Source: Armatimonadota bacterium (GTDB lineage: Bacteria > Armatimonadota > SYMT01). From it: DNA of 64,000 nucleotides. The DNA is taken from assembly GCA_046292385.1 (NCBI GenBank), contig JBKBRF010000004.1, positions 1 to 64,000 of the forward strand. Reading direction: 5' to 3'. The notes beneath the pieces were generated by a model. The model did no database searches, was not told the DNA's origin, and saw nothing but the letters and a program-made list of their open reading frames with translations. A program made the position numbers and the translations under genes. Of the stretch, positions 1 through 64,000 are shown piece by piece (the first letter of the stretch is position 1; every line of letters begins with the position of its first letter).

Positions 1-82
1 GCTGCCCCGGCGTGGCCGGAGAGGCGGCCACGCCGACGCCGATCAGGAGCGGGGTGAGGGCGAGGAGGGAGCGCGGAGCCAT
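1..82 (-). CDS. 5' end of a probable secreted protein (runs off the window)
   Basis: Minus-strand ATG at 82 gives MAPRSLLALTPLLIGVGVAASPATPG, a signal-peptide-like start, co-oriented with the upstream DUF3500 gene. Confidence 0.55.
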   Translation of the reverse strand, partial: MAPRSLLALTPLLIGVGVAASPATPGQ

Positions 83-90
83 GGGGAGCA

Positions 91-185
91 GAGTGGGAGA
101 GTGGGCGAATGGACGAGTGGGAGAATGGGGGACCGGCTCCCGCGAGCTGCTTCTCCCACTCTCCCACTCTCCCATTCTCCCACTC
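91..185. repeat. Inverted pair of 8-mer tandem arrays (GAGTGGGA-like x5, TCTCCCAC-like x4)
   Basis: 91-130 GAGTGGGA GAGTGGGC GAATGGAC GAGTGGGA GAATGGGG; 152-185 TCTCCCAC TCTCCCAC TCTCCCAT TCTCCCAC TC. Confidence 0.85.
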
Positions 186-194
186 AGTTTCTAA

Positions 195-1265
195 CTACCG
201 CTTGGCGGCAGCGACCTTGTGCGGCGACGCCTGGTAGTGCATCGCGAGCAGGTCCATCCCGAAGTCACCGTTGAAGTCGCGCCACACGCTGTGCACGTGG
301 TTGGCGTTGTTCTGGGTGTTGTCGTACTCGATCAGGAAGGTGCTGCCCTGCACGCGGTAGTAGTGCGGCTGGTCTTTCTCGATGCCACCCATCCACGCGA
401 ACTTGATCTTGTCCGGCCCGGCGGCGCGGATCTTCTGCAGCCGCTCGCGGGCGAGCGCCGGGGCCTGCGTGTTGGCGTACTCGCGGATCAGCTGCAGCAG
501 GATGCCGCGCTGCTCCTGGGTGAGCTCCGGCACGCCGATCCCCTTGTCTTCCTGGATCGCCGCCTTGCGCTCCGCGCTGGTGAGGATGTCGTTGGGGGCG
601 GTGGCGCTGATGACCGCCTTCGCCCGCTGCTCCTCGGAGAGCGACTTCACCAGCGACCGGGCCAGGTCTTCCTCCGCGCGGAGCACGCGGGTGCCCTTCG
701 CCGGCGCGCCCGCCACGTCGACGCGCACCTCCGCGGGGTTGGTGCCGAGGAACTGCGGGCTGCTGGCAACGGTCTTCCCCTTCACCACCGTCCAGTTCAG
801 CGAGCAGTGGTGCCCCTCGTAGCGCCAGCCCCAGGTGCCGCCGTCGGTCGGCTCGCCGAAGACCTGAAAGAAGTAGAGCTCCGGATCGCGCACCGGGCCG
901 CTCCCCTTCTCCTGCGCCAGGAGAATCTTTTCCAGGTCGCGGATGGTGCCGACCTTCTGGTAACCGCTCTCGCTCAGGCCGGCGTTGAGCAGGTCGAGCG
1001 CGGCCGTGCGCTGGGCGGCGTTCATCTCCTTCAGGGAGACACCCTTTCGCTCCCGGGGGATGAAGTGCCAGTTCAGGCGCTCGTCCGAGCTGAACGAAAA
1101 ACTCGCCTTCTGGCGCTGCGCCGGCTCCAGGGTGGAGAGGAGCTTCCGGGCGGCGCCGGCCATGGTCTCGGCGGGCTGCGCGTCCTGCGCGACCGCGTGG
1201 AAGGAAAACGCTCCGGCAATCGCGCAGGTGACTGCGCCGAAAGCGAGGGTAGTGCGACGGATCAT
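195..1265 (-). CDS. DUF3500 domain-containing secreted protein
   Basis: Signal peptide; WGWRYEGHHCSLN, HYYRVQG and EYDNTQNNANHVHSVWRD motifs typical of DUF3500. Confidence 0.85.
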   Translation of the reverse strand: MIRRTTLAFGAVTCAIAGAFSFHAVAQDAQPAETMAGAARKLLSTLEPAQRQKASFSFSSDERLNWHFIPRERKGVSLKEMNAAQRTAALDLLNAGLSESGYQKVGTIRDLEKILLAQEKGSGPVRDPELYFFQVFGEPTDGGTWGWRYEGHHCSLNWTVVKGKTVASSPQFLGTNPAEVRVDVAGAPAKGTRVLRAEEDLARSLVKSLSEEQRAKAVISATAPNDILTSAERKAAIQEDKGIGVPELTQEQRGILLQLIREYANTQAPALARERLQKIRAAGPDKIKFAWMGGIEKDQPHYYRVQGSTFLIEYDNTQNNANHVHSVWRDFNGDFGMDLLAMHYQASPHKVAAAKR

Positions 1266-1445
1266 GCGTGCAAACTCCGGGTGACCCCGCGCCTCGACCG
1301 CTGCGTCTCGCGCCGGGGGTAGTCAGATCGTATTTCCATTCCTCGGTGGCGGTTCCCTGCGTGGGTTCTTTGTTGCGGATCGCCTGGTCCGGCGTAACTC
1401 CGCAGAGCAGCCGGGCGTCAGAACGGATAGTGAATGGAGGGTCGA

Positions 1446-2315
1446 ATGCAAATCCCGCTGCTCCGCGCCGCCCTGCTGATTTCGCTATCCGCGCTCGTCG
1501 CCGGCTGCTCGTCCGAGATACCGGCTTCCAAGATCGCCGCTATGGAGCGGAGTACGGTTGCTCCGGCCGCCGCAGCGCCGGCGGCCGGGTCGGAAGCGGT
1601 CTCCTCTCCCTCGATTCCGGCGGGGATCCCCGCGGCCCACAACCGGAAGATTATCTACACCGCGCAGGTGGAGCTGGTGACCTCGGAGCTGGCGCGGGTG
1701 CAGGACGGGCTGCTGCGGCTGGTCGACAGTCACGGCGGCTTCGTGGCGAGCTCCGACACGCAGGGCGTCTCCGGGCAGTCGCGGGTCGGAGTGTGGACGG
1801 TCCGCGTCCCCTCCGGGCGGTACGGGTCGTTCCTGGACGGCGTCCGGAAGCTGGGCGAGGTGCAGCGGATCCAGAGCGACTCGGACGACGTGACGGAGGA
1901 GTTCGTCGACCTGGAAGCTCGCCTCTCCAACAAAAAGACCGAGGAGGACCGGCTGCTGCGCCACCTGCGGGAGTCGACCGCGAAGCTCAGCGACATCCTG
2001 GCAGTAGAAAGGGAGCTGAGCCGGGTGCGGGAGGAGGTTGAGCGGATCGAGGGTCGGCTGCGGCTGCTGAAGGACCAGACCTCGCTCTCCACGGTCACCC
2101 TCACCGCGCGCGAGGTGGGGGATTACGTGCCGGAATCCCGCGCCACCTTCGCCACGCGCGCCGGGCGCACGTTCAACAGCTCGATCGGGACGCTGGGGGA
2201 GACGGTGCAGATGGGAGCGCTCCTGGTGATCGCGCTCGCGCCGTGGACACTCGTCGCGGCCTTGCTCGCGCTCTCGGTCTGGCTCGTGATCAAGCGGCTG
2301 GCGCGGCAGCCGTAG
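1446..2315 (+). CDS. DUF4349 domain lipoprotein with C-terminal TM helix
   Basis: GGAGG RBS before ATG 1446; lipobox LVAGC; RKIIYTA, DVTEEFVDLEARL, coiled coil, hydrophobic C-terminus. Confidence 0.85.
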   Translation: MQIPLLRAALLISLSALVAGCSSEIPASKIAAMERSTVAPAAAAPAAGSEAVSSPSIPAGIPAAHNRKIIYTAQVELVTSELARVQDGLLRLVDSHGGFVASSDTQGVSGQSRVGVWTVRVPSGRYGSFLDGVRKLGEVQRIQSDSDDVTEEFVDLEARLSNKKTEEDRLLRHLRESTAKLSDILAVERELSRVREEVERIEGRLRLLKDQTSLSTVTLTAREVGDYVPESRATFATRAGRTFNSSIGTLGETVQMGALLVIALAPWTLVAALLALSVWLVIKRLARQP

Positions 2316-2522
2316 GTCTCCCACCTGATTCCCGGATTGACGATCTGCGCTTCGGCCTCCAGGACAGGGAAAAAGTCGACCAACCGACAACTGATTCCCG
2401 CGACTCCTCGACGCGCGATCGACCCCTCGCCTTCCCTGGCTACGCTCCCAAGCGTGCCCAGGGAAGTCTTGCTACCCCGTTTGGTCTGGCACCCACGTGA
2501 TCCGTTACGGAGGCGTACCCGC

Positions 2523-3230
2523 ATGAGTATCGGAAAGGAGTTTCACGTCGCAAGCGAGGTCCGTGAGAGCGGGTTGTTCGTAGTGGTGACGCACCGCGCT
2601 ACGGGGACGCAGCGGATCGCCGGACCGGTGCCGGCTCAGGACGCCGGGTCGGCAGCGGAACGGCTGACAGTAGAGATCCGTGCAGACCTGGAACGCTTCG
2701 AGCTCTCTACCGAGATGCTGGTCACCGTACCGGGGCCGGAGGAAGACGCGCGATGGCTGCGGAGTATCCAGCGGCGCATCCGGGTGGCGGGGCAGGACCC
2801 CGCGCCCCCAGCCACTCCCGATGAGCTGGCAGCCGCGGAGGCGAAGCTCGGTTTTTCGCTGCCGCCGACGCTCAGGCTGCTCTATCTCCGCGTCGGCAAC
2901 GGTGGGTTCGGTCCGGGGTATGGCCTGATGGGAGTCGCCGAAGGAGCGGCGGACGACGAGGGCGAGACCGTGGAGACGTGGTACGCTCGCAGGCGTGCTG
3001 CGGGCCCGGATGAGGCCGGATGGCGCTGGCCGCATCGGCTGCTCCCCCTCTGTTCCTACGGCTGCGCGATCTACTGCTGCGTCGACGCAGCGTCGCCCGA
3101 GGAGCCGGTGCTCCGATTCGACCCTTCCGAGGCGGCGGAAGAAGGGGCGTATGAGGACTGTCTCTCCCCCGAGGGGTACTCCCTGCGGGCGTGGATGGCC
3201 GACTGGGCCGCGGGCTGGGGGTACAACTGA
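2523..3230 (+). CDS. SMI1/KNR4 (SUKH) family protein with extra N-terminal domain
   Basis: GGAGG RBS; PATPDELAAAEAKLGFSLPPTLRLLYLRVGNGGFGP and LLPLCSYGCAIYCCVD motifs. Confidence 0.8.
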   Translation: MSIGKEFHVASEVRESGLFVVVTHRATGTQRIAGPVPAQDAGSAAERLTVEIRADLERFELSTEMLVTVPGPEEDARWLRSIQRRIRVAGQDPAPPATPDELAAAEAKLGFSLPPTLRLLYLRVGNGGFGPGYGLMGVAEGAADDEGETVETWYARRRAAGPDEAGWRWPHRLLPLCSYGCAIYCCVDAASPEEPVLRFDPSEAAEEGAYEDCLSPEGYSLRAWMADWAAGWGYN

Positions 3231-3236
3231 CGGTGA

Positions 3237-3464
3237 CGTATTCCGTATCGCGTATTCCGTAGCGGTCGGTTTTGATCTCACTCCGACAGATCGTGCCGGG
3301 CGAGACGCTTCTTCAGCGCTCCGCTCGGCACCGCGTATTGCAGAGTGGAACCAGTTTGAGCGCGCTCCGAACGATCGTGCCGGTCGAGAGGCTGTCGAGG
3401 CGCTCCGCTCGGCACGACGTATCGCAAAGCGGGACCGGCCACCCGCTACGGAATACGGAATACG
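3237..3464. repeat. REP/BIME-like composite element: terminal inverted repeats enclosing two direct-repeat hairpin units
   Basis: CGTATTCCGTAGCGG (3251-3265) pairs with CCGCTACGGAATACG (3443-3457); internal units GATCGTGCCGG...GCGCTCCGCTCGGCAC at ~3289-3352 and ~3373-3436. Confidence 0.75.
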
Positions 3465-3468
3465 CAAA

Positions 3469-5325
3469 CTACTCCACGAGCGCCGCCAGCTCTTCCCATT
3501 CGGAGTATCTCTCCGTCATCTCCGCGGTGAGCGCTTCGTATTCCGCGGAGAGACTCGAGGGGTCTCCGTTCGCCCAGGTAGAGGCGTCCGCCAGCATCGC
3601 GGCGAGCTCTTTCAGCCGCTCCTCTCCGCGGGCGATCTCTGCTTCCAGCTTCGGGAGCCGCTTGGCGGGTGAGACGGCGCGCTTCTTCGGAGGGGGTGGC
3701 GCCGCGGGCTTCTTCTTGACCGGAGCGGGCGCCGCCGCCTGCGCGGGGAAGCGCTCCCGGTAGCGGCGGTAGCCGCCGTCGAAGAAGCGGTGGGTACCGG
3801 GCCGGATCTCCAGCATGCGGGTCGCGACCGCCTCGATGAAGTAGCGGTCGTGACTCACCACCACCACCGCGCCGGGGTAATTCTTGAGCGCCCGCTCCAC
3901 GCTTTCCCGCGAGGCGATGTCGAGGTGGTTGGTCGGCTCATCCAGGAGGAGCAGGTTGGGCGCCGTAACGAGCAATTTGCAGAGCGCCAGGCGCGTCCGT
4001 TCACCGCCGCTCAGCATCGCCACCTGCTTCTCCAGCGCATCCCCCACGAACAGGAACTGGTGCAGAGCCTGCATCGTCTGGGGATAGTCGAGCATCCCCG
4101 TGCTCCAGATCGTGTCGAACACCGTCTCGTCCGGATCGAGCGAGGAGAGGTCCTGCGCGAAATAGGCGGGCTGGACTCGATAACCGTACGAGACTTCTCC
4201 GCTGCGGGGCTTGAGCAAACCGGCCAACGACTTCAACAGAGTCGTCTTACCGGCGCCGTTGGGACCGATGATCGCGAGGCGCTCGCCGCGCTCCAGGGTG
4301 AAGGTAACGTCCCGGAACAGGGTGCGGTCCCCGAAGCCGTTCTCCACCTTCCGCGCGATCAGCGCCTCGCGTCCGGAAGTAGTGACGTCGCCGGTGCGGA
4401 CCTTCATCTTGCGGTCTTCGCGCGGCCGCTCCAGGTGCTCTTGCTGGAGCTTATCCAGCACCTTCTCCCGGCTGTGCATGGAGTTGAACTTGCGATGGCT
4501 CCGCAGTCGCTGGATGACCGCCTCCTGCCGCGCGATCTCCTCCTGCTGCCGCTGGAACTGCTCCTCCGCCTGCTCCCGCTCCGCCGCTTTCTTGCGCGCG
4601 TAGGCGGTGTAATTACCGCGGTAGGTGCGGGTGACGCCGCGGTGCAGCTCGATGATCTCCTCCGCCACGTCATCCAGAAAGTACCGGTCGTGCGACACGA
4701 TCAAAGCGGCGCCCGGGTACTTCCGCAGGTACTCCTGGAGCCATTCGGAGGCTTCCCAGTCGACGTGGTTGGTTGGCTCATCGAGCAAGAGAAGGTCCGG
4801 CTGCAGCGTCAGGATCTGGGCCAGCGCCAGCCGCGTGCGCTCTCCGCCGCTCAACAGGGTGACGGAGCGGTCCCACGCGTCCTCCAGGAAGCCGAGCCCC
4901 GCCAGCACTTCCTTCGCGCGCGTCTCGCACTCGTAGCCGCCGAGATCCTGGTACAACCGGTGGAGCGCGTCGTAGCGGTCCAGGTTCTCCGGATCGTGCA
5001 GCGCTTCCGCTTCCAGGGCGGTCATCTGCGCCCACGCGGATTGCAGCTCCGCGGTCGGGCGCTGGGCGGCTTCCAGAACGGTGCGCGCGTCACCCAGCAG
5101 TGGCTCCTGGGCCAGCACCGCCACGCGGGCGTTCGGCTGCAGCGTCACGCGGCCGGAATCGGGAGATTCCTCACCGGTGATCAGGCGCAGGATCGTCGTC
5201 TTCCCGGCGCCGTTGGTGCCGATCAGCCCTGCCTTTCGGCCGGGACTAAGGAAGAAGGAGACACCGCCCAGGACCTCCTGATTGCGGTAGCTCTTGTGGA
5301 CTTCGGAAAGGGTGAGGATGGACAT
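3469..5325 (-). CDS. ABC-F family ATP-binding protein (ribosome-associated; Uup/YheS-like)
   Basis: Two ABC cassettes (GTNGAGKTT, GPNGAGKTT; LSGGERTR x2; LLLDEPTNH x2), inter-domain linker, no TM segments, C-terminal coiled coil. Confidence 0.92.
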   Translation of the reverse strand: MSILTLSEVHKSYRNQEVLGGVSFFLSPGRKAGLIGTNGAGKTTILRLITGEESPDSGRVTLQPNARVAVLAQEPLLGDARTVLEAAQRPTAELQSAWAQMTALEAEALHDPENLDRYDALHRLYQDLGGYECETRAKEVLAGLGFLEDAWDRSVTLLSGGERTRLALAQILTLQPDLLLLDEPTNHVDWEASEWLQEYLRKYPGAALIVSHDRYFLDDVAEEIIELHRGVTRTYRGNYTAYARKKAAEREQAEEQFQRQQEEIARQEAVIQRLRSHRKFNSMHSREKVLDKLQQEHLERPREDRKMKVRTGDVTTSGREALIARKVENGFGDRTLFRDVTFTLERGERLAIIGPNGAGKTTLLKSLAGLLKPRSGEVSYGYRVQPAYFAQDLSSLDPDETVFDTIWSTGMLDYPQTMQALHQFLFVGDALEKQVAMLSGGERTRLALCKLLVTAPNLLLLDEPTNHLDIASRESVERALKNYPGAVVVVSHDRYFIEAVATRMLEIRPGTHRFFDGGYRRYRERFPAQAAAPAPVKKKPAAPPPPKKRAVSPAKRLPKLEAEIARGEERLKELAAMLADASTWANGDPSSLSAEYEALTAEMTERYSEWEELAALVE

Positions 5326-5417
5326 GCGCTCGGGCGGGATTCCGGCCCCGTCCAAATGAAACGGCGGGGGAAGAAAGCCCGGGCATGTTACCGGTGTGGA
5401 GGAGGCCCGTCAACTCA

Positions 5418-5468
5418 CGCACGCAGCTTGGAGTTTACAACCGAAGTGTAAACTCCAAGCTGCGTGCG
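5418..5468. repeat. Perfect 22-bp inverted repeat with 7-nt loop
   Basis: CGCACGCAGCTTGGAGTTTACA accgaag TGTAAACTCCAAGCTGCGTGCG. Confidence 0.9.
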
Positions 5469-5525
5469 CCTGAGAGGCGCGATCCTGGGGGAATGGGGCC
5501 GGACCATCGTCCGGCGATCTCCCGA

Positions 5526-5828
5526 TCAGGCTTCTTCGGCAGTCGTGGTGCGGCGGCGCCGGCCGCGAGGCGTGGGCTGCTTCGGCTCGACGGAAGCGTA
5601 GAAACCTTCTTCGTCCCAGCCAGGATTCAACTCCTTGATCTGCTGGGCCGTCCACCTGGCCGTTCCAAGCTGCTTCGTCAGCTTATCCTCCAGCTTTCGG
5701 ACTTCGCTGTCCGAGTTGCGCATCCGGCGAAGCTGCTGCCGAAGCGCGAGCTGCCGCTGTTTAAGGCTTTCAATCTCCTGTTCGAGCGAAGTTACGCTGG
5801 GAGACTGGCGTCGGCGTCCACGAGGCAT
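5526..5828 (-). CDS. Small basic coiled-coil protein with two PRGRRR motifs (possible nucleoid-associated protein)
   Basis: 100 aa; GGAAGGA RBS; TATAAT upstream on minus strand at 5939-5944; protein-like composition. Confidence 0.7.
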   Translation of the reverse strand: MPRGRRRQSPSVTSLEQEIESLKQRQLALRQQLRRMRNSDSEVRKLEDKLTKQLGTARWTAQQIKELNPGWDEEGFYASVEPKQPTPRGRRRRTTTAEEA

Positions 5829-6323
5829 GTTTCGTTTCCTTCCACACTTAAGGTTTGGCGCGACTGCGGATCGCCGGGAGATCTTTACGGCCGTAGCCCG
5901 AGAAAGCGCAGCGCTATTCCATCGGCGAGTCCGGTGCCATTATAACGGGCCATTCAACAATTGCCCGCTAAGGTCCGGTGCCGGCAACTCACGCGGCTCG
6001 CAACATTGAAGTCGCGGCGAGTCGGAACGACGACATCATCCCGGATCATCGCGGCGAGGTTCGCAGGAATCGCCGCCGAGCTGGTGCCCTGCCTCCATTT
6101 AATGGCAGGCGGCGCCGCGGCGTCGGTCAAGAAAACGAGACCACCGGACGGAACTGCCGTCTTACTGCCGGAGTGGCGAGCGTTCAAACCAACTCGAACA
6201 GGACGCGCGGGTGTAGATCAACCCACTTGCATGCTCGGTATTGATAGCTGCAATGTTCACAGGTCTAGCAAGTCGATGCGGGACGCGATCGCACGGTGGA
6301 GTTGGTAGGATGGGGAAGACAAG

Positions 6324-6357
6324 AAAAAAGGCTCCCCGGTGCAAACCGGAGAGCCTT
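6324..6357 (-). terminator. Rho-independent terminator downstream of tRNA-Glu
   Basis: Minus strand AAGGCTCTCCGGT ttgc ACCGGGGAGCCTTTTTT. Confidence 0.85.
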
Positions 6358-6360
6358 CAG

Positions 6361-6433
6361 TAGGGCGTACGGGATTCGAACCCGTGGCCTTCACCTTGAA
6401 AGGGTGACGTGATAACCGCTTCACTAACGCCCC
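6361..6433 (-). tRNA. tRNA-Glu (anticodon UUC), CCA not encoded
   Basis: GGGGCGT/ACGCCCT acceptor stem; anticodon arm TCACC CTTTCAA GGTGA; T-loop GGTTCGAATCC. Confidence 0.95.
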
Positions 6434-6444
6434 ACGCCGACCGC

Positions 6445-6473
6445 ATCATACACGATCTTCCCAGGACTGTGAA
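6445..6473 (-). promoter_or_regulatory. Sigma-70-type promoter of tRNA-Glu
   Basis: Minus strand TTCACA-17 bp-TATGAT ending 11 nt before the tRNA. Confidence 0.65.
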
Positions 6474-6538
6474 GGGGTAACCGAGATTTTCTGCGCCCGG
6501 CTCACAGGCGCCCGCCGGCGCTGCGAGTGGGCAGCACG

Positions 6539-8089
6539 TTAGGGCTTCGGCTTCTCGGTCCGGGGCTTCTCCGCTTTTCCGGCTTCAGCCTGATCCTTCT
6601 CGAAGCGGGCCTTAGCTTCCGCCTCCGCGGTGTCGAGGTCCGCAATCGTCGCCTCCACGCGGGTCCGCAGGCCCGACGGGAGCTCCGGCTGGCCCAGCAG
6701 ATCTTTGAGCGCCAAGTGCGCGGCGCGGGTCTTGCCGTCGATCGCCTGGACCACCAGGAAGGCGAAAGTCGCCTCGAGATCGTCGGGCTGTGATGCCCAG
6801 ACCTGCTCGAGCTGGTAGCGCACCTCGGAGGCGGCAATGTCCCCCTGGATCAGGATCGCCGCCAGGTTGTAGCGGGCGTTGACGTTGTCGATGTCGAGCT
6901 CCACCGCTTTCCGCAGCGCGTCGAGTGCCGCCGCGCGCTCGTCCTCTGCCTGGAGCACTCCGAGCAGCGCGTAGTCCTGCGCCCGCGGCGCCGCGGCGAT
7001 GCGCGCCTTCGCCCGTTCCAGCACCTGCGCGGACGGCTCCCCGCAGACCGACTCCGCGTAGCCGAGCCACTCCGCCGCCAGCCGGCGCTCCGGGCTCTGC
7101 TTCAGCGCTTCCTCCAGGTGTTTCCGGGCGCCGGCCCAGTCTTTGGCCGCCAGGGCTGCCAATCCACGAGCCTCCGAGAGGAAGAGGGCGTCGGTCCCTT
7201 CCGCGCGGAGGCCGTCCAGCGCGCGGGTGAGCGTCTCCCGCTCGGCGGCGGAGATCGGTGCGGTGAGGGCGGCGGCGAACAGGTGGGCGGCGTGCCATGC
7301 CGGAGCGACTTTCCCGCCGCTGCGCGTAAGGAGGGCGAGCAGGGCGGCGCGCTCCGCGGCCGGGTCGGCCTTCTCCGGAGCCTCCAGCAGCCCCTTGGGC
7401 AGCATCGAGGCCATGAACGGCAGCACGCGTCCCAGCGCGAGGAGCGCCCCGTGCGGCGGCAGCTCCGCCGGCGCGAGCTCGACGGCGCGCAGGTAGGCCT
7501 TACGGGCCGCGGCCGCGGCGCTCCGCAGCTCCTCCGCCTGCGGTGCCTCCGCGGGCTTGCCACCGTCGGTCAACCGCACCAGAACCCGCCAGGCCGCGTC
7601 GGCGCGCCGGAGCTGGGCGTCGCCCAGCAGCATCTGGACCTTCCACGAATCGCCCTGCAGCTTCGCCAGCTTCTCCGCGGCGCTCGCGGCCCGATCCGCC
7701 GGCCCCCCGCCGATGAGGCACTCCACCAGCAGCTCCAGCAGCGCCGGGGTCTCGCCGTCCCGCTTGACCTGCGCGTCCACCAGCCCCAGGGCGATCCGCC
7801 ACTCGCGCGGCGCGCTCGGGTCCGCCGCGGCCTCCGCGGCGCGGGCGAGCTGCATCCGTACGGCGATGCCGGTGGGGTCCTGCGCCAGGGCAGCGCGCGC
7901 CGCCTCCAGGTCCCGCCGCGGATCCGGCCGGAGCGGGTAGCGGAGCTGCGCCGGGTTGAAGCCGGCCGGCAGCAGGTAGGCCGGCCGGATCCGCGCGGCG
8001 ACCTGGGCCGGCGTCACCTCCGCGTGAGCGCGGAGTGGGAGCGCGGCGGCCGCTGCCGCAGCGAAGAGCCAGACGAGACGTTTCACCAT
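6539..8089 (-). CDS. Secreted tetratricopeptide-repeat protein
   Basis: Signal peptide MVKRLVWLFAAAAAAALPLRAHA; TPR-like helices (ALRKAVELDIDNVNARYNLA). Confidence 0.75.
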   Translation of the reverse strand: MVKRLVWLFAAAAAAALPLRAHAEVTPAQVAARIRPAYLLPAGFNPAQLRYPLRPDPRRDLEAARAALAQDPTGIAVRMQLARAAEAAADPSAPREWRIALGLVDAQVKRDGETPALLELLVECLIGGGPADRAASAAEKLAKLQGDSWKVQMLLGDAQLRRADAAWRVLVRLTDGGKPAEAPQAEELRSAAAAARKAYLRAVELAPAELPPHGALLALGRVLPFMASMLPKGLLEAPEKADPAAERAALLALLTRSGGKVAPAWHAAHLFAAALTAPISAAERETLTRALDGLRAEGTDALFLSEARGLAALAAKDWAGARKHLEEALKQSPERRLAAEWLGYAESVCGEPSAQVLERAKARIAAAPRAQDYALLGVLQAEDERAAALDALRKAVELDIDNVNARYNLAAILIQGDIAASEVRYQLEQVWASQPDDLEATFAFLVVQAIDGKTRAAHLALKDLLGQPELPSGLRTRVEATIADLDTAEAEAKARFEKDQAEAGKAEKPRTEKPKP

Positions 8090-8533
8090 GAGGAGAGCCC
8101 TGCAGGACGGAGAGAAGAGCGCGCGGCGTCGAGCCGCCACTCACTAGAGTCGGCGGCTCGGTCGTATCGGCGCAGCGGCGCCCGGGATCAGATGGTACAT
8201 GGTAGGCGACCCGCGGCGACTTTTAAGCTGTTCCTGGCGGGGCGTTGAGGATTCCGCATCCGCCACCTACAACGTGAGTGAGGAAGCGGCCCCCGGACGA
8301 GGGTACTGCACTTCTTTAGTGGGTTGGCACACGAGTAGACGAGGCCGGCCGGGTGTGATATCGTCGATCTTGGTGCATCCCGCGAGACTGCCTTCTCTGT
8401 CTTTCAAGATGTCGCCACGTTTGCCGGTTTGCCGATGAACCGGGAGCTCGCCTTGCGAGCCTGCCGGAATGCCGCCTGCTCCGTTCGGGGCCGGCGCAAC
8501 GGATGAGAACCGACAGCGGAAGCTCCTGAAACG

Positions 8534-8911
8534 ATGAGATTACGCTCCAGATTGCCGAACTGGCTCATCCTGACGCTGGCGTATCTCTTTGTCATCGTCT
8601 CGGTGGCGCTGCCTGCCTCGGCGATTCCGCTGCAGTTGCTGGCACGCACCACGCCGGTGCGGAACGCGGAGATCCCGCCGGAGCATCACGAGATCCCGAC
8701 CGCGAAGGTCGCGGAGCTCAAGATGATGAGCCGGCGCCCGAGGCGGGTCCACCGCTTCGAGACGCTTTGCGTTCAGGTTCTCTGGAGTGTTGCCCACGAC
8801 CAGCTCCGCGCTCCGGTTGCGGAAGACTGGGTTCGCACGCAGGTCCACCTGCCTCCACGGGGCGACTACCTCGCCTCTCCCCTGGGCCTTCGCGCCCCTC
8901 CTGCCGCCTGA
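8534..8911 (+). CDS. Leader protein with hydrophobic N-terminus and C-terminal RAPP motif (candidate arrest peptide)
   Basis: N-terminal hydrophobic segment WLILTLAYLFVIVSVAL; ends LGLRAPPAA-stop; lies upstream of carbonic anhydrase. Confidence 0.6.
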   Translation: MRLRSRLPNWLILTLAYLFVIVSVALPASAIPLQLLARTTPVRNAEIPPEHHEIPTAKVAELKMMSRRPRRVHRFETLCVQVLWSVAHDQLRAPVAEDWVRTQVHLPPRGDYLASPLGLRAPPAA

Positions 8912-9263
8912 CCAGCGGCTGTCCTGCCTCGTCCACGGACGTACTGCGCCTGAAATGGCGTGAGTCCGCGGGCTCCCGCGCCCCCTAGCGGCGCCGGGAC
9001 TCGCCTGGGCGCGGCAGGCCACCTTCCTGACGACCGTCTTTCGTCTCGCCCTGTCGCGCGCGCCCCGCGTGCCGGGTCGGGTGGAGACGGGCCGTTCCCT
9101 GGCTTTCCCGGTTGCCCGCTCGCGTGCCGCCGCCGGAACCGCTGCGCGCGGTCCGGTGAACGGTGCGCCGCCGCAGCCGGTCCATCGTGGACTCCCGTCT
9201 CGGGAGCCCACCGGTCTTGCACGGTGACCGGCCGCGCGCCGGCATCACTGGTACTTACCTACT

Positions 9264-9935
9264 ATGCAAAAACTCATTCAGGGATTACACCACTTTCAAT
9301 CCCGGATCTTTACCTCTCAGCGGGAGCTGTTCGAGCGGCTCGCCAAGGGGCAGTCGCCGGAGACGCTGTTCATCACCTGCTCCGACTCCCGGATCAACCC
9401 GAACCTGCTCACCCAGACCGATCCGGGGGAGCTGTTCATCCTCCGGAACGCCGGGAACATCGTCCCGCCGCACGGCGCGGCGAACGGCGGGGAGGCGGCG
9501 ACGATCGAGTTCGCCGTGGCGGCGCTGGGGGTGCGCGACATCATCGTCTGCGGTCATTCCCACTGCGGCGCGATGAAGGGGCTCCTGCATCCGGAGAGCC
9601 TGGAGGAACTGCCGGCGGTGAAGAGCTGGCTCTCCCACGCGGAGGCGACCCGCCGGATCGCAAGGCAGAACTACTCCCACCTGGAGGGGAACGCGCTGCT
9701 CACCGCCACGATCGAGGAGAACGTGCTGATCCAGATCGAGAACCTCCGCACGCTCCCCTCGGTGGCGGCCGGGCTCTCTCGCGGCGAGCTGAACCTGCAC
9801 GCCTGGGTCTACAAGATCGAGACCGGCGAGGTGTTCGCCTACGATCCGGCGCAGGAGCAGTTTCTACCGCTTTCAGCGGAGGTCCAGCGCCTTCCGAGCC
9901 CCCTGAGCAACGGGGCGCGGGTGGCGGCGATCTAG
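9264..9935 (+). CDS. Beta-class carbonic anhydrase
   Basis: Zn motifs CSDSR and [24 protein letters not shown]. Confidence 0.95.
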
Positions 9936-9978
9936 GGACCCGCGCGAGCTTTGTTTTGACTTCGTGGAGAAGCAACTG

Positions 9979-11508
9979 ATGTCACAGAAGCACTCTTCAA
10001 CAGCCACCGACCGGAAAGCGGGACCTTTCTCGGCCCTCGCGGCCGATCTCCCGGCGTCGCTGGTCGTCTTCCTCGTCGCGCTCCCGCTCTCGCTCGGGAT
10101 CGCTCTCGCTTCCGGCGCCCCGCTCATGTCGGGGCTCATCGCCGCGATCATCGGCGGTATCGTGATCGGGATGGCGGGCGGCGCGCCGCTCCAGGTGAGC
10201 GGCCCCGCGGCGGGTCTTACCGTCATCGTCTATGGCTACATCCAGCAATACGGCTGGGGGGTTACCTGCGCCATCACCGTCGGCGCGGGTCTGCTGCAGC
10301 TCGCGCTGGGGGCGGCCGGAGTGGCGCCGCTGGCCCTGGGAATGTCGCCCGCGGTGATCCACGGGATGCTGGCGGCGATCGGGATCCTGATCGCCCTATC
10401 GCAGATCCACGTGGTGCTCGGCGCCGAGCCCGGCGGCAAGGGTCTCAAGAACCTGATGCTCCTGCCGGAGAGCGTCGCCGGCATGGACCTCATGGCGGCG
10501 GTCATCGGTGGTATCGCGATCGCCATCCTGGCGGCGTGGCCGTATCTCCCGGCGCGGCTTCGCGCCATCCCCGGGCCACTGGTGGCGGTCCTGGCCGCCA
10601 CGGCCGTCTCCCTGGCGTTGGGGCTTCAGGTGCCGCGCGTGGAGCTGGGAGGCGACCTGTTCAGCAGCATCTCGCTGCCGGCGCTGCCCACCGGTAACTT
10701 CGCGAGCATTCTGGGGGCGGTCGTGGCGCTCTGCTTCGTGGCGAGTGCGGAGTCGCTCCTGTGTGCGGTGGCGACCGACAAGCTCCACACCGGGCCCCGC
10801 GCCAACCTGCATAAGGAGCTGATGGGCCAGGGCCTCGGTAACACGCTCTCCGGGCTGCTCGGCGGTCTGCCGGTGACCGGCGTCATCGTGCGCAGCAGCG
10901 CCAATATCGGCGCCGGGGGCAAGACCCGGCTCTCTCCGATCCTCCACGGCGTCTGGGTGCTGATCTTCGTGGCGCTCTTCCCGGGCGTCATCACCATGGT
11001 GCCGCTGGCGGCCCTGGCGGGACTGCTGGTCTACACCGGCATCAAGCTGGTGAATCCGCACCATATCCGGGAGCTGCGCCGCCGCGGGGAACTCTGGGTT
11101 TACCTGGTCACGGTGGTCGCCATCGTCAGCACCAACCTGCTGCTCGGTCTCGGAATCGGCTTCGGCGTCGCGCTGGCGCGGCTGCTCTGGAAGCTCACCC
11201 ACGCGGAAGTGCACGTGGCCCAGAACGGTGCTCGCTGGCGCGTGACGGTCGACGGCACCCTCACCTTTACGGCGGTGCCGAAGCTGACCACGCGGCTCGC
11301 CGCGATCCCTGCGGGCGCCGAGGTGGAGATCGACCTGGCGGTCCGGTACCTGGATCACGCCGGTTTCGACGCGCTGAACTCCTGGCGCCAGACCCACGAG
11401 AAGCTAGGCGGAAAGGTGCACCTGGAGCAGCTTGAGGAGATCTGGGAGCGGAGCAACGCTCGCGCCAGGAGGCTGGGCGACCTCCACTCCGCCGAAGTGC
11501 CGGCCTGA
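9979..11508 (+). CDS. SulP/SLC26 family anion (likely bicarbonate) transporter with STAS-like C-terminus
   Basis: VVFLVALPLSLGIALASG, QVSGPAAGL, GLPVTGVIVRSSAN motifs; adjacent to carbonic anhydrase. Confidence 0.92.
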   Translation: MSQKHSSTATDRKAGPFSALAADLPASLVVFLVALPLSLGIALASGAPLMSGLIAAIIGGIVIGMAGGAPLQVSGPAAGLTVIVYGYIQQYGWGVTCAITVGAGLLQLALGAAGVAPLALGMSPAVIHGMLAAIGILIALSQIHVVLGAEPGGKGLKNLMLLPESVAGMDLMAAVIGGIAIAILAAWPYLPARLRAIPGPLVAVLAATAVSLALGLQVPRVELGGDLFSSISLPALPTGNFASILGAVVALCFVASAESLLCAVATDKLHTGPRANLHKELMGQGLGNTLSGLLGGLPVTGVIVRSSANIGAGGKTRLSPILHGVWVLIFVALFPGVITMVPLAALAGLLVYTGIKLVNPHHIRELRRRGELWVYLVTVVAIVSTNLLLGLGIGFGVALARLLWKLTHAEVHVAQNGARWRVTVDGTLTFTAVPKLTTRLAAIPAGAEVEIDLAVRYLDHAGFDALNSWRQTHEKLGGKVHLEQLEEIWERSNARARRLGDLHSAEVPA

Positions 11509-11634
11509 CACCGCCGGCATTCCTGAAACCGGTCAACGGCGACCGGTCTCGGGAGCATTGGGCCGCTCCCGGCCTTCGTCGGGAGCGGCCTCCTACACGA
11601 GGGTGTCGTTAGTATCTCGAAGGAGAGAGCGACG

Positions 11635-12018
11635 TTGGATCGATGGAGTGCGTCCGGGAAGTGTTTCCTGGCAAGCGTGTTCGGAGTCTGTACAGCACTA
11701 CTGGTAACGACTGGACCGGCCCAGGCTGCGCGCCACTCGGCGCCGGAAGGCTGGCGGGTGAGGGTCTCCTCTCACGGAGCCCTGGTCAAGCAGGGCCTCT
11801 ACACCTTTCACGTGAGGGTCAGGGATGAGGCGGGTAAGCCGGTGGAGGATGCAGCGGTGCACCTCCAGCTCCACTCTTTCAAGGAGCCCGGCTACCGGCT
11901 GGTCCGCGCGAAGCATCTGGACGACGGCCTCTACCAGGTGACCGCGCGCATCCATGAGGGCGTGGAGAGCCGGCAGCACGTCCGCGCGGTGGTGGCGCCC
12001 TCCGGGGACCGCCGCTAA
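11635..12018 (+). CDS. Secreted YtkA/FixH-like Ig-fold protein
   Basis: Signal peptide; FHVRVRDEAGKPVEDAAV ... DDGLYQV pattern. Confidence 0.55.
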   Translation: MDRWSASGKCFLASVFGVCTALLVTTGPAQAARHSAPEGWRVRVSSHGALVKQGLYTFHVRVRDEAGKPVEDAAVHLQLHSFKEPGYRLVRAKHLDDGLYQVTARIHEGVESRQHVRAVVAPSGDRR

Positions 12019-12055
12019 TCGATCGCGGACCCGGGCTGCCCCGGGGAGCCTATAG

Positions 12056-12102
12056 AAAGCGGCGGGCGGCCGGATCCCATCCCAGGGATCCGGCCGCCCG
12101 CC
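12056..12102 (-). terminator. Terminator hairpin between convergent genes
   Basis: CGGCGGGCGGCCGGATCCC/GGGATCCGGCCGCCCGCCG stem, followed by CTTTCT on the minus strand. Confidence 0.7.
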
Positions 12103-12127
12103 GGGTGCGGAAGGCATTCGAATGAGA

Positions 12128-13741
12128 TCAGAACCGGGTCAGGACCTCGAACCGGAGCAGGTTTCCGAGCCAGGGCACCTTCCCGTACTCCAGCTCCTCC
12201 CGGCCCAGCTCGTTGATCTCGTAGAAGAGCTTGAGCTGGATGGCGGGGTCGAGCTGGTGAATCCAACCTACCGCGAGGTTGCCCAGGGTCCCGCGATACG
12301 GCACGGAGTCGCCGACGGGGGTGCCGCCGAGACCGAGCGGCGCGAGGACCGTGTCCTCGATGCCGAGCCAGTCGTAGCGGACCACGAACTGGTTCCTGCG
12401 GTCAATCCGCTGGATGCCCTGCAGGATATAGCCGCTGGCGTAGCTCCCGAACGCCTTACCCCACAGGTACTCCGCCCGCAGCTCCGTGCCGTCCCGCGGG
12501 TGCCACTGCACGTCCGCGCCCAGCGTGAGCCGCTTGTTCTGTACCGGATTCTGCGGCGTCGGCGCGTCCGGACGCCACGGCGTCTCTCCCAGGAAGAGCG
12601 CGGTGCGCGTGGAGGTCCCCAGGTAAAACGAGAGGCCGCCGTCGATTTTTCCGTTGAGCTGCGTGGTCCGCACCCGGCCGCCGATGTTCTTGTCGTTGTT
12701 GTTGTCCCGCAGACCGAGCGCCGCGGTGCCGGGACCGATGACGCCGTTGAAGACGCCGAGCTCGTAGAACCAGCGCTTGCCGGTGGCGGAAGCGACGGTG
12801 ATCCCCTGGTCGCGCTCGCTCGGGAAGAAGTAGCGGATCACGCGAGCGCGCTCCGGCGTTTCGCGGGCGCCGGACGACTGCGGGATCTCGAACCCGAACG
12901 GGATCTTCATCTGCCCGAAGTTGACGGTATGGCCCGTCGCGGGGTTGCCGGTGACGAAGTAGCTAAGGAAGGCGTCGCGAGTCTCCACCTCAAGGCTTCC
13001 GCCCTCCAGCTCCCACTTGAAGCCGACCTTCTCCGTGGGGCGGCCGCGGGCGGTAAGCCGCATCCGGCGGACGTCGAAGGTGTTGGCGACCGGGCCGCGG
13101 ATGCCTTCCGGATCCGCCTCGCGGGTCTTCTGGTAGGCGTCGAACCGCGCCTGGACGTAGCCGCTGAAGCGGAGGCGATCGATGCGAGTGATGTCGCGGA
13201 TCGCCTTCTGCAGCGGCCCTTCCGGGTCGCGCACGATCTTCTCCACTTCGCCCAGCCGGCCTTCGAGCGCGGTGAGCTTCTCGTTGAAGTCCTGCAGCTC
13301 CACGCCGATCACGGCCAGCTCCACGGAGTACTCGTCCGCCAGCCGGCGGACCGTGGCGAGGTCCGACTCCTGAAACGCCGCCGTGCGGCCCGCTGCGGCG
13401 GGAAGGGGGCGGCCCAGCGGGAACGGCTCCACGCCCTGGCCCCGGCTGGCGGCGGTGCCGGGAGTCTCGGGGACGAGCGACCGCTCGTCGCCCGGAGAAG
13501 GCAGCTCCATCAGGTTATCGATGACCCGCTTGATCAGGCTCGCCATCTCGATGCGGGTCAGCGTCTTGCCGTCCAGGAACTTGCCGTCCTGGTAGCCATG
13601 GACGAGGCCCCGGTTCGCCAGCGCTTCCACCGCCTGGTAGCTCCAGTCCTGGGAGGTCACCCCCGCCGGCTTCTGGTTCGCCAGAGCTCCCGTCGCAGGC
13701 AGCAGGAGCGTGCCCGCCATCAATAGGTTTGCGATTCGCAT
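12128..13741 (-). CDS. SLH-domain outer-membrane porin, phosphate-selective OprO/OprP-like barrel
   Basis: SLH motif WSYQAVEALANRGLVHGY...LTRIEMA; coiled coil; FSGYVQARF, FDVRRMRL, GQMKIPFG, RDQG; C-terminal Phe; divergent from pstS. Confidence 0.8.
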   Translation of the reverse strand: MRIANLLMAGTLLLPATGALANQKPAGVTSQDWSYQAVEALANRGLVHGYQDGKFLDGKTLTRIEMASLIKRVIDNLMELPSPGDERSLVPETPGTAASRGQGVEPFPLGRPLPAAAGRTAAFQESDLATVRRLADEYSVELAVIGVELQDFNEKLTALEGRLGEVEKIVRDPEGPLQKAIRDITRIDRLRFSGYVQARFDAYQKTREADPEGIRGPVANTFDVRRMRLTARGRPTEKVGFKWELEGGSLEVETRDAFLSYFVTGNPATGHTVNFGQMKIPFGFEIPQSSGARETPERARVIRYFFPSERDQGITVASATGKRWFYELGVFNGVIGPGTAALGLRDNNNDKNIGGRVRTTQLNGKIDGGLSFYLGTSTRTALFLGETPWRPDAPTPQNPVQNKRLTLGADVQWHPRDGTELRAEYLWGKAFGSYASGYILQGIQRIDRRNQFVVRYDWLGIEDTVLAPLGLGGTPVGDSVPYRGTLGNLAVGWIHQLDPAIQLKLFYEINELGREELEYGKVPWLGNLLRFEVLTRF

Positions 13742-13847
13742 TCGTTGTTTCCGGATCGATCCCGGACGGAGGAGTTGTGTGGGCACGATACCGCGCACGC
13801 GCACTGTCCGAGGTCAGTCATTTCACTGGCAAGCATGACGCCGCTTC

Positions 13848-13905
13848 CTTAAGGCCGACTTTGCGCCAGCTTAACGGGAGCTTAATAGCCTAATGCTGCC
13901 TTAAG
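13848..13905. promoter_or_regulatory. Candidate Pho box array (CTTAAn repeats)
   Basis: CTTAAG 13848, CTTAAC 13870, CTTAAT 13881 (22- and 11-bp spacing), CTTAAG 13900, in a GC-rich background. Confidence 0.55.
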
Positions 13906-14160
13906 TGCCGGACGACAGATGGCGCGTGGTGGGGGCGATGCGGCTAAGCAGGAGCAGCTCCGCCTATCTTCCACCCGCTGACCCGTGGCAAAACGGTCAA
14001 CTGCTTGTCACCCGAACATGAGGACGCCCGGCGGTCGGGCGGATTCCGGGCGACGAATCAGTGCCGGACCCACCAGTGCTCACTTCTGGCCAGCCTGGGG
14101 GAAGCGCCTCCGGCCGGGAGAATCCGGCTCCGCACCCGACCAAAGTTAGGGACGCCGGCG

Positions 14161-14180
14161 TTTAACCCGGTTTTAAGGCC
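14161..14180 (+). promoter_or_regulatory. Candidate Pho box upstream of pstS
   Basis: TTTAACC cggt TTTAAGG with TTAA cores 11 bp apart; TGcTAAAGT -10-like element at ~14207-14215. Confidence 0.55.
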
Positions 14181-14278
14181 GAGCGCCGCAGACGGCCCGG
14201 GCCAGGTGCTAAAGTTGGTTGAGAAGGGGCCGGTGGAGCGCATCTCCCCGCCCGACATCCTATCGAGGAGATGACCGC

Positions 14279-15307
14279 ATGAATTGGAAGCTTGGCAGCC
14301 TGACGGCCGCCGCAGCCCTGGTACTGGTAGCCGGATGCTCGCCGTCGGGCTCCGCCGGCGGCGGTAACGACGCCGGCGGCCAGAAGCTGAGCGGGACGAT
14401 CGAAGTGGACGGCTCCAGCACCGTCTATCCGATCACCGAAGCGGTGGCCGAGGAGTTCCAGAGGAAGTATTCCGGCGTGAACGTTACGGTCGGTGTGAGC
14501 GGCACCGGCGGCGGGTTCAAGAAGTTCGCCGCGGGCGAGACCGCGATCTCCAACGCCTCCCGGCCGATCAAGGAGAGCGAGGCCAAGGCTAGCGACTTCA
14601 TCGAGCTGCCGGTGGCGTACGACGCCATCGCCATCGTGGTGAACCCGAAGAACACCTGGGCGCAAGACATCACGCCGGCGGAGCTCAAGAAGCTCTGGGA
14701 GCCGGCGGCGCAGGGGAAGATCACCCGCTGGAATCAGATCCGCGCGAGCTGGCCGGACCGTCCGATCAAGCTTTACGGTCCCGGCTCCGACTCCGGCACC
14801 TTCGACTACTTCACCGACGCGATCGTGGGTGAGGAAGGCGCGAGCCGGGGCGACTACACCGCGAGCGAAGATGATAACGTCTTGGTACAGGGCGTCTCCG
14901 CGGACGAGAACGCGCTGGGCTACTTCGGCCTTGCCTACTACCTCGAGAACGAGGGCAAGGTGAAGGCGGTGCCGGTCGACGACCAGGACCCGTCCAACGG
15001 CGAGGGTGCCCAGGCGCCGACCGCGGAGAACGTGAAGGCGGGAACGTACCAGCCCCTTTCCCGGCCGATCTTCATCTATGTCAGTACCCAGAAGGCCGGC
15101 GCGCCGGAAGTGACCGAGTTCGTCAAGTTCTACCTGGAGCAGGCGCCTGCCCTGGTGGAAGAGGTGGGCTACGTGCCGCTGGAGCCGGAAGTCTACGAGC
15201 TCGCAAAGCAGCGTTTCGAGAGCAAGATCACCGGATCGATGTTCGAGGGCGGCTCGCAGGTTGGGGTGAAGCTGACCGAAGTGATGCAGAGCCAGAAGGC
15301 CGAGTAA
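14279..15307 (+). CDS. pstS: Phosphate ABC transporter substrate-binding lipoprotein
   Basis: GAGGAG RBS; lipobox [35 protein letters not shown]. Confidence 0.95.
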
Positions 15308-15324
15308 GCCTTCCGGAACAGCCA

Positions 15325-16242
15325 GTGCAGCAAGTAGTACCTGATAATCCGCTGACTCGACGGCGCATCCGGTGGGGGGACCTGATCGTTCACGCGATCC
15401 TCCTCGGGTGCGCTGTCGTGTCGGTCCTCACCACCATCGGGATCGTCTTCGTGCTTCTCGGGGAGAGCGTGCTCTTCTTCCGGGAAGTCTCTCCCGTGCG
15501 CTTCCTGACGGAGACCGAGTGGACCCCGCTCTTCTCGGTCCAGCGCTTCGGGATCTGGCCGCTGGTCTGCGGCACCTTCCTGACGTCGGTCGTGGCGCTC
15601 GCTGTCGCGACCCCGCTCGGACTGGTGATCGCGGTCTACCTGGCGGAGTACGCGCCGCGCCGCTTACGGCTGTGGGTGAAGCCGGTGCTGGAGTTCCTGG
15701 CGGGGATTCCCACCGTGGTCTACGGCTACTTCGCGCTCACCTTCGTCACCCCGCTGCTGGCCCGCTTCATCCCGAATCTCGACGCGTTCAACGCGCTCTC
15801 CGCCGGGCTGGTGATGGGCTTTATGATCCTGCCGATGGTCGCCTCGCTGAGTGAGGACGCCATCTACGCGGTGCCGACCAGCCTGCGGGACGCGGCCTAC
15901 GGGCTCGGCTACACGCGGCTGCAGGCGATGTGGAAGATCGTCTTTCCGGCGGCGCTGTCCGGCATCACCGCGGCGATCATCCTGGCGCTGTCCCGCGCGG
16001 TGGGGGAGACGATGATCGTGGCAATCGCCGCCGGGATGCAGCCGACGCTGACGCTCGATCCGACCCGCGCAGTGGAGACGTTGACCGCTTATATCGTCCA
16101 GGTGAGCCTGGGCGACACCCCGCACGGAACCCTGGAGTACCACACCATCTTCGTGGTTGGAGCGACGCTCTTCACCATCACGCTGGTCCTCAACAGCGCC
16201 GCGCTGTGGCTGCGAGAGCGGTACCGGAGTATCTACTCGTGA
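15325..16242 (+). CDS. pstC: Phosphate ABC transporter permease
   Basis: [27 protein letters not shown]. Confidence 0.95.
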
Positions 16243-17147
16243 GTGTGTCCGCAAGCCCGAAGCCGGGCGAGCAGGGGAAGCTGGCGCTGCTCGCCAGCCG
16301 CCGGAGCGCCCGGTGGTGGAAGGAGTGGGGCTTCCTGGCGCTCTCGCTCTTCTTCGTCAGCCTGGCGCTGGTCGTGTTGACCGCGCTGGTCGTCGACATC
16401 CTGATGGATGGCCTGCAGCGGTTGAGCTGGGACTTCCTGACCACCTTCCCTTCGCGGCGGGCTTCCCAGGCCGGCATCAAGTCCGCTCTAGTCGGCAGCA
16501 TCTACCTGATGCTGCTCACGGGGCTGATCTCCGCGCCACTGGGCGTGGGAGCGGCGATCTACCTGGAGGAGTACGCGCCGGTCAACCGCTGGACGCGGCT
16601 GATCGAGCTGAACATCGCCAACCTGGCCGGGGTGCCGTCGGTGGTCTACGGCCTGCTGGGGCTGGAGATCTTCGTGCGGATGCTGGCGCTGGAGCGCAGC
16701 CTGCTGGCCGGCGCCCTCACGATGTCGCTCTTGATCCTGCCGGTGATCATCATCGCCTCCCGCGAGGCGCTGCGGGCGATCCCGTCTTCGATCCGCTTCG
16801 GCGCGCGGGCGCTCGGCGCCACCCGCTGGCAATCGATCTACCGGCACGTCCTGCCGCTGGCGCTCCCGGGGATCCTGACGGGGGTCATTCTCGGCTTCTC
16901 GCGGGCCATTGGGGAGACGGCGCCGCTGATTACGATCGGCGCGCTCACCTTCATCGCCTTCCTGCCGGAGAACGTCTTCTCCCCGTTCACGGTATTGCCT
17001 ATTCAAGCGTTCAACTGGATCTCCCGGCCCCAGGAAGCTTTCCATCAGAACGCCGCGGCCGCTATCATCGTGCTGCTGGTGCTGCTGGCGATTCTCAACT
17101 CGCTGGCGATCTGGCTGCGCATTCGTTTCCAGAAGCGGCTGGTCTGA
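16239..17147 (+). CDS. pstA: Phosphate ABC transporter permease
   Basis: GTGA overlap with the pstC stop; [27 protein letters not shown]. Confidence 0.93.
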
Positions 17148-17191
17148 CCCGTCGCGGAAAGCGGCAGTTCGATGAAAGAAGCGGGTAGAAT

Positions 17192-18064
17192 ATGGCGGAC
17201 GCCATGACGACCAGTAAACGAGGAGCGGAACCTATGCGCGGTCCAGAGCCGGCGCTCGCGCCATCCGGGCCGCCTTCCCATCGGGAGACGCCGTCAGACA
17301 GGCCAGCCGAATCGGTCAAGTTCGCCGTGAGGAACCTGGAGTTCTTCTACGGCTCCCACCGGGCGCTGAAGGGCATCACCGCCGACATCTATTCGAATGA
17401 GATCACCGCTCTCATCGGCCCCTCCGGCTGCGGAAAGTCGACCTTCCTCCGCACGCTCAACCGCATGAACGAGCTGCTGGGGGATACCAGCACCCGCGGG
17501 GAGGTGGTGATCGACGGCGTCAACATTTACGACCGCCGCGTCGACGTGGTGGAGCTGCGCAAGCGGGTCGGCATGGTCTTCCAGAAGCCGAACCCGTTCC
17601 CGATGTCGATCTGGGACAACATCGCAGCCGGTCCGCGGATCCACGGGGTTAAACGGCGGAGCGAGCTCGACACCCTGGTCGAGCGCAGCCTGCGCGGCGC
17701 GGCGCTGTGGGACGAGGTGAAGGACGATCTCAAGAAGAGCGCGCTCTCCCTCTCCGGTGGGCAGCAGCAGCGCCTCTGCATCGCCCGCGCCCTCGCGGTA
17801 GAGCCGGACGTGCTGCTGATGGACGAGCCGTGCTCCGCGCTCGATCCGATCTCCACCTTCCGCATCGAAGAGCTGATGCTGGAGCTGAAGGAGCGCTACA
17901 CCATCATCCTGGTCACGCATAACATGTACCAGGCCTCCCGGGTTTCCCAGCGGACCGGGTTCTTCCTGATGGGGGACCTGGTGGAGATGGGCCCGACGGT
18001 GGAGCTGTTCGAGCGGCCGAACGACCAGCGGACGGACGACTACATCCGCGGCCGGTTCGGTTAA
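17192..18064 (+). CDS. pstB: Phosphate ABC transporter ATP-binding protein
   Basis: [41 protein letters not shown]. Confidence 0.97.
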
Positions 18065-18203
18065 CCGCCAACCGGCCTGCGGCTTCGTTGCCGAGCCCTT
18101 CGGGGACCATCGGTTGAAGTCGGGGTCGATTCGGGTAGATAAGGAAGCACCTGGCGGCGCCCGAGGCCTCCGGGCCACGTTCTCTGATCGGCAAGCGATA
18201 ACC

Positions 18204-18920
18204 GTGCCTCACACTCTGCGACAGAGCTTCGAACATCAACTCGTTGAGCTGCAGGACGATATCCTGCGGATGGGCAGCTACGTCGTCCAGATGCTGAACC
18301 TCTCCATGAAGGCGCTGGTTCAGCGGGACCTCAACGCGGCCCAGCACGTCGTGGAGATGGATGACACGGCCGACCAGATGGACCTCTCCATCGAGCAGAA
18401 GTGCATGCGCCTGCTGGCGATGCAGCAGCCGATGTCGCGCGACCTCCGGGTGATCGGCACTGCGCTGAAGATCATCACCGACCTGGAGCGGATCGGCGAC
18501 TTTGCGGTGGACGTGGCGAAGAGCGCCCGGCGGCTGGCGACCGAGCCGTACGTGGAGACGCCGGAAGAGCTGATCCGGATGTCCCGCGCGGTGGAGTGGA
18601 TGGTCCGCGAGTGCATCCACGCCTACGTGGAGCACGATCTCGACCTGGTGCACCAGGTCGTGGTGCGGGATGACGAGGTCGACGACTCCTACGACCTGCT
18701 CTTCACCCAGCTCCTGGAACAGATGGAGCGCAACCCCTCCTGCATCCGGCAGGCCACCTGGCTGCTGCACGTGGCGCGCTTCCTGGAGCGGGTGGCGGAC
18801 CACTCGGTCAACGTGGCGGAGCGGGTCTGCTACGTGGAAACCGGCGAGCTGAAGCAGCTAGCGAAGAGCCACAAGTCCCACCAGCCCAACGGCGATCATT
18901 CCGGGGGAGCGGGAAGGTAG
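18204..18920 (+). CDS. phoU: Phosphate signalling complex protein
   Basis: QQPMSRDLR, DLERIGD, DDEVD, LERVADHSVNVAE; start chosen at GTG 18204. Confidence 0.93.
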   Translation: MPHTLRQSFEHQLVELQDDILRMGSYVVQMLNLSMKALVQRDLNAAQHVVEMDDTADQMDLSIEQKCMRLLAMQQPMSRDLRVIGTALKIITDLERIGDFAVDVAKSARRLATEPYVETPEELIRMSRAVEWMVRECIHAYVEHDLDLVHQVVVRDDEVDDSYDLLFTQLLEQMERNPSCIRQATWLLHVARFLERVADHSVNVAERVCYVETGELKQLAKSHKSHQPNGDHSGGAGR

Positions 18921-18984
18921 CGCGCCGGGCGCCTTCGCCGGAGATCGCGGCGGTACCGGGCAACCGGCACGCGCCCAGCGTGGC

Positions 18985-20013
18985 TCAATCGTGGTGCTGC
19001 CGGGTGCGGCGCTGCCAGGCGTAGCAGCGGCCTTCCATGCCCGGCGGGCAGGCGTCGCTCTCCCCCGGACGCTCCACTTCCAGGGTGGTGTGCTCGATGC
19101 GGAACTGATCCCGCAGCATCACCTTCATGCGGCTCCGCACCTCGTCCGAGTGCTCCACGTCCGGAACCACCAGGTGCGCGCTCAGCGCGTCGAAGCCGGA
19201 GGCGAGCGACCACAGGTGGAGGTCCTTCACCTCGACCACGCCCGGCACGCGCGTCATCGCGTCGTGCACCTCTTTGAACGAGAGGTGGACCGGCGCGCCC
19301 TCCATCAGCACGTTCACCGCTTCCTTCAGCAGCATCCAGGTGCTGCGGAGGATCAGCAGGCCGATGACGGCGGAGACGATCGCGTCGGCGGCGTACCACT
19401 GCGTGAAGCGGATCACCAGCGCCGCCACGATTGCCCCCACGGAGCCGAGCGCGTCGCCGAGGACGTGAAGGATGGCGCCGCGCTCGTTCAGCGAGTGGCC
19501 GCCTCCGCGGGAGAGCACGTAGAGACTGGTCAGGTTGATCAGGAGGCCCATCACGGCGACCGCGAGCATTCCGGCCGACTGCACAGGCTCCGGCTCCCAG
19601 AGCCGGCTCCACGCCTCGATGAAGATGAGCCCCGTGATGCCCAGGAGTGCCACGCCGTTGATGAGCGCCGCCAGGATCTCGAACCGCAGGTACCCGAAGG
19701 TCAGGCCCGGCGGCGCCGCACGCCGCGCGAACCAGACCGCGAAGAGCGCCAGCCCCAACGCGCCGACGTCGGTGAGCATGTGACCGGCATCGGACAGCAG
19801 CGCCAGGGAGTTGGTCCAGAAGCCGGCGGCCGCCTCCACGAACATGAAGCTGCCGGTGAGGAGGAGCACGATGGTGAGGCGGCGTCCGCTCTCGGAGGCG
19901 GCGACCAGCCCGTGTCCTCCATGGCTGTGCCCGTGAGCGGCGTGGGAGTGTCCCGTATGCGAATGCGAATAACCGTCGTTTCTCGCTGTCGCCCGATGCT
20001 GGTGCTCCGCCAC
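18985..20013 (-). CDS. Cation diffusion facilitator (CzcD/ZitB-like metal exporter)
   Basis: His-rich N-terminus; SLALLSDAGHMLTD, LHVLGD, DLHLWSL, HTTLEVE. Confidence 0.93.
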   Translation of the reverse strand: MAEHQHRATARNDGYSHSHTGHSHAAHGHSHGGHGLVAASESGRRLTIVLLLTGSFMFVEAAAGFWTNSLALLSDAGHMLTDVGALGLALFAVWFARRAAPPGLTFGYLRFEILAALINGVALLGITGLIFIEAWSRLWEPEPVQSAGMLAVAVMGLLINLTSLYVLSRGGGHSLNERGAILHVLGDALGSVGAIVAALVIRFTQWYAADAIVSAVIGLLILRSTWMLLKEAVNVLMEGAPVHLSFKEVHDAMTRVPGVVEVKDLHLWSLASGFDALSAHLVVPDVEHSDEVRSRMKVMLRDQFRIEHTTLEVERPGESDACPPGMEGRCYAWQRRTRQHHD

Positions 20014-20319
20014 TCCGATTCGCCTCCTAGCTCGCCCTCTGTTGTACTCTACCCGGCCGAGCCGCAGAAAGACAGTAACCCGGAGCTCACCGGGACGAAC
20101 CGGCTATTTGGAGACGATGGGGAGAGCTCGAGAACACCATCCGTATTCGCTCGATTCAACTCGTTTCCGGGACCGAGTTCAGGGAGACCGCTACGGAGGG
20201 AGCTACTGCGTTGAGCGGTTGGATTCCGGATCGGAGTGGGATTTTGACCTGGTTGTCGCTTCGCGATGCTGTTTTTCTCTCCGGCTTCCCGGCGAGAACG
20301 GCGACAGAGCTGCGAATGG

Positions 20320-20359
20320 GAACAGTTGTTTGCGGCAAAACTTCTGTTCGTGTTATACT
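20320..20359 (+). promoter_or_regulatory. lexA promoter with two tandem GAAC-N4-GTTC-type SOS boxes
   Basis: GAACagttGTTT 20320-20331; AAACttctGTTCG 20338-20350; extended -10 TGtTATACT 20351-20359; TTGCGG -35. Confidence 0.75.
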
Positions 20360-20380
20360 CCGGACGGAGGTGAACGTGGA

Positions 20381-20989
20381 ATGAAGGGATTGACGGCCAA
20401 GCAGCAGCGAGTGCTCGACGTGATCCGGGGCGCGATGCGGACGTCCGGACAGCCGCCGACGGTTCGAGAGATCGGCCGGGAGATCGGCGTACAGTCGAGT
20501 TGTACCGTTCAGCGCCACCTGGACGCGCTGGAGAAGAAGGGCTTTATCAAGCGGGACCGCTACAAGTACCGCTCGATCGAATTGACCGATTCGCCGATCC
20601 CGCCGTTCACCCGCGCGGTCAACGTGCCGGTGCTGGGCCAGATCGCCGCCGGCCTGCCGATTCTGGCGGAGGAGCAGATCGAGGATACGTTCCCGCTGCC
20701 GATGGACCTGGTCGGGGAGGGAGACGACGTCTTCATGCTGCGCGTCCGCGGGGACAGCATGATCAACGCCGGGATCTTCGACGGCGACCTGGTGGCGATC
20801 CGCCAGCAGAACGTGGCGCACAACGGCGAGATCGTCGCCGCCATGATCGAAGACGAGGCGACCGTGAAGCGGTTCTACAAGGACAAGCAGCGCGTGCGCC
20901 TGGTGGCCGAGAACCCCGACTACGCGCCGATCGAGGCGGATGACGTCCGTATTCTCGGCAAGGTGATCATGAGCGTCCGCCGCTTCTGA
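20381..20989 (+). CDS. lexA: SOS transcriptional repressor LexA
   Basis: GGAGGTG RBS; PPTVREIG HTH; IAAG cleavage site; GDSM and EATVKR catalytic motifs. Confidence 0.97.
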   Translation: MKGLTAKQQRVLDVIRGAMRTSGQPPTVREIGREIGVQSSCTVQRHLDALEKKGFIKRDRYKYRSIELTDSPIPPFTRAVNVPVLGQIAAGLPILAEEQIEDTFPLPMDLVGEGDDVFMLRVRGDSMINAGIFDGDLVAIRQQNVAHNGEIVAAMIEDEATVKRFYKDKQRVRLVAENPDYAPIEADDVRILGKVIMSVRRF

Positions 20990-21039
20990 TCCGGCCGGCC
21001 CGCAAGCAGTAACACGTTACCTCTGTCGTTTAGAGAGGG

Positions 21040-21087
21040 AGCGCGCCGTCCCCGCAAGAAACCTGCGGTGGACGGCGCGCTTTCTTG
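21040..21087 (+). terminator. Rho-independent terminator after lexA
   Basis: AGCGCGCCGTCC...GGACGGCGCGCT followed by TTCTT. Confidence 0.75.
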
Positions 21088-21103
21088 ATTCCGGAGGTGC
21101 ACG

Positions 21104-21511
21104 ATGCTTCTAGGTGACTTCGACGCGATGCTCTACGTGCGCGACGTGCGCCGGAGCGTCGACTTCTACGTGAACGGGCTCGGCTTCACCTTTGGCGGGT
21201 GGTGGGACGATTCGGTCCACGACTACAACCTCGACCTCCAGGCGGAAGGCGACTTCCGCTACGCCCGCCTTTCCGCGGGACCGCAGCCACTCGCGCTCCA
21301 CGCCACCGATGCGGAGAGCGCCCCGGGAGGCGGTGCCTACTTTCACCTGCGCGTGGAAGCGGTGGACGCCTATCACCGGGCGGTGACCGGCCACGGCGTG
21401 GAGGCAGTCCTGCCGTCGCAGCTCCCGTGGGGCTGGCGGATGTTCACGGTCACCGATCCGGACGGCCACCACTGGGGCTTCTACACGCCGGTGGCGGGCG
21501 CGGAGTCCTGA
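21104..21511 (+). CDS. VOC/glyoxalase family protein
   Basis: LYVRDVRRSVDFY...LGF; PWGWRMFTVTDPDGHHW. Confidence 0.88.
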   Translation: MLLGDFDAMLYVRDVRRSVDFYVNGLGFTFGGWWDDSVHDYNLDLQAEGDFRYARLSAGPQPLALHATDAESAPGGGAYFHLRVEAVDAYHRAVTGHGVEAVLPSQLPWGWRMFTVTDPDGHHWGFYTPVAGAES

Positions 21512-21513
21512 CC

Positions 21514-22404
21514 TTGCCGGGCGGTGCTCGGGAGGAGACCGCACCCCGGCGCGGCTCGCTGGCGCGGGTGGCGCGGGCGGGCGCGGTCGCCTTCATCGCG
21601 GCTTACGTCCTCTTCACGGCGCTGCTCTGGTATCTCCAGGAGCAGTTGATCTTTCCGGGCGCCTCCTACCGGGCCGCCGCTCCCAGCCTGCCGGTGGGAG
21701 TGCGCCGCGTCAGCCTTCCGCATACGAGGGGACGCTCGTTTTCCGCCTACTACGCGGAGCCGCTGACGGAAGCCGGGGAGCCCCACCCACAGGCGGAGAG
21801 CGCTCCGCGACTGCTCTACTTCTACGGCAACCGGATGGTCGCCGCGGACGCGCTTCCCACGCTCCAGGCGTTCCAGCGTCTCGGCGCGGCTGTGCTCACG
21901 CCGGACTACGCCGGCTACGGAGAGAGCCCGGGCCGGCCCTCGGAGCAGGGCTGTTACGCCGCGGCCGAATCGGCGTACGCCTGGCTGCGCGCCCAACCGG
22001 GCGGCGAGAGCGCTGACGTCTACGCGAGCGGGTGGTCACTCGGAGGCGCGGTGGCGGCGGAGCTCGCCGTGCGTCACCCCGTGCGGGGCCTGGCGCTCTT
22101 CTCCACCTTTACCAGCATGGAAGAGCTGGCGGCGCGGCAGTACCCGTGGCTGCCCACCGGCATCCTGCTGCGGCACCGCTTCCGCACGGAGCGGAAGCTG
22201 CCGCGCGTGCACTGTCCGGTGCTGATCGGGTACGGAGCCCTCGATCCGGTAGCGCCGCCGTGGATGGGCCGGCGGCTGGCGGAAGTCGCCGGCGGAGAGG
22301 TGCGGCTGCTGGAGGTCGAGGGAGCGGGCCACAACGACTTCTTCGAAGCCGGCGGCGACCGGGTGCTCGCCGCTATGCGCGAGCTGCTGCGGCGCGGCGA
22401 GTGA
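21514..22404 (+). CDS. Membrane-anchored alpha/beta hydrolase (start uncertain)
   Basis: TM segment then QEQLIFP; DYAGYGESPG; GWSLG nucleophile; D in ALDPV; GHND. Confidence 0.85.
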   Translation: MPGGAREETAPRRGSLARVARAGAVAFIAAYVLFTALLWYLQEQLIFPGASYRAAAPSLPVGVRRVSLPHTRGRSFSAYYAEPLTEAGEPHPQAESAPRLLYFYGNRMVAADALPTLQAFQRLGAAVLTPDYAGYGESPGRPSEQGCYAAAESAYAWLRAQPGGESADVYASGWSLGGAVAAELAVRHPVRGLALFSTFTSMEELAARQYPWLPTGILLRHRFRTERKLPRVHCPVLIGYGALDPVAPPWMGRRLAEVAGGEVRLLEVEGAGHNDFFEAGGDRVLAAMRELLRRGE

Positions 22405-23623
22405 GCGGAGGCATCATCCCCGCGCGCTCCCCGTCCTCCGGGCCGAGCGTGCCGTCCAGCGCCCGAAGGAGCTGGTCCGCGTTGCGCCCGGAGTCCGGGT
22501 AGGTGGCGGCCGCCGCGCGGATCGGCTGCTGGACCACCGGATAGAGGCTCTCCGCCAGGCGCATCGCGACCTGTCCCGCCACCGTCCCGGTGTTCGGCAG
22601 GATCACCCCGAACTCCCGGTCTCCGGTCCGCGCCACGATGTCGAGTCGCCGCACGGAGCGGCGGAGCAGCTCGGCCGCCCGCGTCATCTCCTCGTCCCGG
22701 CAGCCCTCGGGCAGGCGCAGCGAGAGCACGGAGACGTACCGCTCGAAGTGGCGAGCACGCTGGATCTCCTCCAGCAGGCGCCGCTCGAACTGCTCGCGGC
22801 AGTAGATGCCGGTCTGGCGGTCGACGATCCCACCTTCGGACGCGCCGCGGCCGCGGTCGCCGCCGCTCTCCTCCGGCAGCCGCTCCCGCATGTGCTTGAG
22901 ACCGTTGCGCAGCACGTAGCCGGTGTAGTTGCAGGAGATCCCGAGGCGGCGGGCAATCTCGCTCTGGTTGAAGCCGTCGTAGAAGAAGTAGGAGAGGACC
23001 TTCCGCTCCAGATCCTTCAGCCGGCCGAGGGCGTTCTCCAGGACGATCCGGTCCTCGATCGGCAGCTCCAGCGTGACGTACTGGCGGCTCTGGAACTTCT
23101 CCGGATCGACTTCCAGGAATTCCTCGCCCTCTTCGGACGGAGTCTCCATGCGGACGATCTGCGCGGCGCGGCGCGCGGCGAGGAGCTCCTCCACGCCTTC
23201 CTCGGTCAGGTTCGCCGCCTCCGCGATCTCTGCGGCGGATGGCGGGCGCTGGAGCCGCTGCTCCAGCTGCGCCGAGATCCGGAGCACCCGGGTGTTCAGC
23301 TCCTGCAGCCACGCCGGCTGCCGGATCAGGTGGCCCCGGTCTCGCAGGTAGTGCCGGATCTGCCCCGCCACCAGGTGGCTGGCGAAAGTGCTGAAGCGCG
23401 CGCCTCGCTCCGGGACGAAGCGGTCGACGGCTCGGATCAGCCCGATGAACCCCTCGCTCTCCAGGTCCTCGAGCGGCTCTTTACCGGCAAACTTCGCGGC
23501 GATCGAGCGGACGAGCGGCCGCATCTCTTCGACGACGGCATCCCGGAACGCCGGGTCTCCCGTGCGCCGGAGCTGGTCCAGCAGCTCCGACGCACGTCGA
23601 TCGCAGTAGGCGCGTTCGCTCAT
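22373..23623 (-). CDS. SigB/SigF-type sigma-70 factor fused to a degenerate C-terminal GGDEF domain
   Basis: Region 2 GLIRAVDRFVPERGARFSTFA...IRHYLRD; region 3 RPPSAAEIA; region 4 NQSEIARRLGIS; then DRQTGIY...RRLDIVARTGDREFGVILP. Confidence 0.88.
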   Translation of the reverse strand: MSERAYCDRRASELLDQLRRTGDPAFRDAVVEEMRPLVRSIAAKFAGKEPLEDLESEGFIGLIRAVDRFVPERGARFSTFASHLVAGQIRHYLRDRGHLIRQPAWLQELNTRVLRISAQLEQRLQRPPSAAEIAEAANLTEEGVEELLAARRAAQIVRMETPSEEGEEFLEVDPEKFQSRQYVTLELPIEDRIVLENALGRLKDLERKVLSYFFYDGFNQSEIARRLGISCNYTGYVLRNGLKHMRERLPEESGGDRGRGASEGGIVDRQTGIYCREQFERRLLEEIQRARHFERYVSVLSLRLPEGCRDEEMTRAAELLRRSVRRLDIVARTGDREFGVILPNTGTVAGQVAMRLAESLYPVVQQPIRAAAATYPDSGRNADQLLRALDGTLGPEDGERAGMMPPLTRRAAAARA

Positions 23624-23637
23624 GGGAGACGCCTCGC

Positions 23638-24855
23638 TTAAGCGCCGATCAGGGAGATCATGTTGAACATCGGGACCATGATCGAGCCGACGATAAAGCC
23701 GACGATGCCGCCGAGGAGGATGATCAGCATCGGCTCGATCAGCGAGGTGAGCGCCTTCACGGCCACTTCCACCTCATTGTCGTAGAAGGTGGAGATCTTG
23801 ATGAGCATCTCGCTCATCCGGCCGGTCTCCTCGCCGATGTCCATCATCTGCGTCACCATCAGCGGGAAGACCCCGCTGGCGGCGAGCGGCGCGCTGATGC
23901 GCTGGCCCTCTCGCACGCTCTGGCGCGCCTCGTCCACGGCGCGGGCAATCACCACGTTGCCGGCGGTCTCCGCCACGATCTCCAGGGCGCGCAGCACCGG
24001 CACGCCGCTATTGACCAGCGTTCCGAAGGTCCGGGAGAAGCGGGAGACCGCCATCTTGAGCACCAGCTCACCGACGACCGGGATCCGGAGCTTCAGCTTG
24101 TCCAGGTTCCAGCGGCCCTGCTCCGTACCGTAATACCACTTGGTTCCGAAGAAGAGACCCGGCGGAATCGCCAGGAGGGTGTACCAGTAGCCGCGGATGA
24201 AGTCGCTCAGCATGAAGAGCATCTGCGTGATCAGCGGCAGCTCGCCGCCCGCTTCCGCGAAGATCTCCTTGAAGGTCGGGAGCACGAAGGCGAACATCGC
24301 GAGTACCATCAGCATCGCGAAGACGAGGACGCAGACCGGGTAGACCATCGCGCCCTTGATCCGGCCGATCACCTCCTGCTCCTTCTCCAGGAAGGTCGCG
24401 AGGCGGTCGAGGATCTGGTCGAGGATACCGCCGACCTCCGCCGCGCGGACCATGCTGACGAACAGCTTGGAGAAGACCTTCGGGTGCCGCGCGAGCGCGT
24501 CGGTGAGGGTGGAGCCGGCCACCACGTCTTTCCGGAGCTCGCCGATGACCGGCTTGAGCACCGGGTCCTTCGCCTGCTGCTCCAGGATGTCGAGGCACTT
24601 GAGGATGTTGATGCCGGCGTTCACCATCGTGGCGAACTGCCGGCTGAACACCACCAGCGAGGCGAGCTTGACCTTTCCGCCGGCCTTCCCGCCGAGGAGA
24701 CCGCCTCCCGCGGCATTCTTGGCCTGGACTACGTCCACGACCGTGAAGTTCAGGCTCTGAAGCTTGCCGAGAACGGCGGACGCGCTCTCGGCGTCGATCG
24801 TCCCCTTGACGACGCGGCCGCTCGGCTCGACGGCTTCATAGGAAAACTGCGGCAT
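23638..24855 (-). CDS. pilC: Type IV pilus / type II secretion inner-membrane platform protein (PilC/GspF)
   Basis: FSRQFATMVNAG, HPKVFSKLFVSMVRAAEVGG, MVYP, GEETG, LIEP. Confidence 0.92.
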   Translation of the reverse strand: MPQFSYEAVEPSGRVVKGTIDAESASAVLGKLQSLNFTVVDVVQAKNAAGGGLLGGKAGGKVKLASLVVFSRQFATMVNAGINILKCLDILEQQAKDPVLKPVIGELRKDVVAGSTLTDALARHPKVFSKLFVSMVRAAEVGGILDQILDRLATFLEKEQEVIGRIKGAMVYPVCVLVFAMLMVLAMFAFVLPTFKEIFAEAGGELPLITQMLFMLSDFIRGYWYTLLAIPPGLFFGTKWYYGTEQGRWNLDKLKLRIPVVGELVLKMAVSRFSRTFGTLVNSGVPVLRALEIVAETAGNVVIARAVDEARQSVREGQRISAPLAASGVFPLMVTQMMDIGEETGRMSEMLIKISTFYDNEVEVAVKALTSLIEPMLIILLGGIVGFIVGSIMVPMFNMISLIGA

Positions 24856-25005
24856 CCTGACCCCCTGCCGGCGCTGCGACTGGTCGTGCCGGCTCGGGTT
24901 AGATTGTGGCAGGCGGGTAGACGGCTCTGTAGGTCCGGCCCTGCGAATTCCTTCACAGGTCTTCGTTCGCCTGGTTCCCTGGCTGTCCGGAGCGGAGCGG
25001 GGGGA

Positions 25006-25866
25006 TCAGGGGAGAAACGGCAGGTTCTCCCAGCGGAGCGCGACCGGGTGGGACTGGTCGTAGAAGAGGACGCGCAGGCGGCTGCCGGTAATCAACGCGC
25101 GCAGGGGGGCGAGCTCGGTTTCGCGCTCGGCGTCATCCAGCGCCGCCGCCGCCTCGGCGACCTGGTAGAGCCGCCGCGCGAACTCCGCGGCGGTAGCTCC
25201 GGCGCTCTCGCGGCCGACGGTGCGGGCATATGCCTGCTGCGCCGCCGCCGTGTCCCCGGCGAGGCCCAGCGCGATTCCCGCGGAGACATAGGCGGCGCCC
25301 AGCCGTTCCGCTCGCAGCTCCGGCGGGGAATGGCGGGAGAAGAGGCGCGCGGCGACTTCGAAGTGGACCGCCGCCTCGCGGTCCCGGCGCGCCTCCAGCA
25401 GCTCGCGTCCGCGCATCCAGGCGGCGGCGGCGGTCAGCTCGCCCAGGCTCCGGACAGTCGGGTCATACGCCGGCTCTTCCGCCGGTGCGATGCCGCCGAG
25501 CAGCCGCAGGGAGAGGAGGCTGGCGCGGGTCTCCTCGTCGTCCGGAGCCAGCGCTGCCGCCGCCTCCAGCGCGGAGAGCGCTCCCGGGAGATCGCGCAGC
25601 CGGCCCAGCGCGAGGCCGAGCAGCCGGTGGGCGCCCGGAGCCTGCGGATCCCCGGCCAGCACCTGTTCCAGGCACTCCGCGCAGCGCTCCAGCTGCCCGA
25701 GCTGCCAGTAAGCGCGAGCCGGGGAGAGGCGCAGGTCGTCGGCCAGGGCAGGGGAGGGGTGGACTCGGCGCGCCGGCTCTCCCGCGGCGCCTTCGGGAGC
25801 CGCCGGAGCGGCCGGCTCCTCCGCCCTCGGCTGCCGGTCCAGATGTTGCCAGCGTCTCGCGTTCAT
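25006..25866 (-). CDS. Tetratricopeptide-repeat protein
   Basis: AHRLLGLALGRLRDLPGALSALEAAAALAPDD TPR pattern. Confidence 0.7.
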   Translation of the reverse strand: MNARRWQHLDRQPRAEEPAAPAAPEGAAGEPARRVHPSPALADDLRLSPARAYWQLGQLERCAECLEQVLAGDPQAPGAHRLLGLALGRLRDLPGALSALEAAAALAPDDEETRASLLSLRLLGGIAPAEEPAYDPTVRSLGELTAAAAWMRGRELLEARRDREAAVHFEVAARLFSRHSPPELRAERLGAAYVSAGIALGLAGDTAAAQQAYARTVGRESAGATAAEFARRLYQVAEAAAALDDAERETELAPLRALITGSRLRVLFYDQSHPVALRWENLPFLP

Positions 25867-26075
25867 TGATACACTATCGCGCGGTCGCGGTCCTCCGGAG
25901 CCCTATTCTACCACCCGTTCCGCGCGAGGGGACAGGTCACGTCTTCGGGACACGCCGGGCCTCGCCCGCCGGGTTCTCGCGCCCTTCCCCCGCTCCGGAC
26001 CGCGCCGGCAACCATTTCCGATCGGTCACTAACTCCGCGCCCGCGGGCGCGAGGACCAGAGGAGCGCCTGAACTG

Positions 26076-26933
26076 ATGGCAGCAACCGCCACCACCGCGC
26101 CCCAGGGGGCGCAATCGATCGACCAGCTCAAAGAAACCGCCCGGCTGGTTCGAAAGCACATCGTGGAGATGACCACGGAAGCGGGCTCCGGGCACCCCAG
26201 CAGCTCTTTCTCCTGCACGGAGATCGTCGTCGCCCTCTACTTCGGCGGCCTGATGCGGTACGACGCGAAGAATCCGCTCGACCCGGAGCGGGACCGCTTC
26301 ATCATGAGCAAGGGGCACGCCGTGCCCGCGCAGTACGCCGCCATGGCGGAAGCCGGCTTCTTCCCCGCCGAGGAGCTGCTCACGCTCCGTAAGCTCGGCA
26401 GCGCGCTGGAAGGGCACCCGAACGTGAAGCGGCTCCCCGGCATCGAGGCGAGCACCGGCTCCCTCGGCCAGGGCCTTTCGATCGGGGTCGGCATGGCGCT
26501 CGCCGCCAAGCTGGACGGAGCCGCCTGGCGCACCTGGGTGGTGCTGGGCGACGGCGAGATCGACGAAGGCCAGATCTGGGAGGCCGCGCTCTCCGCCGGC
26601 AAGTACGGCACCGATAACCTGATCGCCATCATCGACGCCAACACGGCGCAGCAGACCGGCTACACCAAAGACGTGCTCCCCACGGAGCCGAAGGCGGAGA
26701 AGTGGGCCTCCTTCGGGTGGGAAGTGCAGGAAGTCGACGGTCACGACTTCGCCGTGCTGCTTCCCGCGCTGGAGAAGGCCCGGAGCGCCACCTCCGGCAA
26801 GCCGCAGGCGATCATCGCGCGCACCCTGAAGGGCAAAGGGGTGAGCTTCGTCGAGAAGGATTACGGATACCACGGCAAGCCGCTCTCTCGCGAGGAGCTG
26901 AAGCGCGCGCTGGAGGAGCTGGGATGGAGCTAG
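26076..26933 (+). CDS. Transketolase, N-terminal (TPP-binding) subunit
   Basis: GSGHP, DRFIMSKGH, STGSLGQG, GDGEIDEGQIWEA, TLKGKG; GAGGAG RBS. Confidence 0.95.
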   Translation: MAATATTAPQGAQSIDQLKETARLVRKHIVEMTTEAGSGHPSSSFSCTEIVVALYFGGLMRYDAKNPLDPERDRFIMSKGHAVPAQYAAMAEAGFFPAEELLTLRKLGSALEGHPNVKRLPGIEASTGSLGQGLSIGVGMALAAKLDGAAWRTWVVLGDGEIDEGQIWEAALSAGKYGTDNLIAIIDANTAQQTGYTKDVLPTEPKAEKWASFGWEVQEVDGHDFAVLLPALEKARSATSGKPQAIIARTLKGKGVSFVEKDYGYHGKPLSREELKRALEELGWS

Positions 26934-27877
26934 GCAAGTCGATCGGACTGACGGAGGGGAAGGCGACCCGCGTTGCCTTCGGTGAGACGCTCCGGGACCT
27001 CGGCGCGGAAGATCCGAACGTGGTGGTGGTCGATGCCGACCTGAACAACTCCACGCGCACGGACCTCTTCGCCAAGGCGCATCCGGACCGGTTCTTCAAC
27101 GTCGGCATCGCGGAGAGCAACATGGTCGGCGTGGCCGGTGGCCTCGCCGCCGCCGGCAAGCAGGCCTGGTGCGCCTCGTTCGCCACCTTCGTGGTGTCGA
27201 ACGCCTACGACCAGCTCCGCATGTCGGTCGCGTTCCCGGAGTGGAACGTCAAGGTGGTCGGCAGCCACAGCGGCATCAGCATCGGGGAAGACGGTCCCTC
27301 GCAGATGGGGATCGAAGACGTCGCCCTCGCCTGCTCCCTGCCCGGCTTCGCCGTGGTGGTGCCGTGCGACGAGGTCTCCACCCGCAAGGCGGTGCGCGCG
27401 CTGCACCAGACCCAGGGTCCGGCCTACCTCCGCACCGGGCGCCCGAATGCCCCGGTGATCTACTCGGAAGAGACCCCCTGGACCCTCGGCAAAGCGACCA
27501 AGCTGCGCGATGGTAGTGACTTGACCATCGTGACAAATGGGCTTATGGTGTCGGTGGCGCTGGAGGCCGCGGCCGCCTTGGAGAAGGACGGTCACTCGGT
27601 GCGAGTGCTCGACGTCCACACCGTGAAGCCGCTCGACCGCGACGCGATCGTCGCCGCCGCGCGAGAGACCGGCCGGGTAGTGGTGGTAGAAGAGCACCTG
27701 GCCCATGGCGGCCTCGGCAGCGTGGTGGCGCAGGTGCTCGCCGAGACCCACCCCGTGCCGATGCGCTTCGTCAACCTGGGCGACCAGTTCGCGGAATCGG
27801 GCTCCCCCGCCGCGCTGCTGGAGAAGTACGGCCTCACGTACCCCAACGTGGTCCGTGCCGCCCGGGAGCTGCTCTAG
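26924..27877 (+). CDS. Transketolase, C-terminal subunit
   Basis: DRFFNVGIAE, GEDGPSQ, YLRTGR, TVKPLD, EEHLAHGGLG. Confidence 0.95.
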   Translation: MELGKSIGLTEGKATRVAFGETLRDLGAEDPNVVVVDADLNNSTRTDLFAKAHPDRFFNVGIAESNMVGVAGGLAAAGKQAWCASFATFVVSNAYDQLRMSVAFPEWNVKVVGSHSGISIGEDGPSQMGIEDVALACSLPGFAVVVPCDEVSTRKAVRALHQTQGPAYLRTGRPNAPVIYSEETPWTLGKATKLRDGSDLTIVTNGLMVSVALEAAAALEKDGHSVRVLDVHTVKPLDRDAIVAAARETGRVVVVEEHLAHGGLGSVVAQVLAETHPVPMRFVNLGDQFAESGSPAALLEKYGLTYPNVVRAARELL

Positions 27878-28099
27878 GCTCCCGGCTCGCCGCCGGGGGC
27901 GCGGGAGTGGGTTGCTCCCGCTCCGCGCCCCGGCGGCGAGCGGATACTTTCCGAGGGCTCTGCTGCTCACCGGGCAGGATACCGCCGGAAAGTGTCGAAA
28001 AATAGACCGGTCCCGACTTCAGTTGGGCCGATCACGGTCCGAGAATGAAGTTGTTGCCGGGGAACGCCGGCCGTTTGCGGTGCTTCCGGAGAGAATGCC

Positions 28100-28276
28100 A
28101 TGCTGGTGAAGGCTATCCGTCAGTGGTTCAAGCAGATCTGCTGCTCTCACGAAAATCGCGTTCTGGACGGAATCGTCCGCGAGCCGATTTCGTACGCACG
28201 ACAGGCGAGCTACTACTGCCCGGATTGCCAGCGAAGCTGGGTCTCCTGGAAGCTGCCGGACAGCGTAACCCGCTAA
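28100..28276 (+). CDS. 58-aa zinc-ribbon-like protein absent from the ORF track
   Basis: GGAGAG RBS 6 nt before ATG; MLVKAIRQWFKQICCSHENRVLDGIVREPISYARQASYYCPDCQRSWVSWKLPDSVTR with CxH and CPxC. Confidence 0.65.
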   Translation: MLVKAIRQWFKQICCSHENRVLDGIVREPISYARQASYYCPDCQRSWVSWKLPDSVTR

Positions 28277-28347
28277 GCAGCGTCGTCCCCAGCTTACCCT
28301 CCGGGAAACCGGCGGCCAGGCGCGGGCTGATCGAAGCAAGAATTAAC

Positions 28348-28392
28348 ACGCAATGACCGAGGCGAGGGCGAAAGCTCTCGCCTCGGTTGCGT
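28348..28392 (+). terminator. Strong GAAA-capped hairpin downstream of the small ORF
   Basis: ACCGAGGCGAGGGC GAAA GCTCTCGCCTCGGT; no immediate U-tract, so function uncertain. Confidence 0.5.
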
Positions 28393-28725
28393 ACCAAGTA
28401 ATCATTTTTCGGCAATTCTTAACGATTTCTAAACGACCGGAGCCCGGAGCTCATTGCCAAAAGAAATCGCCGCTATTCGCGGAATTCGGTCCGAACGCTG
28501 CGGTCCAGATTACACATTTCCCCACTGAGGGTGTTACACTCGTACGTGTAGTCGGTGAACCGCAGTCACCTTGAGAGTCTGCTTAAGGTTTCTGGCACTG
28601 CGAATTCCCTCCGCCTCTAGAACCCCGCCGCGCCGCATCGACTGCGCTCCGGCCGTTACGCGCCGTCGGAGAGCAGGTGGAAGTGCGCCGGCCTCTCGAT
28701 TTCAGGAATGTGAGACTTCACGGCA

Positions 28726-29304
28726 ATGAGCGAACAGACAACGACAACGGCAGCCCACGCTGGAGAACTGCATCGTGGTCCCGGCGAGGAGTTCTGGCTC
28801 GAGGGTGATGCCGACGTCAAGCCGCTGGTGATCAGACAGGGAGTGGTGGCCTACCGGCGCGGCAGCGTGGCGATCGGTCTGATGGGCCCCGGCGAAGTCG
28901 TGCTGCCGATCCCGGGCACGCCCAAGCTTGGGCCGGCGGCGGCCGACCTCGTGGCGGTCACCGAAGCGACCGTAGGCGAGTACGAGGGCGATCTCGAATC
29001 GAACAAGTACCAGGCCTGTCTGGATAGCGCTCGCGCCGTGGTGGAAGGGGCGGACCGGCTCGGGAATATGTCGCTCCCGCAGCGCCTCGCCGCCCTGCTG
29101 CTCGACATCACCGACATGACCGGGCAGCCGGTAGTCGGGTGCCGGCAGGACATTCTCGCGATGGCCGCGGCCGCACGGCGCGAGACGGTGGCGACGATCC
29201 TCTCCGGCTGGCGCGACGAGGACTGGATCCAGACCCGCTATCGCCGCTGCAAGGTGATGGATCGCGATGCCCTGATCAAGATCCGGGACCGCCGCCCCGA
29301 GTAG
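28726..29304 (+). CDS. Crp/Fnr family transcriptional regulator with divergent effector domain
   Basis: VIRQGVV...GLMGPGEV; LPQRLAALLL; HTH RQDILAMAAAARRETVATIL. Confidence 0.8.
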   Translation: MSEQTTTTAAHAGELHRGPGEEFWLEGDADVKPLVIRQGVVAYRRGSVAIGLMGPGEVVLPIPGTPKLGPAAADLVAVTEATVGEYEGDLESNKYQACLDSARAVVEGADRLGNMSLPQRLAALLLDITDMTGQPVVGCRQDILAMAAAARRETVATILSGWRDEDWIQTRYRRCKVMDRDALIKIRDRRPE

Positions 29305-29361
29305 GTCGGTCCACCGGCTCTCTCCCCAGGGTGCCGCCGGCACCCTGGGGAGCCCTTTCCG

Positions 29362-29967
29362 CTACCGTGCGGTCCCGCTCCGCTCCAGGTAGGCGCGCAC
29401 TTCTTCGAATTGCTCCGGACTGATTGCGTCGTGCTTGCGCAGCGCCGTCAGCAGCTCCGGAAGCGTAAAGACCGAGTGCAGCGTGAGTCCGTGCTCGCGC
29501 AGTGCCTCCGCCCCGCCCTGCTGGCGGTCGATCAGTACCACCACGTCCCGCACCACGAGCCCCGCGGCGGTGAGCGGCTCGATCAGCTCCAGCTTGGCGC
29601 CGCCCGTGGTGATCACGTCATCGATCACCACCGCCACCTGGCCCGGCCGGATCTCTCCCTCTACCCGCTGCCCCGTGCCGTACGCCTTCGCTTCCTTGCG
29701 CGGGTAGATGGCCGGGATTCCGGAAGCGAGGGAGGCGCTGACTGCCAGCGGCAGCCCCGCGTACGGCAGCCCCGCCAGGCAGTCGCACTCCACGGTCCGC
29801 GCCCGGGCCGCCAGCGCTTCTCCTGCCGCCCGCAGCGCGGCGGGGTGCGACACGAGGCCGCGCAGGTCCACGTAGACCGGCGACTTCTGTCCGGACTTCA
29901 GGGTGAACTCTCCGAACTTCACGCCCCCGATCCGGAATAGCTCCAGGGCAAACGCTTCGATCTCCAT
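29362..29967 (-). CDS. pyrE: Orotate phosphoribosyltransferase
   Basis: KFGEFTLKSGQKSPVYVDLR, RKEAKAYG, VIDDVITTG, LIDRQQG. Confidence 0.95.
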   Translation of the reverse strand: MEIEAFALELFRIGGVKFGEFTLKSGQKSPVYVDLRGLVSHPAALRAAGEALAARARTVECDCLAGLPYAGLPLAVSASLASGIPAIYPRKEAKAYGTGQRVEGEIRPGQVAVVIDDVITTGGAKLELIEPLTAAGLVVRDVVVLIDRQQGGAEALREHGLTLHSVFTLPELLTALRKHDAISPEQFEEVRAYLERSGTAR

Positions 29968-30095
29968 CACAGGTCCTCTCTCCGGCGGCCGGCGCCGCGT
30001 GCGCAGCGGTCGGAGTAAGGATAGCCTGCCGGTCACCCGAAGTGCCTCGCGAGGAGCGCCGGTGAGCGGGTGGGCAAGATCCAGAGTAGCAGACG

Positions 30096-30182
30096 TAAAG
30101 AGACCGGGCGCGGGAGGGAAATCGCGTCCGGTCTCGGGTCTGACCTATGTTGTTGTAGGAGAGGGATGATACCGCGTCTCCA
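30096..30182 (-). ncRNA. Candidate ~85-nt small RNA (or pyrE leader) ending in a terminator-like hairpin
   Basis: Upstream GGTTT-N17-GGGTAG and overlapping TAGACT; stem GAGACCGGACGCG/CGCGCCCGGUCUC then UUU; CU-rich single-stranded parts. Confidence 0.4.
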
Positions 30183-30602
30183 CCGGCAGTCTACCCGTCG
30201 CACCCCAAGGGCTAAACCGCTCGCAAAGAAAAGGGTTTCACTCCTAGCGCTCGGGCTCCAGGCGAGCGGTGCCGCCGGTGCCCGGGTCCGGGAGAGCGGG
30301 CTGCGGCTCCAGGGGGAACCAACCGTCGCAAAAGAAACTCCGCACCGCGCGCGTGACTTCGCTCGTCATGTAGAACAGGAATCCGACTCCCGGGCTTCTA
30401 TATTGGTTAGAAAGGCGGACGGGGGCGCGCTGCTGGAGGCGCTGCTCACCCGCTCCGCCGTATACATCGGATATTGCGGCTCGCATGGCGGCGCCCTCCA
30501 GCGGGAAGCCAGCCGTCTGGCGGCCGCTGGACCGCACGATTCCCCACCACCACCTTCCGCGCGGATGCTCAGCAGGTGACGGCGAGCGGGAGATACGCCT
30601 CT

Positions 30603-33600
30603 ATGTCAAACAGGACTCCTTCAGTATTCGATACCACGTTCCGCACCGTCGGCGTGGTGCTGTCTGTCTCCGCCGGTGCCGTATTCGTGGCACACCCCGG
30701 CATCTCCGCTCCCGCGAAGCCCGCCCGAAAGCCGGTGCCGGGTGCCGCCGGGGTGCGTCCCCGAATGCCGATCGCGCCCCCGGCGGCCCCGGACGCGGGC
30801 GATCGCCAGACGGCGAAGCCGGCGGTCGACCTCTACAAGCTCCCCGCACCCACCGACGAGTTCATGCCGCTCAGCCAGGTCAAGCCGGGCATGAAGGGGT
30901 ACGGGCTAACCGTGTTCCGCGGCACCAAGATCGAGCGGTTCGGCGTGGAAGTGCTCGGCGTGATGGAGAAGTCGTACATGGGGCGCCCGCTGGTGCTGGT
31001 GCGGCTCTCCGGCGGGCCGATCAGCGAGCGCGGCGCCTTCCTGATCCAGGGCATGAGCGGCAGCCCGATCTACCTCGATGGGAAGCTGCTCGGCGCCTTC
31101 TCCATGGGGAACGCCTGGCCCAAGGATCCGATCGGTATGGTGACGCCGATCGATGACATGATGGAAGCGCTCGATCCGAAGCTTTCGCAGATCCCCGCGG
31201 GCGGCATCGCGTTCGATCCCGCCGCGCCGGTGGCGAACGTGGCGAGCACGGCGGTGCCGGAGCTGTTCCGCACCCCGCTGAGCGTCGCCTCGCCGGCCGC
31301 GACCGGACGCACCTTCCGGCCGCTCTCGCTGCCGGTGACGGTGAGCGGTCTCTCCGGCCGCAACCTGGAGGCGATGTCCGAGGTACTGCGCCCGTTCAAC
31401 CTGAACGTGATGCAGGGGGCCGGCAGCGTCTCCGAGCCGATCAAGACGGAGCTCGGCCCCGGATCGGCGGTCGGGGTGGCGCTGGTGCGCGGCGACATCG
31501 AGATGACCGCCTTCGGCACCGTGACCCACCGCAAGGGGAACGAGCTGGTCGCCTTCGGCCACCCGTTCTTCCAGATCGGCGCGGTCCAGTTCCCGATGAC
31601 GACGGCCTGGGTGCACGAGGTCTTCTCCGGGTTCGACGTGTCGCACAAGATCTCGTCGGCCGGAGAGGTGATCGGCACGATCATCCAGGACCGGCCCTTC
31701 TCGATCGCCGGGAAGGTGGGGCCCGCCCCCAAGATGATTCCGGTCCGCTACACGGTGAAGGACCAGACCACCGGCCGGGGCCGCACCTACCAGTGTGAAG
31801 CGATCAACCACCCGCTGCTGGTGGGCCGCTTCTTGCCGGTGGCGGTGAACCAGGGTCTCTTCGAGGTGCGCCCGGTTCCGGGTGAGGCGGTCGCGCAGGT
31901 GAAGCTGCGGGTGGAGACGGACGGCGCCGGGACGATCACCCGGGAGAACATCTTCTTCGATCCGGCCGCGATCGACATCACCGCGGTGAGCGAGCTGATG
32001 GAGCTGATGAACGTGCTCAGCGCCAACTCGTTCCAGAAGGTGCCGATCAAGAGCGTCGACGTGGACGTGGTCTTCGAGGAGAAGCGGCCCACCGCGACGG
32101 TGGAGCGGATCTTCCTGCCGCAGGACAAGTTCGAGCCGGGCGACGAGATCGAGGTCGGCGTAGTGCTGCGGCCGTTCCGCAAGGACCCGGTCCTCACCAA
32201 GACGAAGATCCGGGTTCCGGAATCGGCCGCCAACGGCCGCGCGCTGCTGATGGTTCACGGCGGCTCCACCCGGGTCAATCTCAGCTCCCTCTCTTCCGGC
32301 TCCGCCGGTCCGGGCGGGGTGCCGCAGACCGGCGCGCCGGCCGATGCCACCCTGGGCCAGGTGCTGAAGCGGTTCCAGGAGCGGGAGCGCAACGACCAGC
32401 TCATCACGCGGCTCGTCTTCCCCAGCACCTCCGTGGCGATCCAGGGCTCCAAGCTCTCGCAGCTCCCGTCGCCGCTGGTGGAGGTGATGCGAAGCTCCAA
32501 GAGCACCGGCTTCCGCTTCGAGCGGGACGATGCCAAGGCGGTGACCGATTCCGAGCTGATCCTCTCCGGGCTTCAGGTGCTGGCGATCGACGTCCAGCGG
32601 CCGGACCGCCAGGAGAAGCCGCAGCCCGGCGGCGCCTCCAGCGGCGCCGGTCGCCCCAGCACCACCGGCTCCGCCACGCCGATGCAGCTCAACTCCGGCT
32701 TCGGGAATGACGACGAGGAATTCGCAGCCGGCCGCGTGCGCTTCAGCGTGGACGGCCTGCCGCGGGTGGTTCGCCTGACCCCCGAAGAGGACGAGCCGTC
32801 CCGCCTGAAGGGCGACGAAAAGGCGCCGCAGAAGGAAGAAAAGAAGCCGGCCCCGGCGAAGAACGGCGCCAAGCAGGATCCGAAGGCCGGTGCCAAGCCG
32901 GACGACGCCAAGGCGGCGGACAAGCCGGCGGAGAAGGCGGACGACAAGCCGAACCAGGACCCGCTGGTCGGGCGCCAGGCGAAGCTCTGGAAGCAGAGCA
33001 CGGCCGCCGAGTTCGCCGCCGGAACCTTCAAGAGCACCGGCGTGGCGACGACCGGCGACGTGCGGCTCACCCCCAGCCTCAAGCTGGCCCACGAGTCTCC
33101 GGAGCAGTTCGTGTGGAGCGTGGCCGGCGTCGGAGGCGCGGTCTATGCCGGCACGGGTCACGGCGGCCAGGTGCTGCGCCTGGACCAGAACGGCACGGCC
33201 TCCGTCTTCTTCCGCACCGGCGAGCTGGAAGTCCACTCCCTGGGGAAGGACGCGAAGGGGAACCTCTACGTCGGCACCAGCCCCCGCGGCAAGGTCTTCC
33301 GCGTCTCCCCGGACGGTAAGGGGGAAGAGCTGCTCGATCTCTCGGCCGGCTCCTCGGACGACTCGGCTCGGTTCGTGGTCTCGCTCGCCGTGGCGGCGGA
33401 CGGCACCGTCTACGCCGGCACCGGTCCGGAGGCCGCGATCTACCGCGTGAAGCCCGGCGCGAAGGGCGAGCTGCTCTGCAAGCTCCCCGACCAGACGGTG
33501 ATGAGCCTTCACCTGGGCTCGGACGGCGCTCTCTACGCCGGCACGGCGGAGGACGGCGCGATCTACCGCGTCCGTCTCACCGACGCGAGCGCGCAGCCGG

Positions 33601-35108
33601 AGATCCTGTACGACAGCGACGCCAGCGCGATCACCGGGTTGGCACTGGCCCAGGACGGGACGCTCTACGCGGCGGCTTCGCCGAACGGCACGGTCTACAA
33701 GATCACCCCGGACCGCAAGCATTCGGTCCACTTCGCGCACAAGGGCAAGGGCGCGCTCTACGGTCTGCTGGTAGACGGCGGCGGCAACCTGATCACCGCG
33801 ACCGGCGACTCGGTCCTGCGGATCGAGCGGGACGGCACCGCGACCTATCTCGCCGACCCGAAGCGGGCGCAGTTCACCTGTGTCGCGTGGGACGAGGACG
33901 GCCGCATCATCGCCGGTAGCGCCAACGTGGGCAGCATCTACCGCCTGGCGCTCAGCGCCGAGGGCAGCTTCGAGTCGACCGTCCACGATGCCGGCATGCC
34001 GGCCCGCTGGGGCCGGGTGCGCTACTCCGGCATGCTGCCGGACGGCGCGAAGATGCAGGTGGAGACCCGCAGCGGCAACACCCGGGAGCCGGACCGCTCC
34101 TGGAGCGCCTGGCAGCCGCTGGCGTCGCGGGACAGCGGCACCTACGTGGTGAGCCCGGAGGCGCGGTTCCTGCAGTACCGCGTCGTCTTCGAGAGCGCCG
34201 CCGGCTCGCCGTCGCTGCGGGAGATCCAGTTCTCCTACCTGCCGCGGAACCAGGCGCCGAAGGTGACGCTGGCGGCCCCCGCCGCCGGGCAGATCATCCG
34301 CGGCGGCTTCCCGGTCAAGTGGTCCGCCGTCGATCCGGATAAGGACACCCTCACCTACGAGGTCTCCTTCAGCGCGGACCAGGGCAAGACCTGGAAGCCG
34401 GTGGGCGAGACGACTGCCGCGGCCCCGGCCGGCGGTACGCCCGCTCCGCCCTCCGATGACCGCCCCACCCGGGCGGAGGCGCAGGAAGCGCTGAAGCGGT
34501 TCCGCGAGCAGCTCGACAGCGACCAGAGCCTCACTCCGGCCCAGCGGGACGAGAGCTTCAATAAGGCGAAGCAGGTGGTGGAGCAGTATCTGGACGAGAA
34601 TCCGGAGCCGGAGAAGGGCGAGAGCAAGCCGACCCCCGCTCCGGCGGCGGCGGCCTCGCGTCCGGCCGGCACCACCCGCCAGGCGACCCTGACGTGGGAT
34701 ACCAAGTCGGTGCCCGACGGCGTCTATCTGGTCCGCGTCGTAGCCTCGGACAAGGCGAGCAACCCGGGCGAGCCGCTGGCCGACGTGGCGCTCTCCGAGC
34801 CGTTCATCGTCAGCAACACGCCGCCGCAGCTCTTCGTCTTCGAGCGGGGGATCAGCGTGAACGCGCAGAAGGAAGCGGGCGTGGTCGGCTTCGCCTCCGG
34901 GCGTGTCAGCCTCCAGGGCGCCCAGTACCGGGTCGACGGCGGCGACTGGACCGCCATCGAGCCGGACGACGGCATCTGGGACAGCGCCTCGGAGCACTTC
35001 CGATTCACCGTTCCGGCAGCCGCCGCGGGCGAGTGGACGGTGGAGGTGAAGCTGGTCGACGTGGCCGGCAACTCCAGCACCACCAAGGTGAAGTACAAGG
35101 TCCCGTAA
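30603..35108 (+). CDS. Large secreted protein: SpoIVB-like S55 peptidase domain, beta-propeller repeats and Ig/FN3-like C-terminus
   Basis: PLSQVKPGMKGYGLTVFRG, QGMSGSPIYLDGKLLGA, VAFGHPF; repeated DGTVYAGT blades; ARFLQYR. Confidence 0.85.
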   Translation: MSNRTPSVFDTTFRTVGVVLSVSAGAVFVAHPGISAPAKPARKPVPGAAGVRPRMPIAPPAAPDAGDRQTAKPAVDLYKLPAPTDEFMPLSQVKPGMKGYGLTVFRGTKIERFGVEVLGVMEKSYMGRPLVLVRLSGGPISERGAFLIQGMSGSPIYLDGKLLGAFSMGNAWPKDPIGMVTPIDDMMEALDPKLSQIPAGGIAFDPAAPVANVASTAVPELFRTPLSVASPAATGRTFRPLSLPVTVSGLSGRNLEAMSEVLRPFNLNVMQGAGSVSEPIKTELGPGSAVGVALVRGDIEMTAFGTVTHRKGNELVAFGHPFFQIGAVQFPMTTAWVHEVFSGFDVSHKISSAGEVIGTIIQDRPFSIAGKVGPAPKMIPVRYTVKDQTTGRGRTYQCEAINHPLLVGRFLPVAVNQGLFEVRPVPGEAVAQVKLRVETDGAGTITRENIFFDPAAIDITAVSELMELMNVLSANSFQKVPIKSVDVDVVFEEKRPTATVERIFLPQDKFEPGDEIEVGVVLRPFRKDPVLTKTKIRVPESAANGRALLMVHGGSTRVNLSSLSSGSAGPGGVPQTGAPADATLGQVLKRFQERERNDQLITRLVFPSTSVAIQGSKLSQLPSPLVEVMRSSKSTGFRFERDDAKAVTDSELILSGLQVLAIDVQRPDRQEKPQPGGASSGAGRPSTTGSATPMQLNSGFGNDDEEFAAGRVRFSVDGLPRVVRLTPEEDEPSRLKGDEKAPQKEEKKPAPAKNGAKQDPKAGAKPDDAKAADKPAEKADDKPNQDPLVGRQAKLWKQSTAAEFAAGTFKSTGVATTGDVRLTPSLKLAHESPEQFVWSVAGVGGAVYAGTGHGGQVLRLDQNGTASVFFRTGELEVHSLGKDAKGNLYVGTSPRGKVFRVSPDGKGEELLDLSAGSSDDSARFVVSLAVAADGTVYAGTGPEAAIYRVKPGAKGELLCKLPDQTVMSLHLGSDGALYAGTAEDGAIYRVRLTDASAQPEILYDSDASAITGLALAQDGTLYAAASPNGTVYKITPDRKHSVHFAHKGKGALYGLLVDGGGNLITATGDSVLRIERDGTATYLADPKRAQFTCVAWDEDGRIIAGSANVGSIYRLALSAEGSFESTVHDAGMPARWGRVRYSGMLPDGAKMQVETRSGNTREPDRSWSAWQPLASRDSGTYVVSPEARFLQYRVVFESAAGSPSLREIQFSYLPRNQAPKVTLAAPAAGQIIRGGFPVKWSAVDPDKDTLTYEVSFSADQGKTWKPVGETTAAAPAGGTPAPPSDDRPTRAEAQEALKRFREQLDSDQSLTPAQRDESFNKAKQVVEQYLDENPEPEKGESKPTPAPAAAASRPAGTTRQATLTWDTKSVPDGVYLVRVVASDKASNPGEPLADVALSEPFIVSNTPPQLFVFERGISVNAQKEAGVVGFASGRVSLQGAQYRVDGGDWTAIEPDDGIWDSASEHFRFTVPAAAAGEWTVEVKLVDVAGNSSTTKVKYKVP

Positions 35109-35263
35109 GCGTAGGTGGGCAGGCTTCCGGTTAGCTCTCGCAGGGCAGAAAGCTCCAGAGCGCCGGAGCCAGACCCCGGAAACCTGCGGGTGCCGCCCGC
35201 ATCGGATAGAACGCAGACGGAGCTCCGGCTCCGTCTGCCTCGTTTTCTGCCCAGGACTTCCCC

Positions 35264-36334
35264 ATGCTGCAGTCGATCCTGCCGCTGCTCTCCTGCCCCG
35301 CCCGCTCCGTGCCGGCCCGTCCGTGCGGCGGCACGCTGCTGGTTCAGGACTCCCCCGCGCTGCCGCTCCGATTCGATCCCGCGCTCCGCGATGACCTGCT
35401 GGAGGGACTGCTCCGCTGCGTCTCCTGCGGCAAGGACTACCCGGTGCTCTCCGGCGTGGCGGTGCTCCATCCGGATCCGGACGACTATCTCCGCCGCTAT
35501 GGGCGCGCGGTGCTCCGGGATCTCGACCGGCACGGCTCAGCCCCCCCGGAAGTCCGGCGGTGGCTGGTGCGGCGGACCGGCCGAGAGGCGGAGCAGGACG
35601 ACTACGGCGCCGACTTCCGCTACTCGCAGCAATTCGAAGGTCCGTACGCGGTCGCCGGCGCGATGCTGGAGCAGCCGGAGGCGCTGTATGGGCCTTACGC
35701 GGAGTGGCTGCGGCAGATCGAGGGGCAGGGCCCCTACGACGTGCTGGCGGGCTGGGGCAGGGAGGCGGCCCGCCGCGGGTTCCTGCTGGACGCGGGCTGC
35801 GGGGGTGGGGGACTGCTGGTGCGGGCGGCAGAGGCGTACCAGGCGGCGTTCGGGGTCGATCTCTCCTTCCTCGCCATCCTGCTTGCCCGGCGCGCGCTGC
35901 TCCACCGGCCGGAGGCGGAGCGCTCCTACCTGCTGGTCACCCGGCGCGGCGAAGAGCGCGAGCGACCCCTCTCGGTTCCGCGCCTGCGGAACACCGAGTT
36001 GGTGGTCGGCGACGCGGCGGCGGTCCCGTTCGCACCCGGCCTGTTCGACACCGTTTGCAGCTGCAACGTGATCGACATCGCCGGCATCGAGGGTCCGCTC
36101 TCGGAGGCGGCGCGGGTGCTGGGAAAGGGCGGCTCGCTGCTGCTGTCGGACCCGTTCTTCTTCCGGGACGGCGAGGCACCGCCCCGAGACCCGAAGGAGG
36201 CGCTGCATCGGGCTCTGCGGGCGCGGGGGCTGCAGATACAGCGCGAGCGAGACGCGGTACCATGGGCATGGGCTACCTACGACCGGCACTGGCACGTCTA
36301 CTTCAACTACTGTGTCGCGGCGGTCAAGGAATAG
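35264..36334 (+). CDS. Class I SAM-dependent methyltransferase with N-terminal Trm112-like zinc ribbon
   Basis: LLSCP...CGGTL...LRCVSCGKDYPVLSGV; LLDAGCGGG; GVDLS; VGDAAAVPF. Confidence 0.8.
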   Translation: MLQSILPLLSCPARSVPARPCGGTLLVQDSPALPLRFDPALRDDLLEGLLRCVSCGKDYPVLSGVAVLHPDPDDYLRRYGRAVLRDLDRHGSAPPEVRRWLVRRTGREAEQDDYGADFRYSQQFEGPYAVAGAMLEQPEALYGPYAEWLRQIEGQGPYDVLAGWGREAARRGFLLDAGCGGGGLLVRAAEAYQAAFGVDLSFLAILLARRALLHRPEAERSYLLVTRRGEERERPLSVPRLRNTELVVGDAAAVPFAPGLFDTVCSCNVIDIAGIEGPLSEAARVLGKGGSLLLSDPFFFRDGEAPPRDPKEALHRALRARGLQIQRERDAVPWAWATYDRHWHVYFNYCVAAVKE

Positions 36335-36385
36335 ACATCCACCCGGACGCGCCGGTAAAGAGTCCGCGGATGGGGAGGAGGCCGG

Positions 36386-37411
36386 ATGAGCGGATCGACA
36401 CGACTGATAGCCGTAGTGGGCGGGATCGCCGCGGGGGCGGTCGCCGGAACGGTGGCCCTCTTGCTGCTGATGCCGGCGGTACGGCCATCGGGGGACGGCA
36501 CCCGGCCCGCGCCGCCGGCAGTAACCCCTCCGGCAGCCAATGCTTCGGGGGTGCCCGCCGTCGGATCGGAGCCGGTCCAGGCGAATGGCCCCGCCGCACT
36601 GGCTCCGGCGGCGTCTGCCGTCGATCCCGCGGCCCTTCAGCGGCTCCTGGAGAGCTCCGCGGAGGAGCTCCCCGGGAAGGTGGCGATCCACGTCCGGATT
36701 GACGGCGGCCCGGAAGCCGGGGTGCTGGCGAACGAGCAGATGCGGGCCGCCAGCGTGATCAAGCTGCCGCTCCTGGCGGTACTCTTCGCCGCCTGGGAGA
36801 GCGGGCTGGTGAAGCGGACCTCCGCGGACCTGGAGCGCGCCCGCAAAATGATCACCCAGAGCGCCAATCCGGAGGCGGACGCGCTGATCCGCCGCCTGGG
36901 AATGGACAGGGTGAACGACTGGCTGGATAACCACGGCTACACCGGCACGGAGCTCCGCCACCTGCTGCTGGGTGAGCGTCCCCGGGGCGAGAACGTGGTG
37001 AGCGCTGCCGAGATGACCCGGATGCTGCTCGAGATCGGCCGGGGAGAGCTGGTGAGCCCGGCCGCCAGTGCGGAGATGCGACAGATTCTGCAGGCGCAGA
37101 CGCGGCGTACCCGCATTCCGGCCGGTCTTCCGGAGGAGGCAGTGGTCGGCAACAAGACCGGCACGCTGAATGGGGTGGTGAACGACGTGGCGTTGGTGGA
37201 GGCGCCGGGACTGCCGCGCTACGCCATCGCCGTCCTGAACGAAGGCGGGAGCGACGTGGCGACCTCCCGGCGGATCGCCGAGCTGAGCCGGAAGGTCTAC
37301 CAGCTGCTGCGGAGCAGCGCGGCTCCGGAGTCCGCTTCCGGGAATGGGCCGTCGTCCGCCGCTCCGGAGAGCGGCTCCGGCACCGCGCCGCCCGCCGGCA
37401 ATCGGCCCTGA
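36386..37411 (+). CDS. Membrane-anchored class A beta-lactamase-like serine hydrolase
   Basis: SxxK (ASVIK), SxN (SAN), KTG motifs; N-terminal TM and Pro/Ala linker. Confidence 0.85.
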   Translation: MSGSTRLIAVVGGIAAGAVAGTVALLLLMPAVRPSGDGTRPAPPAVTPPAANASGVPAVGSEPVQANGPAALAPAASAVDPAALQRLLESSAEELPGKVAIHVRIDGGPEAGVLANEQMRAASVIKLPLLAVLFAAWESGLVKRTSADLERARKMITQSANPEADALIRRLGMDRVNDWLDNHGYTGTELRHLLLGERPRGENVVSAAEMTRMLLEIGRGELVSPAASAEMRQILQAQTRRTRIPAGLPEEAVVGNKTGTLNGVVNDVALVEAPGLPRYAIAVLNEGGSDVATSRRIAELSRKVYQLLRSSAAPESASGNGPSSAAPESGSGTAPPAGNRP

Positions 37412-37513
37412 TGTCCGCCAACCGATCGAGCTACTCGCGCATTCCAGAAGTATCACCGCCGGGATCGGCCGCTCCGGCTCCGGAGCGGTCCCGGTGAGCC
37501 AGGAGGGCGCGAG

Positions 37514-38107
37514 ATGAAGACGTTGAATCTGGACCGCGAGACGGCGTCGGGCGGCACACCATTGGCGAACGCGCCGGCGATGAAGAGAGGCTTTGAGATG
37601 AACGGCAGGCTGGTCGCGGTGGGACTCGCCCTCGTCCTGGTGGCGGGCGGCGGCTTCGCGCTCTGGCGCTCGGTGGAGGCCCAGCGCCCGAAAGGCTCCG
37701 ACGCGGAGCAGATCCGGGCGATGCTGGCCGAGGGGGAGCGCGCCACGGAGCGCCTCGACGCAGCCGGACTCGGGCGCTTCATCTCGGACGATTACCGGGA
37801 CAACCTCGGCCTCTCCGACACGAGCGTGAAGTACCAGATCCGCCGCTACTTCCGGGAGCACGACGCGATCGAGGTGGAGATCCCGGAGCAGTCGATCGAG
37901 GTGAACGTCTCGCCGAACAGCGACACCGGCTCGGTCTCGTTCCTGGCGCGGGTGGGAGTGGCTACGGACGCGAAGACCGCGACGTACGACCTGCCGATGA
38001 CGCTGCAGGTCAAGAAGGAGCCGGTGCACTACTACTGGCTCTTCCCCGGCGAAGAGTGGAAGGTGACCTCCGCCGAGGGGTACGGAGCCCTGGAAGGCTA
38101 CCAGTAG
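37514..38107 (+). CDS. Membrane-anchored NTF2-like hypothetical protein (alternative start 37598)
   Basis: AGGAGG RBS; TM segment; DAEQIRAML...ISDDYRD...WKVTSAE NTF2-like pattern. Confidence 0.65.
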   Translation: MKTLNLDRETASGGTPLANAPAMKRGFEMNGRLVAVGLALVLVAGGGFALWRSVEAQRPKGSDAEQIRAMLAEGERATERLDAAGLGRFISDDYRDNLGLSDTSVKYQIRRYFREHDAIEVEIPEQSIEVNVSPNSDTGSVSFLARVGVATDAKTATYDLPMTLQVKKEPVHYYWLFPGEEWKVTSAEGYGALEGYQ

Positions 38108-38229
38108 CTTCGGCCGCTGCCTGCCTACGCAAATGGCCGACGGGATGATTGCCAGCTAAAAGGAGAAGCGAGCGAGCGTGTGGAACTCCGAATGGTAGTC
38201 TTTACTACACCACTATCGGATACACCCCA

Positions 38230-41200
38230 GTGCTGCCTCGCCACCTGCCAGCCCTCATCGCCGTCGGCTCCCTCCTCTGTCTCCAGGCATGCGCCAGCTT
38301 CTCGGCCGAAGCCGGCTTCTCCCGGGATCACCGGACGGCGCTCCACCCGCAGCTCACCGACCTTCCGCTCTACTTCGAGCCGTCGGCAATCGAGCCCAGC
38401 CATCCGGAGGGAATGCCCTCCGACCGCTTTCACTGCCGCGGAGACGGATACTCACTGACGCTCTCTGCCACCGAAACGCGGGTTACGCTGGCGTCGCGCG
38501 GAGCGCAGCGTAGCGGAGGAGCGTCCCCCCGGCCCGACGGCGGGCCTGTGCGTGACCTGAACGCCGGAAGCGAGGAGGCGCCGGTGACACTCCGCACGCG
38601 CCTGCTCGGCGGGTCGACCCGCGCCAGGCTCCAGGGCCTGGATGAGCAGCCGGGGAAGGTCCATTACCTTCTGGGAAGCTCGCCGGAGCGGTGGCGGCGA
38701 GAGGTGCCCACCTATCGGAAGGTGCGGGCACTGGAGGTGTATCCCGGGATTGACGTCGTCTACTACGGGCGCCAGGGGCAGCTCGAGTACGACTTCGTCC
38801 TGGCTCCCGGAGCCTCGTCCGACAGGATCCGGATGGAGCTGTCCGGCGCCGATCAGGTGTCGATCGACCGGGATGGAAACCTGCTCCTGAAGACCGCCGT
38901 GGGGACGGTGACGCAGCGCCGGCCTGAGCTCTACCAGGTAGTGGACGGCCAGAGACGCGGCGTGGAAGGCTCTTTCGCCATTCTGGACACCACGCCCGGC
39001 GCCGCGGATGAACTCGACAGTGCCCCGGTCCGGGATGGCGCGGTCGTGGTCGGCTTCCAGGTGGGATCTTACGATCGACGTCTGCCGCTGACCATCGATC
39101 CGGTGCTTTCGTACGCCAGCTACCTCGGCGGAAGCGGTGAAGACACTGCCGTCGAGTCCCCCGGGATCGCGGTCGACGCGGAAGGCTACGTGTACGTGAC
39201 CGGCCTGACCACCTCTTCGGACTTCCCGATTGCCAACGCGTACCAGTCCGGGAACCGCGGCGGGAGCTTCAGTGGTCGCGATGCATTCCTCACGAAGCTG
39301 ACTCCGGACGGGTCGGAGCTCGTCTACTCGACCTACTTCGGCGGGAGCGGGGACGAGTGGCGCATGAACCTGGCGCTTACCTCTTCCGGTGAACCGGTGC
39401 TCTTCGGGAGTACCACCTCTTCGGATCTTCCGACCACGGCCGGGGCACTGAAGAGAACGGTCACCGGCACCTACGACGTCTTCGTCGCGCAGTTCAACGC
39501 CTCTGGATCCAACCTGGTGTTTTCGACACTCCTCGGAGGCTCAGCGCGCGAGTGGTCTTCTGATGTGGCGGTGGATGGCGACGGCTCTGCGTACGTGACC
39601 GGACTTACCGAGTCCGCCGACTACCACACGACACCCGGAGCCTTTCAAACTTCGAGCCGGAGCTCCAGCTTCGACATCTTCGTGACCAAGCTAACTCCAG
39701 GGGGAAGCCTCGACTATTCCACTTATCTTGGGGGGTTCGACTACGATCACCCTGCGGATATCGCGGTCACCAGCTCCGGTGAGGCGATCGTGTGCGGCTT
39801 GACCTGCAGCGCGGACTTCCCTCTTAAGAGCCCGATCCAGGATACGTTCCAGGGAGGCGTCGTCGTGCGATCCGACGGGTTTATCACTCGCCTCAACTCG
39901 TCCGGCAGCGCCCTCGTCGCCTCCACCTACCTCGGTGGTTCCGCGGACGAAAGCGTTAGCGCTGTCACGTGGGACGCGAGCGGAAACATCTACGCCGCGG
40001 GCAATACTTCGTCTCCCAACTTTCCCACTACGGCCGGTGCCTTCAGCCGGGTGAGGAGCGGCTGGGCCGACGGCTTTCTGGTCAAGCTAGGCTCGGGTGG
40101 TACCGTGTTGGAGTACTCCACTCTCGTCGGGGGATTCGGGTGGGATGGGATCTTCAACCTGGCCGTAGACGGACAGGGCAACGCCTGGGCGGTAGGCAGG
40201 ACAGACTCCCCCAACTTCCCGATGGTCAGCCCCACGCAGCCCAGGCTGGGCGGCGGGGAAGACGGGTGCGTCCTGCATCTGAACGCCACAGGCAGTGCGC
40301 TCTTGTTTTCCTCTTACCTGGGCGGAAGTGGCAACGACGTGGTGGTAGATCTGACGCGAGGCTTGGACGACGACATCTGGGTCGTTGGCTCTACGGAGTC
40401 CCTGGACCTTCCTACGGTCGCCGCGTTCCAGCCTGCGTATGGGGGAGGCACCCTGGACCTCCTCGTGGCCCGGTTCGGACCATCCGCACCGGAGGCTCCT
40501 TCGGGTCTGGCGGCACTCGCTATCACCTCCACCTCGGTGGAGCTCACCTGGAACGACAATTCGGACAGGGAGAGCGGATTCCGCGTGGAGCGCAGGGGCC
40601 ATAGCCAGGCGGAGTTCCAGCTCGTTGGCGAAGCCGGTGCAGGAGTTAACCACTACACCGACGGGGGCGTTTCACCAGGCGAGACCTACATCTATCGCGT
40701 GCAGGCCTGGAACGGCTCCGGAGCTTCGGCATACAGTGAAGAACTGCCGGTGACCACCCTTGCGCCGCCGACCTTCAGCATCTCGGGGCGAATCACGGAG
40801 GACGGCGCCGGAGTGGCCGGCGTGTCCGTGAGTGCGGGTGGGCGTTCGGTGCTCGTCGACTCGGCGGGTACGTACACTCTTGCCGGACTACCGGCCGGGA
40901 CCTACGAGGTGATTCCGGAAAAGCGCGGCTTGGTTTTCGATCCGCCGCAGCGTACCGTTACCCTCGGTCCCAACGGAAGCGACGTGGATTTCACCGCAAG
41001 CTCGGGACCCTTTCTGCAGTCGATCAAGCTGAGCGCCGACCGCGTGCGCTCCCGCGGCAAAGTGCGCGGCACCCTCAAGCTGAACCGGCCGGCGACGGGG
41101 AACGTGAGGATCACGCTCGTGAGCGATACCCCTTCCGCGGCCCCTGCGCCGCGATCGGTCGTCCGCGTTCGCAAAGGGAGCCGGACCGGCACGTTCGTGA

Positions 41201-41295
41201 TCCGTGCACGACGGGTGGAATCCCCGATCGCAGTGACGTTCACGGCCGCTTATGGCGGAGCTAGCCGGCAGGCGGTGCTCACGGTGAAGCCGTAG
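38230..41295 (+). CDS. Surface protein with SBBP beta-propeller repeats, FN3, carboxypeptidase-regulatory-like and C-terminal Ig-like domains (start approximate)
   Basis: VYPGIDVVYYG..QLEYDFVLAPG; repeated YSTYLGGSGxD / AVDxxGxxYVTGxTxSxDFP; VELTWNDNS..YIYRVQA. Confidence 0.88.
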   Translation: MLPRHLPALIAVGSLLCLQACASFSAEAGFSRDHRTALHPQLTDLPLYFEPSAIEPSHPEGMPSDRFHCRGDGYSLTLSATETRVTLASRGAQRSGGASPRPDGGPVRDLNAGSEEAPVTLRTRLLGGSTRARLQGLDEQPGKVHYLLGSSPERWRREVPTYRKVRALEVYPGIDVVYYGRQGQLEYDFVLAPGASSDRIRMELSGADQVSIDRDGNLLLKTAVGTVTQRRPELYQVVDGQRRGVEGSFAILDTTPGAADELDSAPVRDGAVVVGFQVGSYDRRLPLTIDPVLSYASYLGGSGEDTAVESPGIAVDAEGYVYVTGLTTSSDFPIANAYQSGNRGGSFSGRDAFLTKLTPDGSELVYSTYFGGSGDEWRMNLALTSSGEPVLFGSTTSSDLPTTAGALKRTVTGTYDVFVAQFNASGSNLVFSTLLGGSAREWSSDVAVDGDGSAYVTGLTESADYHTTPGAFQTSSRSSSFDIFVTKLTPGGSLDYSTYLGGFDYDHPADIAVTSSGEAIVCGLTCSADFPLKSPIQDTFQGGVVVRSDGFITRLNSSGSALVASTYLGGSADESVSAVTWDASGNIYAAGNTSSPNFPTTAGAFSRVRSGWADGFLVKLGSGGTVLEYSTLVGGFGWDGIFNLAVDGQGNAWAVGRTDSPNFPMVSPTQPRLGGGEDGCVLHLNATGSALLFSSYLGGSGNDVVVDLTRGLDDDIWVVGSTESLDLPTVAAFQPAYGGGTLDLLVARFGPSAPEAPSGLAALAITSTSVELTWNDNSDRESGFRVERRGHSQAEFQLVGEAGAGVNHYTDGGVSPGETYIYRVQAWNGSGASAYSEELPVTTLAPPTFSISGRITEDGAGVAGVSVSAGGRSVLVDSAGTYTLAGLPAGTYEVIPEKRGLVFDPPQRTVTLGPNGSDVDFTASSGPFLQSIKLSADRVRSRGKVRGTLKLNRPATGNVRITLVSDTPSAAPAPRSVVRVRKGSRTGTFVIRARRVESPIAVTFTAAYGGASRQAVLTVKP

Positions 41296-41484
41296 ATCGG
41301 CGCTGTGCCGCCGCGATGCCGGCGTGAACGGCGTCTGCACCCGGTACAGACAGGCGGATCTCGACTTCACGCGCTGTGGACGGGGTTCGCTGCCGCACCG
41401 GAGCTGCTGGTGAGGGCGTGGGGAACCAGCCCGGAGCGTCTCGGACAGCAGCTCTGGCGCAGCTTCCGGGGACTTGCCCCCTAT

Positions 41485-41528
41485 AAACGCAGCACGGCCC
41501 GCCGGGTGAACCCGGCGGGCCGTGCTGC
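41485..41528 (-). terminator. Terminator after the amidase gene
   Basis: Perfect stem GCAGCACGGCCCGCCGGG tgaa CCCGGCGGGCCGTGCTGC; GTTTA follows on the minus strand. Confidence 0.75.
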
Positions 41529-41548
41529 TCAGGAGCGGTGCGAGGCGA

Positions 41549-43084
41549 TCAGTTGCTCGCGACGGTGTCCGCGCCGAAGTAGCGGAGCACGCCCTGCGTC
41601 ACCGATTCGGCGAAGCGCTGGTGGAACTCCGGCGTGGCCAGGAGCAGCTCTTCTTCCGCGTTGTTGATGTAGCCGACCTCCAGGAGCACGCTGGGGATGT
41701 TCGTCTCCCGGATCACCTGGAAGCTGGCGTTCCGCACGCCGCGGTCCGCGCGGCCCACCGCGGAGACCATATATGGGTGCAGCGTCTCGGCGAGCCGCTT
41801 GCTGCGGGGCTGGCGCCAGTAGGTCTCCGTCCCGGTGGCGGAGTTGCGCCGGCCGGTGGAGTTGCAGTGGACGCTGATGAAGATATCCGCGCCGGAGCGG
41901 TTCGCGATGGCGCAGCGCTCGTCCAGGCTGACGAAGACGTCCGAGTCGCGGGTGATGATCACCTGCGCGCCCTTCGCCTCCAGCTCCTGCTTCAGCGCCA
42001 GGCCCATCTTGAGGCAGAGGTCCTTCTCGCTGCTGAAGAGGCCCTGCGCGCCGCCGTGCTTGCCGCCGTGGCCGGGGTCGACCACGATCACGCGCCCCAC
42101 CAGGCGCGCGCCAGGGTCGACCAGCGGCGCGCGGTTGCGGTCGATCGGACCGAGGCTGGGAAAATCGCCCGGAATCCCCTGGCGGGAGGCGAGACGGTTG
42201 CCGGCGCCGCGGCGCTGGATCGCGACGATCTCGCGGTTCGACGGCTGGAGCAGCGGCGGGTTCACCGCGGCGGCCCCGATTCCCACGCTGGCGACGACCT
42301 GGTTCTCCTGCTGCAGGTCGAAGCGGGTAACCTTGTACGCGACAGAAGGCACTTCGAAGACGACGCGGGCAGTGTTGGCGACCGGGTGCCCGGTGCGGAT
42401 CGCCCGCGCGGGGCCCATCGAAGCCGGGAACTGGATCCCGGGAGCCCAGCGGGCGTTCGGGAAGTCGATCACCACCCGCACCGGCGCCTGCGTCACCGGC
42501 AGCCACTGGGGGCGCACCGGGCCGGAAGCGCGGACGCGGACCTGCAGCCCCTCGCCGTCCGGCGTGATATCGAGGCCGGTGAGCGTCACCGCCTGGGCGG
42601 GCGCCGCCTCCGTGGCCTCCGGCTCTTTGGAGAGCTGCGGCCGCTTGGAGGCATCCGGCACGAGCGCGATCTCGTTGGAGCGCGTGTCCAGCCGCACGTC
42701 GAGCGCGCAGAGCTCCGCCAGCTTGCGGAGCGGCACGAAGGCGTTGCCGCCGAGCACGAGCACCACCGGATGCTCGCCGGTTTCGGGTACCTCGTCTCGC
42801 GAGGTGACGATCGGCCAGCTCCCGACGAAGCCGCCGCGGCAGCGGACCACGTACTCCGAGCCGGAGCGCGTGAAGGTGATCTGAAGGCGGCGCAGCTCCT
42901 GGATGACTGGCGCGTAGAGCTCCGGGTCCTCCACGTGGCCGTAGGTCATGTAGAAACGGCTGCCGCCGCCGATCGAGAGCTTGGTGCCGCTGGCGCTCAC
43001 TTCCGCGCTGGCGGGGCGAGCGCCGGGAAGCGCGCAGAGCGCCGCGGCCGTGAGCAGCGCGGCGGTTAGTAGACGAAGGCGCAT
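41549..43084 (-). CDS. N-acetylmuramoyl-L-alanine amidase (Amidase_3) with AMIN domain
   Basis: VVDPGHGG, EKDL, FISVHCNS, SVLLEVGYINN; AMIN-like RVVIDFP/RVVFE. Confidence 0.93.
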   Translation of the reverse strand: MRLRLLTAALLTAAALCALPGARPASAEVSASGTKLSIGGGSRFYMTYGHVEDPELYAPVIQELRRLQITFTRSGSEYVVRCRGGFVGSWPIVTSRDEVPETGEHPVVLVLGGNAFVPLRKLAELCALDVRLDTRSNEIALVPDASKRPQLSKEPEATEAAPAQAVTLTGLDITPDGEGLQVRVRASGPVRPQWLPVTQAPVRVVIDFPNARWAPGIQFPASMGPARAIRTGHPVANTARVVFEVPSVAYKVTRFDLQQENQVVASVGIGAAAVNPPLLQPSNREIVAIQRRGAGNRLASRQGIPGDFPSLGPIDRNRAPLVDPGARLVGRVIVVDPGHGGKHGGAQGLFSSEKDLCLKMGLALKQELEAKGAQVIITRDSDVFVSLDERCAIANRSGADIFISVHCNSTGRRNSATGTETYWRQPRSKRLAETLHPYMVSAVGRADRGVRNASFQVIRETNIPSVLLEVGYINNAEEELLLATPEFHQRFAESVTQGVLRYFGADTVASN

Positions 43085-43366
43085 GGGCTTTCTCCTCGGG
43101 GTACTGCAGGACTGGGCGCCAATGCGAGCACCGGAGGCACGCTCCGGGTTTGACGCAGGATGAGGTACCGAGATTCTCGGCCCGGCAAGCCCCTCTCTTC
43201 ACCCAAGAAAGGCGCTTGCCCGGTAACGGAGCGCGAACTGGCTCCGCTACCGCCCGCCTGTTCGCACCCCGAGGGAAGACCTCCTCCCGCCGCGCGGAGT
43301 CAGTCCCCGGGAAAGGTTGTTGAGCCCGGCCAACCGCTTCGTCAAGCAGACGCAAGCAATGAGGGG

Positions 43367-43445
43367 CGTTCGCAGGCTAGCGAGCTGCAGGGTTCCAGGC
43401 GCCCGGGGAGGGGTGGCTAACCTGCGGCTCGCTAGCCTGCGAATG
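43367..43445. repeat. REP-like palindrome just downstream of nagA
   Basis: TTCGCAGGCTAGCGAGCTGCAGG ... CCTGCGGCTCGCTAGCCTGCGAA. Confidence 0.75.
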
Positions 43446-43455
43446 GACGGGGGAC

Positions 43456-44628
43456 TCAGCCGGTGGGGAACGCCTGGCGGCCGCGGATCCAGGTGGCGCG
43501 GCAGCGGAACTGCGGGTCGAGGAGGGTCACGTCGGCGTCTTTCCCTGCCTCCAGCGAGCCCTTCCGGTCCGAGCAGCCGGCGATGCGGGCCGGAATCAGG
43601 CTGGCCATCCGGACGGCGTGGACCAGCGAGACGCCGGCGAAGTCGATCGCGTTGCCGATCGCCCGCTCCATGGTGAGGATGCTCCCGGCGATGGTGCCGT
43701 CGGAGAGGGTGCAGAGCGGGCCGTCTACCTGCACCGTGTGCGGCCCCAGGGTGTGGGTGCCGTCCGGCAGGCCGGTCGCGGAGAAGGCGTCGGTGATGAG
43801 CGCGGCGCGGTCCGGTCCCTTGGTGGAGAGCGCCAGGCGTACGATGTGCGGGTGAAGGTGAACGCCGTCCGGAATCACCTCGGCCACCACCCGCTCATCG
43901 TTCAGGCAGGCGGCGATCGTTCCCGGGTCCCGGTGGTGGATCGGGCGCATCGCGTTGAAGAGGTGGGTCGCGTGGGTGGCGCCCGCGTCGATGCCGGCGA
44001 CCGCCTCTTCGTAGGTCGCGTCGGTGTGCCCGATCGACGGGATCACGCCTTCTCGCACCAGGAGCCGGATCAGCTCCAGCGCGCCCGGCAGCTCCGGGGC
44101 GAGCGTCATGATGCGCATCTGGCCTTCAGAGGCCTGGAGCAGCTCCCGGACCTCGTCGAAGTCGGGGTCTCGCACGCCCTCGGCCGGCTGCGCGCCCTTG
44201 CGCTTCATGTTGATGTACGGGCCCTCCACGTGGAGCCCTACGATCTCGGCGCCGGCCCCCGGCTGCCGCTGGGCCTCTACACACCAGCGGATCGCCTGGA
44301 GCAACTCGGGGTGGCGGGCGGAGATGGTGCTGGGAAGCCACGCGGTGGTGCCGTGGCGGGGGAACCGGGCGGAGATCCGCCGGATGCCCTCCGCGCCGTG
44401 CAGCATCACGTCGTCCCCGAAGGTGCCGTGCACGTGGGTGTCGATGAGGCCCGGCAGCACGTAGAGCCCGGCGGCGTCCACGTGGCGCGCTCCGGCCGGG
44501 ATCTCGGCGCCCGCAGCGGCACCTGCGTACCGGAGGGTCTCGCCCTCGATCAGTACCAGGGCATTCGCGACTTCACGGTCCGGCAGGACGGCGGTCCCGC
44601 CGGTGATGGCAGTGATCTCTGACGCCAC
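43456..44628 (-). CDS. nagA: N-acetylglucosamine-6-phosphate deacetylase
   Basis: PGLIDTHVHG, GLHVEGP, GHTDAT, THLFNAM, DGVHLHP, LITDA, AGS. Confidence 0.95.
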   Translation of the reverse strand: MASEITAITGGTAVLPDREVANALVLIEGETLRYAGAAAGAEIPAGARHVDAAGLYVLPGLIDTHVHGTFGDDVMLHGAEGIRRISARFPRHGTTAWLPSTISARHPELLQAIRWCVEAQRQPGAGAEIVGLHVEGPYINMKRKGAQPAEGVRDPDFDEVRELLQASEGQMRIMTLAPELPGALELIRLLVREGVIPSIGHTDATYEEAVAGIDAGATHATHLFNAMRPIHHRDPGTIAACLNDERVVAEVIPDGVHLHPHIVRLALSTKGPDRAALITDAFSATGLPDGTHTLGPHTVQVDGPLCTLSDGTIAGSILTMERAIGNAIDFAGVSLVHAVRMASLIPARIAGCSDRKGSLEAGKDADVTLLDPQFRCRATWIRGRQAFPTG

Positions 44629-44630
44629 GA

Positions 44631-46139
44631 CTAACCTTCCCCGATACTCTTCAGAATCCGGAGCGCTTCTTCCCGGTCGCCGTGAACTCGGGAGAGGTGC
44701 GGCCGCAACTCCAGCGCGGCGTCCGCGGAGCTCTCCATCCGGGCTTCGATCGCCGCGACCGCGTCGACCGCCGCCTGCGCGGAGCTGCGCGCGGCACCCA
44801 GGTCCCCCGCCTTGCGCTGGAGGTCGGCGATCCGGATGAGCCAGCGGGCTTTACGGTGCTCCGGAGCGGTCTTCACGGCGACCTGGGAGACTTCCAGCAT
44901 CTCCGCGTCGTTCACGAGCTGCGGATACATCTCCGCGATCGCTTCCGCCCCGCGCTCCGCGTCGTCACTCTGCGGGTAGCTCTCGATCAGGCGGCGAGCC
45001 GCCTTCAAGCGCTCTTCCGAGCCCACCTCCGGAGCTTCCATCCGGATGATGCGGAAGAGGGCACGGGGCGCGAACGGGCTTTTGGGAAAGCGGTCGGCCA
45101 CCCGGTAGTAGTCGGGCACGGCGCGGACCGGATCGGTTTTCTCCCGCTCCGCGCCGACCGCGAACGCCATCCCGTCGGCCCAGAGGCTGCCGGCGTAGCG
45201 CTGCAGACCCTGTTCCAGCTGCTGGACGCGCACCTCGGCGGAGGAGCTGTTTTCGGAAGCGGTCGGCTCGGCCACGTAGGTGGTGAGCGCGGGACCGAAG
45301 AAGCTGGCGACCGGCACCGGACCGTAGACCTTCATCTGGCGCCGCAGCCAGTCCACGTCCGGCGTATCCAGGTGGGCGCGGTGCGTGTACGCGTATCCCA
45401 GCGTGGCGGCGGCACCGGAGGCGCAGTAGGCCAGGAGCACCGCGCCGGTCGCGACGGCGATGCGGGTGACGTCGCGCCGCTCCGGCGGGCGGCAGACGCG
45501 GTGGATCAGGCGACCGTGGAGGAACAGGAGCACCACGGCGGCGATCCCGAGGGCCCACTTGCCCTGCGTCCACATCACCGCGAGGGGGTCTCCGTCCATC
45601 CGGGCGTAGAGGCCCTGCAGCGAGAGGTACGGGTGGATGGCGTATCCCACCGTGAAGTCGAGGGCCCAGAGCCCCGCCGCGACTCCGAAGCCGCCGAGCG
45701 CGTTCCGGAAGAGGGTGGCGAAAGTGAGCGACAACAGCGAGAGGAACAGCAGGCCCGGCAGGCTGGCGACGAGCGGCTGCCACACGTCGATCGGTTTCAA
45801 ACCCACCGAGCAGACGAAGAGGGTCACCGTGGTGAGCGCCACCGCGACCAGCAGGGCCAGGAGCACCCGCATGGTGACCACCCGGTGGAGGGAGACCGGC
45901 TTGCACGCCAGCACGGCGCCGACGCCGCTGCGGTACTCCGGCGCCAGGCAGTGCGCCACCAGGAAGGCGCCGAGCACCGGCGTCATCAACTCGGCGATGC
46001 GGGTCGCAGCGCGCTGGTCGAAGTCGGCGCTGAGTGCCATCATCCAGAGCGTGACGATCTGGCTGGCCGCGACCGGCAGGACGATGATCCACCAGTTGCC
46101 GCCGAGTAGGATGCTGTAGTTGTAACGCCAGAGACGCAT
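44631..46139 (-). CDS. ABC-2-type permease-like membrane protein with C-terminal TPR-like domain
   Basis: About 7 TM segments, PEYRSG...LACKPVS; C-terminal ADRFPKSPFAPRAL / IESYPQSDDA. Confidence 0.7.
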   Translation of the reverse strand: MRLWRYNYSILLGGNWWIIVLPVAASQIVTLWMMALSADFDQRAATRIAELMTPVLGAFLVAHCLAPEYRSGVGAVLACKPVSLHRVVTMRVLLALLVAVALTTVTLFVCSVGLKPIDVWQPLVASLPGLLFLSLLSLTFATLFRNALGGFGVAAGLWALDFTVGYAIHPYLSLQGLYARMDGDPLAVMWTQGKWALGIAAVVLLFLHGRLIHRVCRPPERRDVTRIAVATGAVLLAYCASGAAATLGYAYTHRAHLDTPDVDWLRRQMKVYGPVPVASFFGPALTTYVAEPTASENSSSAEVRVQQLEQGLQRYAGSLWADGMAFAVGAEREKTDPVRAVPDYYRVADRFPKSPFAPRALFRIIRMEAPEVGSEERLKAARRLIESYPQSDDAERGAEAIAEMYPQLVNDAEMLEVSQVAVKTAPEHRKARWLIRIADLQRKAGDLGAARSSAQAAVDAVAAIEARMESSADAALELRPHLSRVHGDREEALRILKSIGEG

Positions 46140-46143
46140 AGGA

Positions 46144-47418
46144 CTATTCAGGCTCCGCGGCGAGACGGTCTTCGATGATCTTCTCGAGCTCGGTCAGGCT
46201 GTAGGACGAAGAGTTGCCGATACTCCGCGCCCGGCGGCGGCGGTCGGTGATCACCAGCTTGGGCAGCAGCTCGGTATCGTACGCTTCGGCGACGGCGGCC
46301 TGCGGCGGGGAGGTGGTGGTGAGCGTGGTGGGATCCCACCCGATCGGGAAGCTGTAACCACTCGTCCGCGCGAGAGTCCACCCGTCCCCCTGGTCCGGAG
46401 AGAAGCAGATGCCGATCGGCTGCACGCCGCGCTCGCCGAACTTCGCCTGCAGCGCTTCCAGCACCGGCAGGGTGCGGGCGGCGTCCGGATCGCTCGCCGC
46501 GAACAGGTAGATCACCAGGATCTTCCCCGCGTGAGAAGCGGTGCGGACGATGCCGCCCTTTCCATCCGGAAGCCAGAAGCCGGGCGTGACCTCTCCCTCC
46601 TGGATGTGCTGGACCGCGATCGGATCCCAGATCGTGTTGGGCCGATCTTCCACCCGGGGCGCCACGCGGTACGCCTGGGCGGCACCCGCCGCGGTAAGAC
46701 CGAGCAGCGCCGCCGCGACGATGACGGGGACCAGCGGCCGGCGGAGCTCCCCACGGCGGAACCGCTCCACCAACAGCCCGGTGACCGCCAGCATGAAGGC
46801 AGCGGCGGCGGCGAACAGACCCAGGTTCTGGGCATAGTCCGGCTGGAGGTAGGCAGGAATGAAGTCGAGACCCGCGATGGCGCAGAACCAGCCGAAGAGG
46901 GTCAGGATCCCCCCCAGCGGGCTGCGCCAGAGCCGGGAGAGCCCATAGCTGAGGGCGGAGACGAACGCGAGGATTACCGCTGCGTGGAGGAACGCGATCG
47001 CGTGGGCGATCACGCCGGATAGCCCGGACCACGGGAGCTGGACCACCGCCGAGATGAGGAACGGCAGCGCGAGGAGCACGATCCAGACCACCGCGCCGGT
47101 CGCCCAGTTCACCATCACCCAGAAGGCGCCGTCGACCGGCTTGGAGCGCAGGGCGGCGCCGGTCCGCTCGTTGTAGTCCCGGATCGCCGCGTAGGCGAAC
47201 CAGAGACAGGCCGCCACGCCGAAGGCGCGCCCGAGCCATTCCGCCAGCACCACCGCGGTGGTGGCCGCGAGGCCGGCGTGGTTCCAGGAGTAGATGCCGG
47301 CGGCGACCGCCCCGACTGCGGCGAGCAGCCGCAGGCCCGGGTTGCGGAGCTCGGCCCGCGCGCCGATCCGGACCAGGCGCCCGAAGCGGCGGAGAATCGC
47401 GCCCGGGGAGCTGCTCAT
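46144..47418 (-). CDS. ABC-2-type permease fused to a thioredoxin-like (redoxin) domain lacking CxxC
   Basis: About 7 TM segments; C-terminal PGFWLPDGKG...GKILVIYLFAASDP...YSFPIGWD...LPKLVITD; start overlaps the ATPase stop. Confidence 0.7.
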   Translation of the reverse strand: MSSSPGAILRRFGRLVRIGARAELRNPGLRLLAAVGAVAAGIYSWNHAGLAATTAVVLAEWLGRAFGVAACLWFAYAAIRDYNERTGAALRSKPVDGAFWVMVNWATGAVVWIVLLALPFLISAVVQLPWSGLSGVIAHAIAFLHAAVILAFVSALSYGLSRLWRSPLGGILTLFGWFCAIAGLDFIPAYLQPDYAQNLGLFAAAAAFMLAVTGLLVERFRRGELRRPLVPVIVAAALLGLTAAGAAQAYRVAPRVEDRPNTIWDPIAVQHIQEGEVTPGFWLPDGKGGIVRTASHAGKILVIYLFAASDPDAARTLPVLEALQAKFGERGVQPIGICFSPDQGDGWTLARTSGYSFPIGWDPTTLTTTSPPQAAVAEAYDTELLPKLVITDRRRRARSIGNSSSYSLTELEKIIEDRLAAEPE

Positions 47419-48290
47419 GCCTCCTCCTTGGCCATCAACCAGACGTAGGCGTCTTCCAGGTTGGGCGCAGCGGTCTCGGCGTCCGGGGTGGGCTGGCGCT
47501 CGCAGACGCCCCGGACCTGAATGCGGCCGGGCATGCGGTAGAGTCCGGTTTCCAGGAAGCCCTCGATCTCCGGGGTCTTTCCATCGGCCGGCAGGTCGAG
47601 CATCCAGACGCGGCCTTCGAGGGAGCGCAGCAGCTCTTCGGGCGTGCCGAAGTAGCGCATCTTGCCGAAGCGCAGCACCGCGAGGGTGCTGGCAACCGCT
47701 TCGATGTCGGCGACGATGTGCGTGGAGAGGACGATCAGGCACTCCCGGGCGAGCTCCGCGAAGAACGACCGCACCCGGATGCGCTCTTCGGGGTCGAGAC
47801 CCGCGGTCGGCTCGTCGACGATCAGCACGGAGGGCCGCGGCAGGATCGCTTGGGCGAGCGCCACGCGCTGTCGCATGCCGCCGGAGAGCGTGCCGACCGG
47901 CCGGTCCCGGAGGTGGGTCAGGTTCAGCCGGCCCATCACCTCGTCGATCCGGGGGAGCCGGTCCTTGTCGCTGTCGATCCCGTAGAGCAGCCCCATGTAG
48001 TCGAGCGTCTCGAAGACCGTCAGGTTGGGGTAGAGCCCCACGTCCTGGGGCAAGTACCCGATCCGCCGCCGGATCTCGGGCTTCTGCTTCCGGACGTCCA
48101 GGTCGTCGACGCGGATGGTGCCGCTGCTGGCGTCCAGCAGGGTCGCCATGATCGACATCAGCGTGGTCTTACCGGAGCCGTTCGGCCCGAGCAGGCCGAG
48201 CACGCCGGAGTCGGCGGCCAGCGAAACGTTGTCGAGGGCCTTGACTCGGCCGTCATACACCTTAGTGAGACCTACTACCTCAACGCCCAC
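47415..48290 (-). CDS. ABC transporter ATP-binding protein
   Basis: GPNGSGKTT, IGYLPQ, LSGGMRQR, IVDEPTAGLDPEER, LSTH. Confidence 0.95.
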   Translation of the reverse strand: MGVEVVGLTKVYDGRVKALDNVSLAADSGVLGLLGPNGSGKTTLMSIMATLLDASSGTIRVDDLDVRKQKPEIRRRIGYLPQDVGLYPNLTVFETLDYMGLLYGIDSDKDRLPRIDEVMGRLNLTHLRDRPVGTLSGGMRQRVALAQAILPRPSVLIVDEPTAGLDPEERIRVRSFFAELARECLIVLSTHIVADIEAVASTLAVLRFGKMRYFGTPEELLRSLEGRVWMLDLPADGKTPEIEGFLETGLYRMPGRIQVRGVCERQPTPDAETAAPNLEDAYVWLMAKEEA

Positions 48291-49419
48291 GCCAGATCCT
48301 CCCCGCCCCCCGGGGGCGCTCCGCCGGTGTTCCGCCGCCCGTCAGCCAATCGGGCAGAGTCAGCTTCCGGATGCGATGTCCCTCGTAATCCGCCACGTAG
48401 ACGGTCCCGTCCGTGGTCGCCGTCACCGCGCACGGCACCGCAAAGGTGGCGCGGGTTCCGGTGCCGTCCCGGCTTCCGGGCACCTTCGCCGCCTCCTGAT
48501 AGCGGCCGGCGAGCAGCCGGTAGTGGCCGTCTCCACCCTTCGCCAGCACTGTGTGGAACTCCGTGTCCGTCATCAGGTCCACCGGTCCCGCGGGAACGAT
48601 CGGCGAGAGCCGGCCGGTCCGGAACTGGGAGGTCTCGAAGTCTCCCTCTCCTTCCGGCGCGGCAAACACCTCCCGGCTCGACGCGCGGGCTGCTAGCAGC
48701 TCCCCGAACGCCGCGGCCACGTGAGGAGGCGCGGGCTGCGGAGTCGAAACCTGCCCGGCCGGCGTCACGCGCCGGATGGCGCGGTTGCCCAGGTCCGCCA
48801 CCCAGAGCGCGTCGTCCTGGAAGAGAAGCGCGGACGGCAAGCGGAAGCGGGCGGCGCCGCCCGAGCCGTCGGCTTTCCCTTCCGTGCCGCCCGCCAGCTC
48901 GGATACGACGCCGTCGTGCAGTACACAGATGCGATGATTGCCGGTGTCCGCGATGTAGATCGTTCCATCCGGCGCCGCGGCCACTCCGGAGGGAAAGCGG
49001 AACTGCGCCTCGGCAGCCGCCCCGACGGAGCGGCCCCCCTGGCCGCCCGGCTCACCGCCGCCGGCGACGGTGGTCACCTTGCCGAGCGGCGAAACCGACC
49101 GGATGCGATGATTGCGGCTGTCCGAGACGAGGAGGGTTCCGTCCCCGGCAATGGCCAGCGCGTTCGGGCCGCAGAAGCGGGCCGCCCAGCCCGGGCCGTC
49201 GACGTAGCCGGGCTCTCCTCCCGCCAGGGTGGTGACGTCGACGTCGACGTGGCCTCCCACCGTGGGGATCGGAACCGGTCCGGCGCCCGGGCCGCCCGCC
49301 ATGGCGGCGCCGCTTGGCTCTCGGTAGACCAGGCCGCGCCAGTAGGCGTACTGGATCACCCCCAGCACGAGGAGGGTGACGACGGCCGTGACCTTGGGAT
49401 CCAGGTTCTTACGAAACAC
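48280..49419 (-). CDS. Membrane-anchored NHL-repeat protein
   Basis: DGPGWAARFCGP...VSDSRNHRIR; FRFPSGVA...IADTGNHRI; N-terminal TM. Confidence 0.85.
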   Translation of the reverse strand: MFRKNLDPKVTAVVTLLVLGVIQYAYWRGLVYREPSGAAMAGGPGAGPVPIPTVGGHVDVDVTTLAGGEPGYVDGPGWAARFCGPNALAIAGDGTLLVSDSRNHRIRSVSPLGKVTTVAGGGEPGGQGGRSVGAAAEAQFRFPSGVAAAPDGTIYIADTGNHRICVLHDGVVSELAGGTEGKADGSGGAARFRLPSALLFQDDALWVADLGNRAIRRVTPAGQVSTPQPAPPHVAAAFGELLAARASSREVFAAPEGEGDFETSQFRTGRLSPIVPAGPVDLMTDTEFHTVLAKGGDGHYRLLAGRYQEAAKVPGSRDGTGTRATFAVPCAVTATTDGTVYVADYEGHRIRKLTLPDWLTGGGTPAERPRGAGRIWRGR

Positions 49420-49436
49420 AGCGCGTGGGCCTCATC

Positions 49437-50636
49437 TCATTGCGCCTGCAGCGGCCCATCGGCCTCGTGCAGCAGTACGATGTGGGTGCCATCCGAAGTG
49501 GTTCCTCCGGGAATCATCGCCCGGGCGTCGATCAGCTCCGCCGGTCCCAGCTGCTCCGGCAGGCGGAACAGCCCCTCCGCGGAGACGGCGACCCCGCCCC
49601 GGTACTTGAGCAGCGCCACCGGCATCCGCAGCCAGTCGGTCAGCGTCTCGGGCTTTCCGCCGGGGCGGAGTCGGTGGATCGAGGCGGTGACGTCGAAGTT
49701 GGACGCCTCCTCGGAGGGAGCCGTCCAGTAGAGCACCGACTCGTGCACCACTCCCTGCTGCATGCCGGATGCGGCCGCTACCCGCTGCGCCTCGCCGCCG
49801 GTTTCCGGAACCCGGTAATAGGTGGTGCTCGTGATTCCCGTCTCCTGGACGAAGACCGCGCCGTCTCCGAGCCCGACCACCCGGGTGCCGGGCGTGAACC
49901 CGAGCATCTCGCCGGGCGGTATCTCGGCGGCCGGCCACTCGGAGAGAACCCTGGTCTGGCCCGCCTGCCGCGTCATCAGCCGGAGCCCCGACGCCGCGGC
50001 CGGGATGAAGACCGGCCCCAGGGGCGCGCCCTCGGCCCGCTCGAGCCAGAAGAGGCGGTCCCCCTCGGCGAGGAGCCCCTGCGGGGCACGCAGCCCGGTC
50101 AGCTCCGCTTTCGGCGTGCCGGGGGCGCCGATCGGTAGGCTGAGCAGCTCTCCACGGCCGCCCTCGCTCCGCAGCAGCCAGGCCGTCTCACCGGTCAGCG
50201 CTACCTCGCGCCAGTCGCTTCCCTTCGCCAGGAGAGTCTTCTCCCCGGCGGCGGTGCCCTGGAATAGCTCTACCGTCTCCCCGACCCGGCGCAGCCACGC
50301 CCACCGCCCGTCGCTGCCGGCAAAGGAGATGATCTGGGGCTTGGCTGCGGGCGCCCCTCCGCCTCCGGGAGGTCCGCCCGGACTCGGGGGCGGCGTTCCG
50401 CCCTCGCGTCCGCCCGCGGCTCCGTCACCGCGCGAGCCGCGACCACCGCCGCCCGGACCTCCGCCCGGACTTCCGCCGCGGAAGGACCCGGACTCGCCTC
50501 CGGAGGGGCCGTTGAGAGAAGCGTCGCCTCCGCCCGGTGGCGGAAGCTGCGCGCTGCCGATGGCTGCGTGGAGGAGCACCACCGCAGCGGAGACCCCGAG
50601 GCAAACCGGCAATCGGAAGAATGAGGTGCGTTTCAC
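49437..50636 (-). CDS. Secreted hypothetical protein with Gly/Pro-rich linker and propeller-like repeats (start approximate)
   Basis: Signal-like N-terminus, GGSPGGGPGGGG linker, blades PQGLLAEGDRLFWLE / ESVLYWT. Confidence 0.6.
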   Translation of the reverse strand: MKRTSFFRLPVCLGVSAAVVLLHAAIGSAQLPPPGGGDASLNGPSGGESGSFRGGSPGGGPGGGGRGSRGDGAAGGREGGTPPPSPGGPPGGGGAPAAKPQIISFAGSDGRWAWLRRVGETVELFQGTAAGEKTLLAKGSDWREVALTGETAWLLRSEGGRGELLSLPIGAPGTPKAELTGLRAPQGLLAEGDRLFWLERAEGAPLGPVFIPAAASGLRLMTRQAGQTRVLSEWPAAEIPPGEMLGFTPGTRVVGLGDGAVFVQETGITSTTYYRVPETGGEAQRVAAASGMQQGVVHESVLYWTAPSEEASNFDVTASIHRLRPGGKPETLTDWLRMPVALLKYRGGVAVSAEGLFRLPEQLGPAELIDARAMIPGGTTSDGTHIVLLHEADGPLQAQ

Positions 50637-50843
50637 GACTGGAATGCGTTCGAAATGATGCCGTTCTGACGCCCAGTTTCGACGGCGCCGGAGGGAGCGC
50701 CTCCCGATTTTTTTCCGCGGGCTAAGTTCGGCGGGTCGCTCGTCGGACGGGGAGGAATGCGCCGCCGGGCCGGGCAACCGTTATCGGCGCCCTTTGCCCG
50801 GTGCCCGGGCGCCCCAGTCAAAACCCGCAAGCGAGACCCGAAA

Positions 50844-51638
50844 GTGAAGCTCTACCTGAAGTCCGTCCTCCCGTCGCGAAGGCGCGCCGCCCTCGCCGGG
50901 ACGGTGTTGGCCCTTTCCACGCTGCTCAGCTCCACCGCTCCGGCCGCCGCCAGGAAGCTTCCCGTCTTTTACGAAGGGGTGATCACGTCCGGTGCCGCGG
51001 TGGAGGACCCCGTGTGGCTCGCGCGCAGCGGCAAGCGCGTGACCGGGCTCTGCGGCTTCACCGCCCTCGACGGCTCCGACGGCACCGGCGCGCGCGTGCT
51101 GGGAAAGCTCCGAGGATCCCGGCTGACCGGTAACCTCTTCAATGGGAAGAACCGGCGGATCGGCACGTTCTCCGGGGAGCGGAGCGGCGCGAGCCTGTCC
51201 GGCGAGTTTGCCGAGACCACCGGGGAGAGCGGAACCTGGGAAGCGACCCAGGTGGTAGCGGACCGCGCCGCCATGCGGAGCATCGCCGGCACTTACGAGG
51301 CGAGCCGCATCCCGTCGATCGGCAACGACGTGGCGCTGAAGATCCGCTTCACGAACAAGGGGAGCTTCAAAGGCAGCGTCTACTACACCGGGGCCGGCAG
51401 CCGCCTGCTGGCGGGCACGCTCGGCGGCTCCTGGATCGCGGATGCCGGCGGTAACCTCTTCCTGAGCGTCGCGAAGATCAAGAAGAAGCTTCCGCGGGGA
51501 GCCAACATCGGCTTCAAGATTCCTTCGAACGGCGCCGCCGTGAAATTCGCCTTTGAGAAGCAGGGCTCGAACCTGGTGGTGCTGAATCCGTTCGACCGCT
51601 CCACCGTGTTCCTCACGCTGAAGCCGTCCCGGCGGTGA
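50844..51638 (+). CDS. Secreted basic beta-rich hypothetical protein (paralog A)
   Basis: Signal peptide with RRR and AAA; stop overlaps next start (GTGA); similar to 52781-53557. Confidence 0.7.
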   Translation: MKLYLKSVLPSRRRAALAGTVLALSTLLSSTAPAAARKLPVFYEGVITSGAAVEDPVWLARSGKRVTGLCGFTALDGSDGTGARVLGKLRGSRLTGNLFNGKNRRIGTFSGERSGASLSGEFAETTGESGTWEATQVVADRAAMRSIAGTYEASRIPSIGNDVALKIRFTNKGSFKGSVYYTGAGSRLLAGTLGGSWIADAGGNLFLSVAKIKKKLPRGANIGFKIPSNGAAVKFAFEKQGSNLVVLNPFDRSTVFLTLKPSRR

Positions 51639-52741
51639 GCTTCTCCCGGATGCTCTCGCGAAAGCTCCGCATTACCGGCCGCCGTTCGTGGTGGCGCAGC
51701 TCGACTCGGGCGGCACTCGCCGTGGTCTGCGCGTGCGCGGCTGCCCCGGCCGCCGCGCAGGTGGCCGCGGGGGGCGACATCGCTCGTCACGTGGGTCTGG
51801 GCGGCGGCGGCGTGGCGCTCCAGGGGGTGGAGGTGAGCCCCATCATCAACCCGGCGGCGCTTGCCACGCCGGTCGGGTTCCGCCTTCGCTTCTCGCGCCT
51901 GGGGTACGGTGGAACGGGTGAGATCAACCAGGAGGCGTGGCGCCTGCTGATCCGTACCAAGGACCTGGAGCGGCTGAAAGACCTGGGGCTCGACCTGGCG
52001 CGCTACCGCACCCGGATGTGGACCGAGAATGGGGTGGGGGTCCGGTTCAGCACCTGGCACCTCGATCTCGCCGGCGCCGGGCAGCTCGCCGGGGATCCGA
52101 ACGCGGCGCTCCAGCGGTGGGTGCGGCAGGGCGCCGCTTTCTTTCCGCCGCCGAATGCGCGGCTCGTCGCCAGCCAGGGCTACTATCTTTCGCCGTCGGT
52201 CGGTTATGGTCACCGCTGGCGGCTGCGCGGCGATCTCCCCGGCAGTCTGGACGCCGGTGCGCGCGTCAAGCTGTGGATCGGGCGCTACCGGCAGGTGCGC
52301 TTCCGCGGGGTGCCGGACGGGAGTGGCTTCGACATCGTCGACCGGGAGACGGCGGACGTGAAGGACCAGGGGTGGGGCGCCGACCTCGGCTTCCGGTTCG
52401 TGCCGGACGGAGAGCCGAACCTCAGCTTTGGCCTCTCCGTTCTCGGGCTGGTAGAGCCTTCCATCGGGGAAATGCGGCAGGAGCGGACCTTCAACCTGGG
52501 CACGGCCTACCGGCTGAGTCCGCGACTCACGCTGGTGGCAGACCTGCTGAACGTCACCGGCGCGAATGAGCGCCGCGTCAAGGTGGCGACCGGCGCGGAG
52601 TACACGGTGGTACCCGGCTGGATCACCCTCCGCGGCGCGGTCACCAGCCGCGGCCTCGCCGGCGGAATAGGACTCGGCCCCATTCAGGTGGCCTTCACCC
52701 GGGACGGTGAGACCACGCTCGGCACCCAGATCCGGTTTTAG
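51635..52741 (+). CDS. Outer-membrane beta-barrel protein (TraF/FadL-like)
   Basis: INPAALA motif; GWGADLGFRF, FNLGTAY, VATGAEY amphipathic strands; C-terminal Phe. Confidence 0.7.
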   Translation: MSFSRMLSRKLRITGRRSWWRSSTRAALAVVCACAAAPAAAQVAAGGDIARHVGLGGGGVALQGVEVSPIINPAALATPVGFRLRFSRLGYGGTGEINQEAWRLLIRTKDLERLKDLGLDLARYRTRMWTENGVGVRFSTWHLDLAGAGQLAGDPNAALQRWVRQGAAFFPPPNARLVASQGYYLSPSVGYGHRWRLRGDLPGSLDAGARVKLWIGRYRQVRFRGVPDGSGFDIVDRETADVKDQGWGADLGFRFVPDGEPNLSFGLSVLGLVEPSIGEMRQERTFNLGTAYRLSPRLTLVADLLNVTGANERRVKVATGAEYTVVPGWITLRGAVTSRGLAGGIGLGPIQVAFTRDGETTLGTQIRF

Positions 52742-52780
52742 CCCTCGGACGCTGCGAAGCTCGGAAGTGGTAGGTAGACG

Positions 52781-53557
52781 ATGCGAGTGAAGCGCTGGCG
52801 AGTCCCTGGTACCTGTACGCTCCTCCTCACCGCGGGGCTCCTGACGGCCCTCGCCGGAAGTCCGGCCGAGTCGGGGAAGAAGGAGCGGCCCGAAACGTTC
52901 CGGTTCTTCGCCGGCCGGGCCCGGCTCCAGGACCTGGGGGGACTCTACTGGCTGGCACTGGGGGACCGGCGCGCCTACGGGCTCTTTGGTGACCTGGTCC
53001 ACGAGGTGGCCTTTCCGCTGGCCGGCGCGTCCACCTCCCGCGGTCCCCTCCGCCTCGACGCGCTCTACCCGGTGAACGGACGCCGGATCGGCACCGCGCG
53101 CGGGACGGTGAAGCGGCACCGCGCTTCGGGCCAGCTCCGGGCCGTGGGACGAAGCGGCCGGTGGAAAGCGGTGGAGCTGCGGCGCAGTACCGAGGCTATG
53201 GCCGCGCTCGCGGGCGAATGGATCGATCTTACGACCCGGCGCCGCAACCGGGAAGTGCGCCTGATCCTCGATCCGGCCACGTCGGTCGCACGGGTGGTGG
53301 TGACGGTCCGCGGCGAGGTGAGTGAGACCTCCGGCCCCTGGATGGCGAGCGACGACGAGAGCATCGCCTTCCTACCGCTCTCCGGCGACGGCACGTATGG
53401 CGGGCTCTCGCCGCTCGAGGAGATTCCGGTGAAGAACGTGCCGCTGGTCTCCGCCTACTCGGTGCGCGGGCGGAAGCTTCGCCTGCTCAATCCGCTCGAC
53501 CGCGAGGACGTGCTCACCACGCTGGAGCGGGCGCCGGAAGTGCCCCCGTCCGAGTAG
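52781..53557 (+). CDS. Secreted basic beta-rich hypothetical protein (paralog B)
   Basis: Signal peptide; shares WLA, RRIGT, G.W.A and LNP.DR..V..TL motifs with paralog A. Confidence 0.7.
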   Translation: MRVKRWRVPGTCTLLLTAGLLTALAGSPAESGKKERPETFRFFAGRARLQDLGGLYWLALGDRRAYGLFGDLVHEVAFPLAGASTSRGPLRLDALYPVNGRRIGTARGTVKRHRASGQLRAVGRSGRWKAVELRRSTEAMAALAGEWIDLTTRRRNREVRLILDPATSVARVVVTVRGEVSETSGPWMASDDESIAFLPLSGDGTYGGLSPLEEIPVKNVPLVSAYSVRGRKLRLLNPLDREDVLTTLERAPEVPPSE

Positions 53558-53654
53558 TCGGCCCACAGCCCGGGAGAGGAGCGCGGTACGGAAGCGCGGC
53601 CGCTGGCATAGAATTGCCTGGCTCTCCGCGCCTTCGCGCCGCCCAGGGAACGAA

Positions 53655-54116
53655 ATGCACCGCTCGCTCGCCCCGCTGTTGCTCGTCGCGCTCGTCTCCG
53701 GCTGCCGGGGCGGCGCGTCCGGACCCTCAACCGCCCGCAAGATGGGGCCCACGCTCACCCGTCTCACGAGCCAGACCACCGATCCCGCCCTGCCGAAGGA
53801 GCAGCGGGAGGCCTACTGGGAGCGGATGAAGGGACGCATCCTGACCGCCACCGGCAAGGTGGTCTCCGTCTCCGATTCGATCCTCCTGGAGTGCCCGCTG
53901 GAGCTGGAGGTGGGACAGCCCGCGCCGCCGGTCGAGACCGCCTGCGTGCGCGCCTTTCCGGAGGAGCGGTACGTGAGCGCCCTGCCGATGTTCAAGAAGG
54001 ATCAGCCGCTGCGCGTGCAGGGGGTGCTCACCGTCCGAGAGGAACGGCCGGAGGGGGATGGCTCCGGCTGCCGCGTGCTGTTCGAGGTGCGGGAGGCGCG
54101 GATCCTCATCCGCTGA
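53655..54116 (+). CDS. Hypothetical lipoprotein (OB-fold-like)
   Basis: Lipobox LVSGC; KGRILTATGKV...FKKDQPLRVQG. Confidence 0.65.
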   Translation: MHRSLAPLLLVALVSGCRGGASGPSTARKMGPTLTRLTSQTTDPALPKEQREAYWERMKGRILTATGKVVSVSDSILLECPLELEVGQPAPPVETACVRAFPEERYVSALPMFKKDQPLRVQGVLTVREERPEGDGSGCRVLFEVREARILIR

Positions 54117-54142
54117 CCGGACCGCAGTGGCTGTAACGAAAA

Positions 54143-54193
54143 CAGAGGCCGGAGCCAGGGAGCCGCTCGCGCGGTCCCTGGCTCCGGCCTCTC
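54143..54193. terminator. Hairpin between convergent genes
   Basis: AGAGGCCGGAGCCAGGG...CCCTGGCTCCGGCCTCT; GTTTT follows on the minus strand. Confidence 0.75.
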
Positions 54194-54216
54194 TGCGTGA
54201 ATCCGGCTGGCCGCCG

Positions 54217-54573
54217 CTACAGGTTCATGATGCTGGACCGGGTCCAGTAGTCGTTCATCGTCATGAAGAACAGGATCAGCAGCCAGACGAAGGCCCCGAG
54301 GGAGAACATCACGACCAGGCGGCTGCTCACCTTCAGGTGCATGAAGAAGGCCATTACCAGGGCGGCCTTCGCGATCGCGATCGCCATCGCGAGGGGAAAG
54401 TTTGCCGGCCCAAGGTCGACCATCGCCGCGCCCACGGTGAGGAACAGCAGCACCATCAGCGCCCCGAAGACGACGTGGTACGTCATCATCGGGATATGCG
54501 GTGGGTGATACTCCTCGTGAGCGCCGTGTCCCGCCGAATGTCCGTGCCCGTGTCCGTGCCCGTGCGTTGCCAT
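54217..54573 (-). CDS. ctaF: Cytochrome c oxidase subunit IV
   Basis: AIAKAALVMAFFMHLK; 3 TM; His-rich N-terminus. Confidence 0.88.
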   Translation of the reverse strand: MATHGHGHGHGHSAGHGAHEEYHPPHIPMMTYHVVFGALMVLLFLTVGAAMVDLGPANFPLAMAIAIAKAALVMAFFMHLKVSSRLVVMFSLGAFVWLLILFFMTMNDYWTRSSIMNL

Positions 54574-55311
54574 CAGTGACCCCCGCCTCCGCCGCCGAAG
54601 ATCTGCGCCAGCGTTACGTGCCCGATCAGGTAGAGCAGCGGGAACAGGAAGATCCAAATGATATCGATCAGGTGCCAGTAGAGGCCCATGATCTCCACCG
54701 GCTGGTCGTTCCCGCTGGTATAGGTGCCCCTGGCGGCCAGCACGATGAAGGTGCCCACCAGGATCAGCCCGATGATCATGTGGATCGCGTGCAGCCCCGT
54801 CATGCAGAAGTAGATCGTGAAGAACATCTGCACGTGGTGCGGACCGATGCCCGCCGCGGCCAGCGCCTCCAACTCGTGATGGTTCGCCGGATTATCGTAG
54901 AAGGTCCAGTTCAGACCGGGGATGAGCCCGATGTCCCAGTCGTGGCCCCACTCGAAGCCTTTGATGACCAGGAAGAGCGCGCCCAGCACCCACGTGATCA
55001 CCAGGAAGGTGACCAGGGTCTTCTTCTTCCGCTCCACTGCGGCGTGCACGGCCATCACCACCGTCCAGCTACTCACGAGCAGGATCATGGTGTTGATGAA
55101 CCCGAGCTGGATGTTCATGTGGGCGCTGCCCGCGATGAACGCCGCCGGGTAGAGCCACCGGTAGAGGAAGTAGGCGAAGAAGAGCCCGCCGAACATCATC
55201 ACTTCGGTGGCGAGGAACAGCCACATCCCGAGGCTGAACGACTCGCGTTGCTGGGCCAGGTCGTCGAACTGGTGCTGAACCAGCCCGTGCGCGCCATGCC
55301 CCCCGTGCACG

Positions 55312-55322
<11 letters not shown>
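54573..55322 (-). CDS. ctaE: Cytochrome c oxidase subunit III
   Basis: [35 protein letters not shown]. Confidence 0.93.
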
Positions 55323-57086
<1,764 letters not shown>

Positions 57087-57090
<4 letters not shown>

Positions 57091-58229
57091 GGTCTGGTCC
57101 TTCCGTTACTGCCGTTCCCGCCGGCGTTTCCTCCGCCGGCAGTGTTCCCCTGGCCCGTGATCCGGTTGACGTTCTCCGGGACGAAGCCGGTGCGCGCCTT
57201 GTAGTCTTCCGGCGTGAGCCGGCCACTGTAATCGGTCGTCTCGCTCCCCGCCGGCCGGCGGTCGGAGAGGGAGCGGATGTAGGCGACGAGCTGGAACACC
57301 TGCTCTTCACTGAGCTGGTTTCGATAGCTCGGCATGATCGGGCGATAGCCCGCGGCGACTTCCTGCTCCGGCAGCACGATCGCGTCGTGCAGGTAGCGCG
57401 TGTCCGCGATTCGGGTGGTCGCCTCCACCTGCTCCAGCGGCGTGCCGGCGCGGGGGATCTGCACCGGGATCGCCTTCCCGAAGATCCCTTCCAGCGCGGG
57501 GGCGCGGACGTTGGCGTTCGGGCCGTGGCAGCCGCTGCATCCGTACTTCATGAACAGCGCCTCGCCCTGCTGCGCCACCGTCTCCCCCACGTTCCCCTCG
57601 TTCAGCCACGCTTCGTACTCGCTCGGCTCCATCACGTAGACGGTGCCGACCATGGTGCTGTGGAGCGTGCCGCAGAACTCCGCGCAGAAGAGATGGTACT
57701 TGCCCGGCTTGGTGGGGGTGAACCAGAGGCGCGTGAACTGGCCCGGGATGACGTCCTGCTTCACGCGGAACGCCGGCACCCAGAAGCTGTGGATCACGTC
57801 TTCCGAAGTCATCACGAGCTGGACCGGCTTGCCCACCGGCACGTGCAGCTCGTTGTTCTCCCACTTGCCGTTCGGCTGCTGCAGCTTCCACATCCACTGC
57901 TTGCCGACGACGTACACCTCCATCGCGTCCGCCGGAGCGCCGCGCGTGATGTGGAAGAAGAGCCCGGCGGACCAGACGAAGATCCCCATCACGATGGCGA
58001 GCGGCACGATCGTCCACGCCAGCTCCACCGCCAGGCTGTGCAGCGGCGGGTTGGAGCGGTCCGCGTGTGCGCCGCGCCGGTATTTGACGGTCAGGTAGAT
58101 GATCCCGACGAAGATCGCGACCGTGAAGAATACGGCCACGGCGGTGATCGCGTACCAGAGTGCGTCTACGTTGTCCGCGACAGACGAGGCGCCGCCTTGT
58201 AGGTATGCTAGTGTGCCCACGGCGTCCAA
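57087..58229 (-). CDS. ctaC: Cytochrome c oxidase subunit II with fused cytochrome c (caa3 type)
   Basis: CuA motif DVIHSF...[13 protein letters not shown]-terminal CSGCH. Confidence 0.95.
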
Positions 58230-58235
58230 CTCTCC

Positions 58236-59111
58236 TTAGCCTTCCGCTTCCAGAGCCGCGTCACCCCGGCGCCGCTGGGTTCGGTCGCGCAGCTTCATCA
58301 TCGTAATTCCAAATGCGATCAGGAGCACCGTCGCGATCCCCGCCAGCCGCACTACGCTCATAATCACGAGACCGTACTTACCCTGGGCCGGATTGTAGTG
58401 GAAGCAGAGCAGCGCGATGGCGTCGATAAAGCTTCCGATCCGCTCGCTCGCCGCCTCGATGAGGCCGAAGCGGAGATCGCGAGCGGGATAGTTCAGCCCG
58501 AAGTAGTAGCGCGCCAGCTTTCCCTGGGGGGTGGCGATGATCACGCCGTCCGGGTGCGCGTACTGGTCCGTGTGTTGATCGTAGTAGTAGCGGTAGCCGA
58601 CCGCCTCCGAGAGACGATCGATCTCCCGCTTCTCGCCGGTGAGGAAGTGGAACCCCGCCGCGGACTCGGGGCGCCCGTACTTCTTCAGGTACTCCTGCTT
58701 GAATTCCGCCGCGAAGTCCGGCTTCTCCCGCGGATCGATGCTCACGATCAGCAGGTTGAACTCCTTGCCCGGCGTGAATTCCAGCTCCTTCAGGCTGTCC
58801 AGCAGCTCGCGCAGCTCTTCCGTGCAGAGCATGGTGCACTTGAACTGGATCAGCATCATCATGACCGGCTTCTTGCCGAAGTACTCGGCAAGCTGCACCG
58901 GACGCCCGGACCCTTCCTCGTAGAAGGTGACGTCCGCCGGTACCTGCTCGTTGAGGCGCTGGTGAAGCTTCACCAGCTTGAGTGCCTCCTCGCGTCCCAT
59001 TCCCTCGATCGCCTGGGCACTCGCGGGAGACGCGCAGAAGAGCGTCCCCGCCGCCAGCGCCGCGGCGGCGAGCTGGGATACTGCGCCAGCTCTGATCGAT
59101 CGAAGGCTCAT
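58236..59111 (-). CDS. SCO family copper chaperone
   Basis: CTMLC (CxxxC), SIDP, FLTG, YAHP, C-terminal TM. Confidence 0.88.
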   Translation of the reverse strand: MSLRSIRAGAVSQLAAAALAAGTLFCASPASAQAIEGMGREEALKLVKLHQRLNEQVPADVTFYEEGSGRPVQLAEYFGKKPVMMMLIQFKCTMLCTEELRELLDSLKELEFTPGKEFNLLIVSIDPREKPDFAAEFKQEYLKKYGRPESAAGFHFLTGEKREIDRLSEAVGYRYYYDQHTDQYAHPDGVIIATPQGKLARYYFGLNYPARDLRFGLIEAASERIGSFIDAIALLCFHYNPAQGKYGLVIMSVVRLAGIATVLLIAFGITMMKLRDRTQRRRGDAALEAEG

Positions 59112-59683
59112 CGCAGCCGGTTCTCCCAATTCAGGCCGCCGCTCGAGTCGGACGGCATCGGCTCGGCAAAAGCGGGAGGCAGCGCTCCGGCGCCGGCTCC
59201 GGTCGCGCCGGTCTGCGGGCCCTGCCCGGTTGTCACGCCGGTCAGCGCCTGCTGCGGCACGATCGGCGTGCCGCGCTCCGCATCCCAGAACCCGATCTCA
59301 GTCAACTGCCGCTGTTCCTCGGCGACGATCTCGGCGCGGTACTCCAGCGGGCCGATCAGCGGATCCTTCTCCCGTCCCTGCTGCAGGTCCGGGCTCGGCA
59401 CGAGCGGCGGGCCGGCGCGCTCGATCTTCTCCCTGAAGACGGGCGAGGGGAGTTGGCTGGCCTCTCGCGTGTTGTCGAGCATCAGGTTGTAGGCGAAGTA
59501 GAGCGCTACGCAGAGGATCGCGGTGGTGATGAACAGGCCGGCGATCCACCAGACGACGGGACGGAAGTTGACGTCGCGCTCTTCGTGTCCGAACTCGACC
59601 CCGTACTCCTGCGTGCCCTGCGGCAGCGTGACGGTAGGGGCGATATGGTCCTCGTCTTCGGCCTGGAGATGCGGATCAACCAT
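59108..59683 (-). CDS. Alternative complex III subunit G-like single-TM protein
   Basis: GHEERDVN then TM, P.L...P and GFWDAERG..IVP..A pattern; position after actF. Confidence 0.6.
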   Translation of the reverse strand: MVDPHLQAEDEDHIAPTVTLPQGTQEYGVEFGHEERDVNFRPVVWWIAGLFITTAILCVALYFAYNLMLDNTREASQLPSPVFREKIERAGPPLVPSPDLQQGREKDPLIGPLEYRAEIVAEEQRQLTEIGFWDAERGTPIVPQQALTGVTTGQGPQTGATGAGAGALPPAFAEPMPSDSSGGLNWENRLR

Positions 59684-60944
59684 GAGAGATCACCTCCTGC
59701 GCGTGATGCTGGGCGGCCAGGCCCTCCTGCAGACGCAGGTCGTAAACCGGTACGACGGTGCGGCCCTTCACCTGGTTGATGAACACGATCAGCCAGATCC
59801 CGCCGAGGAGCAGGGGCGCGCCCAGGTCGGCGAAGTTGAACGAGATCGACGGGCGGAAAGTTGGCACCACGATCCAGAAGAGGTCCACGAACCGCATCAC
59901 CACCAGGAAGAGCGCCACCTGTGCGAGCCGGCTCGGATCGCGCTTCACCTTGCTGCCGAGCAGCAGGATGAAGAACGGCAGGAAGAAATGCAGCGCGATC
60001 AGCAGGACCGGGAAGATCCACCAACCGTGCTGGTTCCGGTGCACGTACCAGATCACTTCTTCGGCCGTGTTCCCGCTGAAGGTGATGAGGTACTGCGAGA
60101 ACGACATGTACGCCCAGAGCATGATCGTGGCGAGCGTGAGGTTCCCCAGGTCGCGCAGGTAGCCGTCCGGCACCTTCCGCAGCAGCGTCGTGCCGCCCGC
60201 CAGGTAGTTGAGCAGGACGAGCATCAGCGCCAGGGTGGAGAGCGCCTGAGAGGCAACGAAGAGCAGCCCGAAGATCGAGCTGAACCACTCCGGCTCCAGC
60301 GACATCACCCAGTCCACCGACATAAAGGTGACCGTGGTGACGAGGAGCAGCACGCCGCCCGCGCCCCAGTAGTTCGCCTTGACGAAGACTCCTGCATCCG
60401 CCCGCTCGTCTTGCACTCGCGACCACTTCTGGAAGGCGAGCGCCAGCCCGATCCAGATGACGAAGTAGGCGACCGTGAAGGCGAGGAAGCGCGGGATGTT
60501 CAGGTATCCGGACTTCACCTGGATCAGGTCGCGTCCCGCTGCCAGGGGGCTGGCCCAGCCGGGATGCTCGCCGCCGTACGCCCAGAGCGTCGGCAGCGCC
60601 TCCGGCATAAAGAGCGGCAGCAGCGCCGGGATGAGCAGCACGCCCATCACCGCGAAGGTCACTGGCGAGCCGCCGGCCTCCAGGAAGCGCCGGATCAGGA
60701 AGCCCCAGCCGCCGCCGACGGCGTGGTGCATCATCAGCAGCCCGAGCGAGCCGATCGTCACGCCGATCCAGAACATGTAGCTGAAGAGGTACGACTCCAG
60801 GACGTGGTATCCGCCGCCCAGGAAGAAGCCGGCCACGCAGAGCACGGCGCCGGCCACCACGGCTCCGGTGGCGAGGCCCTGCAACTGCTGGAGCTTCGGC
60901 CCCATCAGTTCATCGGTAGTTACTCTAAGGTCGTTGGTATCCAC
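59676..60944 (-). CDS. actF: Alternative complex III subunit F
   Basis: GGGWG...RRFLEA, KSGYLN, DWVMSLEPEWFSSIFG, DLGNL, WAYMSFSQYL. Confidence 0.9.
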   Translation of the reverse strand: MDTNDLRVTTDELMGPKLQQLQGLATGAVVAGAVLCVAGFFLGGGYHVLESYLFSYMFWIGVTIGSLGLLMMHHAVGGGWGFLIRRFLEAGGSPVTFAVMGVLLIPALLPLFMPEALPTLWAYGGEHPGWASPLAAGRDLIQVKSGYLNIPRFLAFTVAYFVIWIGLALAFQKWSRVQDERADAGVFVKANYWGAGGVLLLVTTVTFMSVDWVMSLEPEWFSSIFGLLFVASQALSTLALMLVLLNYLAGGTTLLRKVPDGYLRDLGNLTLATIMLWAYMSFSQYLITFSGNTAEEVIWYVHRNQHGWWIFPVLLIALHFFLPFFILLLGSKVKRDPSRLAQVALFLVVMRFVDLFWIVVPTFRPSISFNFADLGAPLLLGGIWLIVFINQVKGRTVVPVYDLRLQEGLAAQHHAQEVISHG

Positions 60945-61005
60945 GGGTTGCCCCTAGAAGCTTTCGCCGCGCCGGCTCCGCGGGGGAGCGAAGGCGCGCA
61001 TCAGA

Positions 61006-61809
61006 TCAATGCCCGGTCGCGGTGCCGCCGGTCGAAGTACCGCCGTAGTCCTGCTCCGGCGCCACGGGCGGCTGCTGCATGCTGCCGGGTGCGGCGCCGG
61101 CGCCCGGCGCGTGCCCGCCCGGAGGGGTGGCCTGTCCGCCGGCGCCCGGAGCGCCATGCTCGTCCTGCGGCAGCCGCATCGGCCGAGCCGGATCCTGAAT
61201 GCCGCGCTCCCGGGCGCGCTCGCGCTCGCCGACGTACGGGTCATCGGTAGTGACCGGTCGCACCTTCTGGAGAGACCGGATGTAGGAGACGATCGCCCAG
61301 CGGTCCGCCACCGGCACGCGGGAGGCGTAGCTGTACATCACGCCGTAGCCGTGCGTGATCACGTCGAAGTAGTGACCGTCCGGAGCGTCTCGCAGCCGCT
61401 GGATAGCATAATCCGGCGGGTGGGGAAAGCCGCGGCGCACGATCATGCCGTCCCCGGCTCCGGTAACACCGTGACACGGGGAGCAGTAGACGTTGTAGCG
61501 CTCCTGCCCCCGCGCTACCACTGCCGCCGTGACCGGGACCGGGCTCCGGGCAACCAGCCGCCCGTCCGTGCCTCGTCCGGTGACGCGCACGTCGGTGCGA
61601 GGCAGCGTGCCGCGCGCCACGGTGCCGACCGGCGGGATCCGTGCGGACGACTGCTCACCCGGCTGCGGGCTCTCCTCGTAGGGCTTGATGCGCGCGTCGT
61701 TCCACATTCCCAGCGGGTGGTACCGCCCGTCACGGGTGCAGCCCGCGAGCATGGAGAGGCAGACCAGGGCGCCCGCCCAGAGAGTGATTTGTTGCGGTGT
61801 TCGCGCCAC
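61006..61809 (-). CDS. actE: Alternative complex III subunit E (monoheme cytochrome c lipoprotein)
   Basis: Lipobox LAGC; GTVARG; YCSPCHG; DRWAIVSYIR. Confidence 0.9.
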   Translation of the reverse strand: MARTPQQITLWAGALVCLSMLAGCTRDGRYHPLGMWNDARIKPYEESPQPGEQSSARIPPVGTVARGTLPRTDVRVTGRGTDGRLVARSPVPVTAAVVARGQERYNVYCSPCHGVTGAGDGMIVRRGFPHPPDYAIQRLRDAPDGHYFDVITHGYGVMYSYASRVPVADRWAIVSYIRSLQKVRPVTTDDPYVGERERARERGIQDPARPMRLPQDEHGAPGAGGQATPPGGHAPGAGAAPGSMQQPPVAPEQDYGGTSTGGTATGH

Positions 61810-61812
61810 GGG

Positions 61813-62397
61813 CTATTTCTCCAACTCGACTTCGGACACGTTGAGCGCGCCGAGGCCCTCCAGGAACCGCCGGGTCTCCGCCCGGTCGAACTTGGGGTCG
61901 GTCGACTCGATGCCGAGGAAGAAGCGGTCGCTGGTCGCCCGCTCGAAGTTCGGCGTGTTGAAGACCGGATGGTAGGGCATCGGCAGTCCGTTGACCATGA
62001 ACATCCCCACGATCCCGGAGAGCGCGGAGAGCAGGACGGTACACTCGAACGTGATCGGAATGAACGACGGCCACGCGAAGAGCGGGCGACCCCCGATGTT
62101 GAGCGGGTAGTCGATCACCGTCGTGAAATAGAGCAGTCCGAAGCCGCCCACCGCGCCCAGCACCCCGCCGACGAACATGATCCAGGGGATCAGGTAGTCG
62201 CGGTGCCCCAGCGCCTCGGAGAGGCCTTCCACCGGGAACGGCGAGTAGGCGTCCACGTACTTGAAGCCGGCCGCCTTCGCCGCTTCCGCGGCGTGGATCA
62301 CCTGGTGCGCGTCGTCGAACTCCGCCACCAGGCCATACAGCAACCCCTGGTCGATCGGCTGGATCTGGGTTTCGTTTGTTTCTTCCGGATGACTCAT
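61813..62397 (-). CDS. actD: Alternative complex III subunit D (DUF3341)
   Basis: DAYSPFPVEG, YPLNIGGRP, FIPITFECTVL, DRFFL. Confidence 0.92.
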   Translation of the reverse strand: MSHPEETNETQIQPIDQGLLYGLVAEFDDAHQVIHAAEAAKAAGFKYVDAYSPFPVEGLSEALGHRDYLIPWIMFVGGVLGAVGGFGLLYFTTVIDYPLNIGGRPLFAWPSFIPITFECTVLLSALSGIVGMFMVNGLPMPYHPVFNTPNFERATSDRFFLGIESTDPKFDRAETRRFLEGLGALNVSEVELEK

Positions 62398-62416
62398 GCT
62401 CTGCTCCAGGAGCCGA

Positions 62417-63826
62417 TTAGTGCTGCCGAGGATGACCTTCCGCCTGCGGATCGCCCACGCTCGCGGTGTGACCGTGGTGCAGCAGCAGCTCTCGCATCTC
62501 CGCGATCGAGATCACCGGAACGAACCGCGAGAACAGCAGGAAGAGCAGGACGAAGAATCCCATCGTGCCGATGTAGATCGCCCAGTCGACCCAGGTCGGG
62601 TAGTAGAGCGCCCACATACCGGGCATGAAGTCGAAGCTCAAGCTGGTGACGATGATGACGAACCGCTCCAGCCACATGCCGATCGTGACCGAGATCGAGA
62701 CCAGCACGAGCCAGAAGATACTGGTGCGCGCCCACTTGAACCAGAGGATCTGCGGGATGATGCCGTTGCAGAGGATCAGCGCCCAGTAGGACCACGCGTA
62801 CGGCCCGAACATGCGGTTCTGGAACGTCATGTACTTTTCGTACAGGTTGCCGCTGTACCAGCCGAAGAAGACTTCCATCAGGTAGCCGTAGAACACGATG
62901 AGCCCGGTGGTGAGCATCACCTTGCCCATGTTCTCCAGGTGCTTCATCGTGATCAGGTCTTTGAGACCGAAGGCAGCCCGGAGCGGCACGGCGAGCAGGA
63001 TCGTCATCGCAAAGCCGGCGAACACCGCGCCCGCCACGAAGTACGGCGGGAAGATGGTGGAGTGCCAGCCCGGCACGATGCCGACGGCGAAGTCGAAGCT
63101 CACGATGGTGTGCACGGAGAGCACCAGCGGCGTGCTTAGCCCCGCCAGCAGCAGGTAGAGCATCGTGTAGCGGCGCCAGTGCAGCGCGCTCCCGCGCCAG
63201 CCGAAGCAGAGCATCCCCAGGATGATCTTCACCCACCGGTTGTTGGTCCGGTCCCGCAGCGTCGCCAGGTCCGGGATCAGGCCCACGAACCAGAAGAGCA
63301 CGGAGACGGTGATGTAGGTGGAGATCGCGAAGACGTCCCACATCAGCGGGCTGCGGAACTGCGGCCAGAGCCCCATGCTGTTCGGCAGCGGGAACATCCA
63401 GTAGGCGAACTGGTGACGCCCAATGTGCAGCAGCGGGTAGACGCCGGCCTGCATCACGGCGAAGATCGTCATCGCCTCCGCGAAGCGGTTGATGGAGGTG
63501 CGCCAGTTCTGGTGCAGGAGCAGCAGGATCGCCGAGATGAGCGTTCCGGCGTGTCCGATACCGATCCACCAAACGAAGTTGATGATGTCGAACGCCCAGC
63601 CGTTCGGCTGGTTGTTTCCCCAGACCCCCACGCCGAAGAGGATGGTGGTGAGGACGCCCAGCCCCATCATACAGGTCAGGCCGGCGGCGAAGAGGACGCC
63701 GAGCAGCCAGTTGGCCGAGTACCGGTTGCTGAAGGTAATCGACGCGATCTTGTCCGTGACCGACTCGTAAGAATGGCCCGGCGCGATGATGTCGAAGGTT
63801 TCGTTTTCGGTGCGCGATAGGGCCAT
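62417..63826 (-). CDS. actC: Alternative complex III subunit C (NrfD family)
   Basis: NFVWWIGIGHAGTLISAIL, SPLMWDVFAISTY, SVHTIVSFDF, GWHSTIFPPYF, GMWLERF. Confidence 0.95.
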   Translation of the reverse strand: MALSRTENETFDIIAPGHSYESVTDKIASITFSNRYSANWLLGVLFAAGLTCMMGLGVLTTILFGVGVWGNNQPNGWAFDIINFVWWIGIGHAGTLISAILLLLHQNWRTSINRFAEAMTIFAVMQAGVYPLLHIGRHQFAYWMFPLPNSMGLWPQFRSPLMWDVFAISTYITVSVLFWFVGLIPDLATLRDRTNNRWVKIILGMLCFGWRGSALHWRRYTMLYLLLAGLSTPLVLSVHTIVSFDFAVGIVPGWHSTIFPPYFVAGAVFAGFAMTILLAVPLRAAFGLKDLITMKHLENMGKVMLTTGLIVFYGYLMEVFFGWYSGNLYEKYMTFQNRMFGPYAWSYWALILCNGIIPQILWFKWARTSIFWLVLVSISVTIGMWLERFVIIVTSLSFDFMPGMWALYYPTWVDWAIYIGTMGFFVLLFLLFSRFVPVISIAEMRELLLHHGHTASVGDPQAEGHPRQH

Positions 63827-63827
63827 C

Positions 63828-64000
63828 CTAGTGGTTCTCCTCCGATCCGGTCTTCAGTTCTGCCACCGTATCGAGGGCAGGGTTCGGATTGCTCAGCGCC
63901 GCGAGGTAGCTGGTCCGGGGCTTGGTGTTCAGCTCCGTCAGAATGCCGTAGTTGAGCACGCTTTCCTTGAGCTGTCGAACCCGGCTGCCTCGGCCGTTGT
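63828..64000 (-). CDS. actB: 3' end of alternative complex III subunit B (partial)
   Basis: ...[36 protein letters not shown]... directly upstream of actC. Confidence 0.85.

Follow-up and report, generated by a model that had tools for sequence, protein, structure and literature searches.

A sigma factor fused to a degenerate GGDEF domain with a conserved I-site: a candidate c-di-GMP-sensing sigma factor in Armatimonadota

Introduction

Can c-di-GMP act on a sigma factor through a receptor domain in the same polypeptide? The question is raised by a gene in the window analysed here, a 64,000-nucleotide stretch of an Armatimonadota genome (contig JBKBRF010000004.1), which an initial annotation had read as a sigma factor fused to a degenerate GGDEF domain with an intact I-site, encoded directly behind the type IV pilus gene pilC. 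A sigma factor and an I-site receptor domain are both textbook parts; joined, they would shorten the route from messenger to promoter to one polypeptide.

Receptors built on degenerate GGDEF domains have precedents. PelD of Pseudomonas is reportedly such a receptor for c-di-GMP in an exopolysaccharide machine, and SgmT of Myxococcus is said to carry a degenerate receptor GGDEF domain on a histidine kinase. PopA is described, in the part of PMC12564702 consulted, as a degenerate GGDEF receptor of c-di-GMP at the I-site. A c-di-GMP switch acting on a sigma factor is described for Actinomycetota (PMC8325347, PMC7005675): in the (RsiG)2-(c-di-GMP)2-WhiG switch, the separate coiled-coil anti-sigma RsiG binds the messenger and then captures WhiG. 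In Rubrobacter, the route leads from c-di-GMP through the sigma factor to type IV pilus genes, again via a separate anti-sigma (PMC8325347, excerpt). According to PMC8325347 and PMC12871210, RsiG-WhiG is the one case known in which c-di-GMP exerts control at the sigma-factor level. Our literature search found no description of a sigma-GGDEF fusion of this kind, which agrees with the initial annotation, whose author knew of no characterised example.

Results

Domain architecture of the fusion protein

The reading of 22373..23623 as a sigma factor fused to a degenerate GGDEF domain is borne out by Pfam, with all four domains above their cut-offs. The features of the gene are as follows:

22373..23623, minus strand: whole gene, a 416-aa sigma factor with a degenerate GGDEF domain (single unbroken ORF with an ATG start; Pfam regions 2, 3 and 4 and GGDEF)
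23333..23533, minus strand: Sigma-70 region 2, residues 31-97 (PF04542, E 8.7e-16)
23111..23302, minus strand: Sigma-70 region 3, residues 108-171 (PF04539, E 2.2e-11)
22886..23032, minus strand: Sigma-70 region 4, residues 198-246 (PF04545, E 4.6e-9; PF08281, 3.1e-7)
22838..22870, minus strand: Gly/Arg-rich flexible linker, residues 252-262 (pLDDT <50 in the full-length AlphaFold2 model)
22439..22828, minus strand: degenerate GGDEF domain, a receptor-type candidate, residues 266-395 (PF00990, 42.1 bits)
22757..22759, minus strand: R289, at the position of PleD R313, the I-site arginine from a neighbouring GGDEF domain (spacing in the 3ign alignment)
22640..22651, minus strand: I-site RxxD, R325-R-L-D328 or RRLD (aligned to RxxD of solved cyclases)
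22610..22624, minus strand: degenerate A-site, GDREF replacing GG[DE]EF (aligned to GGEEF of solved cyclases)
22559..22561, minus strand: R355, at the position of PleD R390, the third residue of the primary I-site (spacing in the 3ign alignment)

PF04542, PF04539 and PF04545 all pass their cut-offs and follow one another in the r2-r3-r4 order of the Sigma-70 family, and nine region 2 columns (D53, G58, G61, L62, T79, A81, H91, R94 and D95) are invariant across the family of fusion proteins. The family sigma profile matches solved structures with high significance (PDB 1l0o_C, 3.2e-50; S. aureus SigB 8x6g_H, 1.6e-49). Judged from these matches, the sigma part is a complete group-3-like factor of the sigma-70 family. 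The narrower label of SigB/SigF type, given initially, stands in that these are the best-matching subfamilies and falls at the NCBIfam cut-offs: the fusion protein misses every curated sigma subfamily cut-off, scoring 147.4 bits against 234.35 for TIGR02980 (SigB/SigF/SigG subfamily, E 5.2e-43), 152.8 bits against 261 for NF005644 (SigF, E 1.3e-44) and 95.4 bits against 189.6 for TIGR02479 (FliA/WhiG, sigma-28). The r2-r3-r4 set is common to group-3 SigB/SigF/SigG factors and cyanobacterial SigF, where the best profile matches lie, but SigB/SigF/SigG-type factors are without the 160-residue C-terminal domain of the fusion protein. Unlike their genes, the fusion gene has no adjacent RsbW/SpoIIAB-type anti-sigma kinase; a canonical RsbW-like kinase does lie directly before another sigma gene of this genome (contig C1).

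The linker was correctly placed in the initial annotation, before the GGDEF fold. Its length differs between family members, many of which have a longer, helix-prone version. The motif DRQTGIY, named as the opening of the fold, is present, although it starts at about 22822 and not at 22830.

A GGDEF fold at the C-terminus, set beforehand as a test of the whole idea, was found with Pfam, by profile comparison with the PDB, with Foldseek and with VIA-align. The PF00990 match spans residues 267-371 and profile positions 3-117 of 161 (E 1e-10; 42.1 bits, cut-off 23.8). Compared with the PDB, the C-terminal domain profile matches 6d9m (2.2e-32), 3ign (3.6e-30) and PleD (1w25, 2e-23) with full-length GGDEF coverage, and this alignment places RxxD on RxxD, five residues ahead of GG[DE]EF. 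Modelled separately, the domain reaches a pLDDT of 88.6 and a pTM of 0.81, with pLDDT >95 over the core. The top Foldseek matches of this model are all GGDEF domains (TM ~0.69), as are those at the top of the 50 matches listed by VIA-align (Z 15.8-19.2); PleD 2v0n_A aligns over 131 residues (Z 18.5, rmsd 2.1 Å). Searched by fold, the full-length model gave sigma-factor matches only (TM 0.2-0.27) because the sigma domains dominate; the separate domain model resolved this. The full-length AlphaFold2 model (pTM 0.47) places the GGDEF domain relative to the sigma domains without confidence, and so gives no structural clue to how the one acts on the other.

Degeneration of the A-site and conservation of the I-site

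HMMER alignments to solved cyclases put RRLD on RxxD and GDREF on GGEEF, and reading the DNA confirmed the coordinates first given for these motifs (22640-22651 and 22610-22624). In the same alignments, the metal- and GTP-binding stretch of the solved cyclases meets a gap of ~10 residues, with SLRLPEG here, in keeping with the early description of a degenerate A-site whose metal-binding strand is replaced by SLRLPEG. GG[DE]EF, the motif of active diguanylate cyclases, is kept in 0/177 family members, and the metal-binding Asp of position 303, which is Arg here, is Asp in 8/177. The ~10-residue deletion in the substrate-binding stretch is a feature of the fusion's clade that sets it apart from active cyclases. 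Given the missing GG[DE]EF, the missing metal-binding Asp and, in this clade, the deletion, the domain is not an enzyme, and catalysis is lost throughout the family.

The I-site presents the opposite picture. The five most conserved of the 133 domain positions are D328 (171/177), R325 and R289 (169/177 each), P376 (168/177) and R355 (166/177). We mapped R289 and R355 onto PleD R313 and R390 by combining the spacing in the 3ign alignment with the residue numbers given in the consulted part of a review (PMC7288161): R289 lies 49 alignment positions ahead of the RxxD Asp, which equals the R313-D362 spacing, and R355 aligns to an Arg 28 residues past that Asp, which equals the D362-R390 spacing. 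The review defines the I-site by just those four positions and states that dimers of c-di-GMP cross-link one GGDEF domain to another. R289, R325, D328 and R355 occur together in 152/177 members; at least one of them is missing in 25/177, and RxxD in 12/177. Conservation of RxxD among homologs, a further test named in the initial annotation, thus stands at 165/177, against 0/177 for the catalytic motif. In RRLD-IVART-GDREF, RxxD sits five residues ahead of the degenerate motif, and with the further I-site arginines kept at the frequencies above, the domain has the sequence features of the PopA/PelD type and is a candidate receptor. RxxD is retained even where Pfam misses the C-terminal domain (P0178, hhalign probability 97.7%; P0204, 85.7%). 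Specific residues are kept in the family alignment despite an overall identity of 32-36%, and the ranking of the four I-site positions indicates that selection acts on the I-site.

Distribution of the fusion

Confinement to this assembly, which the initial annotation had named as counting against its reading, is not what we see: the fusion occurs in 131/201 near-complete Armatimonadota genomes, mostly as a single copy, and in independent metagenomes. The protein cluster search returned as closest matches P0001, a 100% self-match, and homologs with identical architecture, and the sigma domains occur together with PF00990 in 109 of the best 120 protein clusters. Root and soil metagenome contigs span the sigma/GGDEF junction (X2, 22664-22937, with 1 difference; X3, 22688-22936), and both junctions are bridged by contigs from independent metagenomes. 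From this spread, the fusion appears to be old and retained in the phylum. The gene is touched by a single metatranscriptome contig (22621-22844), possibly carried-over DNA, and is otherwise without RNA cover in that run; neither point informs on expression level or silence.

Related sigma factors of ~281 aa, 35-38% identical and without the GGDEF domain, occur in one family of the phylum (f32), and such a sigma factor can therefore work without the domain. For these relatives, tblastn found no split-off GGDEF gene, and no pilC was found alongside. They are probably paralogs, silent on the origin of the fusion.

Linkage to type IV pilus genes

Upstream of the fusion gene lie the following features:

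23624..23637, minus strand: 14-nt gap between pilC and the sigma gene (read from the DNA)
23638..24855, minus strand: pilC, type IV pilus platform protein, directly upstream (two T2SSF domains, 3.2e-62)
25006..25866, minus strand: TPR-repeat gene (TPR family matches, most below cut-offs; 150-nt gap to pilC)

With the pilC stop codon TAA at 23638-23640 and the sigma ATG at 23621-23623, the sigma gene does begin 14 nt past the pilC stop, as first reported. The PilC profile NF052607 also matches 23638-24855 (3.7e-125), below its cut-off. The sole terminator-like site nearby falls within pilC and fits the consensus weakly. The two genes are probably co-transcribed, and the transcription unit of this genome probably begins with the TPR gene, which was not found beside the fusion in the other 80 loci. 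The other neighbours encode a convergent alpha/beta hydrolase, a glyoxalase-fold protein and LexA. There is no anti-sigma gene among these and the TPR and PilC genes, as had been noted, and no RsiG-like anti-sigma candidate was found among the immediate neighbours.

The pilC linkage recurs, as expected from the first reading: pilC is directly upstream in 34/61 informative loci, and the linkage is missing in 22/61, mostly from Chthonomonadales, with unrelated genes alongside. A locus of one relative (L035) has the order pilQ-pilB-pilT-pilC-sigma (Secretin-PilB(MshEN)-PilT-PilC-sigma). Gene order suggests a type IV pilus transcription unit that ends with the sigma gene and in this genome reads TPR-pilC-sigma. 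A parallel is found in Synechocystis, where SigF drives the pilin gene pilA1 (PMC2532724, excerpt).

Messenger supply and promoter searches

The genome encodes 10 full-length GGDEF domains and 8 HD-GYP-type domains; no EAL domain was found in it. On this inventory, c-di-GMP should be available to the cell.

We searched for a cyanobacterial SigF-like promoter, [TG]AGGC-N14-16-GGTA[AG], after the consulted part of PMC2532724. Across 40 prepilin-like genes, each with 400 nt of upstream sequence, it matches once, ahead of the short pilin gene on contig C24; genome-wide it matches 150 times; in 786 kb of related loci it has 9 matches, none beside pil genes. This candidate was dropped because its matches are not above chance. 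Sigma-28-type matches near pil genes are real in related loci; in the fusion's own genome, the 12 one-mismatch matches equal the expectation from base composition, an arithmetic estimate with no shuffle control. A separate, true FliA/WhiG-family sigma factor is present in this genome (C61:23781-24458, TIGR02479 240.7 bits) and in 69/101 genomes of the phylum. With this factor present, a sigma-28-type promoter cannot be credited to the fusion protein, and we set such promoters aside as a clue to the fusion's specificity; those near pil genes more likely belong to the FliA/WhiG-family factor.

Discussion

The reading that we favour, and consider rather probable from the sequence evidence, is that the fusion is a sigma factor which senses c-di-GMP through a receptor-type GGDEF domain with the whole I-site kept and catalysis lost. 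The domain resembles PopA (Caulobacter), PelD (Pseudomonas) and SgmT (Myxococcus), which likewise combine a dead GGDEF domain and a degenerate A-site with a retained RxxD; in receptors of this type the messenger is read at what was once the site of product inhibition. The outputs differ: receiver domains in PopA, a membrane/GAF module in PelD and a histidine kinase in SgmT, but a sigma factor here, where binding is putative. With PleD, WspR and DgcR, active cyclases subject to product inhibition, it shares the fold and the four I-site positions, while their partner is a receiver domain and not a sigma factor. The likeness to RsiG-WhiG is one of logic, namely c-di-GMP acting at the sigma level, with pilus genes in the Rubrobacter regulon and proposed ones in that of the fusion. 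Unlike that system, the fusion has a putative GGDEF I-site in the same polypeptide and no adjacent anti-sigma, and its sigma factor, unlike WhiG, is not a WhiG/FliA member (TIGR02479 score above).

Ligand binding, cross-linking, the effect on the sigma factor and the regulon are all steps that we infer. An intercalated c-di-GMP dimer, made by the GGDEF cyclases of the genome and removed by its HD-GYP enzymes, would bind the I-site. The bound dimer would cross-link the domain either to its counterpart in another sigma molecule, via R289, or to the sigma body, a step borrowed from PleD and WspR. The cross-link would alter the share of the sigma factor that joins core RNA polymerase, so that the regulon would track the c-di-GMP level with no separate anti-sigma. 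From gene linkage we would guess that this regulon probably concerns pili or surface behaviour. As to sign, two analogies, the immobilised domains of cyclases and the RsiG-WhiG switch, make us lean slightly to a sigma factor that is inhibited when c-di-GMP is high.

The dead GGDEF domain could also work without a ligand, as a dimerisation or docking surface or as an autoinhibitory, anti-sigma-like extension, with no direct part for c-di-GMP; it might pair with an active cyclase, through the GGDEF domain of the latter, or with a protein of the pilus machine, or the extension might be freed by a protein partner. Dimerisation is part of normal GGDEF domain function, and ECF groups include sigma factors regulated by fused C-terminal extensions. 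The longer, helix-prone linker of many family members fits such a role, as does an AlphaFold2 model with no fixed interdomain arrangement, and c-di-GMP binding by the fusion remains predicted. A purely protein-binding role, however, leaves unexplained why four c-di-GMP-contacting positions are among the five most conserved of 133, and the remaining former active site has drifted to noise while the I-site is conserved. We consider it unlikely, if a good deal less so than a domain that binds another nucleotide, GTP at the degenerate A-site or (p)ppGpp, and reports energy or stringent status. Some degenerate GGDEF domains do bind GTP and regulate a neighbouring EAL domain, and PDB entries 9g85 and 9g86 are, by their titles, PleD with c-di-GMP and (p)ppGpp. 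Against such a nucleotide sensor, the GTP- and metal-binding stretch of cyclases is not conserved in the family and is ~10 residues shorter in this protein, with Asp at position 303 in only 8/177 members and GG[DE]EF in 0/177; we judge it improbable.

The metagenome-type source assembly, with its 91 contigs, and the absence of the domain in some relatives might raise the suspicion that assembly or gene calling created the fusion, or that its domain is a decaying remnant heading for loss. But the ORF is single and unbroken, X2 and X3 span the sigma/GGDEF junction, the full-length form occurs in 131/201 genomes, the core of the domain is modelled with pLDDT >95, and specific residues are conserved at 32-36% overall identity. 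We regard this explanation as refuted by genome spread, junction-bridging contigs and residue conservation, with a negligible chance of being right.

The chances seem to us evenly balanced that the fusion founds the first class of sigma factor to bind c-di-GMP itself, in which dimers of the messenger cross-link two sigma factors or lock the domain onto the sigma body, switch access to RNA polymerase and control pilus or surface transcription across the phylum with no anti-sigma. The fusion is a candidate part for synthetic c-di-GMP-responsive transcription and, if the reading is true, would offer a simple in vitro system of one protein, core RNA polymerase and ligand. It would then add a new effector class to c-di-GMP signalling and offer an initial look at how genes are regulated in a phylum of which very few members have been cultured.

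Domain architecture of the fusion protein

The gene at 22373-23623 on the reverse strand is an unbroken reading frame with an ATG start that encodes 416 residues. Pfam divides the product into a three-region sigma factor and a GGDEF domain.

Pfam domains of the fusion protein, by residue (all encoded on the reverse strand)
31-97, (-), Sigma70 region 2, E 8.7e-16
108-171, (-), Sigma70 region 3, E 2.2e-11
198-246, (-), Sigma70 region 4, E 4.6e-9
267-371, (-), GGDEF domain, E 1e-10, 42.1 bits (gathering score 23.8), covering 3-117 of the 161 profile positions

The top NCBIfam models are SigF (NF005644, 152.8 bits) and SigB/F/G (TIGR02980, 147.4 bits). No sigma subfamily model reaches its curated cut-off on this protein, and we therefore class it as a group-3-like alternative sigma factor outside every curated subfamily.

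The initial annotation proposed a GGDEF fold for the C-terminus, and matches by Pfam, profile comparison with the PDB, Foldseek and VIA-align all uphold it. The whole-protein model (150 homologs; mean pLDDT 86) places a disordered linker at residues 252-262; because its pTM is only 0.47, it offers no predicted relative placement of the sigma and GGDEF domains. A separate model of the last 161 residues reaches pLDDT 88.6 and pTM 0.81; its input alignment comprised 66 sequences taken at related loci. Foldseek returned 97 PDB matches to this model at E ≤ 0.001, with GGDEF domains throughout the matches listed (best 4rnh, E 2.5e-10, TM 0.69), and VIA-align gave Z of 15.8-19.2 among the 50 matches listed, including PleD (2v0n_A; Z 18.5, 2.1 Å RMSD, 131 residues). 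The domain profile matches 53 distinct GGDEF sequences of solved structure at E ≤ 0.01 across the whole domain: 6d9m (2.2e-32), 3ign (3.6e-30), WspR 3bre (4.1e-24), PleD 1w25 (2e-23) and FimX 3hva (1.9e-17) are among them. The window's own domain aligns with DgcR 6zxm (3.8e-6) and c-di-GMP-bound 3ign (6e-5); these alignments place its RRLD on RxxD and its GDREF on GGEEF, and show it to be short by ~10 residues at the cyclases’ metal- and GTP-binding stretch. On the DNA, both motifs lie where they had been reported (RRLD 22640-22651, GDREF 22610-22624).

The fusion is conserved across Armatimonadota

A word-indexed protein search returned 424 relatives at E ≤ 0.001 among 8000 candidates; precomputed Pfam assignments give sigma domains together with PF00990 in 109 of the 120 best clusters, and the few sources named are Armatimonadota, Fimbriimonadaceae and, twice, Actinomycetota. 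Exhaustive search of representatives found 178 proteins at E ≤ 1e-30, and a one-genome-per-species scan found 593 relatives. The best 80 of these 593 loci, in MAGs whose labels include Fimbriimonadales, Chthonomonadales, Armatimonadales, Capsulimonadaceae and Abditibacteriales, show the fusion in 70 cases; contig ends truncate two of the remaining ten. The nearest relatives (L001 and L002; 63% and 57% identity, pilC upstream in both) come from MAGs labelled Actinomycetes/Actinomycetota, which are probably mislabelled, since all other relatives are Armatimonadota.

Among 201 genomes of the phylum, each at least 90% complete, the full-length profile matches 145 at E ≤ 1e-70. By count of listed rows, the match runs through both the sigma and GGDEF parts in 131 of the 201, so the claimed fusion recurs well beyond this assembly, nearly always as one copy per genome. 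In the other 14 of the 145 the match is shorter; 11 of these belong to a single family, where the reading frames are sigma-only and about 290 aa long. One family of the phylum carries, at four loci (L081-L084, in genomes G100, G077, G136 and G109), a related sigma of ~281 aa, 35-38% identical, with neither a GGDEF domain nor an adjoining pilC; either the gene is a paralog or the domain was lost in this lineage.

In independent root and soil metagenomes, short contigs span both the sigma/GGDEF junction (X2 at 22664-22937 with one difference, X3 at 22688-22936) and the pilC/sigma junction (X2 at 23504-23697, X3 at 23357-23697). Together with the phylum-wide matches they exclude an assembly or gene-calling artefact, and the chance that the fusion reflects artefact or decay is negligible. 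In a metatranscriptome run (X20), one contig matches 22621-22844, within the GGDEF-like domain, with a single difference, which hints weakly at natural transcription of a near-identical gene.

The I-site is retained and the catalytic motif lost

For conservation we took 180 candidates of 370-520 residues from the cluster and representative searches, of which 177 align over both the sigma and the C-terminal parts (P0197, P0224 and P0231 were dropped). None of the 177 has the catalytic GG[DE]EF, whose five positions are highly variable, and only 8 have Asp at the first metal-binding position (303). RxxD, the allosteric I-site motif predicted to be conserved in homologs, is present in 165. The five most conserved of the 133 domain positions are D328 (171/177), R325 (169), R289 (169), P376 (168) and R355 (166), and R289, R325, D328 and R355 occur together in 152.

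The I-site of PleD, as described in PMC7288161, comprises RxxD (R359, D362), R390, and R313 from an adjacent GGDEF domain, and c-di-GMP dimers bound there cross-link two GGDEF domains. In the 3ign alignment, R355 lies opposite an Arg 28 residues after the RxxD Asp and R289 opposite an Arg 49 residues before it; these spacings equal those in PleD, from which we infer, via 3ign and not a PleD alignment, that R355 and R289 occupy the R390 and R313 positions.

Nine related sigma proteins (P0178, P0184, P0190, P0194, P0195, P0198, P0204, P0206 and P0218) have C-terminal extensions of 150-250 residues that are blank in Pfam. The two tested against the domain profile with hhalign, the more distant P0178 (probability 97.7%) and P0204 (85.7%), both match it and have R-x-x-D at the aligned place. 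Their extensions are thus distant homologs of this dead GGDEF domain, and the family is wider than Pfam architectures show.

Gene neighbourhood and promoters

The 14-nt gap described between pilC (stop 23638-23640) and the sigma ATG (23621-23623) is confirmed on the DNA. The upstream product is a PilC with two T2SSF domains in Pfam (PilC model match 3.7e-125); a TPR-repeat gene precedes pilC on the same strand, and a downstream α/β-hydrolase gene is convergent with the fusion gene and overlaps its 3′ end. Farther away lie a lexA repressor gene (LexA_DNA_bind and Peptidase_S24; 20384-20989 (+), 1.4 kb downstream on the opposite strand) and a 1544-aa reading frame (30474-35108 (+)) with weak SGL, Reg_prop and Big_13 matches (β-propeller, Ig-like), probably a large surface protein. 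The reading frames at 28702-29343, 29362-30036 and 35537-38029 have no Pfam match.

The proposed linkage to pilC recurs. Upstream sequence of 1400 nt or more is available for 61 fusion loci; in these, pilC is directly upstream on the same strand in 34, on the same strand at 0.9-2 kb in two, divergent at 1.4 kb in three, and not found within the locus in 22, mostly Chthonomonadales. Four more loci with shorter flanks have an adjoining pilC fragment.

Pfam assignments for neighbours at related loci
L035: Secretin - PilB (with MshEN) - PilT - PilC - sigma, prepilin-type gene downstream
L006: PilT-like ATPase - PilC - sigma
L001, L066: PilC - sigma
Chthonomonadales-type loci: unrelated neighbours

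In the window's genome, contig C3 bears a pilM...pilB-pilT cluster and no T2SSF gene, and no ATPase gene lies beside the window's pilC, which seems to have remained next to the sigma gene and not with its machine. The genome has 8 PilB-like ATPases, 9 T2SSF proteins and about 39 genes whose products have prepilin-type N-termini. Most of these belong to a single family of 230-290 aa, whose hydrophobic leaders hardly differ; short pilins are few (e.g. two in tandem on contig C24).

The cyanobacterial SigF-type promoter motif (PMC2532724) gave nothing above chance in this genome or the related loci. The σ28/WhiG consensus TAAA-N14-16-GCCGATAA (PMC8325347) has 6 perfect matches in the 786 kb of related loci, against an expectation of ~0.1 as estimated from base composition. 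Three sites are ~100 nt before the fusion gene (L018:1844, L019:691 and L021:5901; two of these loci are close relatives) and two just before pilC (L060:4541, L062:5). The window's genome has one perfect site (C26:71634), before a GGDEF + HD-GYP gene, and a one-mismatch site before pilM (C3:142992), the one-mismatch total being equal to expectation. These promoters are better ascribed to a FliA/WhiG-family sigma than to the fusion sigma, because this genome (C61:23781-24458 (-); 240.7 bits, cut-off 189.6) and 69 of 101 phylum genomes encode one above cut-off. With no FlhA match in the genome, the C61 protein is a flagella-less σ28. This suggests a cascade in which such a factor controls transcription of pilus genes and, for certain lineages, of the fusion gene as well, similar to the σ28-to-pilus/c-di-GMP cascade of Rubrobacter.

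c-di-GMP enzymes and other sigma factors

In the 7.04 Mb genome (98.45% complete) there are 10 full-length GGDEF domains and 8 HD-GYP-type domains, and no EAL domain was found; c-di-GMP is therefore predicted to be both made and degraded. RsbW-type kinase domains are present elsewhere, one of them (C1:35842-36216) directly before a sigma gene (C1:36362-37018). This classical arrangement is absent at the fusion gene, where, as initially noted, no anti-sigma-like neighbour is seen. Sixteen full-length group-3-like sigma genes (E 4.5e-71 to 4.3e-27, FliA/WhiG model) form an unusually large set.

A candidate c-di-GMP-responsive sigma factor

Catalytic loss throughout the family, with strong purifying selection on the allosteric site, is the pattern expected of a receptor-type GGDEF domain, and we consider it likely that the protein binds c-di-GMP. 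A ligand-free docking or autoinhibitory module, which would leave the conserved I-site unexplained, is unlikely; a different nucleotide as ligand is quite improbable.

That c-di-GMP binding controls sigma activity is a somewhat less secure proposal, which we nevertheless favour. The second messenger, bound to the sigma factor's own C-terminal domain, would set its activity: ligand-driven dimerisation, or locking of the GGDEF domain onto another surface, would alter the ease with which sigma engages core polymerase. The conservation of R289, whose importance in cyclases is confined to cross-linking with an adjacent domain, points to such dimerisation or locking.

The domain would work like the I-site receptors PopA and PelD, and has its fold and I-site in common with PleD and WspR. 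A similar logic underlies the RsiG–WhiG switch, whose reach in Rubrobacter likewise extends to type IV pili. By membership tests the protein falls outside all of these families as defined. According to PMC8325347, RsiG–WhiG is the one sigma/anti-sigma complex known to be a target of c-di-GMP, and PMC12871210 states the same for σ28-family members. Searches of openly accessible full-text papers found none that describes a fusion of a sigma factor with a GGDEF domain. On the evidence of sequence and models, two familiar parts, a sigma factor and a receptor-type GGDEF domain, are here joined in a new, conserved combination.
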